Origin: a virus
Lineage: Duplodnaviria; Caudoviricetes
Direction: 5' to 3' (one strand)
Virus record (IMG/VR): IMGVR_UViG_2806310985_000007
Location: 9,811-73,810 of that record
Length of the DNA stretch: 64,000 bases
Shown: one piece after another, positions 1 to 64,000 of the stretch
Position numbering within the stretch: the stretch's first letter is position 1
Layout: every line of letters starts with the position of its first letter
Translations under genes and position numbers: made by a program
The notes under the pieces: generated by a model
What the model was told of the DNA's origin: nothing
Databases searched by the model: none
What the model saw: only the letters and a program-made list of their open reading frames with translations

Positions 1-1245
1 GTCCAGATTGAACCGCTCTTTGTAATCGCGGAAATAGTTTTTCAGTTCTTCTTTAAAAATCCTCTGAGAAAACGGAAACGGCACCTTTGCCTCATCACAG
101 TACGTTTTGTACATTTCCCAAGAGGCTTTCAGTGTCGTTCCGTCTTCCTTCTTAAACACGTGGTAAGAATCAATGATGAAGTTGTAGAAATCATTGGATG
201 CGCCAAGCATCGCGACCGGAATATAATCATCGTACATGCCTGGATTTGCCAGATATACATTTTGGCAGTGGTATGCGATAGCGCCAAGTTCAAACTCAAT
301 TTGTTTCATTACCGTTTTGTATTCCTTCGGGCTCAATTTATCGCCGGATGGAGACACATCAATCAATCGTCGAATCAAACCCGATTTTGCGTCAGTTATT
401 TTCACCGGCTTATTCGTGCCCATAAACAGAAAACATTTAAAACGGTTTGCGTAAGTAGACTTGAACTTTTCATTTACCGTCATCAACTCATGGGAAACAA
501 GGCTGTTCAGCCTGGTATTATCCTCAATGCGCGATAAATCCCCATCGTGCTGAATAGCAACAAGCGGATTGCTCTTGAACGCCTCCAAAGCAAACGAATT
601 GCTTGAGGAACCCAGCGCTTTTGCGTCGAACACGGAATAGTACCCGTCAAAGAGCTGCTGAATGATGTTGAGAACCGTGGATTTACCGGTTCCTGCGGCG
701 CCATACAAAACCATAAATTTCTGCAACTTTTTAGAATCCCCGCAGACTATGGAACCGATTGCCCATTCGATTTTTTCTCTCTCCGTTTCAGAGTAGAGAG
801 TGGACATCAGCTTGTCATAGGCATTGATGGTTCCTTCTTCCAGGGGATACTTCAGCTTTTTGCTTGCGTAATCTTTTTTGTTCGTAGGCGTATTTGAAAA
901 TATCAGTTTTTCATCCAGCATGTGGAACGAATCTCTCATTTGTTTCTGACAGTATTTGTGCCACGAATCGATCATTCCAGATTCAGAGTCCCACATGTGC
1001 AGGACTTTAACACTTGAATCAAAATTCTTGCGATTCTCTTCTGCATACCGATCGAGTTCCCGGTCGATAAGCTGCAAAGCATCCTGCTCGTCCGTAGACC
1101 ATAAACCCCGGTCTTCCAGCCATATGGCATAGAAGTCGCCGCCTCTAATCATAAGATCAGAGCTTTTCTTAATGATAAACTTCGGGTAGATTTCTATTAC
1201 ACCACGCTTCGTACTACGTGTTGAAATCATTAAAAAGTCGATCAT
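1..1245 (-). CDS. Phage primase/helicase, SF3/D5-like (DUF5906-like); 3' end outside the window
   Basis: Missing from the ORF track and read by hand: MIDFLMISTRSTKRG..., Walker A LYGAAGTGKST, LFMGTNKP; frame open to base 1. Confidence 0.85.
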   Translation of the reverse strand, partial: MIDFLMISTRSTKRGVIEIYPKFIIKKSSDLMIRGGDFYAIWLEDRGLWSTDEQDALQLIDRELDRYAEENRKNFDSSVKVLHMWDSESGMIDSWHKYCQKQMRDSFHMLDEKLIFSNTPTNKKDYASKKLKYPLEEGTINAYDKLMSTLYSETEREKIEWAIGSIVCGDSKKLQKFMVLYGAAGTGKSTVLNIIQQLFDGYYSVFDAKALGSSSNSFALEAFKSNPLVAIQHDGDLSRIEDNTRLNSLVSHELMTVNEKFKSTYANRFKCFLFMGTNKPVKITDAKSGLIRRLIDVSPSGDKLSPKEYKTVMKQIEFELGAIAYHCQNVYLANPGMYDDYIPVAMLGASNDFYNFIIDSYHVFKKEDGTTLKASWEMYKTYCDEAKVPFPFSQRIFKEELKNYFRDYKERFNLD

Positions 1246-1254
1246 CGAGGTTCT

Positions 1255-1488
1255 TTAGTCTCCTTCCGTCTGCTTTAGCTCCTTAATTTCAGTTTTCAGA
1301 GCCTCGATTTGGCAACGCATATTGCGAATCTCAAACTCTTTGACAATCAGGTGCGCCGTTACGACCGTTACCCAAAACGTAACATTGTGGTTAAACGACT
1401 GCTGCTTCCTGATGGATTTCCCGATTGCCCGGAACATCGTTTCCGAATTCCGAAGGCTTCCGAAAATATAACGGGCCATTTCATCCAT
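1255..1488 (-). CDS. Hypothetical phage protein, C-terminal coiled coil
   Basis: 77 aa ORF with SD, overlapping the upstream gene in the operon. Confidence 0.65.
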   Translation of the reverse strand: MDEMARYIFGSLRNSETMFRAIGKSIRKQQSFNHNVTFWVTVVTAHLIVKEFEIRNMRCQIEALKTEIKELKQTEGD

Positions 1489-1696
1489 GAACTTTTCCTC
1501 CTTTCATTCCTGCGAGAAACTGGTCGATAGTTTCAAACCGCCAAGTTTTTTCTCCGTTAAACGAAAATATAAATTCCTTGCCGTCTTTTTGCCGCACGCG
1601 GATACTGTTTTTCCCGTTCGGAAAATAGGTTTCAACCTTTTCGGCAAACGCCGGCATATGTTCTTGAAAACACTCAAACACTTTGCTGTGAACCAT
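1481..1696 (-). CDS. Hypothetical phage protein
   Basis: 71 aa ORF with AAAGGA SD, operonic. Confidence 0.65.
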   Translation of the reverse strand: MVHSKVFECFQEHMPAFAEKVETYFPNGKNSIRVRQKDGKEFIFSFNGEKTWRFETIDQFLAGMKGGKVHG

Positions 1697-1712
1697 AGCA
1701 GAATTCCTTTCT

Positions 1713-2261
1713 TTACAGGATGCTGTCCAAATACCAATTCATCTGATACCAAATCTCAACCGATCTCATATCGTACTTGCAGTGCTCAATCGTGAATAGG
1801 CCGCCTTCACCGTCCCGTTTGTATTTACGGTACATAAAGCGAAATATAACATAGTCCGTATACCTCGGATCGAATCTGGAATCGCTCATGGAACCCAAAC
1901 CAAGATTTACAATCATGTTCCAAAACCATTGGCCCATTCGATTGCCAACGTCAGGATTGTTCATAATGTTTTCTTCACAACGAAACGCCAAAGCAATCAG
2001 CATCTCCAGCACACTACAAGGCCGATTGTCCAGAAAAGAGGCAATCATAGGACGCTCGTATGATTTTTCATATCCAAAACGGTAACGGAGGTCTATCCCG
2101 TCTTCAGCCCTGTTGCCATCCATTGGAATCACATATTGGAAATCAATATTGTGAAGATGCCTCAGCAGCTTTTTATAGGATAGACCCCTAGAATACCGTT
2201 CATTGCATACGAGCTGACACATCCATTCAAAATATTCGTTGTTCAGCTCTTTCTCTGTCAT
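1713..2261 (-). CDS. Conserved hypothetical phage protein
   Basis: 182 aa ORF abutting the upstream stop, GGAGG SD. Confidence 0.8.
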   Translation of the reverse strand: MTEKELNNEYFEWMCQLVCNERYSRGLSYKKLLRHLHNIDFQYVIPMDGNRAEDGIDLRYRFGYEKSYERPMIASFLDNRPCSVLEMLIALAFRCEENIMNNPDVGNRMGQWFWNMIVNLGLGSMSDSRFDPRYTDYVIFRFMYRKYKRDGEGGLFTIEHCKYDMRSVEIWYQMNWYLDSIL

Positions 2262-2870
2262 TTAATCCTCCATCTGACCGGGGTATCTGCCTGTGACATC
2301 CGAGTAGGAACGATTATCCTTCAGAATCTCATAATCACATTTCAGTCTGTCGTTACGGACAAACACAGAATCGTCCTCATACTCGCCGAAATGAGCTGCA
2401 AAATCAGCGCCCACGGTCTCATCAATATCATCGACAATCTCGTCGTTTTCATCCGCCAGAACCTCGTCCGAATAATAAGTCAGACTGAGCTTGGTATATT
2501 CGTCGAAATCGCCGAATTCCTCTGGCGAGATAATATAAGGCTTTTCAACCATATTTACCTTCTCCTCTTTCGCGTTTTTATTGTTTGTCGAGGCATAATT
2601 CGTATAGCCTTCCTCCGCGAGCTTAGCCGCATAGTTAATTAGATCCGGTTTCAATTTAGCCTGGTCTGCCTTGATTTTGTTGTCTTTGTCAAGGTTCTCG
2701 TTTTCCTCTTTTCGAATCACCGTTTCCGGCTTCTTTTCAGCAAAGACCGCTTTCACCGAATCGATTTCCTCCTGGGCAATTTGCTCGTATCGCTTTTTAA
2801 GGCAAAGCCATGTTGCGGCCGACCCGATAGTCAGACCGGCCATAAACATAGCGAAGTTAATCTTGCTCAT
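2262..2870 (-). CDS. Hypothetical protein with N-terminal membrane anchor and acidic C-terminus
   Basis: 202 aa, hydrophobic N-terminus, GAGGAGG SD. Confidence 0.8.
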   Translation of the reverse strand: MSKINFAMFMAGLTIGSAATWLCLKKRYEQIAQEEIDSVKAVFAEKKPETVIRKEENENLDKDNKIKADQAKLKPDLINYAAKLAEEGYTNYASTNNKNAKEEKVNMVEKPYIISPEEFGDFDEYTKLSLTYYSDEVLADENDEIVDDIDETVGADFAAHFGEYEDDSVFVRNDRLKCDYEILKDNRSYSDVTGRYPGQMED

Positions 2871-3024
2871 AGTAATCCTCCTCGTTTTTTATCGTAACAA
2901 CAGTTACGGCGAGACCTCCGAACAGCAATGCAGCGCTTAGGAGAATCCCGCCGGTAATATGTCTTTTCCGCTTGCTGTCCAATATAGAGTCAAGCAGATT
3001 TATGAAATCATCGAGCATATCCAC
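2857..3024 (-). CDS. Small membrane protein (55 aa)
   Basis: Read by hand: GTG start, MDMLDDFINLLDSILDSKRKRHITGGILLSAALLFGGLAVTVVTIKNEEDYYEQD; SD GGGAG. Confidence 0.6.
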   Translation of the reverse strand: MDMLDDFINLLDSILDSKRKRHITGGILLSAALLFGGLAVTVVTIKNEEDYYEQD

Positions 3025-3030
3025 GTTTGA

Positions 3031-3120
3031 TTACTCCCTTCCACCGGATAAAATGGCAATACCGCCGATTAAGCACAAACCGGCCATGGTAGAAAACACA
3101 TAAGAAAATAATGCTTTCAT
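3031..3120 (-). CDS. Small hydrophobic peptide (29 aa)
   Basis: MKALFSYVFSTMAGLCLIGGIAILSGGRE preceded by GAAAGGAG; fills the operon gap exactly. Confidence 0.55.
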   Translation of the reverse strand: MKALFSYVFSTMAGLCLIGGIAILSGGRE

Positions 3121-3134
3121 GATAAACGCTCCTT

Positions 3135-3701
3135 TCAATCATAGCTTGAAAAATAATGGCGGCATTCCTGGAACATCGGAACACCGTAATTGCTGTATCC
3201 GCCTGCGGTGAAAAACACGCATTCGTAATTCGTCCGTTCCAGCAGCTCTTCCTTTACAAGCTCTACAAGTTCTTCTTTCACATAACAGCGGTCGACTCTC
3301 CCATTCCACATAGATGTGAACTGATTCGGCTGAAATATAACATCAGTTACATTATCCGGAAAGTGCGAATCGTCGACTCGGTTTAAAATCGTGTCAATTA
3401 CCAGCCTCTGTCCGAGCTCCGTTTCACCTTCTGCTTCCGCCATTGTTACCAGCGCGATAAGTTCAATTTCTTCCTGCGAAATAGGGTACGGCCACTCTTC
3501 CTCAATCTGTTCCGGTTCCTCGGCAGGCGGCGAAGGTTCCGGCACGGTTTCAACAGGGGATATAGATACCGTCGAAGACTCATCGTTATATGTATCCTCG
3601 ACGGGTTTCTCTTTTACCGGGGCTGCGGCTATCCTCGCTATAATAATGAAGCAAAGGATAAGGCTCAGAAGAAACACCGCGCCCTTTAGTATAGTTCGCA
3701 T
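3135..3701 (-). CDS. Cell wall hydrolase, SleB/Hydrolase_2 family
   Basis: Signal/TM segment; motifs AEAEGE, ILNRV, FPDNVTDVIFQPNQFT, HYF. Confidence 0.85.
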   Translation of the reverse strand: MRTILKGAVFLLSLILCFIIIARIAAAPVKEKPVEDTYNDESSTVSISPVETVPEPSPPAEEPEQIEEEWPYPISQEEIELIALVTMAEAEGETELGQRLVIDTILNRVDDSHFPDNVTDVIFQPNQFTSMWNGRVDRCYVKEELVELVKEELLERTNYECVFFTAGGYSNYGVPMFQECRHYFSSYD

Positions 3702-3760
3702 TTTTTAAACTCCTCTCTTATAAAGCGACCACCTCCAGTATCGATCTGAAAGCGTTAAAG

Positions 3761-4681
3761 TTACATCTTCTCCCAAATATTTCCCTCTACGTTGAAATCG
3801 AGCAAAAAAACCGGCTCGTGTCTGCCGTCTTCAGTTTCTCGCTCGACTTCTACAATTCGGAAATTGACATATCCGTCCGGACCATCGGCGGTCCAGCCTA
3901 CAATCTGACCGGCAGGTGTACGAGGGAGATCCAGATCGTCCAGAACTTCGTTCAAGAACAGATGCCCACGGGTCTGAAGTTTATCGTTGGCAAACGCCTG
4001 CTGCGCCTTCAGGAACATGCGGTTGTAATCCTGATTGGTCTCGTAATTGCGGCTCTTCGAGTCAAAGTAAACGGCATAATCGCTCTGAAGATTTGGGTCA
4101 ACCACTTGGACTGTTTTCTTTACCTTCTTTTCCTTTCCAGTTTCAGGATCAACCTCAACCTCTTCAAACTTCTTCGCTTTGATGTTGTACTTCAGTTCCT
4201 GGTCTACCTGCTCGCCAAATCGCTCAACCACCCGGCTGCGGTACTCTTTAAAACTCTTATCGATAGCCGCATAAGCCGCGCCAAGCGCTACGTTTCTCTT
4301 GCGAAGAATGTTGTTGGACGCAAGGATACTGGTAATGGACAGAGTCCCGAGAATAACGGCAGGAGCATACAGCTTGGCGAACTTAATGCCAGTCTGCACA
4401 TAAATGATGGTGAGGTCCTTCTTGGAATCCTCAGCGGAATAAGATTCGCCAGCTTCTGTAACGCCGGTTTCCGTTGCGGTATGGACCTTATCGATATCGT
4501 TCTTGGTATCCTCCACAATCTTGTTTACTTTGGTCGTAGCTTTGCAAGCGATAATGGCGCTCACAACCGTCCCCGCGATTCCGGCCACTACGAGAATCTC
4601 AGGGCTATGCTTTCTGACCTTCATCATGGTCTTATTCATAGCGCCGCTGACGCTCTTTACAATTTCGGTCTTATTTTTCAT
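3761..4681 (-). CDS. DUF6353-like phage protein (paralog 1)
   Basis: KHSPEIL..GIAG, LGAAY, GHLFLNEV, GQIVGW; start MKNKTE behind AAAAGGAG. Confidence 0.75.
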   Translation of the reverse strand: MKNKTEIVKSVSGAMNKTMMKVRKHSPEILVVAGIAGTVVSAIIACKATTKVNKIVEDTKNDIDKVHTATETGVTEAGESYSAEDSKKDLTIIYVQTGIKFAKLYAPAVILGTLSITSILASNNILRKRNVALGAAYAAIDKSFKEYRSRVVERFGEQVDQELKYNIKAKKFEEVEVDPETGKEKKVKKTVQVVDPNLQSDYAVYFDSKSRNYETNQDYNRMFLKAQQAFANDKLQTRGHLFLNEVLDDLDLPRTPAGQIVGWTADGPDGYVNFRIVEVERETEDGRHEPVFLLDFNVEGNIWEKM

Positions 4682-4934
4682 AGTTTTCATTCTCCTTTTC
4701 GAGTTTTCTGAGATGGTCGATAAGATGCTGTGTATACCACATAATCTTTTCGAGGTCCTGAATGCCGTTTTTCTGTTTCCAACGGCAGGCATATTTGATG
4801 ATGTTGCCGGTATCGGTTGCTTCGATGCCTTTAAGGTCAAAAGTAAAAGCCTCTATTACATCAATAACTTCCAAACCGGTTTCAGATTGATAATGTGCCG
4901 GATGTGACACCATTTTGTCAGGAGATTCGTACAT
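4671..4934 (-). CDS. DUF3310 (SaV-like) protein
   Basis: VSHPAHY, EVIDVI, GNIIKY.CRWK.KNG.QDLEK..WY signature. Confidence 0.85.
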   Translation of the reverse strand: MYESPDKMVSHPAHYQSETGLEVIDVIEAFTFDLKGIEATDTGNIIKYACRWKQKNGIQDLEKIMWYTQHLIDHLRKLEKENENYEK

Positions 4935-5161
4935 TACTCTTCGTCCTCCTCACAGGTTTCACAGTAAGGGATATAGGTTCTCTTTCGTTCCTGAACCGCA
5001 ATCTGACAGCCGCAGGAAGGGCAGTCAAAAGTGTCGTACAGTTTTTCCTAGGATTCCGAGCCAAAGGCTGCTGCTAACCCGCTTTTCCCGTTGTCACGGG
5101 AAATATAATGACGCTCCTCAATAGCGTTGAATTTGCATCCGCAGATTTTACACTCAAGCAT
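4934..5161 (-). pseudogene. Zinc-finger protein interrupted by an in-frame TAG
   Basis: MLECKICGCKF...FGSES*EKLYDTFDCPSCG...; SD and operon coupling intact; TAG at 5048-5050. Confidence 0.65.
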
Positions 5162-5174
5162 ATTTTTTCTCCTT

Positions 5175-5774
5175 TCAGTTCAATGGGATAGCTCTTGGAA
5201 GTTTCAAAATATAACCGTCCCGAACCCTTACAGCAGTTGCTCCGGCAATATTTGTCCAGCCGTAACGATTCATTGTGTAGTTGTCGTTCGCAACATTAGC
5301 CAAATCATAAAAATCCGACACGCTTACCATACCGTACTGGCTGATAATATCATTCATGGAATCCAGCACTGCTTCCGCATCCCCGCGAGTGTCGAACAAA
5401 ATATCATCGTAGTCAAAACTTGTCCGTCTGATAGCGGAGCCGGCGCGGGTGCGTTCGCTTTCCCGTTCGTAATAATTCCGATACGATACCTTGGATGCTG
5501 AACCGTTTTTCCTTGTTCTTCCTGCCTCACCGTAAAGAATCATATCGATTCCGGTAGTAACGATATCAGAAATAGCCTTTTTGATTGCCGGCACAATGAC
5601 TTCCAGCAAAATATAAGACTTTACATTGTTGGCGTCCTCGGCAATGAAAACATCGGCGAATTTCTGCATTTCACCCTTTTTCCGGGTTTTCGCTTTTCCG
5701 CTTATGACTGCCTCCACTTTTTTCTCAGACTGCTCTTGACGAGACTTATCTGAATTGGTTTTGTATTCCTCCAC
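5175..5774 (-). CDS. Conserved hypothetical phage protein
   Basis: 199 aa, GAAAGGAG SD; C-terminal G.VSVSDFYDL...YGW motif. Confidence 0.8.
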   Translation of the reverse strand: MEEYKTNSDKSRQEQSEKKVEAVISGKAKTRKKGEMQKFADVFIAEDANNVKSYILLEVIVPAIKKAISDIVTTGIDMILYGEAGRTRKNGSASKVSYRNYYERESERTRAGSAIRRTSFDYDDILFDTRGDAEAVLDSMNDIISQYGMVSVSDFYDLANVANDNYTMNRYGWTNIAGATAVRVRDGYILKLPRAIPLN

Positions 5775-5790
5775 TTAGGTTTCTCCTTTC

Positions 5791-5979
5791 TTAAGCCGGG
5801 ATCAATTTGCCAGGCAGAGTGATTTTGGTATTCGGCGTCATGCCATTCTCTTTTTTATACCGATAAGCAAGATTGCTCTTGGCTTTCGCTTCCGACGGGG
5901 CGTAGGTGGACGCTTTCCAGCGATTTTGTACGCAGTTTTCAAACCGCATGACTGGTCCGTCGTAGTAATACGCTTTCAT
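5791..5979 (-). CDS. Hypothetical protein
   Basis: MKAYYYDG..., preceded by AAAGGAGG. Confidence 0.7.
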   Translation of the reverse strand: MKAYYYDGPVMRFENCVQNRWKASTYAPSEAKAKSNLAYRYKKENGMTPNTKITLPGKLIPA

Positions 5980-6000
5980 TCTCGTACCCTCCTTTTTGGT

Positions 6001-6044
6001 AAAAAGAAAAAAGGGAAAGCACATTGTTTAAGGCACTCTCCCTT
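6001..6044 (-). terminator. Intrinsic terminator
   Basis: AAGGGAGAGTGC/GTGCTTTCCCTT stem followed by a U-run. Confidence 0.7.
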
Positions 6045-6068
6045 GTCCGAATTTCACAGATTCAAATT

Positions 6069-6323
6069 TCAGTTTTCTTCTGTAGAAACGTCTGCTTCGT
6101 CAACAATGATTGTCTTCTCCTCAGCAGCCATCTTTTTCAGCTCGATCTGGGTTTTGATATTCGCAATCACCGGTTTTGCTACGTATTTATAGACCACAAA
6201 GCCTACAATTACGCTCAAACCAATGCCTGCTGCAATCTTGATACCCTTGCTCATACCTGTGTTTTCAATGACTTCCTCGGTAGTTTCGATAACCTCGTTG
6301 TTCATAATCGCATTATTTTCCAT
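6069..6323 (-). CDS. Small single-TM protein
   Basis: MENNAIM..., one hydrophobic helix, TGAAAGGAG SD. Confidence 0.75.
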   Translation of the reverse strand: MENNAIMNNEVIETTEEVIENTGMSKGIKIAAGIGLSVIVGFVVYKYVAKPVIANIKTQIELKKMAAEEKTIIVDEADVSTEEN

Positions 6324-6365
6324 TTTATGTTCTCCTTTCAAATTCTGAAAATGTGGAACTTCTTC

Positions 6366-6390
6366 CATTAAAGCAATTGTAATTTTCGCG
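6366..6390 (-). promoter_or_regulatory. Repeated 25-nt phage motif, copy 1
   Basis: CGCGAAAATTACAATTGCTTTAATG. Confidence 0.75.
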
Positions 6391-6410
6391 CGGTTTTCTC
6401 AGTGATGTTG

Positions 6411-7178
6411 TTATCGGGAGTGATAATCGTAAACCGGCGCAACCCGATAATCAATAACCAGGCAAGGGGTGCCGTTCGCGTCAAGATGGGAACTAAAATC
6501 AAGTTCGATATATCCCTTTTCGATGCTCCAACCCAGATCGTCTCCCAATTTCGTCCCGTCTAATCCGAGCGCATAGTAAAACTCGTTGAGCGTTACATAC
6601 ATGTCATCCCGCATTTGCCAGTTCAATTCATTTACGGCTCGGTTGATGGTATCTCTGTCCGACTTAAAATATCTTCCCGAGATAGCGTCATAACAGATGG
6701 TATTTCCGCCTTTTTCAGTCAGAATCACTTCCCGAACAGGATTCTTCACGATTTTTTCTTTCGCCATCGACTCCCGTATCGTCTGCTCCTTCTTATCGCC
6801 AATCGCCTCTACGACCTTTTCCTGATATTCTCTTAAAGTTGATTCAGAAAGTGTGTAAGCGGTTGCAAGCGCTGCGTTCCGACGCAGATTTGTCGAGCTG
6901 GCGCCAATAAGACAGAAAATGGAAACCGAGCCAACGATTGCGGCCGGAATATAACAAGGCCATGCTGTCTTTACGATTTCCTTTCCGCTTAACTGGTCTG
7001 TTTCAAGTTCGTCTTTTTTCTCCTCGATAAGAATCAGTGCTTTTGGCGTTGCCCTCACCGCCATGACTGTAGTTGTAATCATTCCAGCAATGCCGATACC
7101 TGTAAGTATCTCTGGACTATGCTTTTTCATCGCCGTCCGTACACTCTTGGCAATGCTGGATAAACTGTATTTTCCCAT
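6411..7178 (-). CDS. DUF6353-like phage protein (paralog 2)
   Basis: KHSPEILTGIGIAG, ATPKA, ALATAY, YVTLNEFY..LGL, LGW. Confidence 0.8.
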   Translation of the reverse strand: MGKYSLSSIAKSVRTAMKKHSPEILTGIGIAGMITTTVMAVRATPKALILIEEKKDELETDQLSGKEIVKTAWPCYIPAAIVGSVSIFCLIGASSTNLRRNAALATAYTLSESTLREYQEKVVEAIGDKKEQTIRESMAKEKIVKNPVREVILTEKGGNTICYDAISGRYFKSDRDTINRAVNELNWQMRDDMYVTLNEFYYALGLDGTKLGDDLGWSIEKGYIELDFSSHLDANGTPCLVIDYRVAPVYDYHSR

Positions 7179-7193
7179 TTGAGTTCTCCTTTC

Positions 7194-7373
7194 TTATTCA
7201 GAAACTAAGTCATCTAAAAGTTTATCGACTCTGCTTTTTATTTCGTTTTTGCATTCATCAGACTGAAGATATTTCTCCATCGATTTTAAGATGCATTTTT
7301 TAGAGACAACAAATCCGCCGGCTAATCCTGCAAATACTCCAATACCGAAAACAACACACAACTTACTCTTCAT
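7194..7373 (-). CDS. Small membrane protein
   Basis: MKSKLCVVFGIGVFAG..., strong SD. Confidence 0.65.
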   Translation of the reverse strand: MKSKLCVVFGIGVFAGLAGGFVVSKKCILKSMEKYLQSDECKNEIKSRVDKLLDDLVSE

Positions 7374-7389
7374 GTTTTTCTCCTTTCGT

Positions 7390-7686
7390 TTAAACAAATA
7401 ACAAAATCAATTCTTCGGCTGTTTCAACCGCTGTCTGAAATATCAAACTGCGATGCTCGTCCTCGCCGTAACAAGCATACATAGCCATTTCGCAGATAAA
7501 ACTTTCGATAATACAGATAGGCATTTCAAAGGGCTTATCCATAATTCGATTGATGATTTCATAAGCGGCCCATTGTGAATACGAACGTTTTTCAAATTCG
7601 TTTTTAGGCCACGAAAATGATGGACTAAATAAATATCGATCTACATATTCCTTGATAATCGAAACAGCCGTCTCCGAATCGCACAC
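7390..7686 (-). CDS. Hypothetical protein (SYSQWA family)
   Basis: 98 aa; paralog of 9257..9577. Confidence 0.7.
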   Translation of the reverse strand: MCDSETAVSIIKEYVDRYLFSPSFSWPKNEFEKRSYSQWAAYEIINRIMDKPFEMPICIIESFICEMAMYACYGEDEHRSLIFQTAVETAEELILLFV

Positions 7687-7701
7687 GATGCCTCACCGGG
7701 T

Positions 7702-7731
7702 AAAGAAAAAAGAGCCCCTGTTAGGACTCTT
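7702..7731 (-). terminator. Intrinsic terminator
   Basis: AAGAGTCC-TAACAG-GGGCTCTT followed by a U-run. Confidence 0.7.
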
Positions 7732-7888
7732 CCTCTTCGTCATTAAGTGCGGCGAGCTTTTCGTTAATGCGTTCATCGATTTTCTCTTCCATTTTCTTTT
7801 CGTTCACCCAGTCGGTTAGCAGTGTTGCACCCATACCTACTGCGGTGGCGACAAGACCAAGAATTTTTACCATTTTAGCGTTAATCAT
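7721..7888 (-). CDS. Small membrane-anchored protein (55 aa)
   Basis: Read by hand: MINAKMVKILGLVATAVGMGATLLTDWVNEKKMEEKIDERINEKLAALNDEEEES; SD AAAGGAGG. Confidence 0.7.
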   Translation of the reverse strand: MINAKMVKILGLVATAVGMGATLLTDWVNEKKMEEKIDERINEKLAALNDEEEES

Positions 7889-7906
7889 AAAGCGCTACCT
7901 CCTTTT

Positions 7907-7931
7907 CATAATACGACTTGTAAATTTTGCG
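7907..7931 (-). promoter_or_regulatory. Repeated 25-nt phage motif, copy 2
   Basis: CGCAAAATTTACAAGTCGTATTATG. Confidence 0.75.
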
Positions 7932-7934
7932 GAT

Positions 7935-8759
7935 TTAAAGATCTTCCATCCATTCAGCGGTCGGTTCGAAGACCATGTCAATGACGAAGATTTCCATCCC
8001 GTCTTCCAGCGTTAATTTATGGTGGTTGAAATCAATCCAGTAAATATCACCATTGCAGGACGACCAGCCTACGGTTTCTCCCAATTCGGTTTTTTCAAGC
8101 CCAAGGAACTCATAGAAGTCGTTTAATAGAATTACACCTTGAAACATAAAATTACGGTTCAAATGGTATTCCGCCTCTATGACCTTGGCGATGGTTGTCT
8201 CAAAATACCTCTGAGAAAAGCTGTCGTAGAAAGTACGAACTATCTCGGGTTCCATGCCTTCGCCAAAGTCGAGACTTGAATTGCTGATGAAACTTGGCGA
8301 CGAAATATAAACGTCCTTACACTTTTCACTCACTATGGAATCCACAATCGCATTGTGCGCCTCTTCTCCGTAAAGCTCTTTCAGTTTATCCTTATATTCC
8401 TTATAGGACTGGTTGATAAGAGCGTAGGCGCTTGTCAGGGCAACCTGTTTTCTGCTATTAAGCGCGTTGGCTCCCATAATACAGGCTATCGTGGAAAGGC
8501 CAAAAGCAGCAGTTGGAATATAATATTTCCACGCTGACATAAACGCCTCTTTTCTGGTGTAGGCGTATGGATCTCCATCGTGATTTTTTCTGCTGTCCGC
8601 TTTGACAAGTTCTACAGCTTTTGGAGTAGCTTTAACAGCCATAACGACAGTTACGATTACTCCTACGGACGCTACGCACGATAAAGCAACAGGAGAATAC
8701 TTTTTCAAATATAGTCCCGACTTGTGCAGCGCCTTTTGAATAACAGGGGTTTTGTTCAT
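7935..8759 (-). CDS. DUF6353-like phage protein (paralog 3)
   Basis: KYSPVAL, ATPKA, ALTSAY, GVILLNDFYEFLGL, TVGW. Confidence 0.8.
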   Translation of the reverse strand: MNKTPVIQKALHKSGLYLKKYSPVALSCVASVGVIVTVVMAVKATPKAVELVKADSRKNHDGDPYAYTRKEAFMSAWKYYIPTAAFGLSTIACIMGANALNSRKQVALTSAYALINQSYKEYKDKLKELYGEEAHNAIVDSIVSEKCKDVYISSPSFISNSSLDFGEGMEPEIVRTFYDSFSQRYFETTIAKVIEAEYHLNRNFMFQGVILLNDFYEFLGLEKTELGETVGWSSCNGDIYWIDFNHHKLTLEDGMEIFVIDMVFEPTAEWMEDL

Positions 8760-8775
8760 GTTTTTCTCCTTTCTT

Positions 8776-9240
8776 TTAGATTGGTATAATTGCTAACGGA
8801 TTAAGAACGACGATAGAATCGCAATCCCATCCATACAAACCGAAATACATGTCATCAGCTTTTTGCTCACTATATTCGTCCCCATACCAACAAAGCTCGA
8901 CAGCGTCATAACCTTGTCTAACACATTCTTCAAAATCAATAACAGTATCCCAAAAACTCGATGTGCTGCTTTTAATGGTGGGAAGACAACGCAAATCTTT
9001 CATATTATGGATAACGGCTACTTTTGCATTATCACACAGTAGAAATTTAAAAGAATTATGCTCATCGCAGTCTCTAAATTCCTCTTGTTCACACCACGTT
9101 TTCCAACCAAAAGTCGAGTTTTGGCGAGAAGCCCAAAGACCTCCACGTGGTTTGCTCCAGTTAGCTTCGTTTCTTATCGGAAAGCCTTTTGAAGAATCAA
9201 AAACAGTAGAGCCATAATGAATGTAAACAATTCCTTTCAT
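8776..9240 (-). CDS. Hypothetical protein, possible ADP-ribosyltransferase-like fold
   Basis: YIHYGS...KPRGGLWAS...GYDAVEL...DSIVVLN. Confidence 0.55.
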   Translation of the reverse strand: MKGIVYIHYGSTVFDSSKGFPIRNEANWSKPRGGLWASRQNSTFGWKTWCEQEEFRDCDEHNSFKFLLCDNAKVAVIHNMKDLRCLPTIKSSTSSFWDTVIDFEECVRQGYDAVELCWYGDEYSEQKADDMYFGLYGWDCDSIVVLNPLAIIPI

Positions 9241-9256
9241 GTTTTTCTCCTTTCGT

Positions 9257-9577
9257 TCATCTCATAGCTCTCAGTAAATCCAGGATATCTACAGCCATGT
9301 TGCCGGCCGATTTAAATATTTGGCTTGTTCTCGGATTTACTTTTGAATAAGCAAACATCTTCACCATGAATTTGTGGGCGAGTTCACAGAATTCATCGAT
9401 TGATCCCGATGTTCTCGGATATATTTTTTCGGCGATAAAATCTCTGAGCTCGTCGACAGCCCATTGTGAATAACTGCTTTTCTTGAATTCCTCTGTCCAT
9501 TTTCCGAACAACGGAGGCATCCAAGCATCCATGTGATACATGTCGTACAAAATTAGTTCAAGGTGATCGATGCTCAT
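9257..9577 (-). CDS. Hypothetical protein (SYSQWA family)
   Basis: Start MSIDHL behind GAAAGGAG. Confidence 0.7.
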   Translation of the reverse strand: MSIDHLELILYDMYHMDAWMPPLFGKWTEEFKKSSYSQWAVDELRDFIAEKIYPRTSGSIDEFCELAHKFMVKMFAYSKVNPRTSQIFKSAGNMAVDILDLLRAMR

Positions 9578-9681
9578 TGTCTTCTCCTTTCGTGAAAAAA
9601 TTGAAAGAGAAAGATGTAAGCCAAGCATAAACTTACTATTATGGCAACCTCAACTATCCTAATCAGTTACTCTCTTTCCCT

Positions 9682-9706
9682 CATAATAAGCGTTGTAATT
9701 TTCGCG
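9682..9706 (-). promoter_or_regulatory. Repeated 25-nt phage motif, copy 3
   Basis: CGCGAAAATTACAACGCTTATTATG. Confidence 0.75.
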
Positions 9707-9710
9707 CGGC

Positions 9711-9740
9711 AAAAGAAAAGAGCCGTTGCTAGCGGCCCTT
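9711..9740 (-). terminator. Intrinsic terminator
   Basis: AAGGGCCG-CTAGCAA-CGGCTCTT + TTCTTTT. Confidence 0.75.
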
Positions 9741-9744
9741 CTCC

Positions 9745-9960
9745 TTACAAACCAATGCTCTTTAAAATTTTCATAAGTTCGTCTTTTTCGAGTTCAGCAT
9801 CTACATCCAGATGGACATGTGTCTTTCCGTCGATAACCGTTGCGTTCACCTCATTAAGTTTGAGTTCTACATCATACCCAAACTTCTTTCGGATTAGCAT
9901 AGCTATCAACTTCGACAGAATACCCGTCGTGAATTTCGACCCTATTTTCATTTCGTCCAT
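9745..9960 (-). CDS. Hypothetical protein
   Basis: 71 aa with AAAGGAG SD. Confidence 0.75.
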   Translation of the reverse strand: MDEMKIGSKFTTGILSKLIAMLIRKKFGYDVELKLNEVNATVIDGKTHVHLDVDAELEKDELMKILKSIGL

Positions 9961-9995
9961 ACTCCTTTTACTCCCTTCAAATATCCATTGATTTC

Positions 9996-10020
9996 CGTAA
10001 AAGAAGATGCGATTTTTGCG
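9996..10020 (-). promoter_or_regulatory. Repeated 25-nt phage motif, copy 4
   Basis: CGCAAAAATCGCATCTTCTTTTACG. Confidence 0.7.
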
Positions 10021-10023
10021 AAC

Positions 10024-10395
10024 TTAAATCTCCCGTCTGTCAAAGACTGTTTCCCATCGCTCCCGTTTGATAGGTTTCATTTTCAGCGCCCACATAATTT
10101 GACGGACAGTAACGGTGGGGTAGAGGCCGTCCGTACAAGTTCCGGAACGGGCGTCAAAGTATTCCCGAAAATCGGGGTGCAAATATAAAGCGTCGGTAAT
10201 CCATGGATCAACCTCGCTCCACCATGTACTCTTGGTTTCTTCATCAAACCTTTGCTGTATCACAGCCAGTCCTTTTTCACCAATTTTGTATAGTGTACAA
10301 CTGTTGTAAACGGGATGATCGCAAATATAACGGTTGCCGTACATAGACAGATAGATTTCCGGTTTATCAAAATGGTATCTCATATACACCACCAA
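10024..10395 (-). CDS. Conserved hypothetical phage protein
   Basis: 123 aa aromatic-rich ORF in operon orientation. Confidence 0.7.
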   Translation of the reverse strand: MVVYMRYHFDKPEIYLSMYGNRYICDHPVYNSCTLYKIGEKGLAVIQQRFDEETKSTWWSEVDPWITDALYLHPDFREYFDARSGTCTDGLYPTVTVRQIMWALKMKPIKRERWETVFDRREI

Positions 10396-10433
10396 AAAGA
10401 AAAGAGAAAGAGCCCTCGTCAGGACCCTCTCCC
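10394..10433 (-). terminator. Intrinsic terminator
   Basis: GAGAGGGTCC-TGACGA-GGGCTCTTTC followed by a U-run. Confidence 0.7.
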
Positions 10434-10451
10434 TTTTGCTAATAATCTTAT

Positions 10452-10679
10452 TTAGTCTTCGTCAAATTCTCCGCAAACTTCTTCTCTGGTAGGATACAGA
10501 GCTTCATATTCCTCATCATCTTCCATTCCATACTGTTCCAATTCTACGGAATGGCCGCATTCGAGGCATACTAATATATCTTCCCATTCATCCTCGAACT
10601 GCATTCTTGCTCCGCATTTACTGCAAATATACCTGCCAGTAAGTAATGCGTCCTTTTGCGCGTCGTTAAAAAAGCTCAT
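10452..10679 (-). CDS. Acidic zinc-ribbon protein
   Basis: CSKC...CLEC, AAGGAGG SD. Confidence 0.75.
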   Translation of the reverse strand: MSFFNDAQKDALLTGRYICSKCGARMQFEDEWEDILVCLECGHSVELEQYGMEDDEEYEALYPTREEVCGEFDED

Positions 10680-10769
10680 TGCAAATTACCTCCTTGATAC
10701 CGTGTGGCAATTCTAAGTATAACCGCCACCTTTGAATTATCAAGAGATAAAAAGCACTTTTACATCTCT

Positions 10770-10794
10770 CATAATAGCAGATGCGATTTTAACG
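10770..10794 (-). promoter_or_regulatory. Repeated 25-nt phage motif, copy 5
   Basis: CGTTAAAATCGCATCTGCTATTATG. Confidence 0.7.
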
Positions 10795-10796
10795 GA

Positions 10797-10840
10797 GAAA
10801 AACGAAGAGGCCGTGTAATATCCACGAACTCCTCGTTTCG
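10797..10840 (-). terminator. Intrinsic terminator
   Basis: AAACGAGGAGTTCGTG/CACGGCCTCTTCGTTT stem followed by U residues. Confidence 0.65.
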
Positions 10841-10848
10841 GAATCATT

Positions 10849-11241
10849 TTACTTCTTGGTTGGTTTAAAACGGCTAAACAAACCTCTGAATGTCGTAGAG
10901 GTATACGTTCCTTTCTCTTCGAACTTGAATCCCTTTCGCATCCAGAATGCGTAGAACATTAACGGCAGCACAAGCTCGGCGGCTGCAATACCAATTTTGA
11001 CATACCGATCTTTAACATTCTCTTCAATCTGAGCAACCTTAAAGCCCTTATCGCTTTCACGATTCTGAGTTTTATCCAGATACTCCATTGAAGTTTTGTC
11101 TTCGTCGAGCTTCACCTTGTAAAGTTTCGCTAAGCTTTCCACTGCTATAGAGTGTTTTTCACTTCCTGGATCGAGGGAGGCCAAGTTTTCGATTTCGTTC
11201 TTGATTTCCTCTTCCAACAATTTTTTAATTTCTTCGCCCAT
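10849..11241 (-). CDS. Hypothetical protein with C-terminal hydrophobic segment
   Basis: MGEEIKK..., GAAAGGAG SD. Confidence 0.75.
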   Translation of the reverse strand: MGEEIKKLLEEEIKNEIENLASLDPGSEKHSIAVESLAKLYKVKLDEDKTSMEYLDKTQNRESDKGFKVAQIEENVKDRYVKIGIAAAELVLPLMFYAFWMRKGFKFEEKGTYTSTTFRGLFSRFKPTKK

Positions 11242-11271
11242 TTTGCATTTCTCCTTTCGTTTACTGGGTTC

Positions 11272-11296
11272 CATAAAAGGAAGTGTTATTTGTGCG
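11272..11296 (-). promoter_or_regulatory. Repeated 25-nt phage motif, copy 6
   Basis: CGCACAAATAACACTTCCTTTTATG; overlaps the 3' end of the upstream gene. Confidence 0.7.
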
Positions 11297-11510
11297 GAAT
11301 GAAGTCTTTAGCCCTGACTCTCAGCAAGACATACTTCTTTGAAATTACTGCTTCAACCCGCTTTGATAGTTCCAAAAATAAAAAAGGACCATCCGGATCT
11401 GAATTGTCAACTCGAAGTGTTCCGACTGAGAAAAGCCGAAATACGATACCCGTAAAAATGGCACCTACCAAAACGCCGAGAACAAAGATGATTACCAAGT
11501 TCATGCGCAT
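11286..11510 (-). CDS. Small membrane-anchored protein
   Basis: N-terminal TM helix, AAAGGAGG SD. Confidence 0.7.
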   Translation of the reverse strand: MRMNLVIIFVLGVLVGAIFTGIVFRLFSVGTLRVDNSDPDGPFLFLELSKRVEAVISKKYVLLRVRAKDFIPHK

Positions 11511-11613
11511 CCTCCTTTTAAAATGTTTTTTCGAATTTTCAACCCGGGGAATTTTTCAGATATCAATTTAACATGTTTTTCCGTCACCTGCGTACTGAAT
11601 TTTAATCTAGGAT

Positions 11614-11641
11614 AAAAAGAAAGAGCCGTTGTTAGCGGCTC
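11614..11641 (-). terminator. Intrinsic terminator
   Basis: GAGCCG-CTAACAA-CGGCTC + TTTCTTTTT. Confidence 0.75.
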
Positions 11642-11650
11642 AGTCTTTTG

Positions 11651-11935
11651 TTAGGACTTGTGTAATATGTCGATGTAAATTCTTTCTCCGAGTTTCTTGT
11701 CATAGATAATAGATATTTCGAGTTCTCCATCTCGTTCCCATATCCAGTAAGTATTATCATTATATGGATTCCATTTTAAGCCGAACAGCTCATATATCTT
11801 ATTCAGATAAATGTAGCCATAAGCCCTGTAACAATCCATGATGTATATTACCTTGGATTTAGTAAAAAGTTTGTTAAACTCAAAATCCTTTTCCCATGAC
11901 GAACTGCTTTTGTCAAATGTAATTTTAATGTGCAT
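11651..11935 (-). CDS. Short protein resembling the DUF6353 C-terminal domain
   Basis: YGYIYLNKIYELFGL resembles GHLFLNEV..LDL and GVILLNDFYEFLGL. Confidence 0.65.
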   Translation of the reverse strand: MHIKITFDKSSSSWEKDFEFNKLFTKSKVIYIMDCYRAYGYIYLNKIYELFGLKWNPYNDNTYWIWERDGELEISIIYDKKLGERIYIDILHKS

Positions 11936-11962
11936 ATTTTTACACTCCTATTACAATAAATT

Positions 11963-12190
11963 TGGACAGGAAAGCCGGACAGCCAGTCCGGCTTTCCCTC
12001 CATCTCGTGCCTAAGCTACAATGAGAGGAGCAACTGGCTGACCAATCACTCCTTGGGCTTGTATGTCCGTGTGAAAGACTGTTAGCCATCCTCTCGTTGC
12101 AGCGTTCGATTTAAGCAGGTTGAACCACCGGATGTCGGAGAGTTCGTGTCACACAATAGATTGAATCGGCAGCGAGAAAAGATGGATTCC
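11963..12190 (+). ncRNA. IS110 bridge RNA (predicted; ends approximate)
   Basis: 5' hairpin 11969-11997; target loop with CACTCCT and TGAAAG; donor loop with AGCAGGT and AATAGA. Confidence 0.8.
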
Positions 12191-12222
12191 GGTTGCAGAT
12201 TCTTTGTATTGGAGGAATGTGA

Positions 12223-13431
12223 ATGAACTGCGTTGGCATCGATGTTTCCAAGGGTAAGAGCATGATTGCAGTCATGCGGCCCTTCGGAGAGGTAGTGGTT
12301 TCACCCTTTGAAGTACGTCACACCGCCAATGAACTGAGCGAGCTGGCAGGACTGCTCAAAAGCCTGGACGGCGAGACCCGTGTGGTGATGGAATCCACGG
12401 GTAATTACCATGCTCCGGTGGCCTGGCTGCTCCACGACGCGGGCCTTTATGTCTCGGTAGTCAATGCAATGCTGGTGCATGACTACGGAAACAACAGTTT
12501 AAGACGGGCCAAAACCGACAAAAAGGATGCCGTAAAGCTGGCCAACTACGGTCTTGACCACTGGCTCACATTGCCGAGATATATCCCGGAGGAGGATACC
12601 CGACTCATGCTGAAAATCTGCTACCGGCAGTACCAACAGTATTCCAAAGTTCAGACCATGCTGAAGAATAACCTGATCTCCCTGCTGGACACCACCTTCC
12701 CAGACGCAAATCGCTTGTTTACCAGTCCGCCCCGCGCCGATGGCAGCGAGAAGTGGGTGGACTTTGTCGCTACTTTTTGGCATTGCGAGTGCGTTTGTGG
12801 CCGGTCTGAGAAGGCCTTTACTACCCAATACCAGAAGTGGTGCAGAAAGCACGGCTACAATTTCAGCGAGGATAAGGCGCTGGATATTTATGCCTCTGCT
12901 TGCAGACACTTCGGTGTCATACCGAAAACGGATACGGCAAAACTTTTGGTAGAACAGGCCATTTCTCAACTCCAGACAACTTCTTCCGCGTTAGCTGCTC
13001 TCAAACAGGAGATGCAATCCCTGGCAGCTTCTCTGCCGGAGTATCCTGTAGTGATGGGGATGTTTGGTGTTGGCCCAACCCTCGGCCCTCAACTCCTGGC
13101 TGAAATTGGCGATGTACGCCGTTTTCATTCCAAAAAAGCGTTGGTTGCCTTTGCGGGTATTGACGCCCCGCCCTACCAATCCGGTCAAATAGATGTCCGT
13201 AGCCGTAGCATTTCCAAGCGAGGATCTGCCTCACTGCGCAGGACGCTCTTTCTGGTGATGAGCGTCATCCTGCAATGTGCTCCAATAGACGAGCCGGTGT
13301 ACCAGTTCATGGACAAGAAACGCTCTGAAGGCAAGCCATATCGTGTCTACATGATGGCCTCTGCCAACAAGTTCCTGCGCATCTACTACGCTTCTGTGAA
13401 AGCCTACTTGGAATCCCTGGAGCACGACTGA
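12223..13431 (+). CDS. IS110 family DEDD recombinase/transposase (402 aa)
   Basis: GIDVSK, VMESTG, KTDKKDA; C-terminal GVGP..AEIGD..RF, AFAG..P..QSG, SKRG...LR. Confidence 0.95.
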   Translation: MNCVGIDVSKGKSMIAVMRPFGEVVVSPFEVRHTANELSELAGLLKSLDGETRVVMESTGNYHAPVAWLLHDAGLYVSVVNAMLVHDYGNNSLRRAKTDKKDAVKLANYGLDHWLTLPRYIPEEDTRLMLKICYRQYQQYSKVQTMLKNNLISLLDTTFPDANRLFTSPPRADGSEKWVDFVATFWHCECVCGRSEKAFTTQYQKWCRKHGYNFSEDKALDIYASACRHFGVIPKTDTAKLLVEQAISQLQTTSSALAALKQEMQSLAASLPEYPVVMGMFGVGPTLGPQLLAEIGDVRRFHSKKALVAFAGIDAPPYQSGQIDVRSRSISKRGSASLRRTLFLVMSVILQCAPIDEPVYQFMDKKRSEGKPYRVYMMASANKFLRIYYASVKAYLESLEHD

Positions 13432-13562
13432 TTTTTACACTCTATACCATCTGGCTGGCCGCCGTTTTAATTTTGAGATGCTCAGCGGCTTGATTTTGTA
13501 TTGCATTTTTTCGCCTCCCTAAAAATCTGAAATTTCTACTTGACTTTTATTAGCAGGTCTTT

Positions 13563-13587
13563 CATAAAGGAGCTTGTTATTCTTGCG
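13563..13587 (-). promoter_or_regulatory. Repeated 25-nt phage motif, copy 7 (separated from its gene by the IS110)
   Basis: CGCAAGAATAACAAGCTCCTTTATG. Confidence 0.7.
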
Positions 13588-13780
13588 AACTCTCATAAAC
13601 GATTTTCTTCCGCAAATCCGACCACGAAATATAACGGTCTTTGCGACACACTGGACAATAAAACTTATTGACCTTGCCTCCAATGTCTATAATCTCATTG
13701 CTATCCGCTTCCAGTCTGCTCTGACAATTCGGGCAGTTGAAGCGATAGACCTTCTTAACAGCCACGTCTACAATCTTCAC
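13577..13780 (-). CDS. Zinc-ribbon protein
   Basis: CPNC...CPVC. Confidence 0.7.
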   Translation of the reverse strand: MKIVDVAVKKVYRFNCPNCQSRLEADSNEIIDIGGKVNKFYCPVCRKDRYISWSDLRKKIVYESSQE

Positions 13781-13784
13781 GCCA

Positions 13785-14204
13785 TCACCCTCTTTCTTGG
13801 CTGAGCAGCCAGAAGAACCGTCTGTACAAGCTGTAATAAGTATCCTTGCAGCATGGGATGGAAAATTTAATCCTCATGTAATCATAGGAAACTTCTTCCG
13901 TCACACCTTTCAAAATATAACAGGAAAGTTCCTCGTCTGTTTCTTTGGCCATTCGCTCGATCATGTCCATTCGATTCGAGTAAAATAACCTTGCCATCGC
14001 ACATTTAGCAATCGGATCGCTGACATTATTTGTCCTGCTCGGCGGTATCAATTTGGGCCAACTACTCGGAAACCCATCCAGCATGGCATACGATTTTCTC
14101 CATATCGGATACTGTAGACAGAAATGCTTTAGCTCGTAATAGCGATGTTTTTCAATCCAGTATTGGTTCTTCTCGGATATTTCCGGTCTTATCGTTGTGC
14201 TCAT
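13785..14204 (-). CDS. Phage transcriptional regulator, ArpU/RinA-like (tentative)
   Basis: 139 aa; SDP.AK.A, C-terminal HTH-like YY..YRRFFW.L. Confidence 0.5.
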   Translation of the reverse strand: MSTTIRPEISEKNQYWIEKHRYYELKHFCLQYPIWRKSYAMLDGFPSSWPKLIPPSRTNNVSDPIAKCAMARLFYSNRMDMIERMAKETDEELSCYILKGVTEEVSYDYMRIKFSIPCCKDTYYSLYRRFFWLLSQERG

Positions 14205-14452
14205 ACCCGTTCACCTCGCCAGACATAACCTGTTTCCTGCCACAGTAACTTTGGAGAGATGTAAAAGTTGATTCGTCCATACCTCGAATTCATCTCTTCC
14301 AGATTGGTGATAAGTTTTCCGTTCCTGGTTGCTTTACCGATGGGTAGCCATCCCGATATAATGCCGGCTCGAATCCATGAAGCGTCTTTCCCATAAACTC
14401 TCGCTGCTACGGCTACCGGTACTGAGCCAGATGCAAATATAACTTCATCCAT
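14201..14452 (-). CDS. HTH DNA-binding protein (excisionase/Cro-like)
   Basis: VPVAVAARVYGKDASWIR..I..G.LP; located near the integrase. Confidence 0.6.
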   Translation of the reverse strand: MDEVIFASGSVPVAVAARVYGKDASWIRAGIISGWLPIGKATRNGKLITNLEEMNSRYGRINFYISPKLLWQETGYVWRGERV

Positions 14453-14475
14453 TGGCTTTTGCCTCCTTTCAACTG

Positions 14476-14814
14476 CTATTCTAGGTTAGAAACAGCTTTT
14501 AGTGAAAACAACTCAGGTGGAGACAGCCGCCATCGAATCATTGTCATTTCGCAAGGATAATCTTCAAAACCAAGCATTTCGCAAGTAATAAGTCCTTCCA
14601 AAACACCGATGATGATTTCCGCTTCATATTGTTTGTATGGAAATATAAAGTCCGGAAGTTCCCGATGCATAGCGCTGCATTTTTGGCATCGGAATCTTCG
14701 AATATCCACTTTGTTTTTGACGCCGTATTTTGTCCGTACGATTCTTTTCACGCTGTCGTAATATTTCAACTGTCCGCCGCACTTGGGGCAGGTTGATTTG
14801 CTGTCATTAATCAT
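14476..14814 (-). CDS. Zinc-finger protein (DUF6431-like)
   Basis: CPKC...RRFRCQKC..HRELPDF..PYKQY. Confidence 0.65.
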   Translation of the reverse strand: MINDSKSTCPKCGGQLKYYDSVKRIVRTKYGVKNKVDIRRFRCQKCSAMHRELPDFIFPYKQYEAEIIIGVLEGLITCEMLGFEDYPCEMTMIRWRLSPPELFSLKAVSNLE

Positions 14815-14861
14815 GTCTCATCTTTTCCTCCGATCACAGCAAGAAAAGTTGTATGTAGGAG

Positions 14862-14891
14862 TTGACAATTCCTATACTTATGATATATGAT
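14862..14891 (+). promoter_or_regulatory. Sigma-A-like integrase promoter
   Basis: TTGACA-N18-TATGAT inside an imperfect inverted repeat. Confidence 0.55.
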
Positions 14892-14924
14892 TACTAATAG
14901 CAAATCAATGGAAAGGTGGTCTCT

Positions 14925-16166
14925 ATGCTTATAAAATGTCCGGAGTGCGAATTGCAAGTAAGTGACAAAGCTGTTTCCTGTCCGCATTGCGGATATCCGA
15001 TGCAGCCAAGCGCCAAATCAAGAAAACCTCGAAATAAAAACAACAAACGGCGTCGTTTACCAAACGGATTCGGACAGATCAGCGAGATTAAAAATCGTAA
15101 TCTTCGCAATCCTTTTAGGGCGATGGTGAGCGTAGGAAAATCAGAAAACGGACGGCCAATATGCAAACCTCTGAAGCCGGAATCCTATTTTCCTACCTAC
15201 AATGACGCCTATGCCGCTCTCGTGGAATATAACAAGAACCCATATGATCTTGAGCCGTCTATCACTGTCAAAGAATTGTACGAACGATGGAAACCGGAAT
15301 ACTTGAAAACTCTGAAAAACGAAGCGAGCGGCAGAGCTGTGGAATCGGCTTGGGGGTATTGTTCATCCGTATACGGCATGAGAGTAATTGATGTCAGGGC
15401 ACGTCATATAAAAGGCTGCATGGAAGAAGGAGTATCTGTAGTACGGGGAAAAGAGCAAACCCCAAGTGCGTCAATGAAGAACAAGATTAAATCTCTGTTT
15501 AACTTAATGCTTGATTACGCTTTGGAGTATGAATTGGTAGACCGCAACTACTCGAGAACGTTTAATCTAACCGAGGAAACCATCAAAGAAATTGTAACGG
15601 TAAAGAAAGAACATATACCGTTCACACAAGAAGAGATGGAATTGCTCTGGCAGCATGTAGATGATAAAATGTATGTGGACGTTATCCTGATTCAGTGCTA
15701 TTCCGGATGGAGACCACAGGAAATTGGTTTGCTGGAATTGAAAGATGTGGATCTTGAAAATGGTACATTTAGCGGAGGAATGAAAACAGATGCAGGTATC
15801 AATCGTGTCGTTCCTATCCATTCAAAAATAAGGCACTTGGTAGAACGGCACTATAAAGAGGCTCAGAACATGGGAAGCATATACCTGTTTAATTACGCCA
15901 ATCCAAGCAGCAGGATTAAGAATACGGTCTTGACCTACAATAGATATCAAAAAGCATTTGGGATGATTCGGGATGAACTGAAACTCAATCCGGAGCATAG
16001 ACCCCATGACGGGCGCAAGCACTTTGTCACCATGGCTAAAAAATATGGCGTTGATGAATACGCCATCAAGTATATGGTTGGGCATAAGATTTCTGATATA
16101 ACCGAAAAGGTTTATACGCAGAGAGAATTTGAATGGTTGAAGGACGAAATAGAAAAAATAAAATAG
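14925..16166 (+). CDS. int: Tyrosine integrase with N-terminal zinc ribbon
   Basis: SGWRPQE, KT, HDGRKHF, VGH, VY catalytic residues; RLPNGFG arm-binding region; N-terminal CPEC..CPHC. Confidence 0.95.
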   Translation: MLIKCPECELQVSDKAVSCPHCGYPMQPSAKSRKPRNKNNKRRRLPNGFGQISEIKNRNLRNPFRAMVSVGKSENGRPICKPLKPESYFPTYNDAYAALVEYNKNPYDLEPSITVKELYERWKPEYLKTLKNEASGRAVESAWGYCSSVYGMRVIDVRARHIKGCMEEGVSVVRGKEQTPSASMKNKIKSLFNLMLDYALEYELVDRNYSRTFNLTEETIKEIVTVKKEHIPFTQEEMELLWQHVDDKMYVDVILIQCYSGWRPQEIGLLELKDVDLENGTFSGGMKTDAGINRVVPIHSKIRHLVERHYKEAQNMGSIYLFNYANPSSRIKNTVLTYNRYQKAFGMIRDELKLNPEHRPHDGRKHFVTMAKKYGVDEYAIKYMVGHKISDITEKVYTQREFEWLKDEIEKIK

Positions 16167-16254
16167 CTTGTAATTTTTGCCTATAACAAAGAAAAAGCCT
16201 CCTCACAGCGGGACACCGGTTAGGGCATCCGAAGCCGCAAGGAGGTTCTCTTTT

Positions 16255-16292
16255 GTATAGGAATAAATATAATAGGAATAATGCAGGAATAA
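16255..16292 (+). repeat. Three direct repeats (AT/GC)AGGAATAA, putative integrase arm-type sites
   Basis: Copies at 16257, 16272 and 16283, between int and the element boundary. Confidence 0.6.
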
Positions 16293-16394
16293 TATATAAA
16301 CTACCTACATTTCTCGACTTTTTCTCACATCTAATTGCTCTTAAAACCGCGTATTTACTGGGTTTTAGAAGTCGATAAATCGAGATAAGTTTCT

Positions 16395-17286
16395 ATTATA
16401 AATAAAAATAAAGAAGTTGTTGTTTTTCTTGAATTTAAGACACCCGAGGAACTGAACACACAGGCCAAAATAGATAAGGCTATTAAGCAGGAGATTTCTG
16501 TTGCGCAGGAAATTGGTGCCAAAATCTATGTTGTTGCCGATGGAGATAAATATATTTGGTTGAATCCAACTACTGGAAATTTAATTACGGATGAAAATGG
16601 CACCCCTATTATTAGAAAGATTGATCCAAAGGCAGAGCCAAAGAAACTGGCTGAATTTATTGACCTGGTATCGCTGTCTGTTTCTTCTGAGAATGATACC
16701 ATCCTCAGATTGGAAGATATAGATCCTACCGATTTGGCCAAAAAATTGCCCGCATTTTAAAACGAATGACGTTTGCATCTTCCAAAATGTCTCTATATAC
16801 ATTTGTTGAGGTTTTTCTTTTCAAGTATTTGAGTGATATCAATGTGCTGAAAGATAAAAACTCTTTTAGCTATATTTACAGCTTATATTCTGTAGATGAG
16901 TCTACCCGCTTGACCAACGCAGATATTTTGGGTGCATATTTGGAAGGTCCAAGGGCACAGATGAAAATGCTGTTCCCTGATGGTGAAGATGGTACTACTA
17001 TCGTTAATGGTCAAATCTTTCATGTGAAAAAAGGTGTGGATGGCCACTATATAGAGGAAGATGCTCATGCCATGTGTTTTAAAAACATTATGGATGAGTT
17101 TTATTCCTATGAGAAAGAAAATGGGAAGTTTATCAACATCAGTAAAGACTTTAAGTCAAAGCTGTTCGAAACTTTTATGAAAAACAGTGATGACAAGTCT
17201 GATATGGGACAGTTCTTTACACCGCTAAAAATTGTCAGAGAAATGGTGAATATGGTCACTATTTCTAACGGCATGAAGATCTGTGA
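16395..17286 (+). pseudogene. Internal fragment of a fused restriction endonuclease / N6-adenine methyltransferase gene (type IIG / HsdM-like)
   Basis: IINKNKEVVVFLEFK..., frameshift at A6 16740-16745, LFKYLSD, LFETF, GQFFTP..IV; similarity ends at GMKIC just before the expected DPACG. Confidence 0.8.
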
Positions 17287-17339
17287 AATAATCTTACTGA
17301 GTTTAATACAATGCCGTGGAATAATTAAAAAGTGTTCCT

Positions 17340-17374
17340 TTGCGGTGTAAAATCAGTCGTTGCGGTGTAAAATC
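17340..17374 (+). repeat. Direct repeat TTGCGGTGTAAAATC x2
   Basis: Copies at 17340-17354 and 17360-17374, about 55 bp inside the presumed att junction. Confidence 0.85.
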
Positions 17375-17400
17375 CGAAACGGCTGTTTTTATATGCACAG

Positions 17401-17435
17401 AAAAGCTCCTCACCGCCGTAATGGTAGTGAGGAGT
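17401..17435 (-). terminator. Terminator after the recombinase operon
   Basis: CTCCTCACTACC/GGCGGTGAGGAG + CTTTT. Confidence 0.7.
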
Positions 17436-17448
17436 ATCTTTTTTATCC

Positions 17449-19020
17449 TTATGCTTTAATTTCCTGCCCGTCCTTAAAAGCAAACCGCACATCGTCCCTG
17501 GCATAGACTGTTACATAATCAATCAGCCCGCACCAGAGGGCAGGGTCAAATTTCTCCATCGGGTCAGCCTGCGCCAGCGTGTCCAGAAAGGCGTCGATTG
17601 CCGCCCGTCTGGATTTCTTGTCGGCAAGCGCGGCTTCAATTTCCTCCAGCCGAGCCTTCGCGGTATCGAAACGGGTGGTGAGACCGTCATAGCGTTTCTG
17701 ATATTCCGTTTGGTCGAGCGCCACATGAGCGTTTTCGTAGATGCATTTTTCGATAAGGTCTGAGACGACCATGATCTCATCCTGCAGTTCTGCGACTTCG
17801 GTTTCCAGTGCAGATGTGTCGAAAGCAACGTCCAGCGAATTTCGGAGCGGCGAGATAATCGCCGCTTTTTTGCCAATCAGCTTGTTTGCCGCTGAGACAA
17901 ACATCGCTTTAATTTCATCCTCCGTCAAGTGCGGCGTGGAGCATTTTTCCTCGCCGTCATACTTATGATTGCACTGCCAGATAACCCGGCGGTATTTGCT
18001 GTTGGAATGCCAGACCTTCGAGCCGTACCACTCGCCGCATTGTCCGCAGCGTATCTTACCGGAGAAAAGATGGACGCCGCTGTGTCGCCCACGGCTGCTT
18101 TTTCTACGCTCCAGTTCCTGCTGAACCAGCTCAAACACCTCCGGCTGGATGATGGCTTCGTGGTTGCCCTCCACATAGTACTGCGGAATCTCTCCCTCGT
18201 TGACCTTTTTCTTTTTGGTGAGGAAATCCACCGTGTAGCTCTTTTGAAGAAGCGCATCGCCTTTGTATTTCTCATTGGTGAGGATGCTGCGAACAGCTCC
18301 TGCGTTCCATTTATCCTTGCCGCCCGGCGATTTAATGCCGTCAGCGGTTAGCCTGGCGGCAATGCCGTGCGGCGTCATGCCTTGCAGGAACATACTGTAA
18401 ATGCGGCGGATGATAACCGCTTCGTCCTTGTTCAAAACCAGATTGCCGTCAGGACCCCGGTCGTAGCCGAGAAACCGTTTGAATGGCACGGTGACCTTCC
18501 CGTCAGCAAACCGTTTTCTCTGTCCCCATGTACAGTTCTCGGAAATGCTGCGGCTTTCCTCCTGTGCCAGTGAGGACATGATGGTAATAAGTAGTTCTCC
18601 CTTGCTGTCCAGGGTCCAGATGTTTTCTTTTTCAAAATAGATCTCCACGCCTTTTTCCTTGAGCTGGCGCACCGTGGTCAGACTATCTACCGTATTGCGG
18701 GCGAATCGGCTGACCGATTTGGTGACGATGAGGTCTATCTTGCCAGCCAGTGCATCCGCCACCATGCGTTTGAATCCCTCGCGGTGCTTGGTATTCGTAC
18801 CCGTTATGCCCTCGTCCGTATACACGGAAACAAACTCCCAATCGTCCCGGCTTTTGATATAGTTGGTGTAATAGTCCACCTGGGCGCTGTAGCTGGTGAG
18901 CTGCTCCTCGCTGTCCGTGGAAACACGGGCGTAGGCGGCGGTGCGGCGCTTTTTCTTTTCATTGATCGGCGTTGCCGTGAATCGGCTTATCGTCGCCGGT
19001 ATTGTCGTTACTTTCGCCAC
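17449..19020 (-). CDS. Large serine recombinase
   Basis: AAYARVST, TKSVSRFARN, recombinase domain, CGQCG zinc ribbon, coiled coil. Confidence 0.95.
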   Translation of the reverse strand: MAKVTTIPATISRFTATPINEKKKRRTAAYARVSTDSEEQLTSYSAQVDYYTNYIKSRDDWEFVSVYTDEGITGTNTKHREGFKRMVADALAGKIDLIVTKSVSRFARNTVDSLTTVRQLKEKGVEIYFEKENIWTLDSKGELLITIMSSLAQEESRSISENCTWGQRKRFADGKVTVPFKRFLGYDRGPDGNLVLNKDEAVIIRRIYSMFLQGMTPHGIAARLTADGIKSPGGKDKWNAGAVRSILTNEKYKGDALLQKSYTVDFLTKKKKVNEGEIPQYYVEGNHEAIIQPEVFELVQQELERRKSSRGRHSGVHLFSGKIRCGQCGEWYGSKVWHSNSKYRRVIWQCNHKYDGEEKCSTPHLTEDEIKAMFVSAANKLIGKKAAIISPLRNSLDVAFDTSALETEVAELQDEIMVVSDLIEKCIYENAHVALDQTEYQKRYDGLTTRFDTAKARLEEIEAALADKKSRRAAIDAFLDTLAQADPMEKFDPALWCGLIDYVTVYARDDVRFAFKDGQEIKA

Positions 19021-20725
19021 GTTTTTCCCTCCATCTCTGTATCATTACTTCTCGCATATGCTGTTTTCGCTCCTCTGTATGCCGGGGCATCTTCCGCTTG
19101 TTTTCCCATGCCGTCTCGAAGGTATGCCCGTCAAAGAAGCGGATGGAAAGCTGATATGGAGCCGTGATGTGAATGCAGACAATCTGCTCACGGAAAACCG
19201 TCTCACTAAATTCCTCCAGACCCATAGCGTCCGCACAGAGGTTTTTGAGGGCATCTTCCTTGATGCTGGGGCTTTGGCATTTTCCGCCTGACGCACATCG
19301 CCATACGGAATCAAAGCTGCCGTCTTTGTGCCGTGAACGCTGCCTGCGGTAGTTCTCGCCGCAGCTGTCGCAACGAACGCGGCTGGTAAAGCAGGAAGTG
19401 TTGGGGCCGAGCTGATGCTCCTGCACATACCGTCCCTTGGCGGCTCTGCGCTCATCCGTCCAGCAGTCCTTCCGCATGGTGGATTCCCAGTGGTGCGGAA
19501 CGATGCGGCCATCCTTAAAATAGAAAATCATCTCATTCGGAGCAGGAATCTCAATGTGGTCGATCTGCTCTGAAAAGATGATTTCATCAAACGTATCCAG
19601 TCCCATGACTTCAGCGCAGGCATCTTTGAGCATCTGCTCCGGGATGTCCTTGTTTTGACAATGCGCATTCCCGGTCTTTCTTCGGGTACCGCAGACCCAG
19701 ATGGTGTAGTTGGCATTAGGGTCTTTTCTCCCCTTGCGGTTAGACCGCTGATAGCTCTTTCCGCACCGGCCGCACTTGATTTTGCTGGTAAAGCAGGAGG
19801 TGTTAATGCTCCAGTTTGCCAAGGCGCCAAGCTCACGACGGCGCGCTTTCTCGGCCTGCACCGCCTGGTAGACCTCCATTGGAATGATGGCTTCGTGGGT
19901 GTTCTCCACGAAATACTGCGGCAGCTCCCCGCGGTTGATCCTGCTTTTCTTGCTGATGGGGTCTGCCACATATTCCTTCTGGAACAGAAGGTTGCCCGTA
20001 TAAGTGATATTTCCGAGGATCTGCCGTATGGAAGTGTTACCGAAATGCTGTCCCTTATAGGATTTTACACCCATCTCGGCAAGCTGCTTTTCTGTGGTCT
20101 CCGCCGACAAACCGTTCATGTAATTGTCGTAGATGAGCCGAACGATTTTTGCCTCCTCCTCATGGATGACCAGATGATCGCCCTCCCAGCGGTACCCATA
20201 GATTTGAAAGCGGCCGTTGGGGATACCTTTTTCAAATCGTTTCCGGGTACCCCATTTGACGTTGTCCGACAGGCTGCGTATTTCTTCCTGAGCAAAGGAT
20301 GCTAAGAGGGTCAGCATCAACTCGCCGTCCTCGGTGAGGGAGTCGATGCGCTCCTTTTCAAACTGTACGGAAACGCCCAGCTCCTTGAGCCTGCGCACCG
20401 TATTCAACAGGTCAACGGTATTGCGCGCGAAACGGGAAATGCTCTTTGTCAGAACAATGTCGATTTTTCCGGCTTCGCAGTCGGCAATCATCCGATTGAA
20501 CTCTTCACGGGCTTCGGTTTTGGTGCCGGTTATTCCGTTATCGGCATATACGCCCACATATTCCCAGGCGGGATTGCTCTGAATCAAACTGCTGTAAAAG
20601 CTGACCTGTGCCGAAAGGGAGTGCTGCAGCCGCTCGGACTCCATTGAGACTCTTGCGTAGGCAGCGACCCTTTTGCGGCGCGGTATCTGCGGTGTTTTCG
20701 CTTCGATTTTATTTACAATCCGCAT
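18959..20725 (-). CDS. Large serine recombinase with duplicated zinc-ribbon domain
   Basis: AAYARVS, TKSISRFARN; TSCFTSKIKCGRCG and TSCFTSRVRCDSCG. Confidence 0.95.
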   Translation of the reverse strand: MRIVNKIEAKTPQIPRRKRVAAYARVSMESERLQHSLSAQVSFYSSLIQSNPAWEYVGVYADNGITGTKTEAREEFNRMIADCEAGKIDIVLTKSISRFARNTVDLLNTVRRLKELGVSVQFEKERIDSLTEDGELMLTLLASFAQEEIRSLSDNVKWGTRKRFEKGIPNGRFQIYGYRWEGDHLVIHEEEAKIVRLIYDNYMNGLSAETTEKQLAEMGVKSYKGQHFGNTSIRQILGNITYTGNLLFQKEYVADPISKKSRINRGELPQYFVENTHEAIIPMEVYQAVQAEKARRRELGALANWSINTSCFTSKIKCGRCGKSYQRSNRKGRKDPNANYTIWVCGTRRKTGNAHCQNKDIPEQMLKDACAEVMGLDTFDEIIFSEQIDHIEIPAPNEMIFYFKDGRIVPHHWESTMRKDCWTDERRAAKGRYVQEHQLGPNTSCFTSRVRCDSCGENYRRQRSRHKDGSFDSVWRCASGGKCQSPSIKEDALKNLCADAMGLEEFSETVFREQIVCIHITAPYQLSIRFFDGHTFETAWENKRKMPRHTEERKQHMREVMIQRWREKRGESNDNTGDDKPIHGNADQ

Positions 20726-20768
20726 GAAATCACTCCTTTCCGACACTATATATCACTCTGAAAGCCGA

Positions 20769-20945
20769 TTATATCAAGTCATTTTCCGATAATAATGTAC
20801 CCAAAGATGGCGAGAACTCAGCCCTCAGATTTGTATCAATTACGGCATATTCCTCCTCGCTCAGAAGCCCCTTTTCCCGGAGATTCTTTGCGATGGAGAG
20901 GGCGGCAAGGTAGCTCATTTCAGAACGGAATTTGTCCTCACTCAT
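20769..20945 (-). CDS. Small SHOCT-like protein (58 aa)
   Basis: MSEDKF...LREKGLLSEEEY; GGCGGTGA SD; typical partner of such recombinase pairs. Confidence 0.7.
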   Translation of the reverse strand: MSEDKFRSEMSYLAALSIAKNLREKGLLSEEEYAVIDTNLRAEFSPSLGTLLSENDLI

Positions 20946-21360
20946 GCCCGTCACCGCCTTTGTAGCGGTCTGCGATATAGCAGGCGTGAGAGCAGTATTT
21001 TCTTTTTGCGTTGCCGTAGGCAGTGAAGGGCTTTCCGCAGTGAGCGCAGGTGAAGTGGTATATGGCTCTGCGGTTGACCTTTTCCGGGTGTGCATTCCAC
21101 CAGGCGGTACGGCAGTTATCCGAGCAGAACTTAACTCGCTTTCTGCCGGTAGTCTGCGTAAGCAAAGCGCCGCACTGTGGGCAGAATCCGGCGTCCAGTT
21201 CAATGCGGCTGTTATCCGCAGCCTTTGTGCCGGTCAGCCCCATCTTCCGGCAGAATGCGACAACGGTATCTTTCTTCAGTCCCACCGCCTTGGCGATGGT
21301 GGCGTATCCATATCCCTGTGAGCGTAGGGCGGTAATCTGTTCTTTTTGCTGATTTGTCAT
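20938..21360 (-). CDS. HTH plus zinc-finger protein
   Basis: N-terminal HTH (GYATIAKAVGL), two CxxC...CSxxC modules. Confidence 0.8.
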   Translation of the reverse strand: MTNQQKEQITALRSQGYGYATIAKAVGLKKDTVVAFCRKMGLTGTKAADNSRIELDAGFCPQCGALLTQTTGRKRVKFCSDNCRTAWWNAHPEKVNRRAIYHFTCAHCGKPFTAYGNAKRKYCSHACYIADRYKGGDGHE

Positions 21361-21479
21361 TGTGGCTCCTCCGTTCCGAGGGTTTCCCTCAATGACCCAT
21401 CTGGACAAGGTAGCCCGTTTTGGCCGAAAAAATACGCCCACCGAACCGTCATGGCTCGATGGGCATTCAGCAGGTTAAG

Positions 21480-22418
21480 TTATTTAATTTTGGCTGCGTA
21501 GTCAAGCGAGATCCAACCTGCGCCGCTCTTCAAGCGTCCCCAGCCCGTCGTGGAGCCCTTGCCGGACTTCACCTCAACGATGGTGAATACCCCTTTTCCG
21601 GTAAACTTACCGGTCTTGGCGTAGTCTGTTCCCGGTCCTTTTCGGATATTGAGGTCGGAGATGCTGACCTTTACGAGGAACGGAACCTCTGCGGCTATTG
21701 TTTTCGATGTATAGATGTTTACACCGTTTACATCAAACACACTATATCCCGGATTGGCATCAGCGCACTTCTTGGCGTTGGAGAGGATCTTGTATGCGCC
21801 TTTCTGCGACTTGCTGTCAGACCAGGTTTTGCGGACACGGTAAAGCTGCGTGGTTACAGTAGGAGTATCAGCTGAACCGCCAAGCTGTGCCGTGACCTTT
21901 TCCGCCAGATCGCCCATCCTGGCATACATCCAGTTTCCGGGGCAGGACTTGTTAGCAAACCAGCGATGCACCGTCAGCACCATCTCATCGGACTTCGGCT
22001 CATATGAGAGCGTCTTGTCCTTATCGCCAAGCCACAGGAGCTTTTTCTTGCCGTTTCTCTTGCAGATGTCTACGCAAAGGGTGATCAGCTTCTGGTAGAC
22101 CACATCCTTAAAGGCATACGGCTCTGTGGTGTCGGATGCGCATTCGATGGTGATGGCCCGCTGATCGTTGGCGCTGGAAGAGGAACACCAGGAGCGGTTT
22201 TTCTCCTCCACATACATACCTACACGACCGTCCACGCCGATGCCGTAGTTGCAGCTTGCCTGTCTGGAAGTCGGAAGAAAGATATTCCCCAGTGTCTCCA
22301 CCGAGCATTGCCCCACCACACAGTGGGGCGTGATGCGGTCGATGGAGTGCGTCCTCTGCCCGGAGTGGTTGGGGCTGAGTTTTGTGTAAGATACCAATGA
22401 ACTGTTCGTATAAGCCAT
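21480..22418 (-). CDS. Endolysin: N-acetylmuramoyl-L-alanine amidase + SH3b
   Basis: ITPHCVVG, ITIECA, HRWFANKSCPG; C-terminal LNIRKGPGT...GWISL. Confidence 0.92.
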   Translation of the reverse strand: MAYTNSSLVSYTKLSPNHSGQRTHSIDRITPHCVVGQCSVETLGNIFLPTSRQASCNYGIGVDGRVGMYVEEKNRSWCSSSSANDQRAITIECASDTTEPYAFKDVVYQKLITLCVDICKRNGKKKLLWLGDKDKTLSYEPKSDEMVLTVHRWFANKSCPGNWMYARMGDLAEKVTAQLGGSADTPTVTTQLYRVRKTWSDSKSQKGAYKILSNAKKCADANPGYSVFDVNGVNIYTSKTIAAEVPFLVKVSISDLNIRKGPGTDYAKTGKFTGKGVFTIVEVKSGKGSTTGWGRLKSGAGWISLDYAAKIK

Positions 22419-22419
22419 A

Positions 22420-22839
22420 TTATTCGTCCTCCTTTTCGTTTTCCGCTCTGTCATGGAGCTGCTCCAATACTGCTTTCAGCTTTTCCGGGATGGGCAGTCC
22501 AAGGTGTGCGACGTTCTCAATAATGCTCACGCCCTCGTTGGACAGATAAAAGAAGATCACTGCCGTGCGCAGTACAGAGCCTGTTCCAATGACCTGCACG
22601 TCCAGGATGTGGGCGATCCCCACCAGCAGGAAGATCAGCACCTTGCGGCAGATACCCTTGAATCCCACCTGGCTGTTGAGCTTCTTGTCCGATACGGCAC
22701 ACATTACGCCCGTGATGTAGTCCGCTACTGCAAACACCACAAGGGCGATAAGCAGCCCGTCGTTGCCGCCAAGGAAGTAGCCAAGCCACCCTCCCACAGC
22801 GGTGAACACCATCTGGATCACATTCCAAAATTCCTTCAT
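22420..22839 (-). CDS. Phage holin (Phage_holin_4 type)
   Basis: DYITG, GFKGI.RK, NEGVSI.EN..LGLPIP. Confidence 0.92.
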   Translation of the reverse strand: MKEFWNVIQMVFTAVGGWLGYFLGGNDGLLIALVVFAVADYITGVMCAVSDKKLNSQVGFKGICRKVLIFLLVGIAHILDVQVIGTGSVLRTAVIFFYLSNEGVSIIENVAHLGLPIPEKLKAVLEQLHDRAENEKEDE

Positions 22840-22916
22840 GTTGTTTACCTCCTCTTGGTTCTGTGTATGAAAAAAGCGGCCACCCCGCAGGATAGTCGCT
22901 GATTCCCAAAGTATAT

Positions 22917-25385
22917 TTAAATCTGCTTCGGCAGATATTCCCACAGCCGCATATCCTCCTGACCCAGGGACCACATACACATCCCCCGTAGTTTCCAGCG
23001 GTATGCCGCCTGGTTCGCCCAATAGACAAGGGAGTCCACGTCCTGGTAGTAAAGGATGGAGAATCCGTCCGCATCGCCGAGGAACAGCCGGGATATCCAG
23101 ATGTTGATGTCCTTTGGTATGATCCTCGCCGTGTAATTCCCGCCGCAGGAAATCTCCAGAAGGTCAGAGTGGAAAAAGTCGTAGTCCAGCGAAATGTCCT
23201 CGCTCCGGGTAGAGGATTCCTCCACGTCGGAGGTCAGCGTGAATACCTGGAACTCCTCATCCCAGGTGCAGCTTGAGCGGGATATCCTGCCGTAGCTTTT
23301 AAAGCTGCCGTCCGGCATCTGAACATCAAACCGTTCATACGGCTCGTATGTCCAGGCGTCCCCCAGACGCAAAAGTTCGCATACGGTCGCATTGTCCGAG
23401 CGGTATCCGGCATAGCCTCCTGTAAAGCCGCTGACCGCTGCCGTAAAGCGCAGGGTGTAGGAGGAGCCGGAATACACCCGCACCCGGTTCCCTCGGATAC
23501 GCATCTCCACCGTGTACATGGATGGATTGTCCCGCAGATCCGCCGATGCGGTTCTTGCGATCTCCTGGCTGTAGCTGCCAAGGAGTGTGGAGCCATTGTA
23601 TAGCTCCACCGCCTGGGTATCGTAGTTCAGACAGCAGAACAGGCTGCCGCAGAACACACCCGCCCTGCCGCTGCCATTTGCCGGGAATGCCAGCCTTGCC
23701 CGAAGATGCAGCTCGGAAAAGCCGTCATAGTTCCAGGCAAGCTCTCCTTTACCCTCAAGCTGGGAGTAGACACGCTCCATCGAGTATTCATCCGAGCGCC
23801 ATACCTTCCATGAGCCGGAGCGCACCGTCCAGTAGTCTGTCTCCAGCACGCCGTAATCCCGGAAATCCTCGTACCAGACAAGTGCGGAGTCAGGCTTTCT
23901 GCGGAGCATCTCCAATGTCAGCTTGAAGCCCTTATCGGGAACCGCCATGTTGCCGTCCACGTCCTTAAAGCTCCTGGGCGCAAGGGCAAAGATCGCTTCT
24001 CCGGCGGAGGGCTCCTCAGAGAAACCGGAGCAGACACGGAAGCCGTAAAACTGCACGCCTTTGACATCCACCGAGATCGTAATGGTATGCGTCCCGGCGG
24101 AAAGCGTTACGCCACCGGCAAGGGAAGTCCAGAAGGTACTCCGCCAGTACGGCCACCACAGGCGGCTTTCCGTGAAATATTTTGTGCTGCCGTCCAGAGC
24201 CACATAGATGCCGTTCTTGTCCCAGAAGGGATAGCAGAGCCGCACCGCCACATCGTAGGTTCCCGCCGACTCCACCTTAAAGCTGTAGGTCACCGAACCG
24301 TTATCGCCAAGGGTGGCGATGCCGTTTTCAATGGAGACGATGCCGGATGCAGAGGAATAATTGCCGGCGTCCCGGTCGATGTATATCGTTCCGAACTCTG
24401 TCTTCTGCTCTTTGCCGTAGGCAGTCAGATATCGCCTGCGGTTGTATGTCCCCACAAGCTGGGGATACTCACGGGAAACGGCGTCCGCCCCTTCCATGTA
24501 GTCATAGACATGGGGAAAGGCATAGGGTACCTTATCGTAATCGTCCCAATAGGCCACGATGGGGAGAAAGGGCTGCGGCGGCGCATCGTCCGTGAAATTG
24601 TAGCCTCCCGTCATCCACAGCTTGGCGGCATAGTAGGTGTTGGACGTTCCCCGGTAGGTTCTGCCAAGGTTCTCCGGCGTGTCGTAGATCTGCCAGTTCC
24701 AGCCATAGGCAGGCATACCGAGAAAGATCTTATTCGGGTCCATGACCCTCGTGGCGTAATCGTAGATGCCCTCCAGCCAGCTTCTTGGGGAAACCGGACC
24801 CGGTGCGGAGCCTGCCCATGCCATGCCGTAGGACATGATGGACGCGGTATCGCAGTAAGCGTCCAAGTCGCCGTAAACGCACCAGTTCTCACCGCCCACC
24901 GAGCCGTTGACGGAAGTCATCCCCGGCAGGCAGATGTTCATGTGCTTTGCGGGGTCATAGGCTTTCACCGTATTGTAGATATTGCGGAACATCGCCGTGG
25001 ACTCTGCGTGGGTGGAATAGCCGTCCCCACGTTCCAGGTCGATGTCAATGCCATCGCACCAGGGATACTTCTCCATGATGCGGATGATCTCCGAGAGGAA
25101 CATCTCCTGCGCCCCGTTTGTGTTGTCCCGCAGGGCGCGGAAGATGCTGTTTGCGCCATCGTTGGCCACGGTCAAAAGCCACTTGATATGGGGCCACCTG
25201 TTGATGTAGGTGAGCATATCAGAGATCGCCACACCGCTTTCATAGATTTCTCCGGTCGCTCTTACTTTAAAGGAGAACAGCCCGATCTGGCTGATGCGGT
25301 CGCCGTAATCCCGCAGGGCTTCGTACATCCGGGCGTTGCCCATGAACGTCCATACCATGATCTGTTTGCCTTTTAATGTGTCCAT
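22917..25385 (-). CDS. Glycoside hydrolase family 18 protein with C-terminal beta-sandwich domains
   Basis: DGIDIDLE, IMSY, LGMPAYG, C-terminal GMCMWSLGQED. Confidence 0.85.
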   Translation of the reverse strand: MDTLKGKQIMVWTFMGNARMYEALRDYGDRISQIGLFSFKVRATGEIYESGVAISDMLTYINRWPHIKWLLTVANDGANSIFRALRDNTNGAQEMFLSEIIRIMEKYPWCDGIDIDLERGDGYSTHAESTAMFRNIYNTVKAYDPAKHMNICLPGMTSVNGSVGGENWCVYGDLDAYCDTASIMSYGMAWAGSAPGPVSPRSWLEGIYDYATRVMDPNKIFLGMPAYGWNWQIYDTPENLGRTYRGTSNTYYAAKLWMTGGYNFTDDAPPQPFLPIVAYWDDYDKVPYAFPHVYDYMEGADAVSREYPQLVGTYNRRRYLTAYGKEQKTEFGTIYIDRDAGNYSSASGIVSIENGIATLGDNGSVTYSFKVESAGTYDVAVRLCYPFWDKNGIYVALDGSTKYFTESRLWWPYWRSTFWTSLAGGVTLSAGTHTITISVDVKGVQFYGFRVCSGFSEEPSAGEAIFALAPRSFKDVDGNMAVPDKGFKLTLEMLRRKPDSALVWYEDFRDYGVLETDYWTVRSGSWKVWRSDEYSMERVYSQLEGKGELAWNYDGFSELHLRARLAFPANGSGRAGVFCGSLFCCLNYDTQAVELYNGSTLLGSYSQEIARTASADLRDNPSMYTVEMRIRGNRVRVYSGSSYTLRFTAAVSGFTGGYAGYRSDNATVCELLRLGDAWTYEPYERFDVQMPDGSFKSYGRISRSSCTWDEEFQVFTLTSDVEESSTRSEDISLDYDFFHSDLLEISCGGNYTARIIPKDINIWISRLFLGDADGFSILYYQDVDSLVYWANQAAYRWKLRGMCMWSLGQEDMRLWEYLPKQI

Positions 25386-25969
25386 TAGAGCAGAGCACCT
25401 CCATCCTGCATTTCCTGCATCTCAAACAATACCCGTGCTGTTTTTCCCTCCGCAAGCGTCACCCTGTGCTTGGAATCCCAGGCGGCGCTGTACTGGTAGA
25501 AGCCCTCTTTTTTCTCCGGGCTGCCGTTTCTGGTGCATTCCCGTGTGGATGCCAGAAGAGCAAGGTCATCTTCCGCAGAGAGCGCACCCGGAAAAGAAAC
25601 CTTCTGGCCGCCCACACCCTGGGCCAGTTTGACCGAGCCGCCCTCCATATCCGACTTGGGATAGAGATGCACATCCAGCCCTGCGGAGGTCTGCCCAAGA
25701 TTAAAGAGGATGACCGTTTCCTCGCCCCGCACCACGCCGTTGAACCAGACGGGCGCCTTGACCTCGCCGTTCTCCCGGAACTTTTGGAGGAACACCTCGG
25801 TGTGGGGCGTGTATCCCGTCAGGGCAGCGCCTTCCTGCAATTGCAGGTCAGTAAAATAAATCGTGCCGGAGCAGTCCGTGATGGTAGGCTTCACGGTGAC
25901 GCTTACGACACGCATATCCTGTTTCCGGTTAATGACCTCCGCCAGCCGGATAAAAGCGACCTTACCCAT
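25385..25969 (-). CDS. Tail-associated hypothetical protein
   Basis: Operonic; GTIYFTDLQLQEG. Confidence 0.75.
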   Translation of the reverse strand: MGKVAFIRLAEVINRKQDMRVVSVTVKPTITDCSGTIYFTDLQLQEGAALTGYTPHTEVFLQKFRENGEVKAPVWFNGVVRGEETVILFNLGQTSAGLDVHLYPKSDMEGGSVKLAQGVGGQKVSFPGALSAEDDLALLASTRECTRNGSPEKKEGFYQYSAAWDSKHRVTLAEGKTARVLFEMQEMQDGGALL

Positions 25970-26159
25970 CCAGCGTCCACTTCATCTCACAGGGATGGCC
26001 TACCCATCCCGTGGCCACCGCCCCTGCCTGCAGGAGGATGTCCGTGATATAAAGAATCCCGGTGCAGTTGGTGATGCATACCCGCACCGTGATGGATTTG
26101 ACCCTGGCGGAGTAATTCTCCGGCATGATTTTGGCGGAGGTGGATGATAAATACGCCAT
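25962..26159 (-). CDS. Small tail-associated protein
   Basis: GILYITDILLQAG, similar to the next gene's N-terminus; GGAGG SD. Confidence 0.7.
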   Translation of the reverse strand: MAYLSSTSAKIMPENYSARVKSITVRVCITNCTGILYITDILLQAGAVATGWVGHPCEMKWTLDG

Positions 26160-26168
26160 AGCTGCCTC

Positions 26169-28694
26169 CTAATACAAATCTATAAATCGGCTCTCCGTGC
26201 TGCCGTCCTCATACTCAATGACCACTTCAATGCCCACCTGGGCGTCGTCGCTCAGCTTCTCCAGATTTTCCGAGCCGATCTGCGCCGACAGGGTGTAGCT
26301 GGAGCGGTTGGCGGGATAAACGGTCTGGGAGAGGCTTTTGGTCATGCCTGCCACGCCCTCTGCCTTGAAGGAAGCCGTGCCGGATGCGCCGTTTTCGCCG
26401 TCCGCTTCAAAGCCGGAGCTGACCCAATAGGCAAGCCCGTCATCAGCGCGGGAGTTTCGCAGCAGGTTAAAGGGAACCATTTCCCGGATATCGTTATTGG
26501 ACACCATACTGGTGCCCTCCAGGGAATCCGCCGCATTGTCCCACTGGCTGGCAGAGCTGCCCAGGTTTTTGAGCGTAGTGGAAAGCTCCAGCACCGTGTT
26601 CCACGGCTCCTGCAGGTTATACTCCCGGCGGACGATACGGGTGGTGACCGAAAGCCCCAGCTCCTTATCCTCCACACGGACATAATCCCCAAGCTCCCAG
26701 GCTTCATGCTCGTAGCCTGTCAGCACAGATAAGTCCATCGCATTCAGCACATAGGAGATGGTGGGCTTTGCGTAATCCGCCAGCCGCATCTCAGCGTATT
26801 CCTTCATCTGGTAGGGGTTCGTGAAGGAGGAGCAGTCCAGGGTGGAGATGCGCACCTCGTTTGTGTAGGTGAAATCCTCCACATAGGCTTTTCCGCCGTT
26901 GATGTCGGCAAAGGTCATCCCTTCCGCGCCTACAGCGTAGAGCCTTGTCACAAGCTCCCTGGTATCCACCACACGCTGGATGGATTTCATGTTTTTCCTG
27001 TAGGCAAACAGCGCGCCGCTGTCCCTGCCGTTTACCGTCAGCAGATGCACCAGACGGTTGGGGCAGTCAAAGACCAGGTCGCCGCCGTGAAGGTCTGCTG
27101 TATTTCTGAGGATGGACAGGGCATTCTTTTCCGTACTGGTCCAGGTGCGCTTTGTCCGTACCGTCACCGTACCGACGCTCCACTCGGTGCCCTCTAAGGC
27201 GTAGGCCATCGCGGTTTCCGGGTATTCCGCTTCAAAGGTTCTTTCTTCCTTGCGGACAGAGAATGTCAGGTCATAGAACTCCGCCTCCGCATACACCTCG
27301 GTCACGGCGCTGCCGTCCGTATCCCTGGTATCGGTGACCGTCCTGACCTTGTACACATCGTCCACGATCTGGATCTTCTTCTCGCTGTCGATATACCCAC
27401 GCTTGCCATCCCGGTAAGGGATCTTAAAGGAGAGGGTGTCCTCGCCGTTGATCTCGCCCGTGACAATGATGTCGTAGGCATTCTCCAGCACCGCCTCCCA
27501 TGCGCCATTCCTGTCCAGCACCACCGGCCTTGCGTAGCCGATCTTCTCATAGGGCGCTTTTGGGATGTCGTAGAGCCGGATATCGATGAGCTTTGGCGTC
27601 CGTGCAGTGTCGGAAGTCGTGAGCGTTACCCGGAAACGGATATACGCCCTGTTGGGAGAGGCCAGCCGCCCGTCTGCCGGGACTGCCGCCCAATCGCTCC
27701 AATCGGTCAGGTTATCACTGGTTGATGTCTCCACAAAGGAAACCGCCGTTGTGCCGGAAATATACTCGCTGGTTACGGACACACGTCCCGTGCCGGAGAG
27801 GTTGCACTCAGCCGCCGCTGTAGTCAGCACGCCCTCGGACGGATACACACCGCCGGATGCCCGGAGCGTGACTGCTCCCGGCTCGGTAATGCCGTCTACA
27901 CTCCCGGAGGTATCCCCGGCGTTCGCCACCAGGGAGGAGCGGAAATAGTCCATCAAGTCCTCTGCGGTAAGTGAGGTATCGCAGTCTAAAAACCAGTCGT
28001 CCAGCCCTCCGGCATACCAGTAGGAATCGGCGTGCATTCCAAGGATCAGATCCGCTGTGCAGGAGCGGTTCAGTTCCCCGGTAAAGGTGAAAACCTCCGA
28101 TGCCCACACAGTGCCGCTTTCACGGTCGCCCACTACATACTGTGCCGTCTTGTTATCCGGCTCGATCAGGCAGGCGATAAAATACCAGCCGCCGTTTACC
28201 AGGGAGAAGGACGGCGTGACCGTTTCATCCAGAATCAGGGAGCCGGTATCGTCATAGAGCATGACCCTCGGCCTGCCGCGGAAAAGGGAGAGGTAGAAGA
28301 TCGGCTGACCGGGACCGTATCTTGTGTTGAAGATCGGGCAGTAGGTGTTTCCCACAGAATAGGTGGTGGGGTTCATCCAGCCGCCGCAGAGGATACGCCC
28401 TCCAAGCTCTGCGAAAATGCTGCCGTCATTTGCGACCTTCAGATAGGTCTGCTCTGTGGCAGGGCTGTTGATATTAAAACGAAAGTAATTGCCTTTCTGC
28501 CCGCTCCGCATAGACGCGGTGGTGCCGCTCCAGTTGTTAATGAAGGCAGGTCTTCCCGCACCGGAGGAATCCAGAAGGTTGTTGTTTTCATCGGGAGCGG
28601 ATTCGTTCATCCGCCACAGGCCGTCCTTTGCCCACTCGGCTGGGAACTCGCCTGTGAAGTCTGTCTGTTGATTCAGTATTGTCTTTAGCGCCAT
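26169..28694 (-). CDS. Tail spike/Tal-like protein (LamG-like N-terminus, prophage endopeptidase-tail domain)
   Basis: Position after Dit; VTRLYAVG, LGDYVRVED. Confidence 0.8.
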   Translation of the reverse strand: MALKTILNQQTDFTGEFPAEWAKDGLWRMNESAPDENNNLLDSSGAGRPAFINNWSGTTASMRSGQKGNYFRFNINSPATEQTYLKVANDGSIFAELGGRILCGGWMNPTTYSVGNTYCPIFNTRYGPGQPIFYLSLFRGRPRVMLYDDTGSLILDETVTPSFSLVNGGWYFIACLIEPDNKTAQYVVGDRESGTVWASEVFTFTGELNRSCTADLILGMHADSYWYAGGLDDWFLDCDTSLTAEDLMDYFRSSLVANAGDTSGSVDGITEPGAVTLRASGGVYPSEGVLTTAAAECNLSGTGRVSVTSEYISGTTAVSFVETSTSDNLTDWSDWAAVPADGRLASPNRAYIRFRVTLTTSDTARTPKLIDIRLYDIPKAPYEKIGYARPVVLDRNGAWEAVLENAYDIIVTGEINGEDTLSFKIPYRDGKRGYIDSEKKIQIVDDVYKVRTVTDTRDTDGSAVTEVYAEAEFYDLTFSVRKEERTFEAEYPETAMAYALEGTEWSVGTVTVRTKRTWTSTEKNALSILRNTADLHGGDLVFDCPNRLVHLLTVNGRDSGALFAYRKNMKSIQRVVDTRELVTRLYAVGAEGMTFADINGGKAYVEDFTYTNEVRISTLDCSSFTNPYQMKEYAEMRLADYAKPTISYVLNAMDLSVLTGYEHEAWELGDYVRVEDKELGLSVTTRIVRREYNLQEPWNTVLELSTTLKNLGSSASQWDNAADSLEGTSMVSNNDIREMVPFNLLRNSRADDGLAYWVSSGFEADGENGASGTASFKAEGVAGMTKSLSQTVYPANRSSYTLSAQIGSENLEKLSDDAQVGIEVVIEYEDGSTESRFIDLY

Positions 28695-28700
28695 CGCCGC

Positions 28701-29486
28701 TCACCTCCATCTGCTCCTTGCCTGTATTTCAAGCCCCGTAAACACAGCGTTTGACGCTGCCACGGAGACAGTATTGTTACCCACAGAAAGCGTGGGAAAA
28801 TTCAGTTCCTCCAGATACGGCAGCCCGTTTCGCACCGTAATGCCGTTTTCATCCTCTACATAGGCGGTCATGCGGTCGGTATCCACCACCAGCGTTTCGC
28901 CCGCCGCAAGGGTGGCGTTAACGATCTTTAATTCCTGCCCGTTGGTCGTAATGCTGATATAGTTTCCTACTGCGGAGGTAATTTCTCCCTCAATACGGTA
29001 GATGGGATTCGACTCCATGTTCCCGGTATGCCGGGTTATGGTATGGCTGCCCTCCGCCGTGATGGAAAAGGTTTCATCCTCAATGGCGTAGCCAAAGGGG
29101 TCAGGGCAGAAAAAGGTCAGCTCAAAGCTGCCGGAGGAGCGCAGGAGCCGTTCGCACTCTACCGCAGCGTTCAGTCTTGCCATGAAATACCGGTCCGGCA
29201 CATCATCCAGAATCAGCTGCTTCAAACCGCCCACCGGGTCAAGCCACGCCGCAATATCATCCAGCGTGGAAACCAGGGCGGGAAAGCTGTGCCTTGGGAA
29301 GATGCTGCAGGAAACCACGATCTCCCGGTAGTCAAAGTCCGCTCCGAAGTCGGTAACGCCATACTTTCCGGGAACGGTCGTGGTAAAGTTGCGGAGCCGC
29401 CCGCTGACCTGCCAGGAGGTCAGCCTTGCTTTCAGTCCCATGCTCTTTGAAGTAATGTCATTGTATGAAAAGCCCATAGACTGCAC
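28701..29486 (-). CDS. Distal tail protein (Dit)
   Basis: VPG.YG, DDVPDRYFMA, F.CPDPF.Y; follows the tape measure gene. Confidence 0.85.
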   Translation of the reverse strand: MQSMGFSYNDITSKSMGLKARLTSWQVSGRLRNFTTTVPGKYGVTDFGADFDYREIVVSCSIFPRHSFPALVSTLDDIAAWLDPVGGLKQLILDDVPDRYFMARLNAAVECERLLRSSGSFELTFFCPDPFGYAIEDETFSITAEGSHTITRHTGNMESNPIYRIEGEITSAVGNYISITTNGQELKIVNATLAAGETLVVDTDRMTAYVEDENGITVRNGLPYLEELNFPTLSVGNNTVSVAASNAVFTGLEIQARSRWR

Positions 29487-29491
29487 CCCCT

Positions 29492-32164
29492 TTAAGCTGT
29501 ACTAAATCTTCCCTGGGCGCGGGAACCGGTCTGGATCAGGTTGTAAAGCTCCTGGGAGATCCTGCGGATATCGTCCTCGCTGCGGACGATCATCTGCTGA
29601 ATGGTGATGAGGGTTCCGAAAGAGGTGCCGCCCGTTCCGCCCATGCCGCCGGCCACGGAACCCGCCATCCCGGCTGTGTCAAAGGCAAAGTTCGAGGGGA
29701 CAGCGGACTGCATATCCGCCGCCAGGCCGTTCATCACGCCCAGGATGCCGTTGTTCAAATCCTCTGCGGCGCTGATAGCCGCGCCTGCGCCGTCCTCGAT
29801 GCCGCCGGCAAGTCCCTGGGTCAGCATATCGCCCACCCACGCCATCTCTCTGGACGGGGAGGAAATGCCGAAGAAGCCCTTGATTTTACTAAGCAGGTTC
29901 GAGCAGAAGCCGCTGACCTTGTTCCACAGCCAGCTTGCCGCATTCCCGATACCGTTCCAGATGCCCTTGATGAGGTTCAGGCCGATATTTGCCATCTGGG
30001 ACACACCGCTTGCAAAGCCCTTCACGATGGCGGAGATGATCTGCGGCACCGCCTTTACGATCTCCACAATGATTTTCGGAAGGTTGGCGATCAGGGCCAC
30101 AAAAAGCTGTACGCCGGCCAGGATGATCTTGTCGATGTTCCCGACAAGGGCGTTGATGATGCTTGTAATGATCTGTGGGATTGCTCCTACAATGGTGGTA
30201 ATGATGGTGGGCAGGTTCTGGATCAGGGAGATCAGCAGGTTTACCCCGGCTTCTATGATCTGCGGGATGCTGCCAAGGATCGCCGTCACCAGTCCGTCGA
30301 TAATCTGTGGGATTGCCGCCACAATGGCTGTGATGATCTCCGGCAGTGCGGAAATCAGGGAGGTCAGAAGCTGTATCCCGGCGTCAATAATTTGGGGGAT
30401 CGCCCCGACGATAAACTCCACAAGTGCCGTGATGATGGCGGGCAAAGCCGCAATCAGAACAGGGATAGCATCTAAAAGCCCCTGTGCCAGTCCCAGAATC
30501 AGCTGCAGGGCAGCGTCTAAAATCATGGGCAAGTTTTCAATCAGCGTCTGCACGATCTGCGTCACCACAAGGACGATCTGCGGAATCAGAGTAGGAACCG
30601 CCTCGGCAATGCCCTGCGCCAATGTAACAATGATCTGCGCCGCGCCCTCCACCACGACAGGAAGGCTCTGGATGATGCCAGAAAGAAGCGAGGTCAATAT
30701 CTGCATCCCGGTGTCCACAAACTGCGGCAGCATGGAAACCGCCGTATTCACAAGCCCCGTGATGGCTCCCGCAAAGGCTTCATCCGCACCGTCCACACCG
30801 TTTATCATATCGGTAAAGGCAGAGATGACCTCAGAAATGGCGGGAAGGAACTCCGCCCGCAGGCTGTTCTTCACATTGGAGATGGTCTCCCCAAGCCCCG
30901 CCAGCGTCTCATCCAACTGGGCCTGTCCCTCCCTGGAAGCCACCAGCGCCTCATTGTTGCGGTAAAACGCGCCGCTTGCCTCGTCATACGCCCCGGAGAG
31001 GGTCTCCATGATGAGACGGTTCCGTTCGCTCTCATCCGAGCAGGCCGCCAGCTTCTCGTTGAATTCGTCCTCGCTGATACCTACCCAGTTTAAGGCGTCC
31101 GCCAGGGAACCCGTGACCTGTCCCACCTTGGCAGTCTCGTTTGCCGACTCGATCATGCCCTCGATGGGGAGGGCGTCGCCGAAAGTGCCGTAAACGCCTG
31201 CGGCAATGTTCGTCCACTTGGTGATGTCCTGCTCATTTTGGGCAAGCTGCGCCAACAGCTGTGACGCTTCCGTGGCCGTGTCCGTATCGCCCAGGATTTT
31301 GTAAAACTCGTTGTAAGATTTCTGCGCCGCCTCGCCGCTGTAGCCGGCCGCCTCAAAGGCGGTGGTCAGCTTGCCCTGGGCTACCCGGTATTCCTCCGTG
31401 GCTTCGTCCAAGTTCCAGATGGCGCTGCCAAGCTCCTTGATACCGTTTAATGCCGCCTGGATACCGGAGGAGATGAGGTTGCCCATCGCCACCGTGGCTA
31501 CCGAAAAGCCGGAGCCTAATTTATCCGCCCCTTCAGAGGCATCCTCCAGCGAATCGCCAAGATCCTCCGCCACATCCCCGGCGTCCTTCATCCGCTCCCG
31601 GTTTTCCCGAAGTTCCACGGAAAGCCGGGAGATGCGTCCTTCCAGTTCCTTTGCCTCACTGGAGCCTTTACCGTACTGCAGCACGGCATTGGAATAGGCG
31701 CGCTTCATCCCTGCAAGCGCATCCTCCTGCCGGGCGATCTCCTGGGAGAGACGTTCCGTAGCGTCCGCTGCGTCTGTTTCCTCCCGGGAAAGGGCTTCAA
31801 TGGCGCGCTCATTATCGGAAAGCTCCCGCTCCATGCTGTTTAAGGCGGCTTCTGCGTTATTGAGCTGGATCTGCCAGTTCTGCGTGCGGCGGTCGTTCTC
31901 CCCAAAGGAATCTGCGGCGTTCCGGAGGGCGGCCCGCAGGGTTTCCACCTTGTTTTTCTGTGCTTCGATTTCCTTATTCAGCACAGTGTTCCTTGCGGAA
32001 AGCGCCTGCACGGACTTATCGTTTTTGTCAAACTGTGAGGACACCAGCTTCATTTCAGAGCCAAGCACCTTGAAGGACTGGTTGATCTCGGACAAGGCCT
32101 TTTTAAATTCCTTCTCGCCCTCAATGCCGATCTTCAGACCGAAATTATCCGCCACGGGCTGCAC
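29492..32164 (-). CDS. Tape measure protein
   Basis: 890 aa, GLKIGIEGEKEFK N-terminus, amphipathic repeats, FFGISSPS. Confidence 0.9.
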   Translation of the reverse strand: MQPVADNFGLKIGIEGEKEFKKALSEINQSFKVLGSEMKLVSSQFDKNDKSVQALSARNTVLNKEIEAQKNKVETLRAALRNAADSFGENDRRTQNWQIQLNNAEAALNSMERELSDNERAIEALSREETDAADATERLSQEIARQEDALAGMKRAYSNAVLQYGKGSSEAKELEGRISRLSVELRENRERMKDAGDVAEDLGDSLEDASEGADKLGSGFSVATVAMGNLISSGIQAALNGIKELGSAIWNLDEATEEYRVAQGKLTTAFEAAGYSGEAAQKSYNEFYKILGDTDTATEASQLLAQLAQNEQDITKWTNIAAGVYGTFGDALPIEGMIESANETAKVGQVTGSLADALNWVGISEDEFNEKLAACSDESERNRLIMETLSGAYDEASGAFYRNNEALVASREGQAQLDETLAGLGETISNVKNSLRAEFLPAISEVISAFTDMINGVDGADEAFAGAITGLVNTAVSMLPQFVDTGMQILTSLLSGIIQSLPVVVEGAAQIIVTLAQGIAEAVPTLIPQIVLVVTQIVQTLIENLPMILDAALQLILGLAQGLLDAIPVLIAALPAIITALVEFIVGAIPQIIDAGIQLLTSLISALPEIITAIVAAIPQIIDGLVTAILGSIPQIIEAGVNLLISLIQNLPTIITTIVGAIPQIITSIINALVGNIDKIILAGVQLFVALIANLPKIIVEIVKAVPQIISAIVKGFASGVSQMANIGLNLIKGIWNGIGNAASWLWNKVSGFCSNLLSKIKGFFGISSPSREMAWVGDMLTQGLAGGIEDGAGAAISAAEDLNNGILGVMNGLAADMQSAVPSNFAFDTAGMAGSVAGGMGGTGGTSFGTLITIQQMIVRSEDDIRRISQELYNLIQTGSRAQGRFSTA

Positions 32165-32173
32165 CTCCTCTCC

Positions 32174-32376
32174 TTAAATTCCATAGGGAATCACATCGTC
32201 AATGGTCAGCACCTGCTTCGGTCTTGCGATCCCCATAAACTGCTTATGGCATTCCCAGAGGTCCATAAGCAGGCCAAACGGCATGAGCCACACTTCATCC
32301 TGCGAGAGACTCAGATGGGCCATGCCGTAATACAAAAGCCGGGTAAACAATTCTTCATCGCTTACCCGGCCGCCGT
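32174..32376 (-). CDS. Tail assembly chaperone, -1 frameshift extension (GT part)
   Basis: Open -1 frame after slippery GGGAAAAAAC: HGGRVSDEELFTRLLYYG...IPYGI. Confidence 0.7.
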
Positions 32377-32742
32377 GTTTTTTCCCTCCGGCTCACTTTC
32401 CACGTTCCGCTTGGTACCCCGGTACATTGCCTCCATGATGGCGTCCTTGTAATCCGTCAGCTCCATCGGGGAGGTGAGAAGCTCCACCTCATCGGCAGTC
32501 AGCTCCGGCTTTTTGTCCTCCGGGTGTTTCAGGTTATGGACGAGGATAGGCTGGTTGCACAGAAGGGTGATCAGCCACACGATCTCGTCCAGAGCCATCT
32601 CAAAATTTTCCGCTTTCATCAGCTTCTCGCCCAGGTTCTCTAAGCCCCCGTAGCGTCCGGCGATGGCCTTGGTCGCCCTGGTGGTCAGGAGCATTTCGTA
32701 TTCCTGCCCGCCGATATTGACAGTAGCTGTTCTTTCATCCAT
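32362..32742 (-). CDS. Tail assembly chaperone (G)
   Basis: Lies between the major tail and tape measure genes; ends ...EGKNTAAG. Confidence 0.8.
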   Translation of the reverse strand: MDERTATVNIGGQEYEMLLTTRATKAIAGRYGGLENLGEKLMKAENFEMALDEIVWLITLLCNQPILVHNLKHPEDKKPELTADEVELLTSPMELTDYKDAIMEAMYRGTKRNVESEPEGKNTAAG

Positions 32743-32758
32743 ATCTCCAAACCTCCTA

Positions 32759-33370
32759 TTACCCTTCGCCGCCTGCGCCCGACGTCTGATCCGCATAGGA
32801 CGGCTCATAGACCTCATCGTACCAGCCCGTGATAACCGTGGGAGACACGCCGGCGTCCCCCTCGGTGACCTCAGCCTTCCAGGGGTGCTTGCCCTGGCCG
32901 TCCACCTTGTTGCGGCGCATGACTGTTCCCTCGATAGTAGGCGTGGAGAATTCAATGCTCTCGCCCTTGGTGGTCAGGTTGGTGGCAGGGATGCCGAACT
33001 TCACCTTGTACAGCCAGAAATAGCGGTACTTGCCGTTTGCTTTCTTTGCACGAAAACCAATGGCGACAGGTGCGCCGCCGTCCTCACTGGCGGAGATGAT
33101 AACGCCGTTCTGGTCGATTACCGCTCCTGTCAGGTCAGACGCAGCGGCTGCGCCGATATCGTCCACGCCAAGGGTGAGGGTGCCGCTCTGGAACTCCTTC
33201 ACCACCTCCGCAGCGCCATCGTCCGCATACAGCGTCGCCTCAGCAAGCTCCACGGAAAGCTCTGCGGTCATGGCTTTCGCAAGGGATGCCGGAGTGGCGT
33301 AGGTCTCGTTGCCATCCTCATCTTCCGTGATTTTTGAATAGAAAAGTTTATCAAGGCCAATGGTAGCCAT
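32759..33370 (-). CDS. Major tail protein (phi13 family)
   Basis: MATIGLDKL.Y, LYADDG, VAIGFRAKK. Confidence 0.9.
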   Translation of the reverse strand: MATIGLDKLFYSKITEDEDGNETYATPASLAKAMTAELSVELAEATLYADDGAAEVVKEFQSGTLTLGVDDIGAAAASDLTGAVIDQNGVIISASEDGGAPVAIGFRAKKANGKYRYFWLYKVKFGIPATNLTTKGESIEFSTPTIEGTVMRRNKVDGQGKHPWKAEVTEGDAGVSPTVITGWYDEVYEPSYADQTSGAGGEG

Positions 33371-33373
33371 ATC

Positions 33374-33715
33374 TCATTCCTCCGTTTCATAGGTTTTCGC
33401 CACGTCAATGGCGTAGTGGTGGTAGCCGGTATCGTCCTCATGCCCGATATACCGTCTGTCCGTAATGGTAAAATCAGCGGAAAGCAAAGCTTTGGAAAGC
33501 TGCTTTTTCCGCTTCAGATAGTTGCCCCTGGAGAACAGGGAGAGCCGTGCCTCCTGGGTCTCGTATTCCGGCAGGTTATCCGCATGAAGCTCGTAGGTAT
33601 CCGCAAGCGGCGTGACTACCACATATTCGTCCGGCGGTTCATCGGAGAACACGCCTGTTTCAACAGGCAGACCAACCGCTTCTATCACAATTTTCAGTTC
33701 CGAAAGTAAACTCAA
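33374..33715 (-). CDS. Tail terminator-like protein
   Basis: Synteny; HEDDTGYHH. Confidence 0.7.
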   Translation of the reverse strand: MSLLSELKIVIEAVGLPVETGVFSDEPPDEYVVVTPLADTYELHADNLPEYETQEARLSLFSRGNYLKRKKQLSKALLSADFTITDRRYIGHEDDTGYHHYAIDVAKTYETEE

Positions 33716-34143
33716 ATGTTCTCCACCTCCTCGTCCAGCTTTGCCTTCATGGCGCTGATACAGGCGTTTTTGGATGCCGACCGGGCGGGCTTCAGAAACG
33801 GCTTAGCAGGCTGGCCGCTTTTGCCGTATTCCAAAATGGTGGCGATCTTGGCATTGCTGTCGCCGTCCGAACGAGGCTCGGAAAAGCCCACCTTTATGTC
33901 AAAATCCCCGTTCCTGTCCTGCAGGGCGGGAGAAGTGCCAAGGGAGCGTAAAAGCTCCCCGGTGCTTCTGGAGTCATACTTTGTCCCGCTGCCAATGACA
34001 GACTGCAGGTTGGAGCGCACCTTGTCTTCCACGACCTCTGCACCTGCCTCCAGCACTTTCGGGATGATCTCATCCGTCTTATCCGCCAGCCGGGATACCT
34101 TCATCAGAAAATCCTCCGGCATTTTCATTTGAACCTTAGCCAC
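33712..34143 (-). CDS. HK97 gp10-like protein
   Basis: TGEL, LEYG...QPAKPFLKPA. Confidence 0.85.
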   Translation of the reverse strand: MAKVQMKMPEDFLMKVSRLADKTDEIIPKVLEAGAEVVEDKVRSNLQSVIGSGTKYDSRSTGELLRSLGTSPALQDRNGDFDIKVGFSEPRSDGDSNAKIATILEYGKSGQPAKPFLKPARSASKNACISAMKAKLDEEVENI

Positions 34144-34468
34144 CTGCTTTCACCTCCATCCCCAGCACCTCCAGATACATCCCTCTGCCTTTGACATCCT
34201 CCACAGAAGTGATCTCGAAGGTATGCCCGTCACAGAGAATACGCATATCTGTGGTGATTTCCACACCTGGGATCACACGGAACCGAAAAAGGTCGGTGGC
34301 AGTGGAGAAGGACGCCATGTTCGCCCATTTCTCACTGCCATGCCGACCTTCCCGGTATGCCCGTACCTCAGCTACGGTCACATCCGTTTCCGTCTTGAAG
34401 CCGTCCTCATCCTGTGTAAACCGTTTCTCTACGATGGAAAGGAAGGTGTTCATCTTGCCAAAGCTCAT
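34136..34468 (-). CDS. Head-tail adaptor (head closure)
   Basis: Synteny; FRFR, ITTDMRI, FEITSV. Confidence 0.8.
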   Translation of the reverse strand: MSFGKMNTFLSIVEKRFTQDEDGFKTETDVTVAEVRAYREGRHGSEKWANMASFSTATDLFRFRVIPGVEITTDMRILCDGHTFEITSVEDVKGRGMYLEVLGMEVKAGG

Positions 34469-34470
34469 AC

Positions 34471-34785
34471 TCACACCTTCCAATCTCGGTCAAGCCGTAA
34501 GAGAAGGTTGACCGTGTTCCACACCTGCTGCGCCGCATTGGTGTTGTCTGCGAAGAAGCCGCCTGTGGAGCCGTCCCTGGACTCATAGAAATGCGATGCC
34601 AGCATGATCACCGCCTGTTCGGTAGTGGCCGGCATCGCATTGTCTGTATAGTGGCCCTCCGGGATATGCTGGTAGCTTTCCGCATAGGAAACAGCGGCGG
34701 TGATGTAGCCCTTCAGAAGTTCATCATCCGCCGAATGCTCCAGAATGAGATTGGCTTTTACTTTTGAAAGCAGTTCTTCCATCAC
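34471..34785 (-). CDS. Head-tail connector (gp6-like)
   Basis: VKANL...DDELL..YI.AA, ASHFYESR. Confidence 0.85.
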   Translation of the reverse strand: MMEELLSKVKANLILEHSADDELLKGYITAAVSYAESYQHIPEGHYTDNAMPATTEQAVIMLASHFYESRDGSTGGFFADNTNAAQQVWNTVNLLLRLDRDWKV

Positions 34786-34800
34786 CGTCGCCTCCTTTTA

Positions 34801-36003
34801 TTAGCCCGCAGACTTCTGCGCCAGCACCTTGATGGCCTCCGGCAGGATCAGCTTGCCGTCCACGCGCTGGGAAGCAAGGAAACCTACCTGGCCGGTAGCG
34901 GCATACAGCTCGTTCAGACGCTTGAAGGAACGTCCCTGTCTGTCCGCGATCCAGTAATAGCTAAAATCACCGAAAGCCACGGTCTTTGCGTCTGCCGCAA
35001 TGGCAGGCATATACGCAGAGGTGCGTACCGGCTTTCCAAGCAGCAGGTCAGGAGCGCCTGCGGTCAGGGAAGGCTGCCACAGGTACTGGCTCTGGTTGTC
35101 CTTCAGCTTGCGAATCGCCTTGATGGTGGAATCGTTCAGCACCCACACAGCGTTTCTGCGGTAAGGGGCTTTCAGGGAGTAGAACAGGTCAATCAGCTCA
35201 TCGGCAGTGATAGCTGTGGCAGATGCCGCAGTCACCCCGGTTTCCGCTCCGCCCGTGGCGGCAAGGATACCCAGCGGCTTGCCGGAGCCGTCCCCGGTAA
35301 AGAACGCTTCCTCCTCCTTAGCGCCGATGCGGCGGGCAAACTCACGGGAGATGTAGCTCTCCAGGTCAAAGACGCTGTCGTTCAAAAGCTCCTCAGATAC
35401 CTTGATCATGGTGCCCAGCTTGTAAGCACCGATGGACACCTGACCGAAGGAATCATCGCTCTCCAGGTATGCACCTTCCTCATCAATCCAGGAGGCGGTA
35501 CCCTTGGTAGCCACCACAGGGATCTTGCGGTCGCCGCTGGAGGTCTGGATGATCTTCGCCAGCTGACGGAAAATGTTCTCCTCCTCCAGAGCCTCTACCA
35601 GAGTGCGCTCGTACTCGTCAGGGACGAGATACCCGCCCTCGGAATCGGTGCCGATCTGCAATGCGTTCATCACAGTGGGCATGGGAGTCTTGGAGCGCAT
35701 CATGTTCCAGAAGTTCTGGCGGTACTCATCGGTAGCGCGGCCGGTCTTGGCAGTTTCCTTGCCGTTCATGGGCTTGCCAGTGAGGGGCTTGTTCACCGGG
35801 CGGTTCAACTCCGCATCCAGCGCCTCCTGGCGCTCCAGACGGGCGATCTCCTTGCCAAGATCGGTGATCTCCTGCTCCATACGGGAGTAGGTGGCGTCAT
35901 CCTCAGCGGACAGCATACCTTTGTCGTTTCTATGGGAATCCAGGAATGCCTTGGTGGCCTCCCACGCCTTGGCGCGCTTTTCGCGCAGTTCAAGAATAGT
36001 CAT
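34801..36003 (-). CDS. Major capsid protein, HK97 family
   Basis: GGYLVP, WIDE, GDGSGKPLGI, FGDFSYY. Confidence 0.95.
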   Translation of the reverse strand: MTILELREKRAKAWEATKAFLDSHRNDKGMLSAEDDATYSRMEQEITDLGKEIARLERQEALDAELNRPVNKPLTGKPMNGKETAKTGRATDEYRQNFWNMMRSKTPMPTVMNALQIGTDSEGGYLVPDEYERTLVEALEEENIFRQLAKIIQTSSGDRKIPVVATKGTASWIDEEGAYLESDDSFGQVSIGAYKLGTMIKVSEELLNDSVFDLESYISREFARRIGAKEEEAFFTGDGSGKPLGILAATGGAETGVTAASATAITADELIDLFYSLKAPYRRNAVWVLNDSTIKAIRKLKDNQSQYLWQPSLTAGAPDLLLGKPVRTSAYMPAIAADAKTVAFGDFSYYWIADRQGRSFKRLNELYAATGQVGFLASQRVDGKLILPEAIKVLAQKSAG

Positions 36004-36017
36004 AGTCGTTATCCTCC

Positions 36018-36758
36018 TTAAAATTTCATCAAATTAAGCCGCTCATAGAGACTGTCTACGGAGCGGCCCTGGGGTTCAGGTTTCGGTTTGGTTTTACATT
36101 TCGCTGCGATCTTATCCATAAGGGAATTGACCACAGCAGCCTTGGAATACAGCATGGATACCGCAGGCGGTTCCATATCCTCCGGCACTTCGGAGCGCTT
36201 GAGAATATCATCGGCAAAGCCAAGCTCCACCGCCTTGCCTGCATCCATCCAGGTTTCCGCATCCATAAGGTGGGAGAGCCTTGTGCGGGAGAGACCGGTC
36301 TTGATCTCATAGGCATTGATGATGGAATCTTTCACGCTCCCAAGCATCTCGATGGCTTTCTGCATCTCTGCGGTATCGCCCATTGCCACGGTCATGGGGT
36401 TATGGATCATCATCATGGAGACAGGGCTGACCAGCACCTTTGTGCCAGCCATCGCAATGACCGATGCGGCGCTGGCCGCAATGCCATCGATTTTGACCGT
36501 AACGTTGCCCTTGTAATCCATCAGCATGTTGTAGATCTGAGCCGCCGCCACACAGTCGCCGCCGGGGCTGTTGATCCAGACGGTGATATCGCCGGAGCCT
36601 GCCATCAGTTCCTCCTTGAAAAGCTGCGGCGTGATGTCGTCGTCAAACCAGCTTTCCTCGGCGATGGTGCCGTTCAGGAACAGCGTTCTCTCCACTGTTT
36701 CCGTCTGATTCTCCTGATTCGTCACCGTCCTGTTTGTCCACTTCCAGAACTTCTTCAT
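36018..36758 (-). CDS. ClpP-type head maturation protease
   Basis: INSPGGD, IDGIAASAAS, MMIHNP, ETWM.A..AVELGFAD. Confidence 0.92.
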   Translation of the reverse strand: MKKFWKWTNRTVTNQENQTETVERTLFLNGTIAEESWFDDDITPQLFKEELMAGSGDITVWINSPGGDCVAAAQIYNMLMDYKGNVTVKIDGIAASAASVIAMAGTKVLVSPVSMMMIHNPMTVAMGDTAEMQKAIEMLGSVKDSIINAYEIKTGLSRTRLSHLMDAETWMDAGKAVELGFADDILKRSEVPEDMEPPAVSMLYSKAAVVNSLMDKIAAKCKTKPKPEPQGRSVDSLYERLNLMKF

Positions 36759-38013
36759 CGGGATTTTCCTCCTTTCCTGGTTGTGTATCTGCAAAAGCTC
36801 CGGCGTTACCAAGCGGGAGCATATTGCCATTGATAAGGTAGAGATCGCCGCCATCCTCGGCTGGGATGCGATCCATGTTCTCCAGTTCCCGGATGTCGTT
36901 GGCGCTCATCCAGCCGTTCTGCCTTGCTGTGGCATAGCCGGACATCCTGCTGGCATAATCACCACGAAGCAGCCCTTCCACGTTAAACTTGGCAAAGTAC
37001 TGTTTCTTTTCCTCCGGTGAAAAGAGCGTCCGCTGGATGGACTGCTCCCAGCGCACCAGCCAGGGTTCCAGTGTGTATTTCACGAACTCCAGAGACTGCT
37101 GCTCAATATTGGAAAAGCTGGACTTTTCCAGGTCGCCCACCATATGAGGCGGCACTCGGAATATACGGGCGATCTCGTTGATCTGGAACTTTCTTGTTTC
37201 CAGGAACTGCGCCTGTTCCGGGGAGATGCCGATAGGCGTGTATTTCATGCCCTCCTCTAAAACGGCGATCTTGTTGGCGTTGCCGCTGCCGCCGAAGGTG
37301 GACTGCCAGCTTTCCCGGACACGGCCTGGGTCTTTGATTGTTCCCGGATGCTCCAGCACGCCGCCGGGAGCAGCACCGTTGGCGAAGAACTTCGCCCCGT
37401 ATTCCTCACAGGCGATTGCCATGCCGATGGCGTTTTTCGCCATAGCGATAGGCGAATAGCCCACAAGCCCGTCAAATCCAAGCCCCGGAATATGCAGCAC
37501 ATCCGAGGGTTTCAGCCGCACGACTGTGCCCTTGACCGTTGGCGCATCGTCGGTGCTGACCGTGTATTCGTAGTAGAGCTTGCCGTCCCTGTCACGGTCT
37601 ACCGTCATCCTGTCCGGCATCAGCGGATAAAGGGCAATGACCTCGCCCTTGCCGTTGCGGATGATCTGGGCGTAGGCGTTGCCCCACAGGAGAAGGTGGG
37701 TCATGAGCGTTTCCCGGAACACAAAGGAACTCATCTCCGGGTTCGGTTCATCATGCAAAAGCAGATACAGCGGATGGTCGATGCCCTTTTCCTTGCCGCC
37801 GTCCTCCTTATAGCGGTAGAGGTGGAGCGGCAGTCCCGCCACAGCCTCTGCCAGGATACGGACGCAGGAATACACCGCCGTCATCTGCATGGCGGAGCGT
37901 TCATTGACCCGTTTGCCCGCCGAGCTGCTGCCAAAGAAAAAGCTGTAGGCGCTGCCCGTGGTGCGGTTCTGGGGCTTATCCCTGGAACGGAAAAGCCCTG
38001 AAAAGATACCCAT
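36643..38013 (-). CDS. Portal protein, HK97 family
   Basis: AVYSCVRILAE, LL.GNAY, IARIFRVPP. Confidence 0.95.
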   Translation of the reverse strand: MGIFSGLFRSRDKPQNRTTGSAYSFFFGSSSAGKRVNERSAMQMTAVYSCVRILAEAVAGLPLHLYRYKEDGGKEKGIDHPLYLLLHDEPNPEMSSFVFRETLMTHLLLWGNAYAQIIRNGKGEVIALYPLMPDRMTVDRDRDGKLYYEYTVSTDDAPTVKGTVVRLKPSDVLHIPGLGFDGLVGYSPIAMAKNAIGMAIACEEYGAKFFANGAAPGGVLEHPGTIKDPGRVRESWQSTFGGSGNANKIAVLEEGMKYTPIGISPEQAQFLETRKFQINEIARIFRVPPHMVGDLEKSSFSNIEQQSLEFVKYTLEPWLVRWEQSIQRTLFSPEEKKQYFAKFNVEGLLRGDYASRMSGYATARQNGWMSANDIRELENMDRIPAEDGGDLYLINGNMLPLGNAGAFADTQPGKEENPDEEVLEVDKQDGDESGESDGNSGENAVPERHHRRGKLV

Positions 38014-38032
38014 ATGTGATCACCGTCCTTTC

Positions 38033-39634
38033 TCAAATAAACAAAAGGCCCCGGCTGTCATAAATCGAAGCTCCCGTATCGTTGCCACAGCGGATCGCCC
38101 GGTCAAGCCCCATGATGGTGGCGATTGCCCCGTCGATCTTCTCTGTGGATTTTTCCTTGTCCGCCTTGATGTTGCCTGCCGGGTCGGTGCGGATGTAGAT
38201 GTTATCCATCATCCACCGCAGCACCGGGTGGCCACCGTGGGCGACCTTTTCCTCCAGCACCAGCTTCATCAGTTCTTTAGTCGGCGGAGACATATCTTTA
38301 AAACCCTGCCCGAAGGGGACTACCGTAAAGCCCATGCCTTCCAGGTTCTGCACCATCTGCACAGCGCCCCAGCGGTCGAAGGCAATCTCCCGGATGTTGA
38401 ACTTCTCGCCGAGCCTTTCGATGAATTTCTCAATGTAGCCGTAGTGGACCACGTTGCCTTCCGTGGTCATCAGCGTCCCCTGCCGCTCCCACAGGTTGTA
38501 GGGAACATGGTCGCGCCGGACACGAAGATCCAGAGTTTCTTCCGGTATCCAGAAGTATGGAAGGATATAGTATTTGTCCTCCTCATCCATCGGTGGGAAC
38601 ACCAGCACAAAGGCTGTGATATCCGTGGTGGAGGATAAGTCCAGACCGCCGTAGCAGATGCGCCCCTCCAGATCGTCCTCGGAAACAGTGAATGCACAGG
38701 CGTCCCATTTTTCCATCGGCATCCAGCGCACCGACTGCTTGACCCACTGGTTGAGCCTTAGCTGCCGGAAAGCGTTCTCCTCGCCCGGATTCTGCTGGGC
38801 GGATTCACAGGCGGCTTTGACCTTATCGATACCCACCGTGATGCCGAGAGATGGATTGGCTTTCTTCCAGACCTCCGGGTCTGTCCAGTCCTCATCCTCG
38901 GCAGCACCGTAAATGATGGAGTAGAAGGTGGGATCGACCTTCCTGCCTTCCGCAATGTCGATGGCTTTCTGATGCACCTCATAGCAGATGGAGTTGGTGT
39001 CGTTTCCGGCAGTAGTGATTAGGAAATACAGCGGCTGCATCCTGGCGTCCCCGGAGCCCTGGAGCATAACGTCAAAGAGCTTTCGGTTGGGCTGGGTATG
39101 CAGCTCATCGAAAATGACGCCGTGGGTGTTGAAGCCATGCTTGTTCGCCACATCTGCTGACAGCACCTGATAGGAGCTGTTGGTAGGGAGATAGGTGATC
39201 TTCTTCTGGGATTCCAGGATCTTTACGCGCTTTGAGAGTGCCGGGCAAAACCGCACCATGTCCACAGCCACATCAAAGACGATCTTTGCCTGGTTCCTGT
39301 CGGCGGCGCATCCGTACACCTCGGCGCGTTCCTCACCGTCCCCGCACAGGAGCAGGAGCGCCACAGCGGCGGCAAGCTCCGATTTGCCCTGTTTCTTCGG
39401 TATCTCGATGTAAGCTGTATTGAACTGCCGGTAGCCGTTGGGCTTTAGGACACCGAACAGGTCACGGATGATCTGCTCTTGCCAGTCGATCAGTTCAAAG
39501 GGCTTGCCTGCCCAGGTGCCTTTGGTGTGGCAGAGGGACTCGATGAACATGACCGCATAGTCGGCGGCGTCCTTATCGTAGTGCGAGGTTTTCGCCATAA
39601 ACCTGGTAGGCTTGTATTTCTTCAGTTTTCGCAT
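38033..39634 (-). CDS. terL: Terminase large subunit
   Basis: PKKQGKS, IFDELH, ITTAG, GGLDLS, KIDG. Confidence 0.95.
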   Translation of the reverse strand: MRKLKKYKPTRFMAKTSHYDKDAADYAVMFIESLCHTKGTWAGKPFELIDWQEQIIRDLFGVLKPNGYRQFNTAYIEIPKKQGKSELAAAVALLLLCGDGEERAEVYGCAADRNQAKIVFDVAVDMVRFCPALSKRVKILESQKKITYLPTNSSYQVLSADVANKHGFNTHGVIFDELHTQPNRKLFDVMLQGSGDARMQPLYFLITTAGNDTNSICYEVHQKAIDIAEGRKVDPTFYSIIYGAAEDEDWTDPEVWKKANPSLGITVGIDKVKAACESAQQNPGEENAFRQLRLNQWVKQSVRWMPMEKWDACAFTVSEDDLEGRICYGGLDLSSTTDITAFVLVFPPMDEEDKYYILPYFWIPEETLDLRVRRDHVPYNLWERQGTLMTTEGNVVHYGYIEKFIERLGEKFNIREIAFDRWGAVQMVQNLEGMGFTVVPFGQGFKDMSPPTKELMKLVLEEKVAHGGHPVLRWMMDNIYIRTDPAGNIKADKEKSTEKIDGAIATIMGLDRAIRCGNDTGASIYDSRGLLFI

Positions 39635-39750
39635 AGGCACCACCTCCAAAATGGCATAAAAAAGAGCCGCATGACTGCGACTTCCAAAATGTATCTGTAC
39701 GAGAGAAAGAGCCGTGCGGCTCGTTCTCAGGGTATTGTTTTCGCTGTTAT

Positions 39751-40071
39751 TTACTGCTGCATCGCCCAGGCAATAGCGTGACCGCCATCCTCGAAAAGTT
39801 CCCCGCTCATGGCGATGAGGTTCAGTCGGCACTCGATGTGGCTGTATCCGGTTTCCTCCGGGGTCTCAATGAACTCGTACACTCCGGCGATGAATCCCTT
39901 CCATGCGTGGTCGGTGACCAGTACCTTATCGCCCATCTTCAGCACTGCGCCTTCTCCGGCGGTAACCTTCATCGAAAGGTTCTCCATCGTGCTGGTGTTC
40001 GGTAGCCGGTAGTGGTTTTCGCAATTCTCGGTGTAGTCTTCGTATCTCTTAATTCCTGTGTTTTCCATCAT
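39751..40071 (-). CDS. Hypothetical protein
   Basis: MMENTGIK..., GGAGG SD; FEDGGHAIAWA. Confidence 0.7.
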   Translation of the reverse strand: MMENTGIKRYEDYTENCENHYRLPNTSTMENLSMKVTAGEGAVLKMGDKVLVTDHAWKGFIAGVYEFIETPEETGYSHIECRLNLIAMSGELFEDGGHAIAWAMQQ

Positions 40072-40087
40072 CGTATCCTCCGATTTC

Positions 40088-40414
40088 TTAGTTGCTCCTG
40101 AGAACATCCACCAGCCATTCCGCTTCCTTGTGGTATTCGCCGGTGGCTTTCTCCAGAATGCTGCTGTCTTCATCGATGTAGCAAAGGGCTTTTCCGACCT
40201 TCACAAATCGTGTGTTCTCGTATCCGGGAAGGCTGGTGCGGTAGACCTTTGCGCTGCGGCTCTCACCGTCGTAGCTCTTGCCATCCCAGCCGTTGAAGGT
40301 GAAGCGGACGCTCTCGCGGGTCCTGGTAAAGCTCCCTTCAAAATCCTCTCTGGTGATTGCGGTGTTATGCTCCTTAAGGCTGAAGCTGTTCCTCATCTGG
40401 TAAATGTTCATCAT
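40088..40414 (-). CDS. Hypothetical protein
   Basis: MMNIYQMR..., GGAGG SD, downstream of a repeated promoter motif. Confidence 0.7.
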   Translation of the reverse strand: MMNIYQMRNSFSLKEHNTAITREDFEGSFTRTRESVRFTFNGWDGKSYDGESRSAKVYRTSLPGYENTRFVKVGKALCYIDEDSSILEKATGEYHKEAEWLVDVLRSN

Positions 40415-40538
40415 GTTGGTTTCCTCCGTTTTTCTTTGTTTTCCCTTTCGGTGTGTACATATTCGCTCTAAAAGCACAGAATAGCAAGTTAATTCCGAGC
40501 ATAATCTGCACAAAGATCAGTGGAGGAAACTGTGTACA

Positions 40539-40739
40539 TTACTCCTGCATATGGCGGTGGATCGTCTCGATGATCTGTTCCTGCTCGGCGGTGTCCACGC
40601 CGATTGACCGGAGCGCCTGCCTTGTCCCACAGTCTGGGCAGATGAGGGTCTTGTTGTCCTCCCTGGAAAGCGCCGGAGCGCCATGATAAGTCCTGCCGCA
40701 AAGTGGGCAGACCGCCGTCCTTATGATGTTATCCTTCAT
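40539..40739 (-). CDS. Small zinc-finger protein
   Basis: CPLCG...ALSRED...ICPDCG. Confidence 0.75.
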   Translation of the reverse strand: MKDNIIRTAVCPLCGRTYHGAPALSREDNKTLICPDCGTRQALRSIGVDTAEQEQIIETIHRHMQE

Positions 40740-41205
40740 AGCCGCATACCTCCCTGCATTTTTCGTAGGCGTCGATCAGAATGTTCTTGTCGAAGTAAAA
40801 GGTGTCGTATCCCTCCAAGCAGGTCCTCATGTAAAAGTTGGTGGGGATGCCGATGGGGCGCTCCTCATGCATGATGTAGGCAAAGGCCGTCACCGTTCTG
40901 CGTTTCCCTGTACGGATTCCCTTGTATTGGAGATTGATGTCCTTCTTGTAGTAGAAATTGGGAAATCCCTCGTAGCGGTCGAGGGCGGCTTCATCCGCAG
41001 CCGTTACCTCCCAGATCACCACGGGAACCGTGCCGCTTTCGCATTCCTCAATCGTGAGGTAAGAGCCGGTCTTGCTTCCTTTGAACAGTAGCTCCCATCC
41101 CTTGAGAGCAGCTGTACCAAGGATCGTGGCGTGAGGGCAGCGCATCTGCATCTGCGGAACATTGAGGTTGCTGCCGTAGGCGATGTAGTATCTTTTTTCT
41201 TTCAT
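40729..41205 (-). CDS. Gamma-glutamylcyclotransferase (AIG2-like)
   Basis: YIAYGSNL, LDRYEG.P..Y. Confidence 0.88.
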   Translation of the reverse strand: MKEKRYYIAYGSNLNVPQMQMRCPHATILGTAALKGWELLFKGSKTGSYLTIEECESGTVPVVIWEVTAADEAALDRYEGFPNFYYKKDINLQYKGIRTGKRRTVTAFAYIMHEERPIGIPTNFYMRTCLEGYDTFYFDKNILIDAYEKCREVCGYEG

Positions 41206-41302
41206 GTGTATCCATCCTTTCCTGGAGGACTTAGGTTACTTGTCCTTCTACCACCCTAAGACCGCCGAAGCGGTCAGGGGCAGGGCATTTAACCTAAATC
41301 CT

Positions 41303-42253
41303 TCAAGCGGCTGCTCTGCCATGCCGGAAGGCTGTATCTCCAGTAAGGTTGCGGGTCAGGAAATCTCTGGCCGTTGCGAACTCCTCGCCGATGAAGCCCA
41401 TGCGGAGGAGCCAGGTTCTCATGGCGTACTTGGGGTTTTCGCTCTGCTGGGGCTTGGGGCTTGCCGTCCGCACATCCTTTGCCATCTGGCTCAGGGCCAG
41501 GCAAAGCTGAATGTAGCTTTTGAGCTGTCCTGCGTGGATGCCGCCCCGACGCTCTGTGGTCGGCTCGTCAAACTGGAAGAGCCTGAACTCGACTGTCCCT
41601 TTGGTAAAGGTGGCGTGGAGGTTGAGCATATGGTAGCGGCTGTCGTTGTAATGCTGGTTCCTGCCGTAGCTTGCGCCGTGGCTGGTGTACCAGATGTCCG
41701 CAAGCTGTGCCATCGTCTTGGGCTTTCTGCTGTTGACCTTGGCGAGAAAGTTGGGGTCTACCGTGCGGCAGTAGCGGCTCATGCGGCTGCGGTCGAGCTT
41801 TAAAGCCTCGGCGATCAGGCTTTCGTGGCTTGCCATGATGTTGGCAAGGTTCCGAAGGCTCTGCGGCGTATGCCCCTGCGCACCGATGTGGATGTGGACT
41901 CCGCATCCCCTGGAGGCGTCGCTTTTCGCTCCCGCGTGTCTGAGCTGTCTGCAAAGCTCCTGCAGGGTCTCAATGTCCCCGTAGGTCAGGATCGGGGTGA
42001 CCAGTTCGCATTTCTGCTCGTCCGGTCCTGCGATGGAAACGTCCTTCTGGAATTTCCACTCGCGCCCTTGTGCGTCCCAAGCCGACCAGGTGCTGTAGCC
42101 GTTGCGGCCTGCGGTATTCTCAAATCTGCCTGTACCGAAGAAGTCGGCGGCAACCTTGGCTGCCTTCTGGCGGGTGATGCTGTTCATCTCGACCTCGACC
42201 CCGATGGTCTGGTTTTTCATCTCTGTGATCTGCCTTGCTGTTTTCTCGTTCAT
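41303..42253 (-). CDS. Putative amidoligase (COOH-NH2 ligase, Amidoligase_2)
   Basis: IGVEVEM, D.SI, ELVTP.L, CGVHIHIG, RY..LN, TVEFR. Confidence 0.88.
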   Translation of the reverse strand: MNEKTARQITEMKNQTIGVEVEMNSITRQKAAKVAADFFGTGRFENTAGRNGYSTWSAWDAQGREWKFQKDVSIAGPDEQKCELVTPILTYGDIETLQELCRQLRHAGAKSDASRGCGVHIHIGAQGHTPQSLRNLANIMASHESLIAEALKLDRSRMSRYCRTVDPNFLAKVNSRKPKTMAQLADIWYTSHGASYGRNQHYNDSRYHMLNLHATFTKGTVEFRLFQFDEPTTERRGGIHAGQLKSYIQLCLALSQMAKDVRTASPKPQQSENPKYAMRTWLLRMGFIGEEFATARDFLTRNLTGDTAFRHGRAAA

Positions 42254-42382
42254 GGTGAATCCTCCGTTTTCGTTTGGTGTGTTTTCCCTTTCGGTGTACA
42301 CATATTCGCTCTAAAAGAGGATAATAGCAAGGCCATTTCCGATAATATACTACACAAAGATGACCGCAAAATATTGTGTAGT

Positions 42383-42631
42383 TTACACCTGTTTATTACC
42401 ATCAGATGTGTTCTTAACCTTTTGGCACAGATCCTCTCCAAACGCCACGGAAAGGCCGCTGCCGTTGTCCCAGGCGACCATGATGGAGCCGATATCATCC
42501 ACGCCCATCACAGTGCCCTGTGTGCCGATTGGCGGTGCCTGGGGATCGTCCATTTGTAGCAGCTCCACACGGGTGCCGGAAGGAAACTCCTTGCGGATGC
42601 GCTCCACAACTTCCTTACTCGGAAACCGCAT
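42383..42631 (-). CDS. DUF4314-like protein
   Basis: GTRVEL..MDD, GTV.GVDDIG.I.V.WDNGS.L. Confidence 0.8.
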   Translation of the reverse strand: MRFPSKEVVERIRKEFPSGTRVELLQMDDPQAPPIGTQGTVMGVDDIGSIMVAWDNGSGLSVAFGEDLCQKVKNTSDGNKQV

Positions 42632-43325
42632 GGTCAGCACCTCCATTCTTAAATGCCGAAGAACCGGAGAGGTTCTTCAGCAGGATCTTGCGTTCGACTT
42701 TGTATTCACTGCCTATGAAGCCCAGGCGCAGGAGAAAGCAGCGGAAGGCGTACTTCTCATTATCCACCGCTTTCTCCGTGACCGTCACGCGCTTGGCGTT
42801 TTTGCTCATCTCGCAGAGTGCGGAAATGAAATGGGTGTAGGCTTTGACCGCATCGGCGTCAGGCATCTCTCTAAACCAGGGAAATGCTACCCGGTCTTCC
42901 TGAATCTCAATTGGAAGTTCGCTAACACCGAGCGCCTTCTTAATCAGGCTACCTTTGGCATCCAGCAGTTTAGTGAGGTTGCCAACCGCCGCTTTGTCCA
43001 GCGGAATCTCCACTGTAAGCCCCACAGTTTCGCTCTGTGGCGCAGTGTCGGCGGCTTCGGATTCTTCCTCGGAGAGCTGTTCCTCGCCGTCCTGCGCCTC
43101 GCATTCAAAGCCTGCGGCGGTGATAGCTTCAAGTACCTGCTCGACCTCCTCGCTGTCGGCGCAGTCGTCAAACAGGAGCGTCCCGTCCTTGGTGACCGTG
43201 AAGTAGTCGATCTCATAATTGCAGGTGGGCATGAATTTGTATTCCGCCCTGGCACCTGTGGCATCCGAAATGACCTTGACCAGTTCCTTGCGCTTTGCGC
43301 CTGTCACATTGTATCTGATTTCCAT
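42615..43325 (-). CDS. Phage 'virulence-related' protein of unknown function
   Basis: RKELV..I; NEKYAFRCFLLRLGFIG.EYK..RK.L. Confidence 0.75.
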   Translation of the reverse strand: MEIRYNVTGAKRKELVKVISDATGARAEYKFMPTCNYEIDYFTVTKDGTLLFDDCADSEEVEQVLEAITAAGFECEAQDGEEQLSEEESEAADTAPQSETVGLTVEIPLDKAAVGNLTKLLDAKGSLIKKALGVSELPIEIQEDRVAFPWFREMPDADAVKAYTHFISALCEMSKNAKRVTVTEKAVDNEKYAFRCFLLRLGFIGSEYKVERKILLKNLSGSSAFKNGGADHAVSE

Positions 43326-43424
43326 GTGCGAAAACCTCCTTTGTTTTTGGTAGTCACATATTCGCTCTGAACCCCTGAAATAGCAAGCGATTTCCGCACA
43401 TTTTGCTTTAGAATAGCTGCCTGA

Positions 43425-45362
43425 TCATTCGCCGGATAACTGTGCATAGTACACGATGCCGGAAAGCACAAAACAGACGTTGGGAAGCGCCACGCCGTTG
43501 CCCCACATCTTGTATTCCGCAGAATCGGAGTGAGGGTCTTTCAGCCACTTGATGATCTGATTGCGGCTCTTCGGCTTAGAGGAAGCTCCCATGACCCTCC
43601 GGTGTGTCTCAAACACCTCCGTCCAGAACTCGATCTCTTCCTCGGTCGGTTCGTCAGTCTCTAAATTGGAACACCACCAGTCCGGGAACCCTTGCAGTCT
43701 GGCACATTCGGTAGGCGTCAGTCTGCGAACAATGTAGTCAGGCTCCTTGGATACGGTAGGCGGATCTTTGAAATCTGTAGCGACCAACGTTTCCGTCACA
43801 TCATCATCCGTAAAATTGGTGTGAAAGGAACTCTTGCTTGAATGATAGATAGGCTGTCCGACCGCTCCCGGTCCTTTGGACACCATCGTTGGCTCGATCT
43901 CTGTTTCCACCGTGATTCCGAACTTGGCATTCCGTCCCATGTTGTATGTGGCACGGTCGATTCCGTAGGCTACCGCATGACGGTCGGTAGCATCCAGCGT
44001 GAAGGACACATCCTCATTGACGCCGCTGCCCTGGGGACCGTTCTTGTCGGATCTTCCGATCATGGAACCCTGCACAGCCACCACAGCCATGCCGCCCTGG
44101 TTGCAGGAGGGATTGCCGCCCCCCCTGTCCAAACAGCGGGAAGTGTCCGCTTCATAAAAACCGCTGTGCGGATTGTCCGATTGCATGGCGTGGCTCTGCT
44201 TGGAGCAGATGCCGTAGACCTTCGGCACAAATACCGTCTGGTCATTGTTGCAGCCGAGGGTAGCGGATTTGTTCTCCTGAATTAATGCACCCTTGCCGCC
44301 GCCCTCACAACCGGAGCGGATCTTCAGCGTCTTTGGCGTTTCCACCACGAAGGGCTGATTGTTGCCGCCCGTTCCGTAGGTAGACATGACCGTTGGTGCC
44401 GTCTTCAATGGACCGGTGTATCTGGTGTCCTGGCTATGGTTCTCATAGACTGCTGCAGGGACTGTTCCTGCCCGGAGGGTGGGAGAGGTTTCCTCCTCGT
44501 AACCGATGGAGCGGCTGTGTGCGGAATGCTCGGTGCAAAATCCTGCCGATTCCATCACGCAGGGAGGATGATGGGCTTCTGCCCGGAGAGTGCAGGTGAC
44601 GCCGTCCGTTACATCCATACGGTTTCCACCCTGGTCATTCAGGCAGACGCAGCCTGCCGCTCCAGAGCCTTTTTCAGAAGCTCCGGCAGCTCCTTGCCAC
44701 GAACGGAAGCCCTGCGGAGTATACCCAGACACGCCTTCGGACTCAAATAGTATTTTTCCGGCACTCCCGCCTGCAAGATCTGCGACAAGGTAGATACGTT
44801 TTCTGCGCTGGGGAACTCCCCAGTACTGCGCATCAAATACCCGCCATGCGAGACTGAAATCATCTGCCACGATCTCTCCGGCGGTCGGCCACCCCTCAGG
44901 TCGAGGAGTATGAATTTCGTATCCCTTGACCGAGCAGACCTCTTCGAGGACGGACTGGAAGTCCGCGCCCTTGTTGGAGCTGAACGCGCCGGGGACGTTC
45001 TCCCATATGATGTATCTTGGATATCTGCCATTGGTTTTGCACCTCATTTCCTTTACGATTCGGACGGCTTCATAGAAAAGACTGGAACGGGAGCCGTCCA
45101 AGCCCTCCCGCCGACCTGCGATACTCATGTCCTGGCAGGGTGAGCCGAAGGTGATGATATCCACCGGCTCAATATCTGCGCCGTTCATTTTCGAGACATC
45201 GCCGTAATGCTTTATAAACGGCAGCCGTTTGGTGGTCACCCGGATAGGAAACGGCTCGATCTCCGAAGCCCACACAGGGGTAATGCCGGAGATCAAGCCG
45301 CCTAAAGGAAAACCGCCGGAGCCGTCAAACAGGCTGCCGAGGGTCAGTTTATTCTGTTCCAT
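43425..45362 (-). CDS. DNA (cytosine-5) methyltransferase with long variable region
   Basis: SLFDGSGG, GSPCQD, ENV, PQRRKR, RRLTPTEC.RLQGFPD, GNGV. Confidence 0.93.
   Translation of the reverse strand: MEQNKLTLGSLFDGSGGFPLGGLISGITPVWASEIEPFPIRVTTKRLPFIKHYGDVSKMNGADIEPVDIITFGSPCQDMSIAGRREGLDGSRSSLFYEAVRIVKEMRCKTNGRYPRYIIWENVPGAFSSNKGADFQSVLEEVCSVKGYEIHTPRPEGWPTAGEIVADDFSLAWRVFDAQYWGVPQRRKRIYLVADLAGGSAGKILFESEGVSGYTPQGFRSWQGAAGASEKGSGAAGCVCLNDQGGNRMDVTDGVTCTLRAEAHHPPCVMESAGFCTEHSAHSRSIGYEEETSPTLRAGTVPAAVYENHSQDTRYTGPLKTAPTVMSTYGTGGNNQPFVVETPKTLKIRSGCEGGGKGALIQENKSATLGCNNDQTVFVPKVYGICSKQSHAMQSDNPHSGFYEADTSRCLDRGGGNPSCNQGGMAVVAVQGSMIGRSDKNGPQGSGVNEDVSFTLDATDRHAVAYGIDRATYNMGRNAKFGITVETEIEPTMVSKGPGAVGQPIYHSSKSSFHTNFTDDDVTETLVATDFKDPPTVSKEPDYIVRRLTPTECARLQGFPDWWCSNLETDEPTEEEIEFWTEVFETHRRVMGASSKPKSRNQIIKWLKDPHSDSAEYKMWGNGVALPNVCFVLSGIVYYAQLSGE
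44639..45031 (-). CDS. Nested alternative-frame ORF (130 aa) inside the C5-MTase
   Basis: GAGGTG SD 8 nt before ATG; STLSQIL...KYYLS..AC.GILRRA..RGK.LP. Confidence 0.6.
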   Translation of the reverse strand: MADIQDTSYGRTSPARSAPTRARTSSPSSKRSARSRDTKFILLDLRGGRPPERSWQMISVSHGGYLMRSTGEFPSAENVSTLSQILQAGVPEKYYLSPKACLGILRRASVRGKELPELLKKALERQAASA

Positions 45363-46587
45363 CCGCGACCTCCTCATAGCTGTATGTCTTACCGTCTCTC
45401 AGGACGCTTACGCCATCCGCAGAGCCGACCTGCTCGATGTAGCGGTTCACGATGACATCGCAGAACTTCTCGTCCAACTCAATGGTTCGGCAGATGCGGT
45501 CGGTCTGCTCACAGGCAATGAGGGTAGAACCGGAGCCGCCGAAGGGGTCCAGCACCACCGAGTTTGCCATACTGGAGTTGCCGATGGGATAAGCCAGCAG
45601 TGGGATTGGCTTCATGGTGGGATGGTCGCCGTTCTTCTTGGGTTTGTCGAACTCCCAGATGGTGGTTTCCTTCCTGCCCGTGTACCACTGGTGCCTGCCG
45701 TTTTTCTTCCAGCCGTACAGCACAGGCTCATGCTGCCACTGGTAGGGAGAGCGTCCAAGTACCAGGGACTGCTTCTTCCAGATACAGCAGCCGGATAAAT
45801 AAAATCCCGCATCGGCAAACGCCCTGCGGAAATTGAGTCCTTCGGTGTCGGCGTGGAACACATAGATGGATGCGTCCGCCGCCATGACCGACTCCATATT
45901 CTGAAATGCGGCAAGCAGAAACTCATAGAATTTCTCGCCTGCCATATTGTCGTTCTTGATTTTGCCCGCCGAGCCTTCATAGTTGACGTTGTACGGCGGG
46001 TCCGTAATAACCAGGTTTGCTTTGACGCCATCCATGAGTGTGGTGTATGTCTCAGCCTTCGTGGAGTCCCCGCACACCAGACGATGCCTGCCAAGCGTCC
46101 ATACATCGCCAAGCCGGGAGAACGCAGGTTTTTGCAGTTCCGCGTCCACATCGAAGTCATCCTCTTTGGCTTCCATGCCGTCATCAAACAGAGCTGCCAG
46201 TTCCTTTTCATCAAAGCCGGTGAGCAGAGGGTCAAAGTCCATGCCCTGCAAAGACTCGATCTCCACACGCAGAAGCTCCTCATCCCATCCGGCATCCATC
46301 GCCATGCGGTTGTCGGCGATGATGTAGGCTTTCTTCTGAGCTTCGGTAAGGTGGTCGGCAAAGACACACGGAACTTCCTTGATGCCTTCTTCTTTGGCAG
46401 CAAGAATACGTCCATGTCCGGCGATTACATTGAAATCCCTGTCAATGATAACGGGGTTGATAAAGCCGAACTCCCGGAGGGAGGAGCGGAGCTTCGTAAT
46501 CTGCTCCGGGGAGTGGGTGCGGGCGTTGTTCACATAGGGTACCAACTTGGAGATTGGCACCAGCTGCATTTCCGTTGTCGTTTTCAT
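45349..46587 (-). CDS. ParB-N domain + N4/N6 DNA methyltransferase
   Basis: NNARTH, IIAGHGR-like, ADNR; TDPPYN, HPTMKP, DPFGGSGST. Confidence 0.92.
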   Translation of the reverse strand: MKTTTEMQLVPISKLVPYVNNARTHSPEQITKLRSSLREFGFINPVIIDRDFNVIAGHGRILAAKEEGIKEVPCVFADHLTEAQKKAYIIADNRMAMDAGWDEELLRVEIESLQGMDFDPLLTGFDEKELAALFDDGMEAKEDDFDVDAELQKPAFSRLGDVWTLGRHRLVCGDSTKAETYTTLMDGVKANLVITDPPYNVNYEGSAGKIKNDNMAGEKFYEFLLAAFQNMESVMAADASIYVFHADTEGLNFRRAFADAGFYLSGCCIWKKQSLVLGRSPYQWQHEPVLYGWKKNGRHQWYTGRKETTIWEFDKPKKNGDHPTMKPIPLLAYPIGNSSMANSVVLDPFGGSGSTLIACEQTDRICRTIELDEKFCDVIVNRYIEQVGSADGVSVLRDGKTYSYEEVADGTE

Positions 46588-47369
46588 CGCACCAGCCCCC
46601 ATTCCGCAAATTTCTCAAAGCCGCCGAGGGACTGGATGTATCTCCGGGCAGTCTCCACGATCTCCGCATAGGGAATGCCGTCCACAGTATCGTCTCCGAT
46701 GGCGCAGCACAGTTCCACCGGCTTTCCCGTTTCCTGCGCCTTCAGCCAGGCGTAAATATTGACCGACACATCTGCCTTGGAGAGATCTTTTCCATGCAGA
46801 CCGCCGCCTGTGACGGAGTCTGCCATGTCGCTGCCCAGCTTGCGATTGGTGGCACCCGTGTCCACGTCCGTGCCGCCCGTCCAATCACCGAGCGGATTGA
46901 TCTCGGCGTGAGGATACACTTCCTTGAGGTGCTGAGTCCTGGCGTTGCTCTGACAGAGAATTAGCCTTGCACCGTCCAGAATGCACTTCCCGTCATAGGG
47001 ATAAGTGTGATACACACTTTTGGCGATCTCGCAGAGTGCTTTCTGCTCCTCCGTAACCGGCACCCCTTTGAAAATGCCGTTGTCACCGCAGCGGATTCCT
47101 TCTGCCTGGTTATTGGCAAGGTGTCCGTCCTGCGGCACTTTCACATAGTCCGTGTGCAGATTTCCTGCAATGCGGTGAACAATTGATTTTACTTCATCCA
47201 AAGAGATGTGTGCCGATGTCTCCGCAATGATATGGCAAACGCCGTGACCGATGAGAACCTCCACGGCGATCCTTGGATTTTCTTCTTTTCTGTACGCCGC
47301 ATCCACCAGAGCGCCGGCGATACGGTCAGCCACCTTGTCCGGGTGGCACGGATTTACCTTTTCAAACAT
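46584..47369 (-). CDS. metK: Short S-adenosylmethionine synthetase-like protein
   Basis: HPDKVAD.I, GDNG, INPLG.W.GG...DTGATNRK, GGG..GKD.SKAD; only 261 aa. Confidence 0.8.
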   Translation of the reverse strand: MFEKVNPCHPDKVADRIAGALVDAAYRKEENPRIAVEVLIGHGVCHIIAETSAHISLDEVKSIVHRIAGNLHTDYVKVPQDGHLANNQAEGIRCGDNGIFKGVPVTEEQKALCEIAKSVYHTYPYDGKCILDGARLILCQSNARTQHLKEVYPHAEINPLGDWTGGTDVDTGATNRKLGSDMADSVTGGGLHGKDLSKADVSVNIYAWLKAQETGKPVELCCAIGDDTVDGIPYAEIVETARRYIQSLGGFEKFAEWGLVR

Positions 47370-47373
47370 AGCT

Positions 47374-47922
47374 TTATCCTTTCCGCGCCCGCAGCAGACG
47401 CTCCATCAAATCATCCTGGGGAGATACCTCGCCGTAGTCGGTGCTGCAGTTTTCCTTTACGATCTGGAAGATCTCGTTCCAGAGCCGCACCGCCTGGTTC
47501 ATGTAGTTGATGCCGATGTTGATAAAAGGCGATGGGATCGGCTTCTGGGTGGTCGGGTGCTTGGAGAGGAAGCCCATGCGGTTGGTCATCTCCTCGCACT
47601 GAATCCAGCGGGCGCTGCACATGGCGTACCGCTCCAAAAGCTGTGGGGACACCTTAGCGGCACAGCCGATCTTCTTCAGCCACTCCCAGGTTTCTTTATA
47701 GATTTCCTCTGCCTGGAGCGTACTTCCGTCACGCTGCTCGGCAGAGAGGAACTCATGGGGTTTTGGCATATCGACACCCTCGACTTCGGGAATGTCCAGC
47801 ACTTCTAATCTTCGTCCGCCCGGATTGCCGTTCTCGGCTTTCTCCTTGACGGCAGACTTTTTTCTTCCCGCACCGGGTCTCGCACCTCCGCGCCCGCCTG
47901 TGTTATTGGATTTTGTCGGCAT
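47374..47922 (-). CDS. terS: Terminase small subunit (P27 family)
   Basis: GGARPGAGRK, GNPGGR; follows the HNH gene. Confidence 0.85.
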   Translation of the reverse strand: MPTKSNNTGGRGGARPGAGRKKSAVKEKAENGNPGGRRLEVLDIPEVEGVDMPKPHEFLSAEQRDGSTLQAEEIYKETWEWLKKIGCAAKVSPQLLERYAMCSARWIQCEEMTNRMGFLSKHPTTQKPIPSPFINIGINYMNQAVRLWNEIFQIVKENCSTDYGEVSPQDDLMERLLRARKG

Positions 47923-47989
47923 TTTCTCACCTCTTTTCCGTAAAAAATAAGCAGCCCTGACAGGCCGCCGTCAATTACCCTTTTGATTT

Positions 47990-48060
47990 CGCCTTTTTCG
48001 CGCACGAAGCCCCAGGCCGCTGCCCGCGTACAGGACTCGCAGAGATTTTGACCGCCCTAC
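47990..48060 (-). other. Probable cos region
   Basis: GC-rich GGGCGGTCAAAATCTCT...CAGCGGCCTGGGGC...GCGCGAAAAA between HNH and terS, the usual cos position in HNH-type phages. Confidence 0.45.
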
Positions 48061-48404
48061 CGGTCGCCAAGGTCGTGGTGGATCTTGGTATGGCAGGAAC
48101 GGCAAAGGCTCATCAGATTGTCCCTTGCATGAGTGCCGCCCTGAGAGATGGGAACGATGTGGTGTACCTCATCCACAGGAGTCAGCCGTCCTTCCTTCAG
48201 ACACATCTCACAGAGAGGATGCGCCGCAGCATAGCGGTCACGGATGCGTTTCCAGGCTCTGCCGTACTTCTTATTTACGTCCGCACTGCGTTCGTATTTG
48301 TTGTACTGCCTGCGGGCGGCTGCTTCGTGTTCCTTGCAATACTGACCGTCCGTGAGGTTGGGACAGCCGGGGTAGGAGCATGGCCGCTTTGGTTTCCTTG
48401 GCAT
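48057..48404 (-). CDS. HNH endonuclease (terminase-associated)
   Basis: PLCEMC, VHHIVP, NLMSLCRSCH. Confidence 0.9.
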   Translation of the reverse strand: MPRKPKRPCSYPGCPNLTDGQYCKEHEAAARRQYNKYERSADVNKKYGRAWKRIRDRYAAAHPLCEMCLKEGRLTPVDEVHHIVPISQGGTHARDNLMSLCRSCHTKIHHDLGDR

Positions 48405-48490
48405 CGTCTCACCTCCTTGGGGCATAAGAAAAGCCCCCACAGGATCGCTCCCATGAAGGCCGTTCTGTATTCTACTTCGCTATTGTAATG

Positions 48491-48532
48491 ATATCACAGG
48501 ACGGGTGTGCCATACTGTGCCAAACCGTGCCA
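48491..48532 (-). promoter_or_regulatory. Putative late promoter with three TGGCAC repeats
   Basis: GTGCCA at 48507, 48517 and 48527 (10-bp period), then TG-A-TATCAT on the minus strand. Confidence 0.55.
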
Positions 48533-48536
48533 ACTT

Positions 48537-48947
48537 TCAATCCGGGACAGAAAAATTCTGGAGAGCCGACCCGTGTATGCGGTGTACCGTGCGAAGCGAC
48601 ACGTTCAGCATCCGGGATATCTCCTCCCAGGAGCAGTTGTCCAGGTAACGGTAACGGAGTACCAGCTGCTCCTCACGGCTGGCAAGCCTGTCGATTGCCG
48701 CATTGATGGTTTCCTTGAGACACACCAGATACGCCACCTTTTCCGCCACATCCCTCTGGATGGCGTCGATTTTCTCAAGGCACCGGACAAAAGGGGCTTC
48801 TGTCGGCTTGTTTGGATTGTAGTGCGGTTCGAAATTACTGCCTGAGACGCTGCTCGATAAATCCCTCCAGTAGTCAATCTCACGCAGACGGCAGTTTATA
48901 AGGGCATCCAGGTGCCGCGCCTGGTTCAGATACTCTTTTGCGGTCAT
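48537..48947 (-). CDS. Late transcriptional activator (DUF1492/ArpU-like)
   Basis: MTAKEYL.Q; LRYRY...SWEEI..L..S.R.VHR.HG.AL. Confidence 0.8.
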   Translation of the reverse strand: MTAKEYLNQARHLDALINCRLREIDYWRDLSSSVSGSNFEPHYNPNKPTEAPFVRCLEKIDAIQRDVAEKVAYLVCLKETINAAIDRLASREEQLVLRYRYLDNCSWEEISRMLNVSLRTVHRIHGSALQNFSVPD

Positions 48948-49171
48948 GCGTCCACCTCCTTCTGCAGGGAGCGGATCAGCATCTCGCCTTTCACATCTGT
49001 GAGTGCCGAATACCACTGCGAACGGAAGAACCGCTCAATTTCGGCTTTATCCGCTTGCGCCGCCCTATTACGGGAGTTGGCTTTCAGGCTTTTCAGCGCC
49101 ATGCGGTAATCCTTCACAGCTTGCAGGATGATGGCGTTCGCAAGGTCCTCGTAAATCGTGATATTGCTCAT
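48944..49171 (-). CDS. Hypothetical phage protein
   Basis: LANAIILQAVKDYR...ERFFRS.WY. Confidence 0.8.
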   Translation of the reverse strand: MSNITIYEDLANAIILQAVKDYRMALKSLKANSRNRAAQADKAEIERFFRSQWYSALTDVKGEMLIRSLQKEVDA

Positions 49172-49226
49172 ATTCGCACCTCCGAAATTTTGATCCTCGG
49201 ATTGGCACGGATTTTCTTAGATTGTC

Positions 49227-50591
49227 TCAGATTTTCAAGTCCGCTTTCACGGCATCGATCAGGGCCGTCTGGGTATGCTCCTTTTTGGAGAGGGCTTTCA
49301 TGATGCGTTCGTCAATGGTGCCCTTTGTGACGATGTGTTGTACCACCACAGTTTCAGAAGTCTGCCCCTGCCGCCAGAGCCGCGCAATGGTCTGCTGATA
49401 AAGCTCCAGGCTCCAGGTCAGTCCGAACCACACGATGGCCGAACCGCCGCTCTGGAGATTCAGCCCATGCCCGGCGGAAGCGGGATGGATCAGCGCCACC
49501 GGCAACTCGCCATTGTTCCATCTGCGGATACTGGCGGCGTCATCCAGCTTTGAGAACGGGATATGCAGCTTTCGCAGCCTTTCCGAAATACGGGTCAGGT
49601 CATGCTTGAACCAGTAAGCCACCAGAAGCGGTTTGCCGTTGGCGGCTTCGATGATGTCCTCCAAAGCGTCAAGCTTGCGGTCGTGGATGCGGATGGTTTC
49701 GCCGCCGTCGTCATAGATTGCGCCGTTCGCCATCTGGGAGAGTTTCCCGGAGAGGGAGGCGGCGTTGGCGGCAGTGATCTCTGCGTCGCCCAGCGACAGC
49801 ACCAGCTCCTGTTTCAAGTCCGTGTATTTTTTCTGTTCATCCTCGGAAAGCCGAACCGTGTATTCACTGCTGACCAGCTTTGGCATATGCAGGTGGTCGG
49901 CGGACTTCATAGAGATGGTGATGTCCGAAATCTGTCGGTAGATGGCGTCCTCTGCATAGGGCAGGGGTTTGTAGGAGTAGATGACCTGGCCGTTTCGCTT
50001 GTCCGGCGTGAAGTAATCGGTGCGGTACTTGGTGATGAACCGTCCAAGCCGCTGCCCCATGTCCAGGATGCGAAACTCCGCCCACAGATCCATCAGACCG
50101 TTGGACGCAGGAGTGCCGGTCAGTCCGACGATGCGGCTCACCTTTGGTCTGACCTTTAACAGTGACTTGAACCGCTTTGTCTGGTGATTCTTGAACGAGG
50201 ATAGCTCATCGATCACCACCATATCGAAGTCAAAGGGAATGCCGCTCTCATCAATGAGCCACTGGACGTTTTCCCGGTTGATGATGTAGATGTCAGCGCG
50301 TCTCATCAATGCCGACCGGCGCTGGGCTTCCGTCCCGACAGCCACGGAGCAGATGAGATCCTGAAGGTGATCCCACTTATCCGCTTCAGCCGTCCATGTG
50401 TCCCGCGCCACTCTTAAGGGTGCGATGACCAGCACTTTATGGACCTCGAAGCTGTCAAACAGCAGGTCGGCTATGGCTGTCAGCGTGATGCTGGTTTTTC
50501 CCAGGCCGCAGTCTAAGAAGATAGCGGCTGCGGGGTGTGTCTCAATGTAATCCACCGCATATTTCTGATATTCATGAGGTTCGTATCTCAT
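49227..50591 (-). CDS. SNF2-related helicase
   Basis: DCGLGKT, VIDELS, LTGTP, GHGLNLQ, RLWRQGQ. Confidence 0.92.
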   Translation of the reverse strand: MRYEPHEYQKYAVDYIETHPAAAIFLDCGLGKTSITLTAIADLLFDSFEVHKVLVIAPLRVARDTWTAEADKWDHLQDLICSVAVGTEAQRRSALMRRADIYIINRENVQWLIDESGIPFDFDMVVIDELSSFKNHQTKRFKSLLKVRPKVSRIVGLTGTPASNGLMDLWAEFRILDMGQRLGRFITKYRTDYFTPDKRNGQVIYSYKPLPYAEDAIYRQISDITISMKSADHLHMPKLVSSEYTVRLSEDEQKKYTDLKQELVLSLGDAEITAANAASLSGKLSQMANGAIYDDGGETIRIHDRKLDALEDIIEAANGKPLLVAYWFKHDLTRISERLRKLHIPFSKLDDAASIRRWNNGELPVALIHPASAGHGLNLQSGGSAIVWFGLTWSLELYQQTIARLWRQGQTSETVVVQHIVTKGTIDERIMKALSKKEHTQTALIDAVKADLKI

Positions 50592-50853
50592 CCAGTATCC
50601 CTCCAATCTGCTCCGTATCGTCCAGCACATACACCGGAAATCCCAGCCGCCGCAAAAGCCTGTGGCGGGAAAGCTGCAGAGGTCGCGGCTTTTCTCCCAG
50701 AGCCTTGACTTCAACAAAGCCTATCCGTCCATTCGGCAGCAGCACCATGCGGTCCGGCATACCGTCAAAACCGGGAGATACGAGCTTGGGGCAGATGCCA
50801 CCGGCTTGTTTGACCGCCAGGGTCAGCTTCTTTTCAATTTCTTTTTCTCTCAT
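50572..50853 (-). CDS. VRR-NUC nuclease
   Basis: GMPDR..L, FVEVKA.G..PRPLQ. Confidence 0.9.
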   Translation of the reverse strand: MREKEIEKKLTLAVKQAGGICPKLVSPGFDGMPDRMVLLPNGRIGFVEVKALGEKPRPLQLSRHRLLRRLGFPVYVLDDTEQIGGILDEIRTS

Positions 50854-51389
50854 GGCTGTATCCTTTCTATGGGGTCGGCTAATTCAAAAGCGGCATAGGC
50901 GGCCAAGACAAAATTGTCGAGGGGCTTGCCCTTGTAGCTCCAGGCGGTCCTGCCATCCACATATACGCTGTAGCGATTGCCGCCCTTGTTGTTGATAAAC
51001 ACCTTTCTGCCCCGATAAGTCAGCTGATAGTTTCCATACCAGTTCTTTCGCCATTGACGGTGGGGAAAGTTACGTTTCCGTTTGGCGCGGTTTTTCATAA
51101 GCCGCTCACGCTCTCTGGCGGCGAGGATATCGCCCTCCATAATCCCTGCGCAGATACAGCCGACTGCAACAGTCTCAAAATGCTCGTCATGACGCATCAC
51201 ATGGACAGAGCGTACCTGTGAACAATCGCAGAGTTCGCAGGTGAACAGGTCGATGTGATCGGGATCTTCCTCTTCATCGGCCACATCGTAAATGTAGTCA
51301 CAATACCAGCCGGAGAGAGGCGCTCCCCATTCCTGGAGCCGCTTCTGACACCTGCGGACATATGCGCTGTCTATTTCATACATTGACAT
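50850..51389 (-). CDS. Hypothetical zinc-binding protein
   Basis: CELC...H...VGCICA; GGAGGT SD. Confidence 0.75.
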   Translation of the reverse strand: MSMYEIDSAYVRRCQKRLQEWGAPLSGWYCDYIYDVADEEEDPDHIDLFTCELCDCSQVRSVHVMRHDEHFETVAVGCICAGIMEGDILAARERERLMKNRAKRKRNFPHRQWRKNWYGNYQLTYRGRKVFINNKGGNRYSVYVDGRTAWSYKGKPLDNFVLAAYAAFELADPIERIQP

Positions 51390-51503
51390 TTTGATTTACC
51401 TCCGTGTTCTTAAAAACCTGAAAATCCTTACGCGCGTGCATATGCGTGATTTACGGGTTCTGTACAGTCTTTTTTATACATTTTCAATTTGTATGCTTTT
51501 TTA

Positions 51504-51663
51504 GGAACACAGGAACGAAGCCTGTAAAGTTGCCTTGCGGCGGCACATTCGGTGTGTTCCTGGCGGCGTTCCCGGAGTCTCCCCTGGGAACACTGCCGGA
51601 AGTCGGGAACTGTTCCTTATCCGCACTGTTCCCGAAAAATCAGTCAGGAACATCGCCGGGAAC
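51504..51663. repeat. Cluster of 10 GGAAC/GTTCC pentamers
   Basis: Starts at 51504, 51512, 51556, 51568, 51587, 51606, 51612, 51628, 51647 and 51659. Confidence 0.7.
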
Positions 51664-53979
51664 AAAGACGAACTGCGGTCCGTAGGGCTTGACGCGCTCC
51701 TTTTTCTCCTTGCGCACCCAGCCGAGTTTCGTGAGCATGGCTGTGAGGTTGTTGGATTCGGCGCGGCCAAGGCTGCCCTGATCCTTCCCGAAAAGCTCAC
51801 ACCAGATCTCCATATTGCAGACCCGTGTTCTGGCGACCGTACCAGCACGGCCGATATTATTCACCCCGGCGAGGAAGGAGCGGCGGTCGAACAGATCCAT
51901 GCCGTCCCAATCCTCAGGGAGCAGAGTTTCCAGATACTCGCGCACCAGCCCTTCGCGCTCATCGGACTCCAGCGCTTCCCGTTGTTCGCTCTTGGCGAGT
52001 GTTTCCAAATCGGGAGCCAGATGCAGCTTCTCGCCGTTCTCCACAAACACCAGCACCTCCGCCCAGATCTGGCCGATGTCCTCTTGGGTGAGTTCCCAGG
52101 AGTGCTTTGCACCGCCGCCCGGCGTTTTGACCGGCCAGAACCGGCGGTTGCCCGTGGTATCCCGCAGATAGCCGGACTCGGCGTTGGTGGTGCCAAAGAA
52201 GATGCACTGCCTCGGATGTGGCGTTGCCCGTCTGCCGAATGCGGCGCGGTAGATATCGTTCTGTCGGGAGAGGAAGGAGCGCAGCGTCTCCACCTCGGCT
52301 TTGCGAAGTCCCGCCAGTTCACCGATTTCCAGAATCCAATAGCCCTGCAGCTTCTCGGCGGCGGTCTTGTCCTTGGTATCGCTCAGATTCAAACTGTCAG
52401 AGAACCATTCCCCGGCAAGGCGGGAGATGAGGGTAGACTTGCCGATGCCCTGGGGACCGTTTAAGACCAGCATGGTATCGAACTTCACACCCGGCTCCTG
52501 CACCCGGCGCACGGCGGCGCAGAGGGTCTTTCTGGTCACAGCGCGGACATAGGAATTATCCTCCGCGCCCAGATAGTCGATGAGGAGCGTGTCCACACGG
52601 GGAACGCCGTCCCACTCCGGCAGAGCCGCCAGATATTCACGGATGGGGTGGTAGGAGCGGTCGTCCGCAACTTTGGTTACAGCGATCTGATAATTGCGCT
52701 GGGAGAATGTGCCGTAGTGGGAATCCACATAGCTGATCAGCTGGGCATCGTCAGCGTCCCTCCAGTATTTGGACGGGTGCTTCCAGGGCACCTCGCCCTT
52801 GATCTCCATGCCGTCCAGCTGCTGGTTGAATACGATATTCTGGAGCTGCGGGTCATTCTGGAGGATGAGCGTGATGTTGTGGAGGTTGTTCTTTAGCACC
52901 GTGGAGCGGGGTTCATACTGGAAACGCTTCTGCCAGTCGGTATCCTCGCTGCCGGAGAAATCCGTCTCGGCATCCGCCATCCGTTCGCTTGCCGCAAGCA
53001 GCTTTACCTCATCCTGCTGCATGGCGAACTCGCACATCGCCTTATAGGACGCTTTTTCGTCCAGATCGCCAAAGCGGTGGGTGCGGACGATGTCAAAGGC
53101 GTTGCACAGCTTGAGGTAAGCCGGGTCTTTGGCGTGGTGGCTGTAGACGAACTTGTCCTCCTTGATCTCCACGCCCGCCATGCTGGAGGATGCGATCAGG
53201 TGCCAGCGGTTCTCATTGTCGGTCGGCTCATAGATATCGGAGAGAAATGCCTCCAGCGCCTTGCTGATGGGATAATAGGTGCGGTTGAACAGACCCACCA
53301 CGCCCTCTTTGGTCAGCGGGTCCTGCACCTTTTGCTGTGCGGTGGTATTCGCCTTGCTTTCCCTGGAAGATGTGGGCAGTCTTGTAGGGTCGGTCCATTC
53401 CGGGTGCTTTGTGAGAATCGCATCGGGGTCGAGCCAGCCGCCGTCTGTCTCCTTATACACAAAGGAACCGTTAGCCGGCGTGGACGGCCAGTACATCAGC
53501 TGATTGGGCTGGTAGGAACATTCGTCGAAATAGTCGATGCCCAGCATCTGAGCCAGATAGCGGGACACCGCCACAAATTCCTCCGGGGTCACATCCCTGG
53601 TCAGCGGGAATACCAGCCGGACGCGGGGATTCTCCTCTGTGCTGCTGTGAGTGGTGTACAGCGCAGAGGCATAGGGGCAGAGGGACTCATAGCTATCCAG
53701 AAAAGCGGCGTCGATGCGGTCGCCGTCAAGCGCCACCATCGAGCGGCTTTCCACGGTATCGACCTTGCGTCTGCCGCCCTTCAGCACGCCCGCCACAAAG
53801 CCGCCGTGGTCTTTGGCGGCGTCACGCTGGGCGCGGCTCATCTTCGCATATTCCTCGGCGGACTCGGTGGTGCGGATGGTCACTTTGAGCCGCTCCTTTA
53901 GATTGTCAAATCGTATGGTCTTGTTGACCCATCTCTTTGCCTGCCGGTTGTTGCCGTAGGCGATGTTCAGTTCACGCAT
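51640..53979 (-). CDS. Primase-helicase, VirE/VapE family
   Basis: ALDGD, YTTHS, GPQGIGKST, GTTN...D.TGNRRFWP. Confidence 0.9.
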   Translation of the reverse strand: MRELNIAYGNNRQAKRWVNKTIRFDNLKERLKVTIRTTESAEEYAKMSRAQRDAAKDHGGFVAGVLKGGRRKVDTVESRSMVALDGDRIDAAFLDSYESLCPYASALYTTHSSTEENPRVRLVFPLTRDVTPEEFVAVSRYLAQMLGIDYFDECSYQPNQLMYWPSTPANGSFVYKETDGGWLDPDAILTKHPEWTDPTRLPTSSRESKANTTAQQKVQDPLTKEGVVGLFNRTYYPISKALEAFLSDIYEPTDNENRWHLIASSSMAGVEIKEDKFVYSHHAKDPAYLKLCNAFDIVRTHRFGDLDEKASYKAMCEFAMQQDEVKLLAASERMADAETDFSGSEDTDWQKRFQYEPRSTVLKNNLHNITLILQNDPQLQNIVFNQQLDGMEIKGEVPWKHPSKYWRDADDAQLISYVDSHYGTFSQRNYQIAVTKVADDRSYHPIREYLAALPEWDGVPRVDTLLIDYLGAEDNSYVRAVTRKTLCAAVRRVQEPGVKFDTMLVLNGPQGIGKSTLISRLAGEWFSDSLNLSDTKDKTAAEKLQGYWILEIGELAGLRKAEVETLRSFLSRQNDIYRAAFGRRATPHPRQCIFFGTTNAESGYLRDTTGNRRFWPVKTPGGGAKHSWELTQEDIGQIWAEVLVFVENGEKLHLAPDLETLAKSEQREALESDEREGLVREYLETLLPEDWDGMDLFDRRSFLAGVNNIGRAGTVARTRVCNMEIWCELFGKDQGSLGRAESNNLTAMLTKLGWVRKEKKERVKPYGPQFVFVPGDVPD

Positions 53980-54403
53980 AGTCGGTTACCTCCTCGCACA
54001 TAGTCGTAAAATATCTCAAACGGTAGTTCTTCCATTTGGCTCTGCGGATCTCCGCTTCCATGCCGGAAGAGATGTATTCTCCGAACACCCACACCTCGGA
54101 GCATTTACTCATGAGGGCGTTTCCGAAGAACAGTCCCAGCTGGCGCTCCTTTGGATTTTCGTCACGGAGAAACTGTGGAAACAGCAGATGCGGTGCAATG
54201 GGGATGTATCCCGCGTCCACGGCGAAGCGGCTGTATTTCCGGGCATTCTCCACGTTAACTTCCACATCCCCGGCATAGGGTGAGCAGATATAGACGATGG
54301 GCCGGAAAGCGCGGAGGGCGCGTTCCTCCTTTTCTATATTGGTGAGGGCTTCATAGGTGGTGGGGTCGTAATAGCCCTCGCTGTTGAATTTATTGATGCT
54401 CAT
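53972..54403 (-). CDS. DUF4406 / nucleoside deoxyribosyltransferase-like protein
   Basis: VYICSPYAG, APHL, C.EVWVFG..S.GM..E. Confidence 0.8.
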   Translation of the reverse strand: MSINKFNSEGYYDPTTYEALTNIEKEERALRAFRPIVYICSPYAGDVEVNVENARKYSRFAVDAGYIPIAPHLLFPQFLRDENPKERQLGLFFGNALMSKCSEVWVFGEYISSGMEAEIRRAKWKNYRLRYFTTMCEEVTDYA

Positions 54404-54416
54404 AGGCGTTACCTCG

Positions 54417-56357
54417 TTAATCTTTCTTGTAAAAATCGGTCTCGTAGCCGTCGGCGCGAAGCTGCAGCCCCTTTGCCCAGGGCGGCGTCCTGCCCATCTG
54501 GTCACAGACAGCCTGCAGGGACATCCGGCGGTCGGCTTCAATGACCACTTCATCGTGGATGTGCATAACGATGGAGCAGCAGCGAAGGGTCTGCATGGCG
54601 TAGCAGAGGATATCTCGTGAGGTTGCCTGGACGATGTTTTCTACGAATTTTGGACCGTAGCTGTCAATGCGTTCCCATTTCTTCGTGCCGCCGACGCCTT
54701 CATAGGTGATACAGTCGCCGCCAAAACGGTTCTCTCCGATCTTTGGCTTCACATAGGCAAGGCTCCTGCCGGACGGCAGAGTGATAAACAGCATCCCGTT
54801 TCTGGCGGAGAATATGATGCCGTGTGTTTTCGTGGTGGTCTTACGGGTAACAGCGTCCATCACAGCGTGGTCAACCGCCCACCAGAACTGCACGATCTTC
54901 GGATTCGCCTGACGCCATGCGGAAACCAGAGCTGGAAGTTCATCCTCCTGAAGGCCCATCTCCAAAGCACCCATCGCTTTCAGCGCACCCACAGAGCCGC
55001 CGTAGCCGAGAGCCAGTTCTGCGATCTTGCCTTTCTGCCGCAGGTGGCCGTTGACGCCGTGCTTTTCTACGGGGACGCCGAACATCTGGGATGCGCTGGC
55101 GCAGTAGATGTCCTTGCCCTGGGCGAATACATCCTGCCGCCACTTCTCGCCGGCAAGCCATGCGATCACCCTGGCTTCAATTGCGGAGAAGTCCGCCACA
55201 ATGAATTTCCTGTCTTCCTGCGGCACGAATGCCGTGCGGATCAGCTGAGAAAGGGTATCCGGCACATCCTCATAGAGCATTTCCAGAGCGTCAAAGCCGC
55301 CTGCCCGGACAAGTCCTCTGACTTCGGACAGATCGTCCAGATGGTTCTGGGGCAGATTTTGCATCTGAATGATGCGGCCTGCCCAGCGCCCTGTGCGGTT
55401 GGCTCCGTAAAACTGGAACATCCCTCTTGCCCGGCCATCGGAGCAGACGGCGGTCTCCATCGCCTGATACTTTTTCACGCTGGATTTCGCAAGCTGCTGG
55501 CGCAGGGTCAGCACCTTTTGCAATTGTGGCGGCGCGGTTTTCAAAAGCTCCGCCACTGCTTTTTTACCCAGGGTATCGGTCTCCATGCCGTTATCCGCAA
55601 GCCACTGTTTCATCTGCTGTACCGAGTTGGGATTGTCCAGCGAGGTCAGTTCCTTCATTGCCTGTGTCAGCTCCGAGCGGGAGCGCCCGTCCATCTGAAT
55701 GGCCTGCCGCACCAGTTCCATATCCAGCCCCACGCCGCGGTCGTTGATCTCCTGGTCGAGATGGTATTCCTCCCACACGCTGTCCGGCACGGGATATTTG
55801 GAGAGCCTTGCCTGGATGGACATCTCCGTCTCCACATCGCGGATGTTGTATCGTTTGAACGCCAGCCACTTGTCCGGAGAGTGTTTGGGAAGGTTGCGGG
55901 TACGCTGACCATTGGACTTGGTTGGCGCACAGGGCTGGCAGAAATATTTAATGAGGTCTTTGCCCTCAGACAGCTTCTGTTTTTCCAATCCCAGCACAGC
56001 GCCGGCTCCCTCCAGGGATAAGGGCAGCCCCATGTACGCAGCCCAGACCATCGAGCATTTCCAGGAATCCGGCTTCAGATAGTCGCCGGTCGGATAGCCC
56101 AGAAAGTGAGACAGGCAGATGCGTTCAAAATTGGCGTTGAAGGCCCATTTGGTCACAGTCTCATTCTCCAATGCGGAAAGAATCTCCGAAGGGATTTTCT
56201 CCCCACAGGCAAGGTCTATCTGCCGCACGGGACCGCCGTCCACGCTGTAGGCAAAGAGCAGGATTTCAAAATCGGGAGACTCCACATAACGGTACACGCC
56301 GGTTTTGGCGAGGGGCTGGTCGCTGTAAGTCTCCAGGTCGATGGATAAGGTTTGCAT
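54417..56357 (-). CDS. Phage DNA polymerase, family A
   Basis: IDLETYS exonuclease motif, RTGRW, QNLP, ADFSAIEAR, RQKGK..EL..GYG, HIHDE. Confidence 0.95.
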   Translation of the reverse strand: MQTLSIDLETYSDQPLAKTGVYRYVESPDFEILLFAYSVDGGPVRQIDLACGEKIPSEILSALENETVTKWAFNANFERICLSHFLGYPTGDYLKPDSWKCSMVWAAYMGLPLSLEGAGAVLGLEKQKLSEGKDLIKYFCQPCAPTKSNGQRTRNLPKHSPDKWLAFKRYNIRDVETEMSIQARLSKYPVPDSVWEEYHLDQEINDRGVGLDMELVRQAIQMDGRSRSELTQAMKELTSLDNPNSVQQMKQWLADNGMETDTLGKKAVAELLKTAPPQLQKVLTLRQQLAKSSVKKYQAMETAVCSDGRARGMFQFYGANRTGRWAGRIIQMQNLPQNHLDDLSEVRGLVRAGGFDALEMLYEDVPDTLSQLIRTAFVPQEDRKFIVADFSAIEARVIAWLAGEKWRQDVFAQGKDIYCASASQMFGVPVEKHGVNGHLRQKGKIAELALGYGGSVGALKAMGALEMGLQEDELPALVSAWRQANPKIVQFWWAVDHAVMDAVTRKTTTKTHGIIFSARNGMLFITLPSGRSLAYVKPKIGENRFGGDCITYEGVGGTKKWERIDSYGPKFVENIVQATSRDILCYAMQTLRCCSIVMHIHDEVVIEADRRMSLQAVCDQMGRTPPWAKGLQLRADGYETDFYKKD

Positions 56358-56422
56358 TTCGTCACTTCCTTCCATACCCCAACAGGGCGGCAGATCGCTC
56401 CGCCGCCCTGGGGCTTAGTCGC

Positions 56423-56608
56423 TTATTTCTCCAGCAGCTTCATGCGGTTTTCGTGATATTCAGCGTCACGAAGCGCCTGTTCCCGCTCACGCTTTTCACG
56501 TTTGCGGTCGTAGAGAAAGGACTGGATGCTGCTGATCAGAATGACGGAGCTGATGCACAACCAGATTCCGAGAACTGTAAAGAGAAGAATTGTCTGAATT
56601 GTTGTCAT
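56423..56608 (-). CDS. Small membrane protein
   Basis: TM helix plus charged tail; GGAGGT SD. Confidence 0.7.
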   Translation of the reverse strand: MTTIQTILLFTVLGIWLCISSVILISSIQSFLYDRKREKREREQALRDAEYHENRMKLLEK

Positions 56609-56628
56609 AGTGTTTTACCTCCACTGTC

Positions 56629-57204
56629 TTAACCGAGGAAATCCTCGTCATCATCGGTTGCAAAGTCGGCTTCGGCGCTGGCCTTGCCGCCCAGGGGTTC
56701 GCCGGGACGGATGAGTTGCAGATTGTTCAGACCGCAGGCGATGCCCTTATTCCCGTTGCTATTGAAAGCGTACAGGTTGATGGACGCTCTGCCGTACACG
56801 CCGGAATACACCTCGGAGCGGGTCAGCACGGGATTGCGGTCCGCGTCCACGATACCAGGAGCGGTGGCGGAGTTGGCGTTGATGAAGTAGGCGTTCGCAT
56901 AGGCGGGATCATCGGGTCTTTCAATGTCGCCATCTCTCAGCGGGGTCTTGATTGCGGAGAGAGGAGGCACGGAGCGGCCGTTGCCCTTCAGCTTGGCCTG
57001 CCCCTCCTGGTAGGCGGCTTCAATGGCTGCCTTGATCTTTGCCACCGTCTTAGTGTCAGACTTCGGGATGATCAGCGACACCGAGTACTTCGGCGTGCCG
57101 CCGTTGATGGACTTAGGCTCCCAGACGTTGGCGTAAGACCAACGGGTGTCGGGGCCGGTGATGACCTTCATAGGGTTGTTGACTCTGTTTGTGTTCGTAG
57201 ACAT
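56629..57204 (-). CDS. ssDNA-binding protein (DUF2815, gp2.5-like)
   Basis: KYSVSLIIPK, PLRDGD, YSG.Y, GI.CGLNN.Q; acidic tail. Confidence 0.88.
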   Translation of the reverse strand: MSTNTNRVNNPMKVITGPDTRWSYANVWEPKSINGGTPKYSVSLIIPKSDTKTVAKIKAAIEAAYQEGQAKLKGNGRSVPPLSAIKTPLRDGDIERPDDPAYANAYFINANSATAPGIVDADRNPVLTRSEVYSGVYGRASINLYAFNSNGNKGIACGLNNLQLIRPGEPLGGKASAEADFATDDDEDFLG

Positions 57205-57205
57205 A

Positions 57206-58333
57206 TTACATTTCCTCCATAAAATCATTTTTTGCGGTATTCCATTCGGGCCGTTTATCGCTCGACCGCACGAGCGCCGGCCGGCCTTGCGGCTTTTCGA
57301 TGTAGGGAGCAAGAAGTTCCTCGAAGCGGGATTTTCCCAGCAGCTTCTGCATGGCGGTGATGCCGAGCAGTTTCTTTTCGTAGGGGTCAAAGCCTGTGCC
57401 CTCAACGGCTGCGGCTACAGCGGATTCGCTGGTGTATTTGCGGTTGGAGCGACCCTCGACCAGCTTCCATCCGGGGAACACCGTGCCGCTGACAGCCTGC
57501 TGGAGCGCGTATTCCTTCACGTCCGCAGCCCAGGCGGTAAGAGCGTCCACCTTATCCAGGATGTCGGCGATCTCCTCATCGGTCAGGAGGGGTGGCTCCT
57601 CAAAGTCGTACCGGACAAGCGCCAGATTTGCTTCGGCTCGTTCCCGGCATTCGGCCTTTGCCTTGCAGAACCGGCACCACTCGCCGCAGTGGAAATCACC
57701 GCCACCCTCGTATGCCAGCTTTGCCTTATAGGTCAGGTCATTCTGCGCCCATTCGAGCAGACTGTCCTTTTCCATGACGCAGACACTGATATTGGATTTC
57801 CGGGGCTGGTAGATGGTCATGCGGACGGTATCAATGTCGTAAATGCCGTCAAAGATCTCCAGCGCACCCAGGGCATACAGCATCATCTGCGGATTATCCA
57901 CGGCGCTGACCTCCACGCCTTTGCCGTGCTTATAGTCCACGATGTTCAGTTCACCGTCAGCGATGACAATGCAGTCGGCGGTGCCGAAGCCGTCCTGTAC
58001 CCAGCGGGAGAAATCCACTCGCTGCTCGATCAGGATGACCGAGTCGGTGCAGGTCTGCTTTGCGGTCTCCAGAAGCTCTGTCACATAGGCGGCATAGACG
58101 GCGGCGCAGTCCTCCATCTCCTCGTTGTACCAGGTGAGGTTTTCGATTGGATCGTTTGCCGGAATCCCCAGAGTCTGCTTTAGCCGAAACTCACAGAGCG
58201 CATGGGCGTCCGTCCCCTCGGCGGCGTAGTCGCTGCCCTTGTCCTCGTAGGCTTCGCACAGCCTTGCTGATGGCGGGCAGTTGAGCCACCTTTCAGAAGA
58301 AGAAGCGGATAAGACTGCGTGCTTAGTTGCCAT
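57206..58333 (-). CDS. DUF2800 PD-(D/E)XK exonuclease
   Basis: HA.LSAS...RW..CPPS, FGTADC, VDYKHG, Q..LYALG, C.FCK. Confidence 0.88.
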   Translation of the reverse strand: MATKHAVLSASSSERWLNCPPSARLCEAYEDKGSDYAAEGTDAHALCEFRLKQTLGIPANDPIENLTWYNEEMEDCAAVYAAYVTELLETAKQTCTDSVILIEQRVDFSRWVQDGFGTADCIVIADGELNIVDYKHGKGVEVSAVDNPQMMLYALGALEIFDGIYDIDTVRMTIYQPRKSNISVCVMEKDSLLEWAQNDLTYKAKLAYEGGGDFHCGEWCRFCKAKAECRERAEANLALVRYDFEEPPLLTDEEIADILDKVDALTAWAADVKEYALQQAVSGTVFPGWKLVEGRSNRKYTSESAVAAAVEGTGFDPYEKKLLGITAMQKLLGKSRFEELLAPYIEKPQGRPALVRSSDKRPEWNTAKNDFMEEM

Positions 58334-58640
58334 CTGCCAATTCCTCCGCTTCGGCGAGTAACGCCTTATAGTGTGCAGGGTCGATCTGTGACAGCTTGGA
58401 CGCACCGTACTTTTGAAGCAGGGTGCGGATCTCGGCGGTGTGTCCCTGGCGGGATTTGTCCGCAAGCACGGCCCTGACCTGCTCCAGCGTCAGTTCCGGT
58501 TCAGGAGGAGAAACGGGAGCATCCTCTGCCGGTTGCTCTCCGCTGAACATCTTCGTCAGCCAGTCAGCGGCATCCGAAATAGCAGCGGCAGCACTGCGGA
58601 GATCTTCGATGGTCTGTGCCATATCGCTCATTCTGCTCAT
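58323..58640 (-). CDS. Hypothetical phage replication-module protein
   Basis: TLEQVRAVLA..SR.G...LL.KYGA.KLS. Confidence 0.8.
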   Translation of the reverse strand: MSRMSDMAQTIEDLRSAAAAISDAADWLTKMFSGEQPAEDAPVSPPEPELTLEQVRAVLADKSRQGHTAEIRTLLQKYGASKLSQIDPAHYKALLAEAEELADGN

Positions 58641-58788
58641 GTAATTTTCCTCCTTCCCTGGATTTGCTCTGCTGGCGCGCGGCAGTCAGGTTGCTCGCCA
58701 GTCTCCTTGACACCACGCTGATTGCGGTCAGGACATCAACAATGTCCTCATCGGCACGGGCGTCATAATGGTTTGCGTTGTAACTCAT
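58564..58788 (-). CDS. Small hypothetical protein
   Basis: MSYNANHY..., GAAAGGAG SD; L.AISVVS.RLA..L. Confidence 0.6.
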   Translation of the reverse strand: MSYNANHYDARADEDIVDVLTAISVVSRRLASNLTAARQQSKSREGGKLHEQNERYGTDHRRSPQCCRCYFGCR

Positions 58789-58875
58789 ATCGGCGTTTTC
58801 TCCTTTCCCAAGGCGTCTTGTGTTGCCTTTCACAGACCCATCTGGACGGGAAAGGAGGAGTTGGCCGAAAGATTT

Positions 58876-59388
58876 TTAGAATTTTTCCTTGAGCCGCTTC
58901 AGCAGCTGATTGCGCTTATACACGAAGGTGTTCCGGGGTATATGCAGCCGCTCCGCGCCGGCCCGTTCAGACAGCCCGTCCGCAATGGCCATGAGGATCT
59001 CGTAGCTTTCCGGGTCGGATGACTGAAGCTCCGTAAGCAGGCCGTTCAGAATCAGGGCGTCGATATCGATCTCCGTGGTCAGCCTGCTGTCCGAAAGAAA
59101 GCTGGTACGGGAGACGCCGTTTTCGTAGGCGTTCTCCATCTCAGTGTCGATGGAAAGATGCTGGGGATCGTCTTTCGGGATGCAGCGAAATTCGCACTCC
59201 TCGCAGAGTCCATCGCATTTATAGCTTTTCTTGTACGGGATACAGCAGGCTCCTGCTCTTTGTTTTGCCTTGCGGGCAGCACCCACGAAGCGTTCCCAAT
59301 CACGCTTCTGTTCCGGGGTGACCTCGATCCACTGCTTGAGTGGACGGTAGTAGATGGTTGATGCGTTCTGATTTTCATTGATTTTCAT
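58876..59388 (-). CDS. Sigma-70 region-4-like HTH regulator
   Basis: C-terminal GLSER..AE.L.IPR.T...RNQLL; N-terminal Cys cluster. Confidence 0.75.
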   Translation of the reverse strand: MKINENQNASTIYYRPLKQWIEVTPEQKRDWERFVGAARKAKQRAGACCIPYKKSYKCDGLCEECEFRCIPKDDPQHLSIDTEMENAYENGVSRTSFLSDSRLTTEIDIDALILNGLLTELQSSDPESYEILMAIADGLSERAGAERLHIPRNTFVYKRNQLLKRLKEKF

Positions 59389-59640
59389 AAAAAGTCCTCC
59401 GTTTGTCGATTTCTCGAAACGGAGGATTCTGGTGCTGCCACAAAAGGGTGTAAAAACCTAACCGCAGTCCTGACGGAATTCTCCGTTTCGGATTGCAGCT
59501 TCCTTATCCAGTAGGCAGCTGTTTGTATTAACTTGTCCCATCAGGTGGCACTGGATCGTCCGTGGCCAACAGACGTACCGCTTGTGGGTGTGTGTTTTCA
59601 CTCACAGGTACTATTTTATTGAGATTCCGGATTTTCACGA

Positions 59641-59765
59641 GGAAGTGGGACTTCCGGTTCAAGTGGCCGAAAAAGCCTGAAAAAAGGCAAAAAAAGAAGG
59701 CCCTCATGTCTCGAAAGACATAAGAGCCTTGATTATCTTGGTTTTATACCGGAAGTGCGACTTCC
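59641..59765. promoter_or_regulatory. Two palindromic operators GGAAGT-N3-ACTTCC
   Basis: 59641-59655 and 59751-59765. Confidence 0.7.
59690..59730 (-). terminator. Terminator after the ImmA/IrrE-like gene
   Basis: AAGGCTCTTATGTCT/AGACATGAGGGCCTT followed by a U-run. Confidence 0.75.
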
Positions 59766-59768
59766 GAA

Positions 59769-61712
59769 TTATTTTTCAGGAGCGGTCATTTTGTTCCCGT
59801 TTTTAGGTAACTGTTGTGTAATTCCGGCATCTTGCAGCTTTGCATTCCACATAAAGATGTTTTCCATGTGATGGTGTTCTATCAGGTACCGATAAATGAG
59901 GAACTCCTCGGAAGCGATCATGATATTATAGCCTGCCTTTGCGATCAGATCATAGGAGAAGGAGGGATGCAGATTCAAGCCAATACATAGAGCAAGTACG
60001 CTCTGCAGTGTGGGCTTGGCATCCTTCTTGTTGCGATAATCCTGAATCATTCGTGAACTGATGCCGGTGCGTTCTTCCATCTTTTCATTGGTATATCCAC
60101 GACGTTTTACATGATAATCAAGGGTGCCGCAGAATGAGGACGGCACTTCAGCAAGAATATCTGATACCCGTTTTGCTTCGGCTGCGATAGTGATCATTTC
60201 ACGGGCACGTTTCTGTACATCTTCATTCTTGCCTTCCTTTGGATTGAAGCTGGCTTCAACAAAACTCTTTGAATCGGCATCTCTACAAAGGAAGCATATG
60301 CGGTAGAAGGAGTCATCGTATTGGGTGCTGACCCGTGTAGTGCGATTGAATACCAGACAGCACTCATCGACATGCTCTAAGGCATATTCGGTAAGGGTTG
60401 GTTCAGAATCCTCTACAATGCTTACATATTGAGGATCATTAATGACGAGCAGACCGCCAGCGTGAATAAAACGCCTCGCCGCAATATCCTCAGATAAATC
60501 CGGGTTAAGCAGGGACTGAATTATGACATTGTTGCGGTCGATGACAAAGGTTTGGCCTTTTTTTAAACTACCTTTTTTGAAGGAGAATGGCGGGTAGTTC
60601 TTACCATCGACAAAGTTGAAAACACCGGCGGCTTGCTCAAAACCGAGCTCAACAGCACGGATCTTTGCGGCTATCGTTGAGACCTTGAAAAAATCAGCGA
60701 ACTCACTGATGGCAAGCTCCATGACGTACCCTTCACGGAGACAACCACGGTATGCCCTGTGAAGTCTGTTTAGGATTTCGGAGAGTTTTGTCTTACCGGT
60801 TTTTGCAGGGATTAGAATTTTGGGAGCCAGCGCATTGGCTTGCCACTCCATCCAAGACAGCTCATCTTCGAGCTTGTTGGACTTCTTCTTATAATCCTCA
60901 ACAACGGCGCAGGAGATTGCTTGGATATCAGGGTTCAAGAGTTTCTGAAGCTCGAAGAACTTATAATGCTTGTCCCAATGGACACACTCGTGGATGACGG
61001 TATTATTTGTCGAACCGATATTTCGCATAAAAACGACATCGGGGTTAACAAGTATGGTTCCGGGGCATATAGTCTGCTCTGCTGTTTCCGTGCATGCTTT
61101 ATTTGTAAAAACCTCGACATTAGCGTCATTGAAATATGTACGCCCAAAGATACCGTCTGGTAGTGGAGCATGATAAACCGTCAGACCCATATTTTCAACA
61201 ATCTCCTTGATGGGGAGCGGTATGGGCTCATCTAACGCACGGGGACAGTATTTTTCGAGAAATCTCTCCGCATGCTTATCGAGATCTTTTGCGTAGATGT
61301 ACGGGACCAAGTATTTAGTGAGCGCATCTTCTGCTCGAAACAGTTCTCTTGAATATTCTGATGCATATCCAATGCTGACCTGTTGGAGCCCATTTCTCAA
61401 AGTTGCTGCAAAAGGTATTGAGATCCAGCATTCAGTAGAATCGCTTTCATAGTCACGTCGGCCACGGCCAGAGATTTCGATTTCCGCGCGAACTGTAACT
61501 TTGCATTCAAGCCTGTCGGTATCTGACTCATGGAAAATGACTCCCATGATTTTGAAATCACTCAATTCCACATAGGAAGGGTCAGGAACAACAGAAGTTG
61601 ATAGGTCCAAGCGACTTTTGTTGTTAAAGAGGTATGATTTAATTTTGCTAAAAATCTGGTTATAGTACACGTCCTCAAGATAGGCCGCAAATGTATCATA
61701 CTTCTTGGACAA
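59769..61712 (-). CDS. ImmA/IrrE-family metallopeptidase fused to a C-terminal XRE HTH
   Basis: TVIHECVH, EWQAN.LA..IL.P; C-terminal T.E.MEERTGIS.R.I..Y. Confidence 0.85.
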   Translation of the reverse strand: MSKKYDTFAAYLEDVYYNQIFSKIKSYLFNNKSRLDLSTSVVPDPSYVELSDFKIMGVIFHESDTDRLECKVTVRAEIEISGRGRRDYESDSTECWISIPFAATLRNGLQQVSIGYASEYSRELFRAEDALTKYLVPYIYAKDLDKHAERFLEKYCPRALDEPIPLPIKEIVENMGLTVYHAPLPDGIFGRTYFNDANVEVFTNKACTETAEQTICPGTILVNPDVVFMRNIGSTNNTVIHECVHWDKHYKFFELQKLLNPDIQAISCAVVEDYKKKSNKLEDELSWMEWQANALAPKILIPAKTGKTKLSEILNRLHRAYRGCLREGYVMELAISEFADFFKVSTIAAKIRAVELGFEQAAGVFNFVDGKNYPPFSFKKGSLKKGQTFVIDRNNVIIQSLLNPDLSEDIAARRFIHAGGLLVINDPQYVSIVEDSEPTLTEYALEHVDECCLVFNRTTRVSTQYDDSFYRICFLCRDADSKSFVEASFNPKEGKNEDVQKRAREMITIAAEAKRVSDILAEVPSSFCGTLDYHVKRRGYTNEKMEERTGISSRMIQDYRNKKDAKPTLQSVLALCIGLNLHPSFSYDLIAKAGYNIMIASEEFLIYRYLIEHHHMENIFMWNAKLQDAGITQQLPKNGNKMTAPEK

Positions 61713-61749
61713 GACACACCCTCCTAACCGAAATGGTTTGAACTAAAAT

Positions 61750-61778
61750 ATTATACCACATCTACGATGGAATATCAA
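61750..61778 (-). promoter_or_regulatory. Sigma-A promoter (leftward)
   Basis: TTGATA-N17-TATAAT with extended TG. Confidence 0.75.
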
Positions 61779-61818
61779 CCATAAACAGTGTAAATTCGAG
61801 CGTTTTCAGAGATTACTC

Positions 61819-61847
61819 TTGTGTTTTGTACACTTTCGTGATATAAT
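61819..61847 (+). promoter_or_regulatory. Sigma-A promoter (rightward)
   Basis: TTGTGT-N17-TATAAT with extended TG. Confidence 0.7.
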
Positions 61848-61901
61848 ATCTAAGTCGAGCTCTGAAACAGGCTTTTTTGGATTTAAGGAAGGGAGATCCC
61901 G

Positions 61902-62129
61902 ATGGAAGTAAGTTACAAAAAACTATGGAAGCTGCTAATCGATAAAGATATGAAAAAGAAGGATTTACTTGCTACGGCTGGCATCAGCTGGGCCTCCGTT
62001 ACGAAACTGTCCAAGGGAGAAACCGTGAGCATGGAAGTCTTAATGAAAATCTGCAAAGCATTGGACTGCAACATCGGAGATATTATGGACCTAATTCCGG
62101 AGGAGGAAACAAGTAGTGAGCAGCAGTGA
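61902..62129 (+). CDS. Cro/CI-type HTH regulator (HTH_26)
   Basis: SYKKLWKLLID..M.K.DL...GIS...KL.K. Confidence 0.9.
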   Translation: MEVSYKKLWKLLIDKDMKKKDLLATAGISWASVTKLSKGETVSMEVLMKICKALDCNIGDIMDLIPEEETSSEQQ

Positions 62130-63222
62130 CGAAATAATCGGCCATGCGAATCCGCACACCGTAAAGAAATTTGATCTTATTGAGAAGTATGTCGAAGCAT
62201 GGGCTCATATACTTCTTTTAAATCAATACTGCACAGGGCTTGTTTTTATCGATTGCATGTCTAACAGCGGAGAGTACGTAGACGACGATGGCAAGCAGGT
62301 GTTCGGTACGCCAGTCCGTGTGGCAAAATATCTCCGTCAGATTGCCGGACAGTATTTTGGCAAACAAATTGATTTATATTTTAGCGATTTGTCGGCAGCA
62401 AAGACGGCGCATCTTGAGAGCCTCATGCCCGGTGAAACCAGAAATTTTCGTTACCACATTACAACTGAAGATGGTAACGAGCTTGCAAAACGGATAGGCA
62501 ACTCTATGATAAACGGCAGACATTATCTGCTTGTTTACGATCCGTTCCAAGCGACCATTGATTGGAACGCACTATTTCCGTATATCAACAATTGGTGTGA
62601 AATAATCATTAACCACATGGTTTCGGATTCCATGAGAGCTGTCAAAATGGTAAAAAAAGATGCTGCACGAAACAAGTATGAGCAGACCTACTTGACAGAA
62701 TTGGAGAACCTCATCCCCTATGGTAGTGATAAAACGGCTTATGAAAAACGTATTGAGGAGATAATCAAAGCACTTCGTCGGAAGACTTCCCGGCAATACT
62801 ACATAGCTGCTTTTCCGTTTTTTAATGAAAAAAACGCAATCGTATACGATTTAATCCATTGCACAAGTAATCTGAAGGGATTCCAGCTGTATAAGAAATG
62901 TGCGTGGCAGACATTCGGCGGCAAATCTTCCACGAAAAATACGCATGGCTTAGAAAACCAGCTTATGCTTGACTTTGAGAGCAAAGGCGTAGTGAAGACG
63001 CACACCGACGAGTTTTGCTTTTACATTAAAGATATTGCTGAGTATCTACAGAAGTCATTTAATGGGCAGTCCGATGTTCCTATGAGCGATGTATGGGCAT
63101 TACTGGATAACCATCCAATTTTCCCTTCCGATGGATTCAGGTCTCAGATAAAAAATGAACTGAAACAAAATCACGGTGCCAGCGTAAGTAGGAGCACCAT
63201 AAGTTTTGTCGATAGGAGCTGA
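62116..63222 (+). CDS. Three-Cys-motif partner (TcmP)-like SAM-binding/methyltransferase-fold protein
   Basis: HT..KF.L...Y..AW, FIDCMSNSG, GTP, VYDPF, Y.LIHCT...KG...K. Confidence 0.7.
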   Translation: MSSSDEIIGHANPHTVKKFDLIEKYVEAWAHILLLNQYCTGLVFIDCMSNSGEYVDDDGKQVFGTPVRVAKYLRQIAGQYFGKQIDLYFSDLSAAKTAHLESLMPGETRNFRYHITTEDGNELAKRIGNSMINGRHYLLVYDPFQATIDWNALFPYINNWCEIIINHMVSDSMRAVKMVKKDAARNKYEQTYLTELENLIPYGSDKTAYEKRIEEIIKALRRKTSRQYYIAAFPFFNEKNAIVYDLIHCTSNLKGFQLYKKCAWQTFGGKSSTKNTHGLENQLMLDFESKGVVKTHTDEFCFYIKDIAEYLQKSFNGQSDVPMSDVWALLDNHPIFPSDGFRSQIKNELKQNHGASVSRSTISFVDRS

Positions 63223-63226
63223 TCCA

Positions 63227-64000
63227 ATGAAAAAGGTAAAAGGTTACATCGAAAGAAAAACCATGCTCTACAAAACCGGTGTAGAGTATGGCGACTATAC
63301 GATGAATCATATTCAGGGCTGTGCTCATGGCTGTAAGTATCCCTGCTACGCTTTTATGATGAAGAAGCGTTTCGGACAAATAAAAACCTATGAGGAATGG
63401 CTGGAGCCCTATTTGGTATCAAACACACTGGAACTGCTGGATAAGGAAATTCCTCGGCTGAAGGATAAAATCCAATCTGTGCAGTTGTGCTTTTCAACGG
63501 ACCCGTTTATGTATCAGTATCCCGAAATACAGAAGATGAGCTTAGCGTCGATCAAGAAGCTCAATGAATCCGGGATAAAGTGTTCTGTTCTAACAAAGGG
63601 TGTTTTGCCGTTTGAACTGGAGGGGTTTTCAAAAGAAAACGAGTATGGTATCACGCTGATTACCACAAATGAAGCGTTCAGAAAACATATGGAACCGGGA
63701 GCTGCACCTTGGAAAAAGCGGCTTACAGCACTAAGAGCGTTACATAACGCCGGGTGTAAAACATGGGTAAGTATTGAGCCGTTCCCGACACCTAACATTG
63801 TCAGACAAGACTTACAGGTGTTGCTGGAGGAAGTGAGCTTCGTTGACCGGATCATATTCGGTCGGATGAATTACAGCACCGAAGTTACTGCTTATACACA
63901 ACACAAGCAGTTCTTCAATGACAGGGCCGCAGAGGTAATAGCATTCTGTAATGAGCATGGTATCAGTTACCACATCAAAGATGGAACGATAACTGAATAA
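63227..64000 (+). CDS. Radical SAM-like protein (SplB-related)
   Basis: N...GCAHGCKYPCYA, STDPF, LTK, EPGA....RL.AL, WVSIEP. Confidence 0.8.
   Translation: MKKVKGYIERKTMLYKTGVEYGDYTMNHIQGCAHGCKYPCYAFMMKKRFGQIKTYEEWLEPYLVSNTLELLDKEIPRLKDKIQSVQLCFSTDPFMYQYPEIQKMSLASIKKLNESGIKCSVLTKGVLPFELEGFSKENEYGITLITTNEAFRKHMEPGAAPWKKRLTALRALHNAGCKTWVSIEPFPTPNIVRQDLQVLLEEVSFVDRIIFGRMNYSTEVTAYTQHKQFFNDRAAEVIAFCNEHGISYHIKDGTITE

Follow-up and report, generated by a model that had tools for sequence, protein, structure and literature searches.

A provirus-borne IS110-family element whose left end appears to encode a bridge RNA, with target guides that change together with insertion sites among its relatives

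The window analysed here, a stretch of 64,000 nucleotides of the Caudoviricetes record IMGVR_UViG_2806310985_000007 (positions 9,811 to 73,810), contains a leftward operon of small prophage genes interrupted by a mobile element, which raises the question of whether this element is an IS110-family insertion sequence and whether an RNA of its own guided it to this place. The element body spans 1609 bp (11950-13558, plus strand), with terminal sequences ATTACAAT...TTAGCAGGT common to its relatives, and lies between two copies of a CT core dinucleotide, the left one (the target core) at 11948-11949 and the right one at 13559-13560, exactly where an earlier note on this DNA had placed them. At the left junction the sequence is TACACTC-CT|ATTAC, at the right junction TAGCAGGT-CT|TTCAT. 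Relatives with placeable ends start CT|ATTACAAT and finish TTAGCAGGT|CT, the exception being L020 (the loci gathered for comparison carry the prefix L), which starts with ACTACAAT. The empty target that the note had deduced is real: a 613-nt DNA contig (depth 5.6) from the chicken-gut run X3 joins position 11947 straight to 13559 and skips 1611 bp (2 ambiguous bases), i.e. the insertion sequence plus one CT, leaving a single CT in the empty site. Two related phages, L104 and L105, also carry the uninterrupted site with a single CT core; the 94-aa gene at the flank has orthologues in them with 97% and 91% identity, respectively. Run X3, a chicken-gut metagenome, held both filled and empty phage sites, with a summed contig depth of ~1000 over the insertion sequence and ~3-6 for the phage flanks.

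The window copy is a plain minimal element. Its recombinase gene (12223-13431, plus strand) is the sole long ORF and is preceded by a non-coding left end of 273 nt (11950-12222) and followed by a shorter non-coding right end of 127 nt (13432-13558); the 73.8-kb provirus record holds this single copy. From its sequence, the segment 11950-13558 is very probably an intact IS110-group insertion sequence with a bridge RNA encoded in the left end.

The 402-aa product of the recombinase gene matched DEDD_Tnp_IS110 (PF01548) over residues 4-160 (1.5e-32) and Transposase_20 (PF02371) over residues 276-357 (2.4e-19), and scored 244 bits against a cut-off of 140 with the NCBIfam model NF033542, 'IS110 family RNA-guided transposase'. 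By sequence, its best solved relatives are IS621 (8e-19) and ISCro4 (5e-17), the latter a distant proteobacterial orthologue of 341 aa. The putative catalytic residues D7, E57, D99, D102 and S320-G321 align with D11, E60, D102, D105 and S241-G242 of IS621, and in a set of 26 diverse sequences they are invariant or at least 90% conserved, so that the N-terminal DEDD RuvC-like domain and the C-terminal Tnp domain are both found with their catalytic DEDD and Ser-Gly residues. An AlphaFold2 model (pLDDT 90.2, pTM 0.80) superimposed on IS621 (8wt9) and ISCro4 (9t56) with target-normalised TM scores of 0.78-0.82 (0.80-0.82 for ISCro4), and of 0.75-0.82 over the ten best-ranked IS621 and ISCro4 chains. 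Sequence and model together thus identify the protein as a predicted DEDD/Ser recombinase with the IS621 fold, in spite of an identity to IS621 of only ~21% over the structural alignment. It is longer than IS621 (402 versus 326 aa) because helices at about residues 160-236 are inserted, in the model, between two long helices (125-158 and 237-269). The earlier note was therefore right about the size, but not in treating the larger enzyme as a special feature, which we rejected: all 25 full-length diverse relatives measure 384-425 aa, and 402 aa is the norm for the whole Firmicutes clade. A cluster of cysteines and histidines at residues 186-192 was considered as a zinc site and also rejected, its cysteines lacking conservation among the 26 sequences.

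This protein family is very large. At least 8000 candidates passed an E value of 1e-10 in a collection clustered at 90% identity, in which one cluster alone had 9,903 members, and a 50%-identity library yielded 3712 representatives at 1e-10 or better. Systems of this kind have been known since 2024, the family has already been named 'RNA-guided transposase' by NCBI, and the known picture of IS110 biology is unchanged by the element described here.

The left end folds with a free energy of -104 kcal/mol (z = -5.8), and none of 200 shuffles folded as well. The putative RNA would begin with a 12-bp 5' hairpin (helix 1, 11969-11997) and a closing stem (helix 2) whose 5' arm at 12004-12009 pairs with 12170-12176. 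Inside it lie a target-binding stem-loop (helices 3-5, 12015-12103), made of basal stems, an internal loop and a distal hairpin at 12054-12069, and a donor-binding stem-loop (helices 6-8, 12106-12169), made of a basal stem (12106-12111 with 12164-12169), an internal loop and a distal hairpin at 12122-12145. The first stem-loop, with the stems that the earlier note had quoted, is present in the minimum free energy fold. When this IS621-like structure was tested on 30 distinct left-end sequences, 98.3% of the cells (59 pairs by 30 sequences) were paired and 15 of the 59 pairs had changed on both sides; these values were reached by none of 500 shuffles, and slid controls were only 32-47% paired. 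Support was strongest for the 5' hairpin, with compensatory changes in 7 of its 12 pairs, while the closing stem had a G-C pair replaced by A-U in six sequences and the basal stem of the donor loop, which showed one-sided changes only among the 30 left ends, is weakly supported. Folding the left end, a check that the note itself had suggested, hence gives two stem-loops with internal loops backed by compensatory changes, and points to a left end that forms a 5' hairpin followed by one loop binding the target and another binding the donor. RNAalifold, applied to the naked RNA, favours alternative hairpins that bury both donor guides. A search of positions 11500-14000 against Rfam retrieved no bridge-RNA family, the one match being to an unrelated plastid family at chance level (E 0.99). 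In a 90%-identical copy in the Evtepia phage NatCom_42594 (PV036445.1, L003), a 'hypothetical protein' CDS is annotated over the bridge-RNA region (3104-3277), probably a spurious gene call.

The internal loop of the first stem-loop holds two words that relate to the target. The left target guide (12044-12053) runs in the sense of the left flank plus CT, and its last seven nucleotides, CACTCCT (12047-12053), repeat the left flank and core of this site. The right target guide TGTGAAAG (12070-12077), which includes the TGAAAG (12072-12077) singled out by the earlier note, corresponds to CT and 6 nt of right flank in reverse complement, with 7 of 8 positions matching at this site. The site of the window copy is thus imperfect, the 10-nt left guide mismatching at its three distal positions and the right guide at one of eight; copies with identical guides are mostly found at a perfect site (L024, L026-L030). 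The right guide is followed by a conserved AC (12078-12079) at the handshake-guide position, complementary to GT, the last two bases of the donor's left side, an arrangement that fits the handshake model in the accessible text of PMC11208158.

The second internal loop is complementary to the joined ends of the element, over 7 nt on the left side and 5-6 nt on the right. Its left donor guide, AGCAGGT (12114-12120), repeats the final 7 nt of the right end, as the earlier note had it, and would form seven Watson-Crick pairs followed by a possible wobble and a mismatch, leaving the core unpaired. The right donor guide, AATAG (12155-12159), is the reverse complement of CT+ATT and is followed by AU at the handshake position (12155-12161 in all). 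The note had located AATAGA correctly at 12155-12160, but its reading as the reverse complement of core and right side does not hold for the last A, which pairs with the T that closes the left side of the element's own donor. Covariation in this loop is thin, amounting to one right-side position, because the donor hardly varies across the family: in every case where ACT replaces ATT at the start of the left end (L020, L021, L092), the right donor guide reads AGTAG in place of AATAG. At the variable left-side donor position, L021 agrees with its guide and L020 does not. The 14-nt donor AGCAGGT-CT-ATTAC is surrounded by a 3-bp inverted pair, ATT (13547-13549) and AAT (11955-11957), comparable to the short repeat that has been described in subterminal position for donors of the IS110 group; many relatives have GTT as the left triplet.

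Joining the two ends would also bring together the halves of a sigma-70-like promoter, TTGACT at 13540-13545 (the -35 half, kept in end variants and relatives) and TACAAT at 11952-11957 (the -10 half), both where the earlier note had read them. The resulting TTGACT-17-TACAAT is invariant in 19 of 19 distinct end combinations, and relatives with as little as 54% protein identity still have 17 nt between the two halves. L092 keeps this distance too: its -10 is shifted inwards by 3 nt, and its right end is shorter by 3 nt. Neither the window nor the 106 loci gathered contained a circle junction of right and left ends, and a consensus scan detected no outward promoter towards the downstream phage gene. 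In the RNA runs X21 and X24 the raw reads gave zero coverage over the whole stretch, element and phage alike; the metatranscriptome contig X15 holds the whole insertion sequence in another context, which is not proof of transcription.

How far do the guides account for the choice of site? Both flanks were available for 69 of 90 entries, which represent 62 distinct sites and 21 guide classes. Flanks agreed with their own guides at an average of 5.94/8 positions on the left and 4.53/6 on the right. The sceptical reading, in which an IS110 element owes its choice of site to the protein or to a general preference for DNA resembling ribosome-binding sites and the loop matches come from coincidence or shared composition, draws on the fact that most targets share CTCCT|CTTTC, so that even mismatched guide classes agree with the flanks at 3.75/8 and 2.84/6 positions. 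Yet with one site per class 222 of 294 positions matched, as against a mean of 138.6 and a maximum of 177 after permutation of the class labels, and none of 20,000 permutations reached the observed value. A site's own guide class was the unique best for 27 of the 62 sites and tied for best for 14 more. Right guides that do not resemble ribosome-binding sites match their flanks exactly, at 8 of 8 positions (L013, L014, L094, L095), and the guides of the more distant copies L017, L015, L092 and L021 fit their flanks too. As for coincidence, 20,000 dinucleotide shuffles of the left end produced CACTCCT in 243 cases, TGAAAG in 2981, AGCAGGT in 399 and AATAGA in 1241, and at least two of the four words together in 295, but all four together in none. 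We therefore regard this first reading as very improbable. The test that the earlier note had proposed, covariation of loops with flanks, comes out in its favour for the first loop: both sides of the target loop appear to change together with the insertion sites among the relatives, and this natural variation of the guides suggests that the system would be programmable.

Two other readings concern the kind and the state of the element. An element of the IS1111 group or of the seekRNA type would carry its guide RNA in the right end, and the protein domains are, in the accessible portions of the literature, the same in both groups; here, though, the left end exceeds the right (273 versus 127 nt) and contains both of the structured, covarying loops, and the element ends show no long subterminal inverted repeats. 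For the IS110 group, the available text of PMC11208160 gives as criterion that the left end is the longer one and encodes the RNA, and we consider an IS1111-type element scarcely credible. The copy in the window might alternatively be a genuine bridge-RNA element stranded and inactive in the prophage, through poor expression in the integrated state or through handshake bases that lock the donor onto itself. Such a view has some points on its side, namely a consensus scan upstream of the integrated element that returned one weak promoter match, not above chance, the donor-loop handshake base that pairs with the element's own donor, and the single copy in a provirus record. It is difficult to reconcile with the ORF and both ends being 100% identical to copies in 8 other assemblies, with relatives reaching 22 copies among the kept loci of one genome, and with an insertion sequence depth of ~1000 versus 5.6 for the phage in a gut metagenome, and we hold it to be unlikely.

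The reading that we favour is accordingly an intact IS110-group element of the IS621 type. Protein, RNA architecture, covariation of guides and flanks and the junction promoter together match an IS621-type bridge RNA system, and family membership, predicted fold, catalytic residues and left-end RNA likewise support the earlier proposal of an orthologous RNA-guided recombinase. By analogy with IS621, the element would leave the genome as a circle whose joined ends create a sigma-70-type promoter, from which a bridge RNA of ~210 nt would be transcribed. A recombinase tetramer would hold this RNA while it base-pairs with both the circle junction and a ~14-16 bp target, and the strands would be exchanged at the CT via a phosphoserine intermediate.

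The likeness to IS621 of Escherichia coli (PDB 8wt6, 8wt9) extends to the CT core, the DEDD and serine residues and the fold of RuvC, coiled-coil and Tnp domains. It also extends, following the accessible text of PMC11208160 and PMC11208158, to a left-end RNA with 5' hairpin, target loop and donor loop, to target-loop handshake bases complementary to the donor and to a promoter formed by the joined ends. There are differences as well, again relative to what the available parts of these accounts describe. The right target guide has 8 nt here versus four bases in IS621 (longer right guides were noted in some orthologues by the IS621 authors in PMC11208160 and PMC11208158), and the RNA would be ~210 nt with a covarying closing stem versus 177 nt. 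The left donor guide stops at the core, whereas all four IS621 guides are described as covering it. The donor-loop handshake base of this element pairs with its own donor, an arrangement that lowered recombination of IS621 in the accessible text of PMC11208158. A further comparison, made here by description, is with CazIS110-1 of Caloranaerobacter azorensis, a multi-copy IS110 element whose host belongs to the class Clostridia and for which a TBL/DBL bridge RNA has been predicted; the available part of that work argues for copy-out and direct-transfer pathways (bioRxiv 10.1101/2025.10.25.684509). The element thus adds a naturally validated bridge-RNA orthologue from anaerobic gut Firmicutes, with a longer right target guide and an extra helical module, that could be a starting point for editing tools in Clostridia and a case for studying how handshake bases set efficiency, while the 21 natural guide variants with their sites constitute a free data set on specificity.

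What, then, does the element aim at? Taken on the opposite strand, the empty site looks like a Shine-Dalgarno sequence with the ATG of the gene at 11651-11935 (minus strand) after it; this gene encodes the 94-aa protein without a family match mentioned above, so that the insertion target is the Shine-Dalgarno sequence of this gene. After insertion the gene retains its AGGAG but is severed from the upstream operon. Among relatives, an ORF of at least 50 codons started 6-20 nt from the core on the opposite strand in 57 of 72 distinct left flanks, compared to 415 of 1580 random positions. From these flanks, the guides of the subfamily appear to be tuned to the antisense strand of Shine-Dalgarno sequences, which places the element immediately ahead of genes and pointing away from them. 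Polar effects on operons are to be expected from a clade that lands on ribosome-binding sites. Another member of the IS110 family, IS900 of Mycobacterium avium subsp. paratuberculosis, inserts in one orientation beside ribosome-binding sites. It belongs to a different clade and host, and in the elements described here the AGGAG is left to the gene, the core being located within or upstream of the Shine-Dalgarno sequence; the 'hed' ORF of IS900 depends on host expression signals according to the accessible text of PMC8141618. In the literature that we searched, targeting of ribosome-binding sites by IS110 elements received indirect mention only, and we found nothing linking IS110 to these gut genera. 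The neighbouring small leftward phage genes match PHROG families of unknown function, and an integrase (14916-16166) adjoins. Two of the phage proteins (13577-13780 and 14476-14814, both minus strand) have CxxC pairs typical of zinc ribbons along with their PHROG matches of unknown function, the former with sub-cutoff NCBIfam zinc-ribbon matches besides.

Left end, right end and protein are 100% identical in eight loci from named gut Firmicutes and MAGs (L024-L031), and a single Intestinimonas massiliensis assembly accounts for 22 of the 80 kept genome loci. Identical copies are present in cultured isolates, for instance Anaerotignum lactatifermentans DSM 14214 and Claveliimonas monacensis DSM 108991. 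Relatives also lie on 20 IMG/VR contigs and in one GenBank Evtepia phage, so that phages can be counted among the carriers of such elements; a plasmid collection gave no match to the element. A wider proposition, which we offer tentatively and with more doubt than confidence, is that the bridge RNA of a very abundant IS110 clade of gut Firmicutes has become tuned to antisense Shine-Dalgarno sequences, and that the clade may control strand exchange or its direction differently from IS621. The latter part follows from the handshake bases, which pair with the own donor in this clade and lock the complex in IS621. If true, a landing pad in front of most genes in many hosts would explain identical copies across genera and phages, as well as bursts to more than 20 copies in one genome.

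A few loci deserve a brief description. L024, L027-L031, L085 and L103, from several genera, have a right flank in common, over at least 357-1370 nt where the flank sufficed (L103 has only 23 nt of right flank, all shared), and the left flanks of L029, L085 and L103 are unrelated; this may reflect either a larger mobile element that varies downstream or recombination at the insertion sequence. L018, an IMG/VR contig whose protein is 71% identical, has three stem-loops resembling the target-binding one, located upstream of the element, in the left end and in the right end, within a region that reaches from ~330 nt before the ORF to 260 nt past it, and its left end seems to be without a clear donor loop. 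Among the Intestinimonas massiliensis loci (L039-L096, NZ_LR131147/8) many copies carry a further, incomplete left end or a second right end in tandem. Assembly error is possible in these duplicated ends, since single N bases occur at several of the junctions. The extra partial left end runs from position 1 of the left end to ~133 and stops just past the right target guide (e.g. L046:1089-1226 and L039:2856-2969). These relatives resemble the 'expanded IS110 loci' in the available part of bioRxiv 10.64898/2026.08.14.744561, and their flanks fit the guides when the outermost ends are used.
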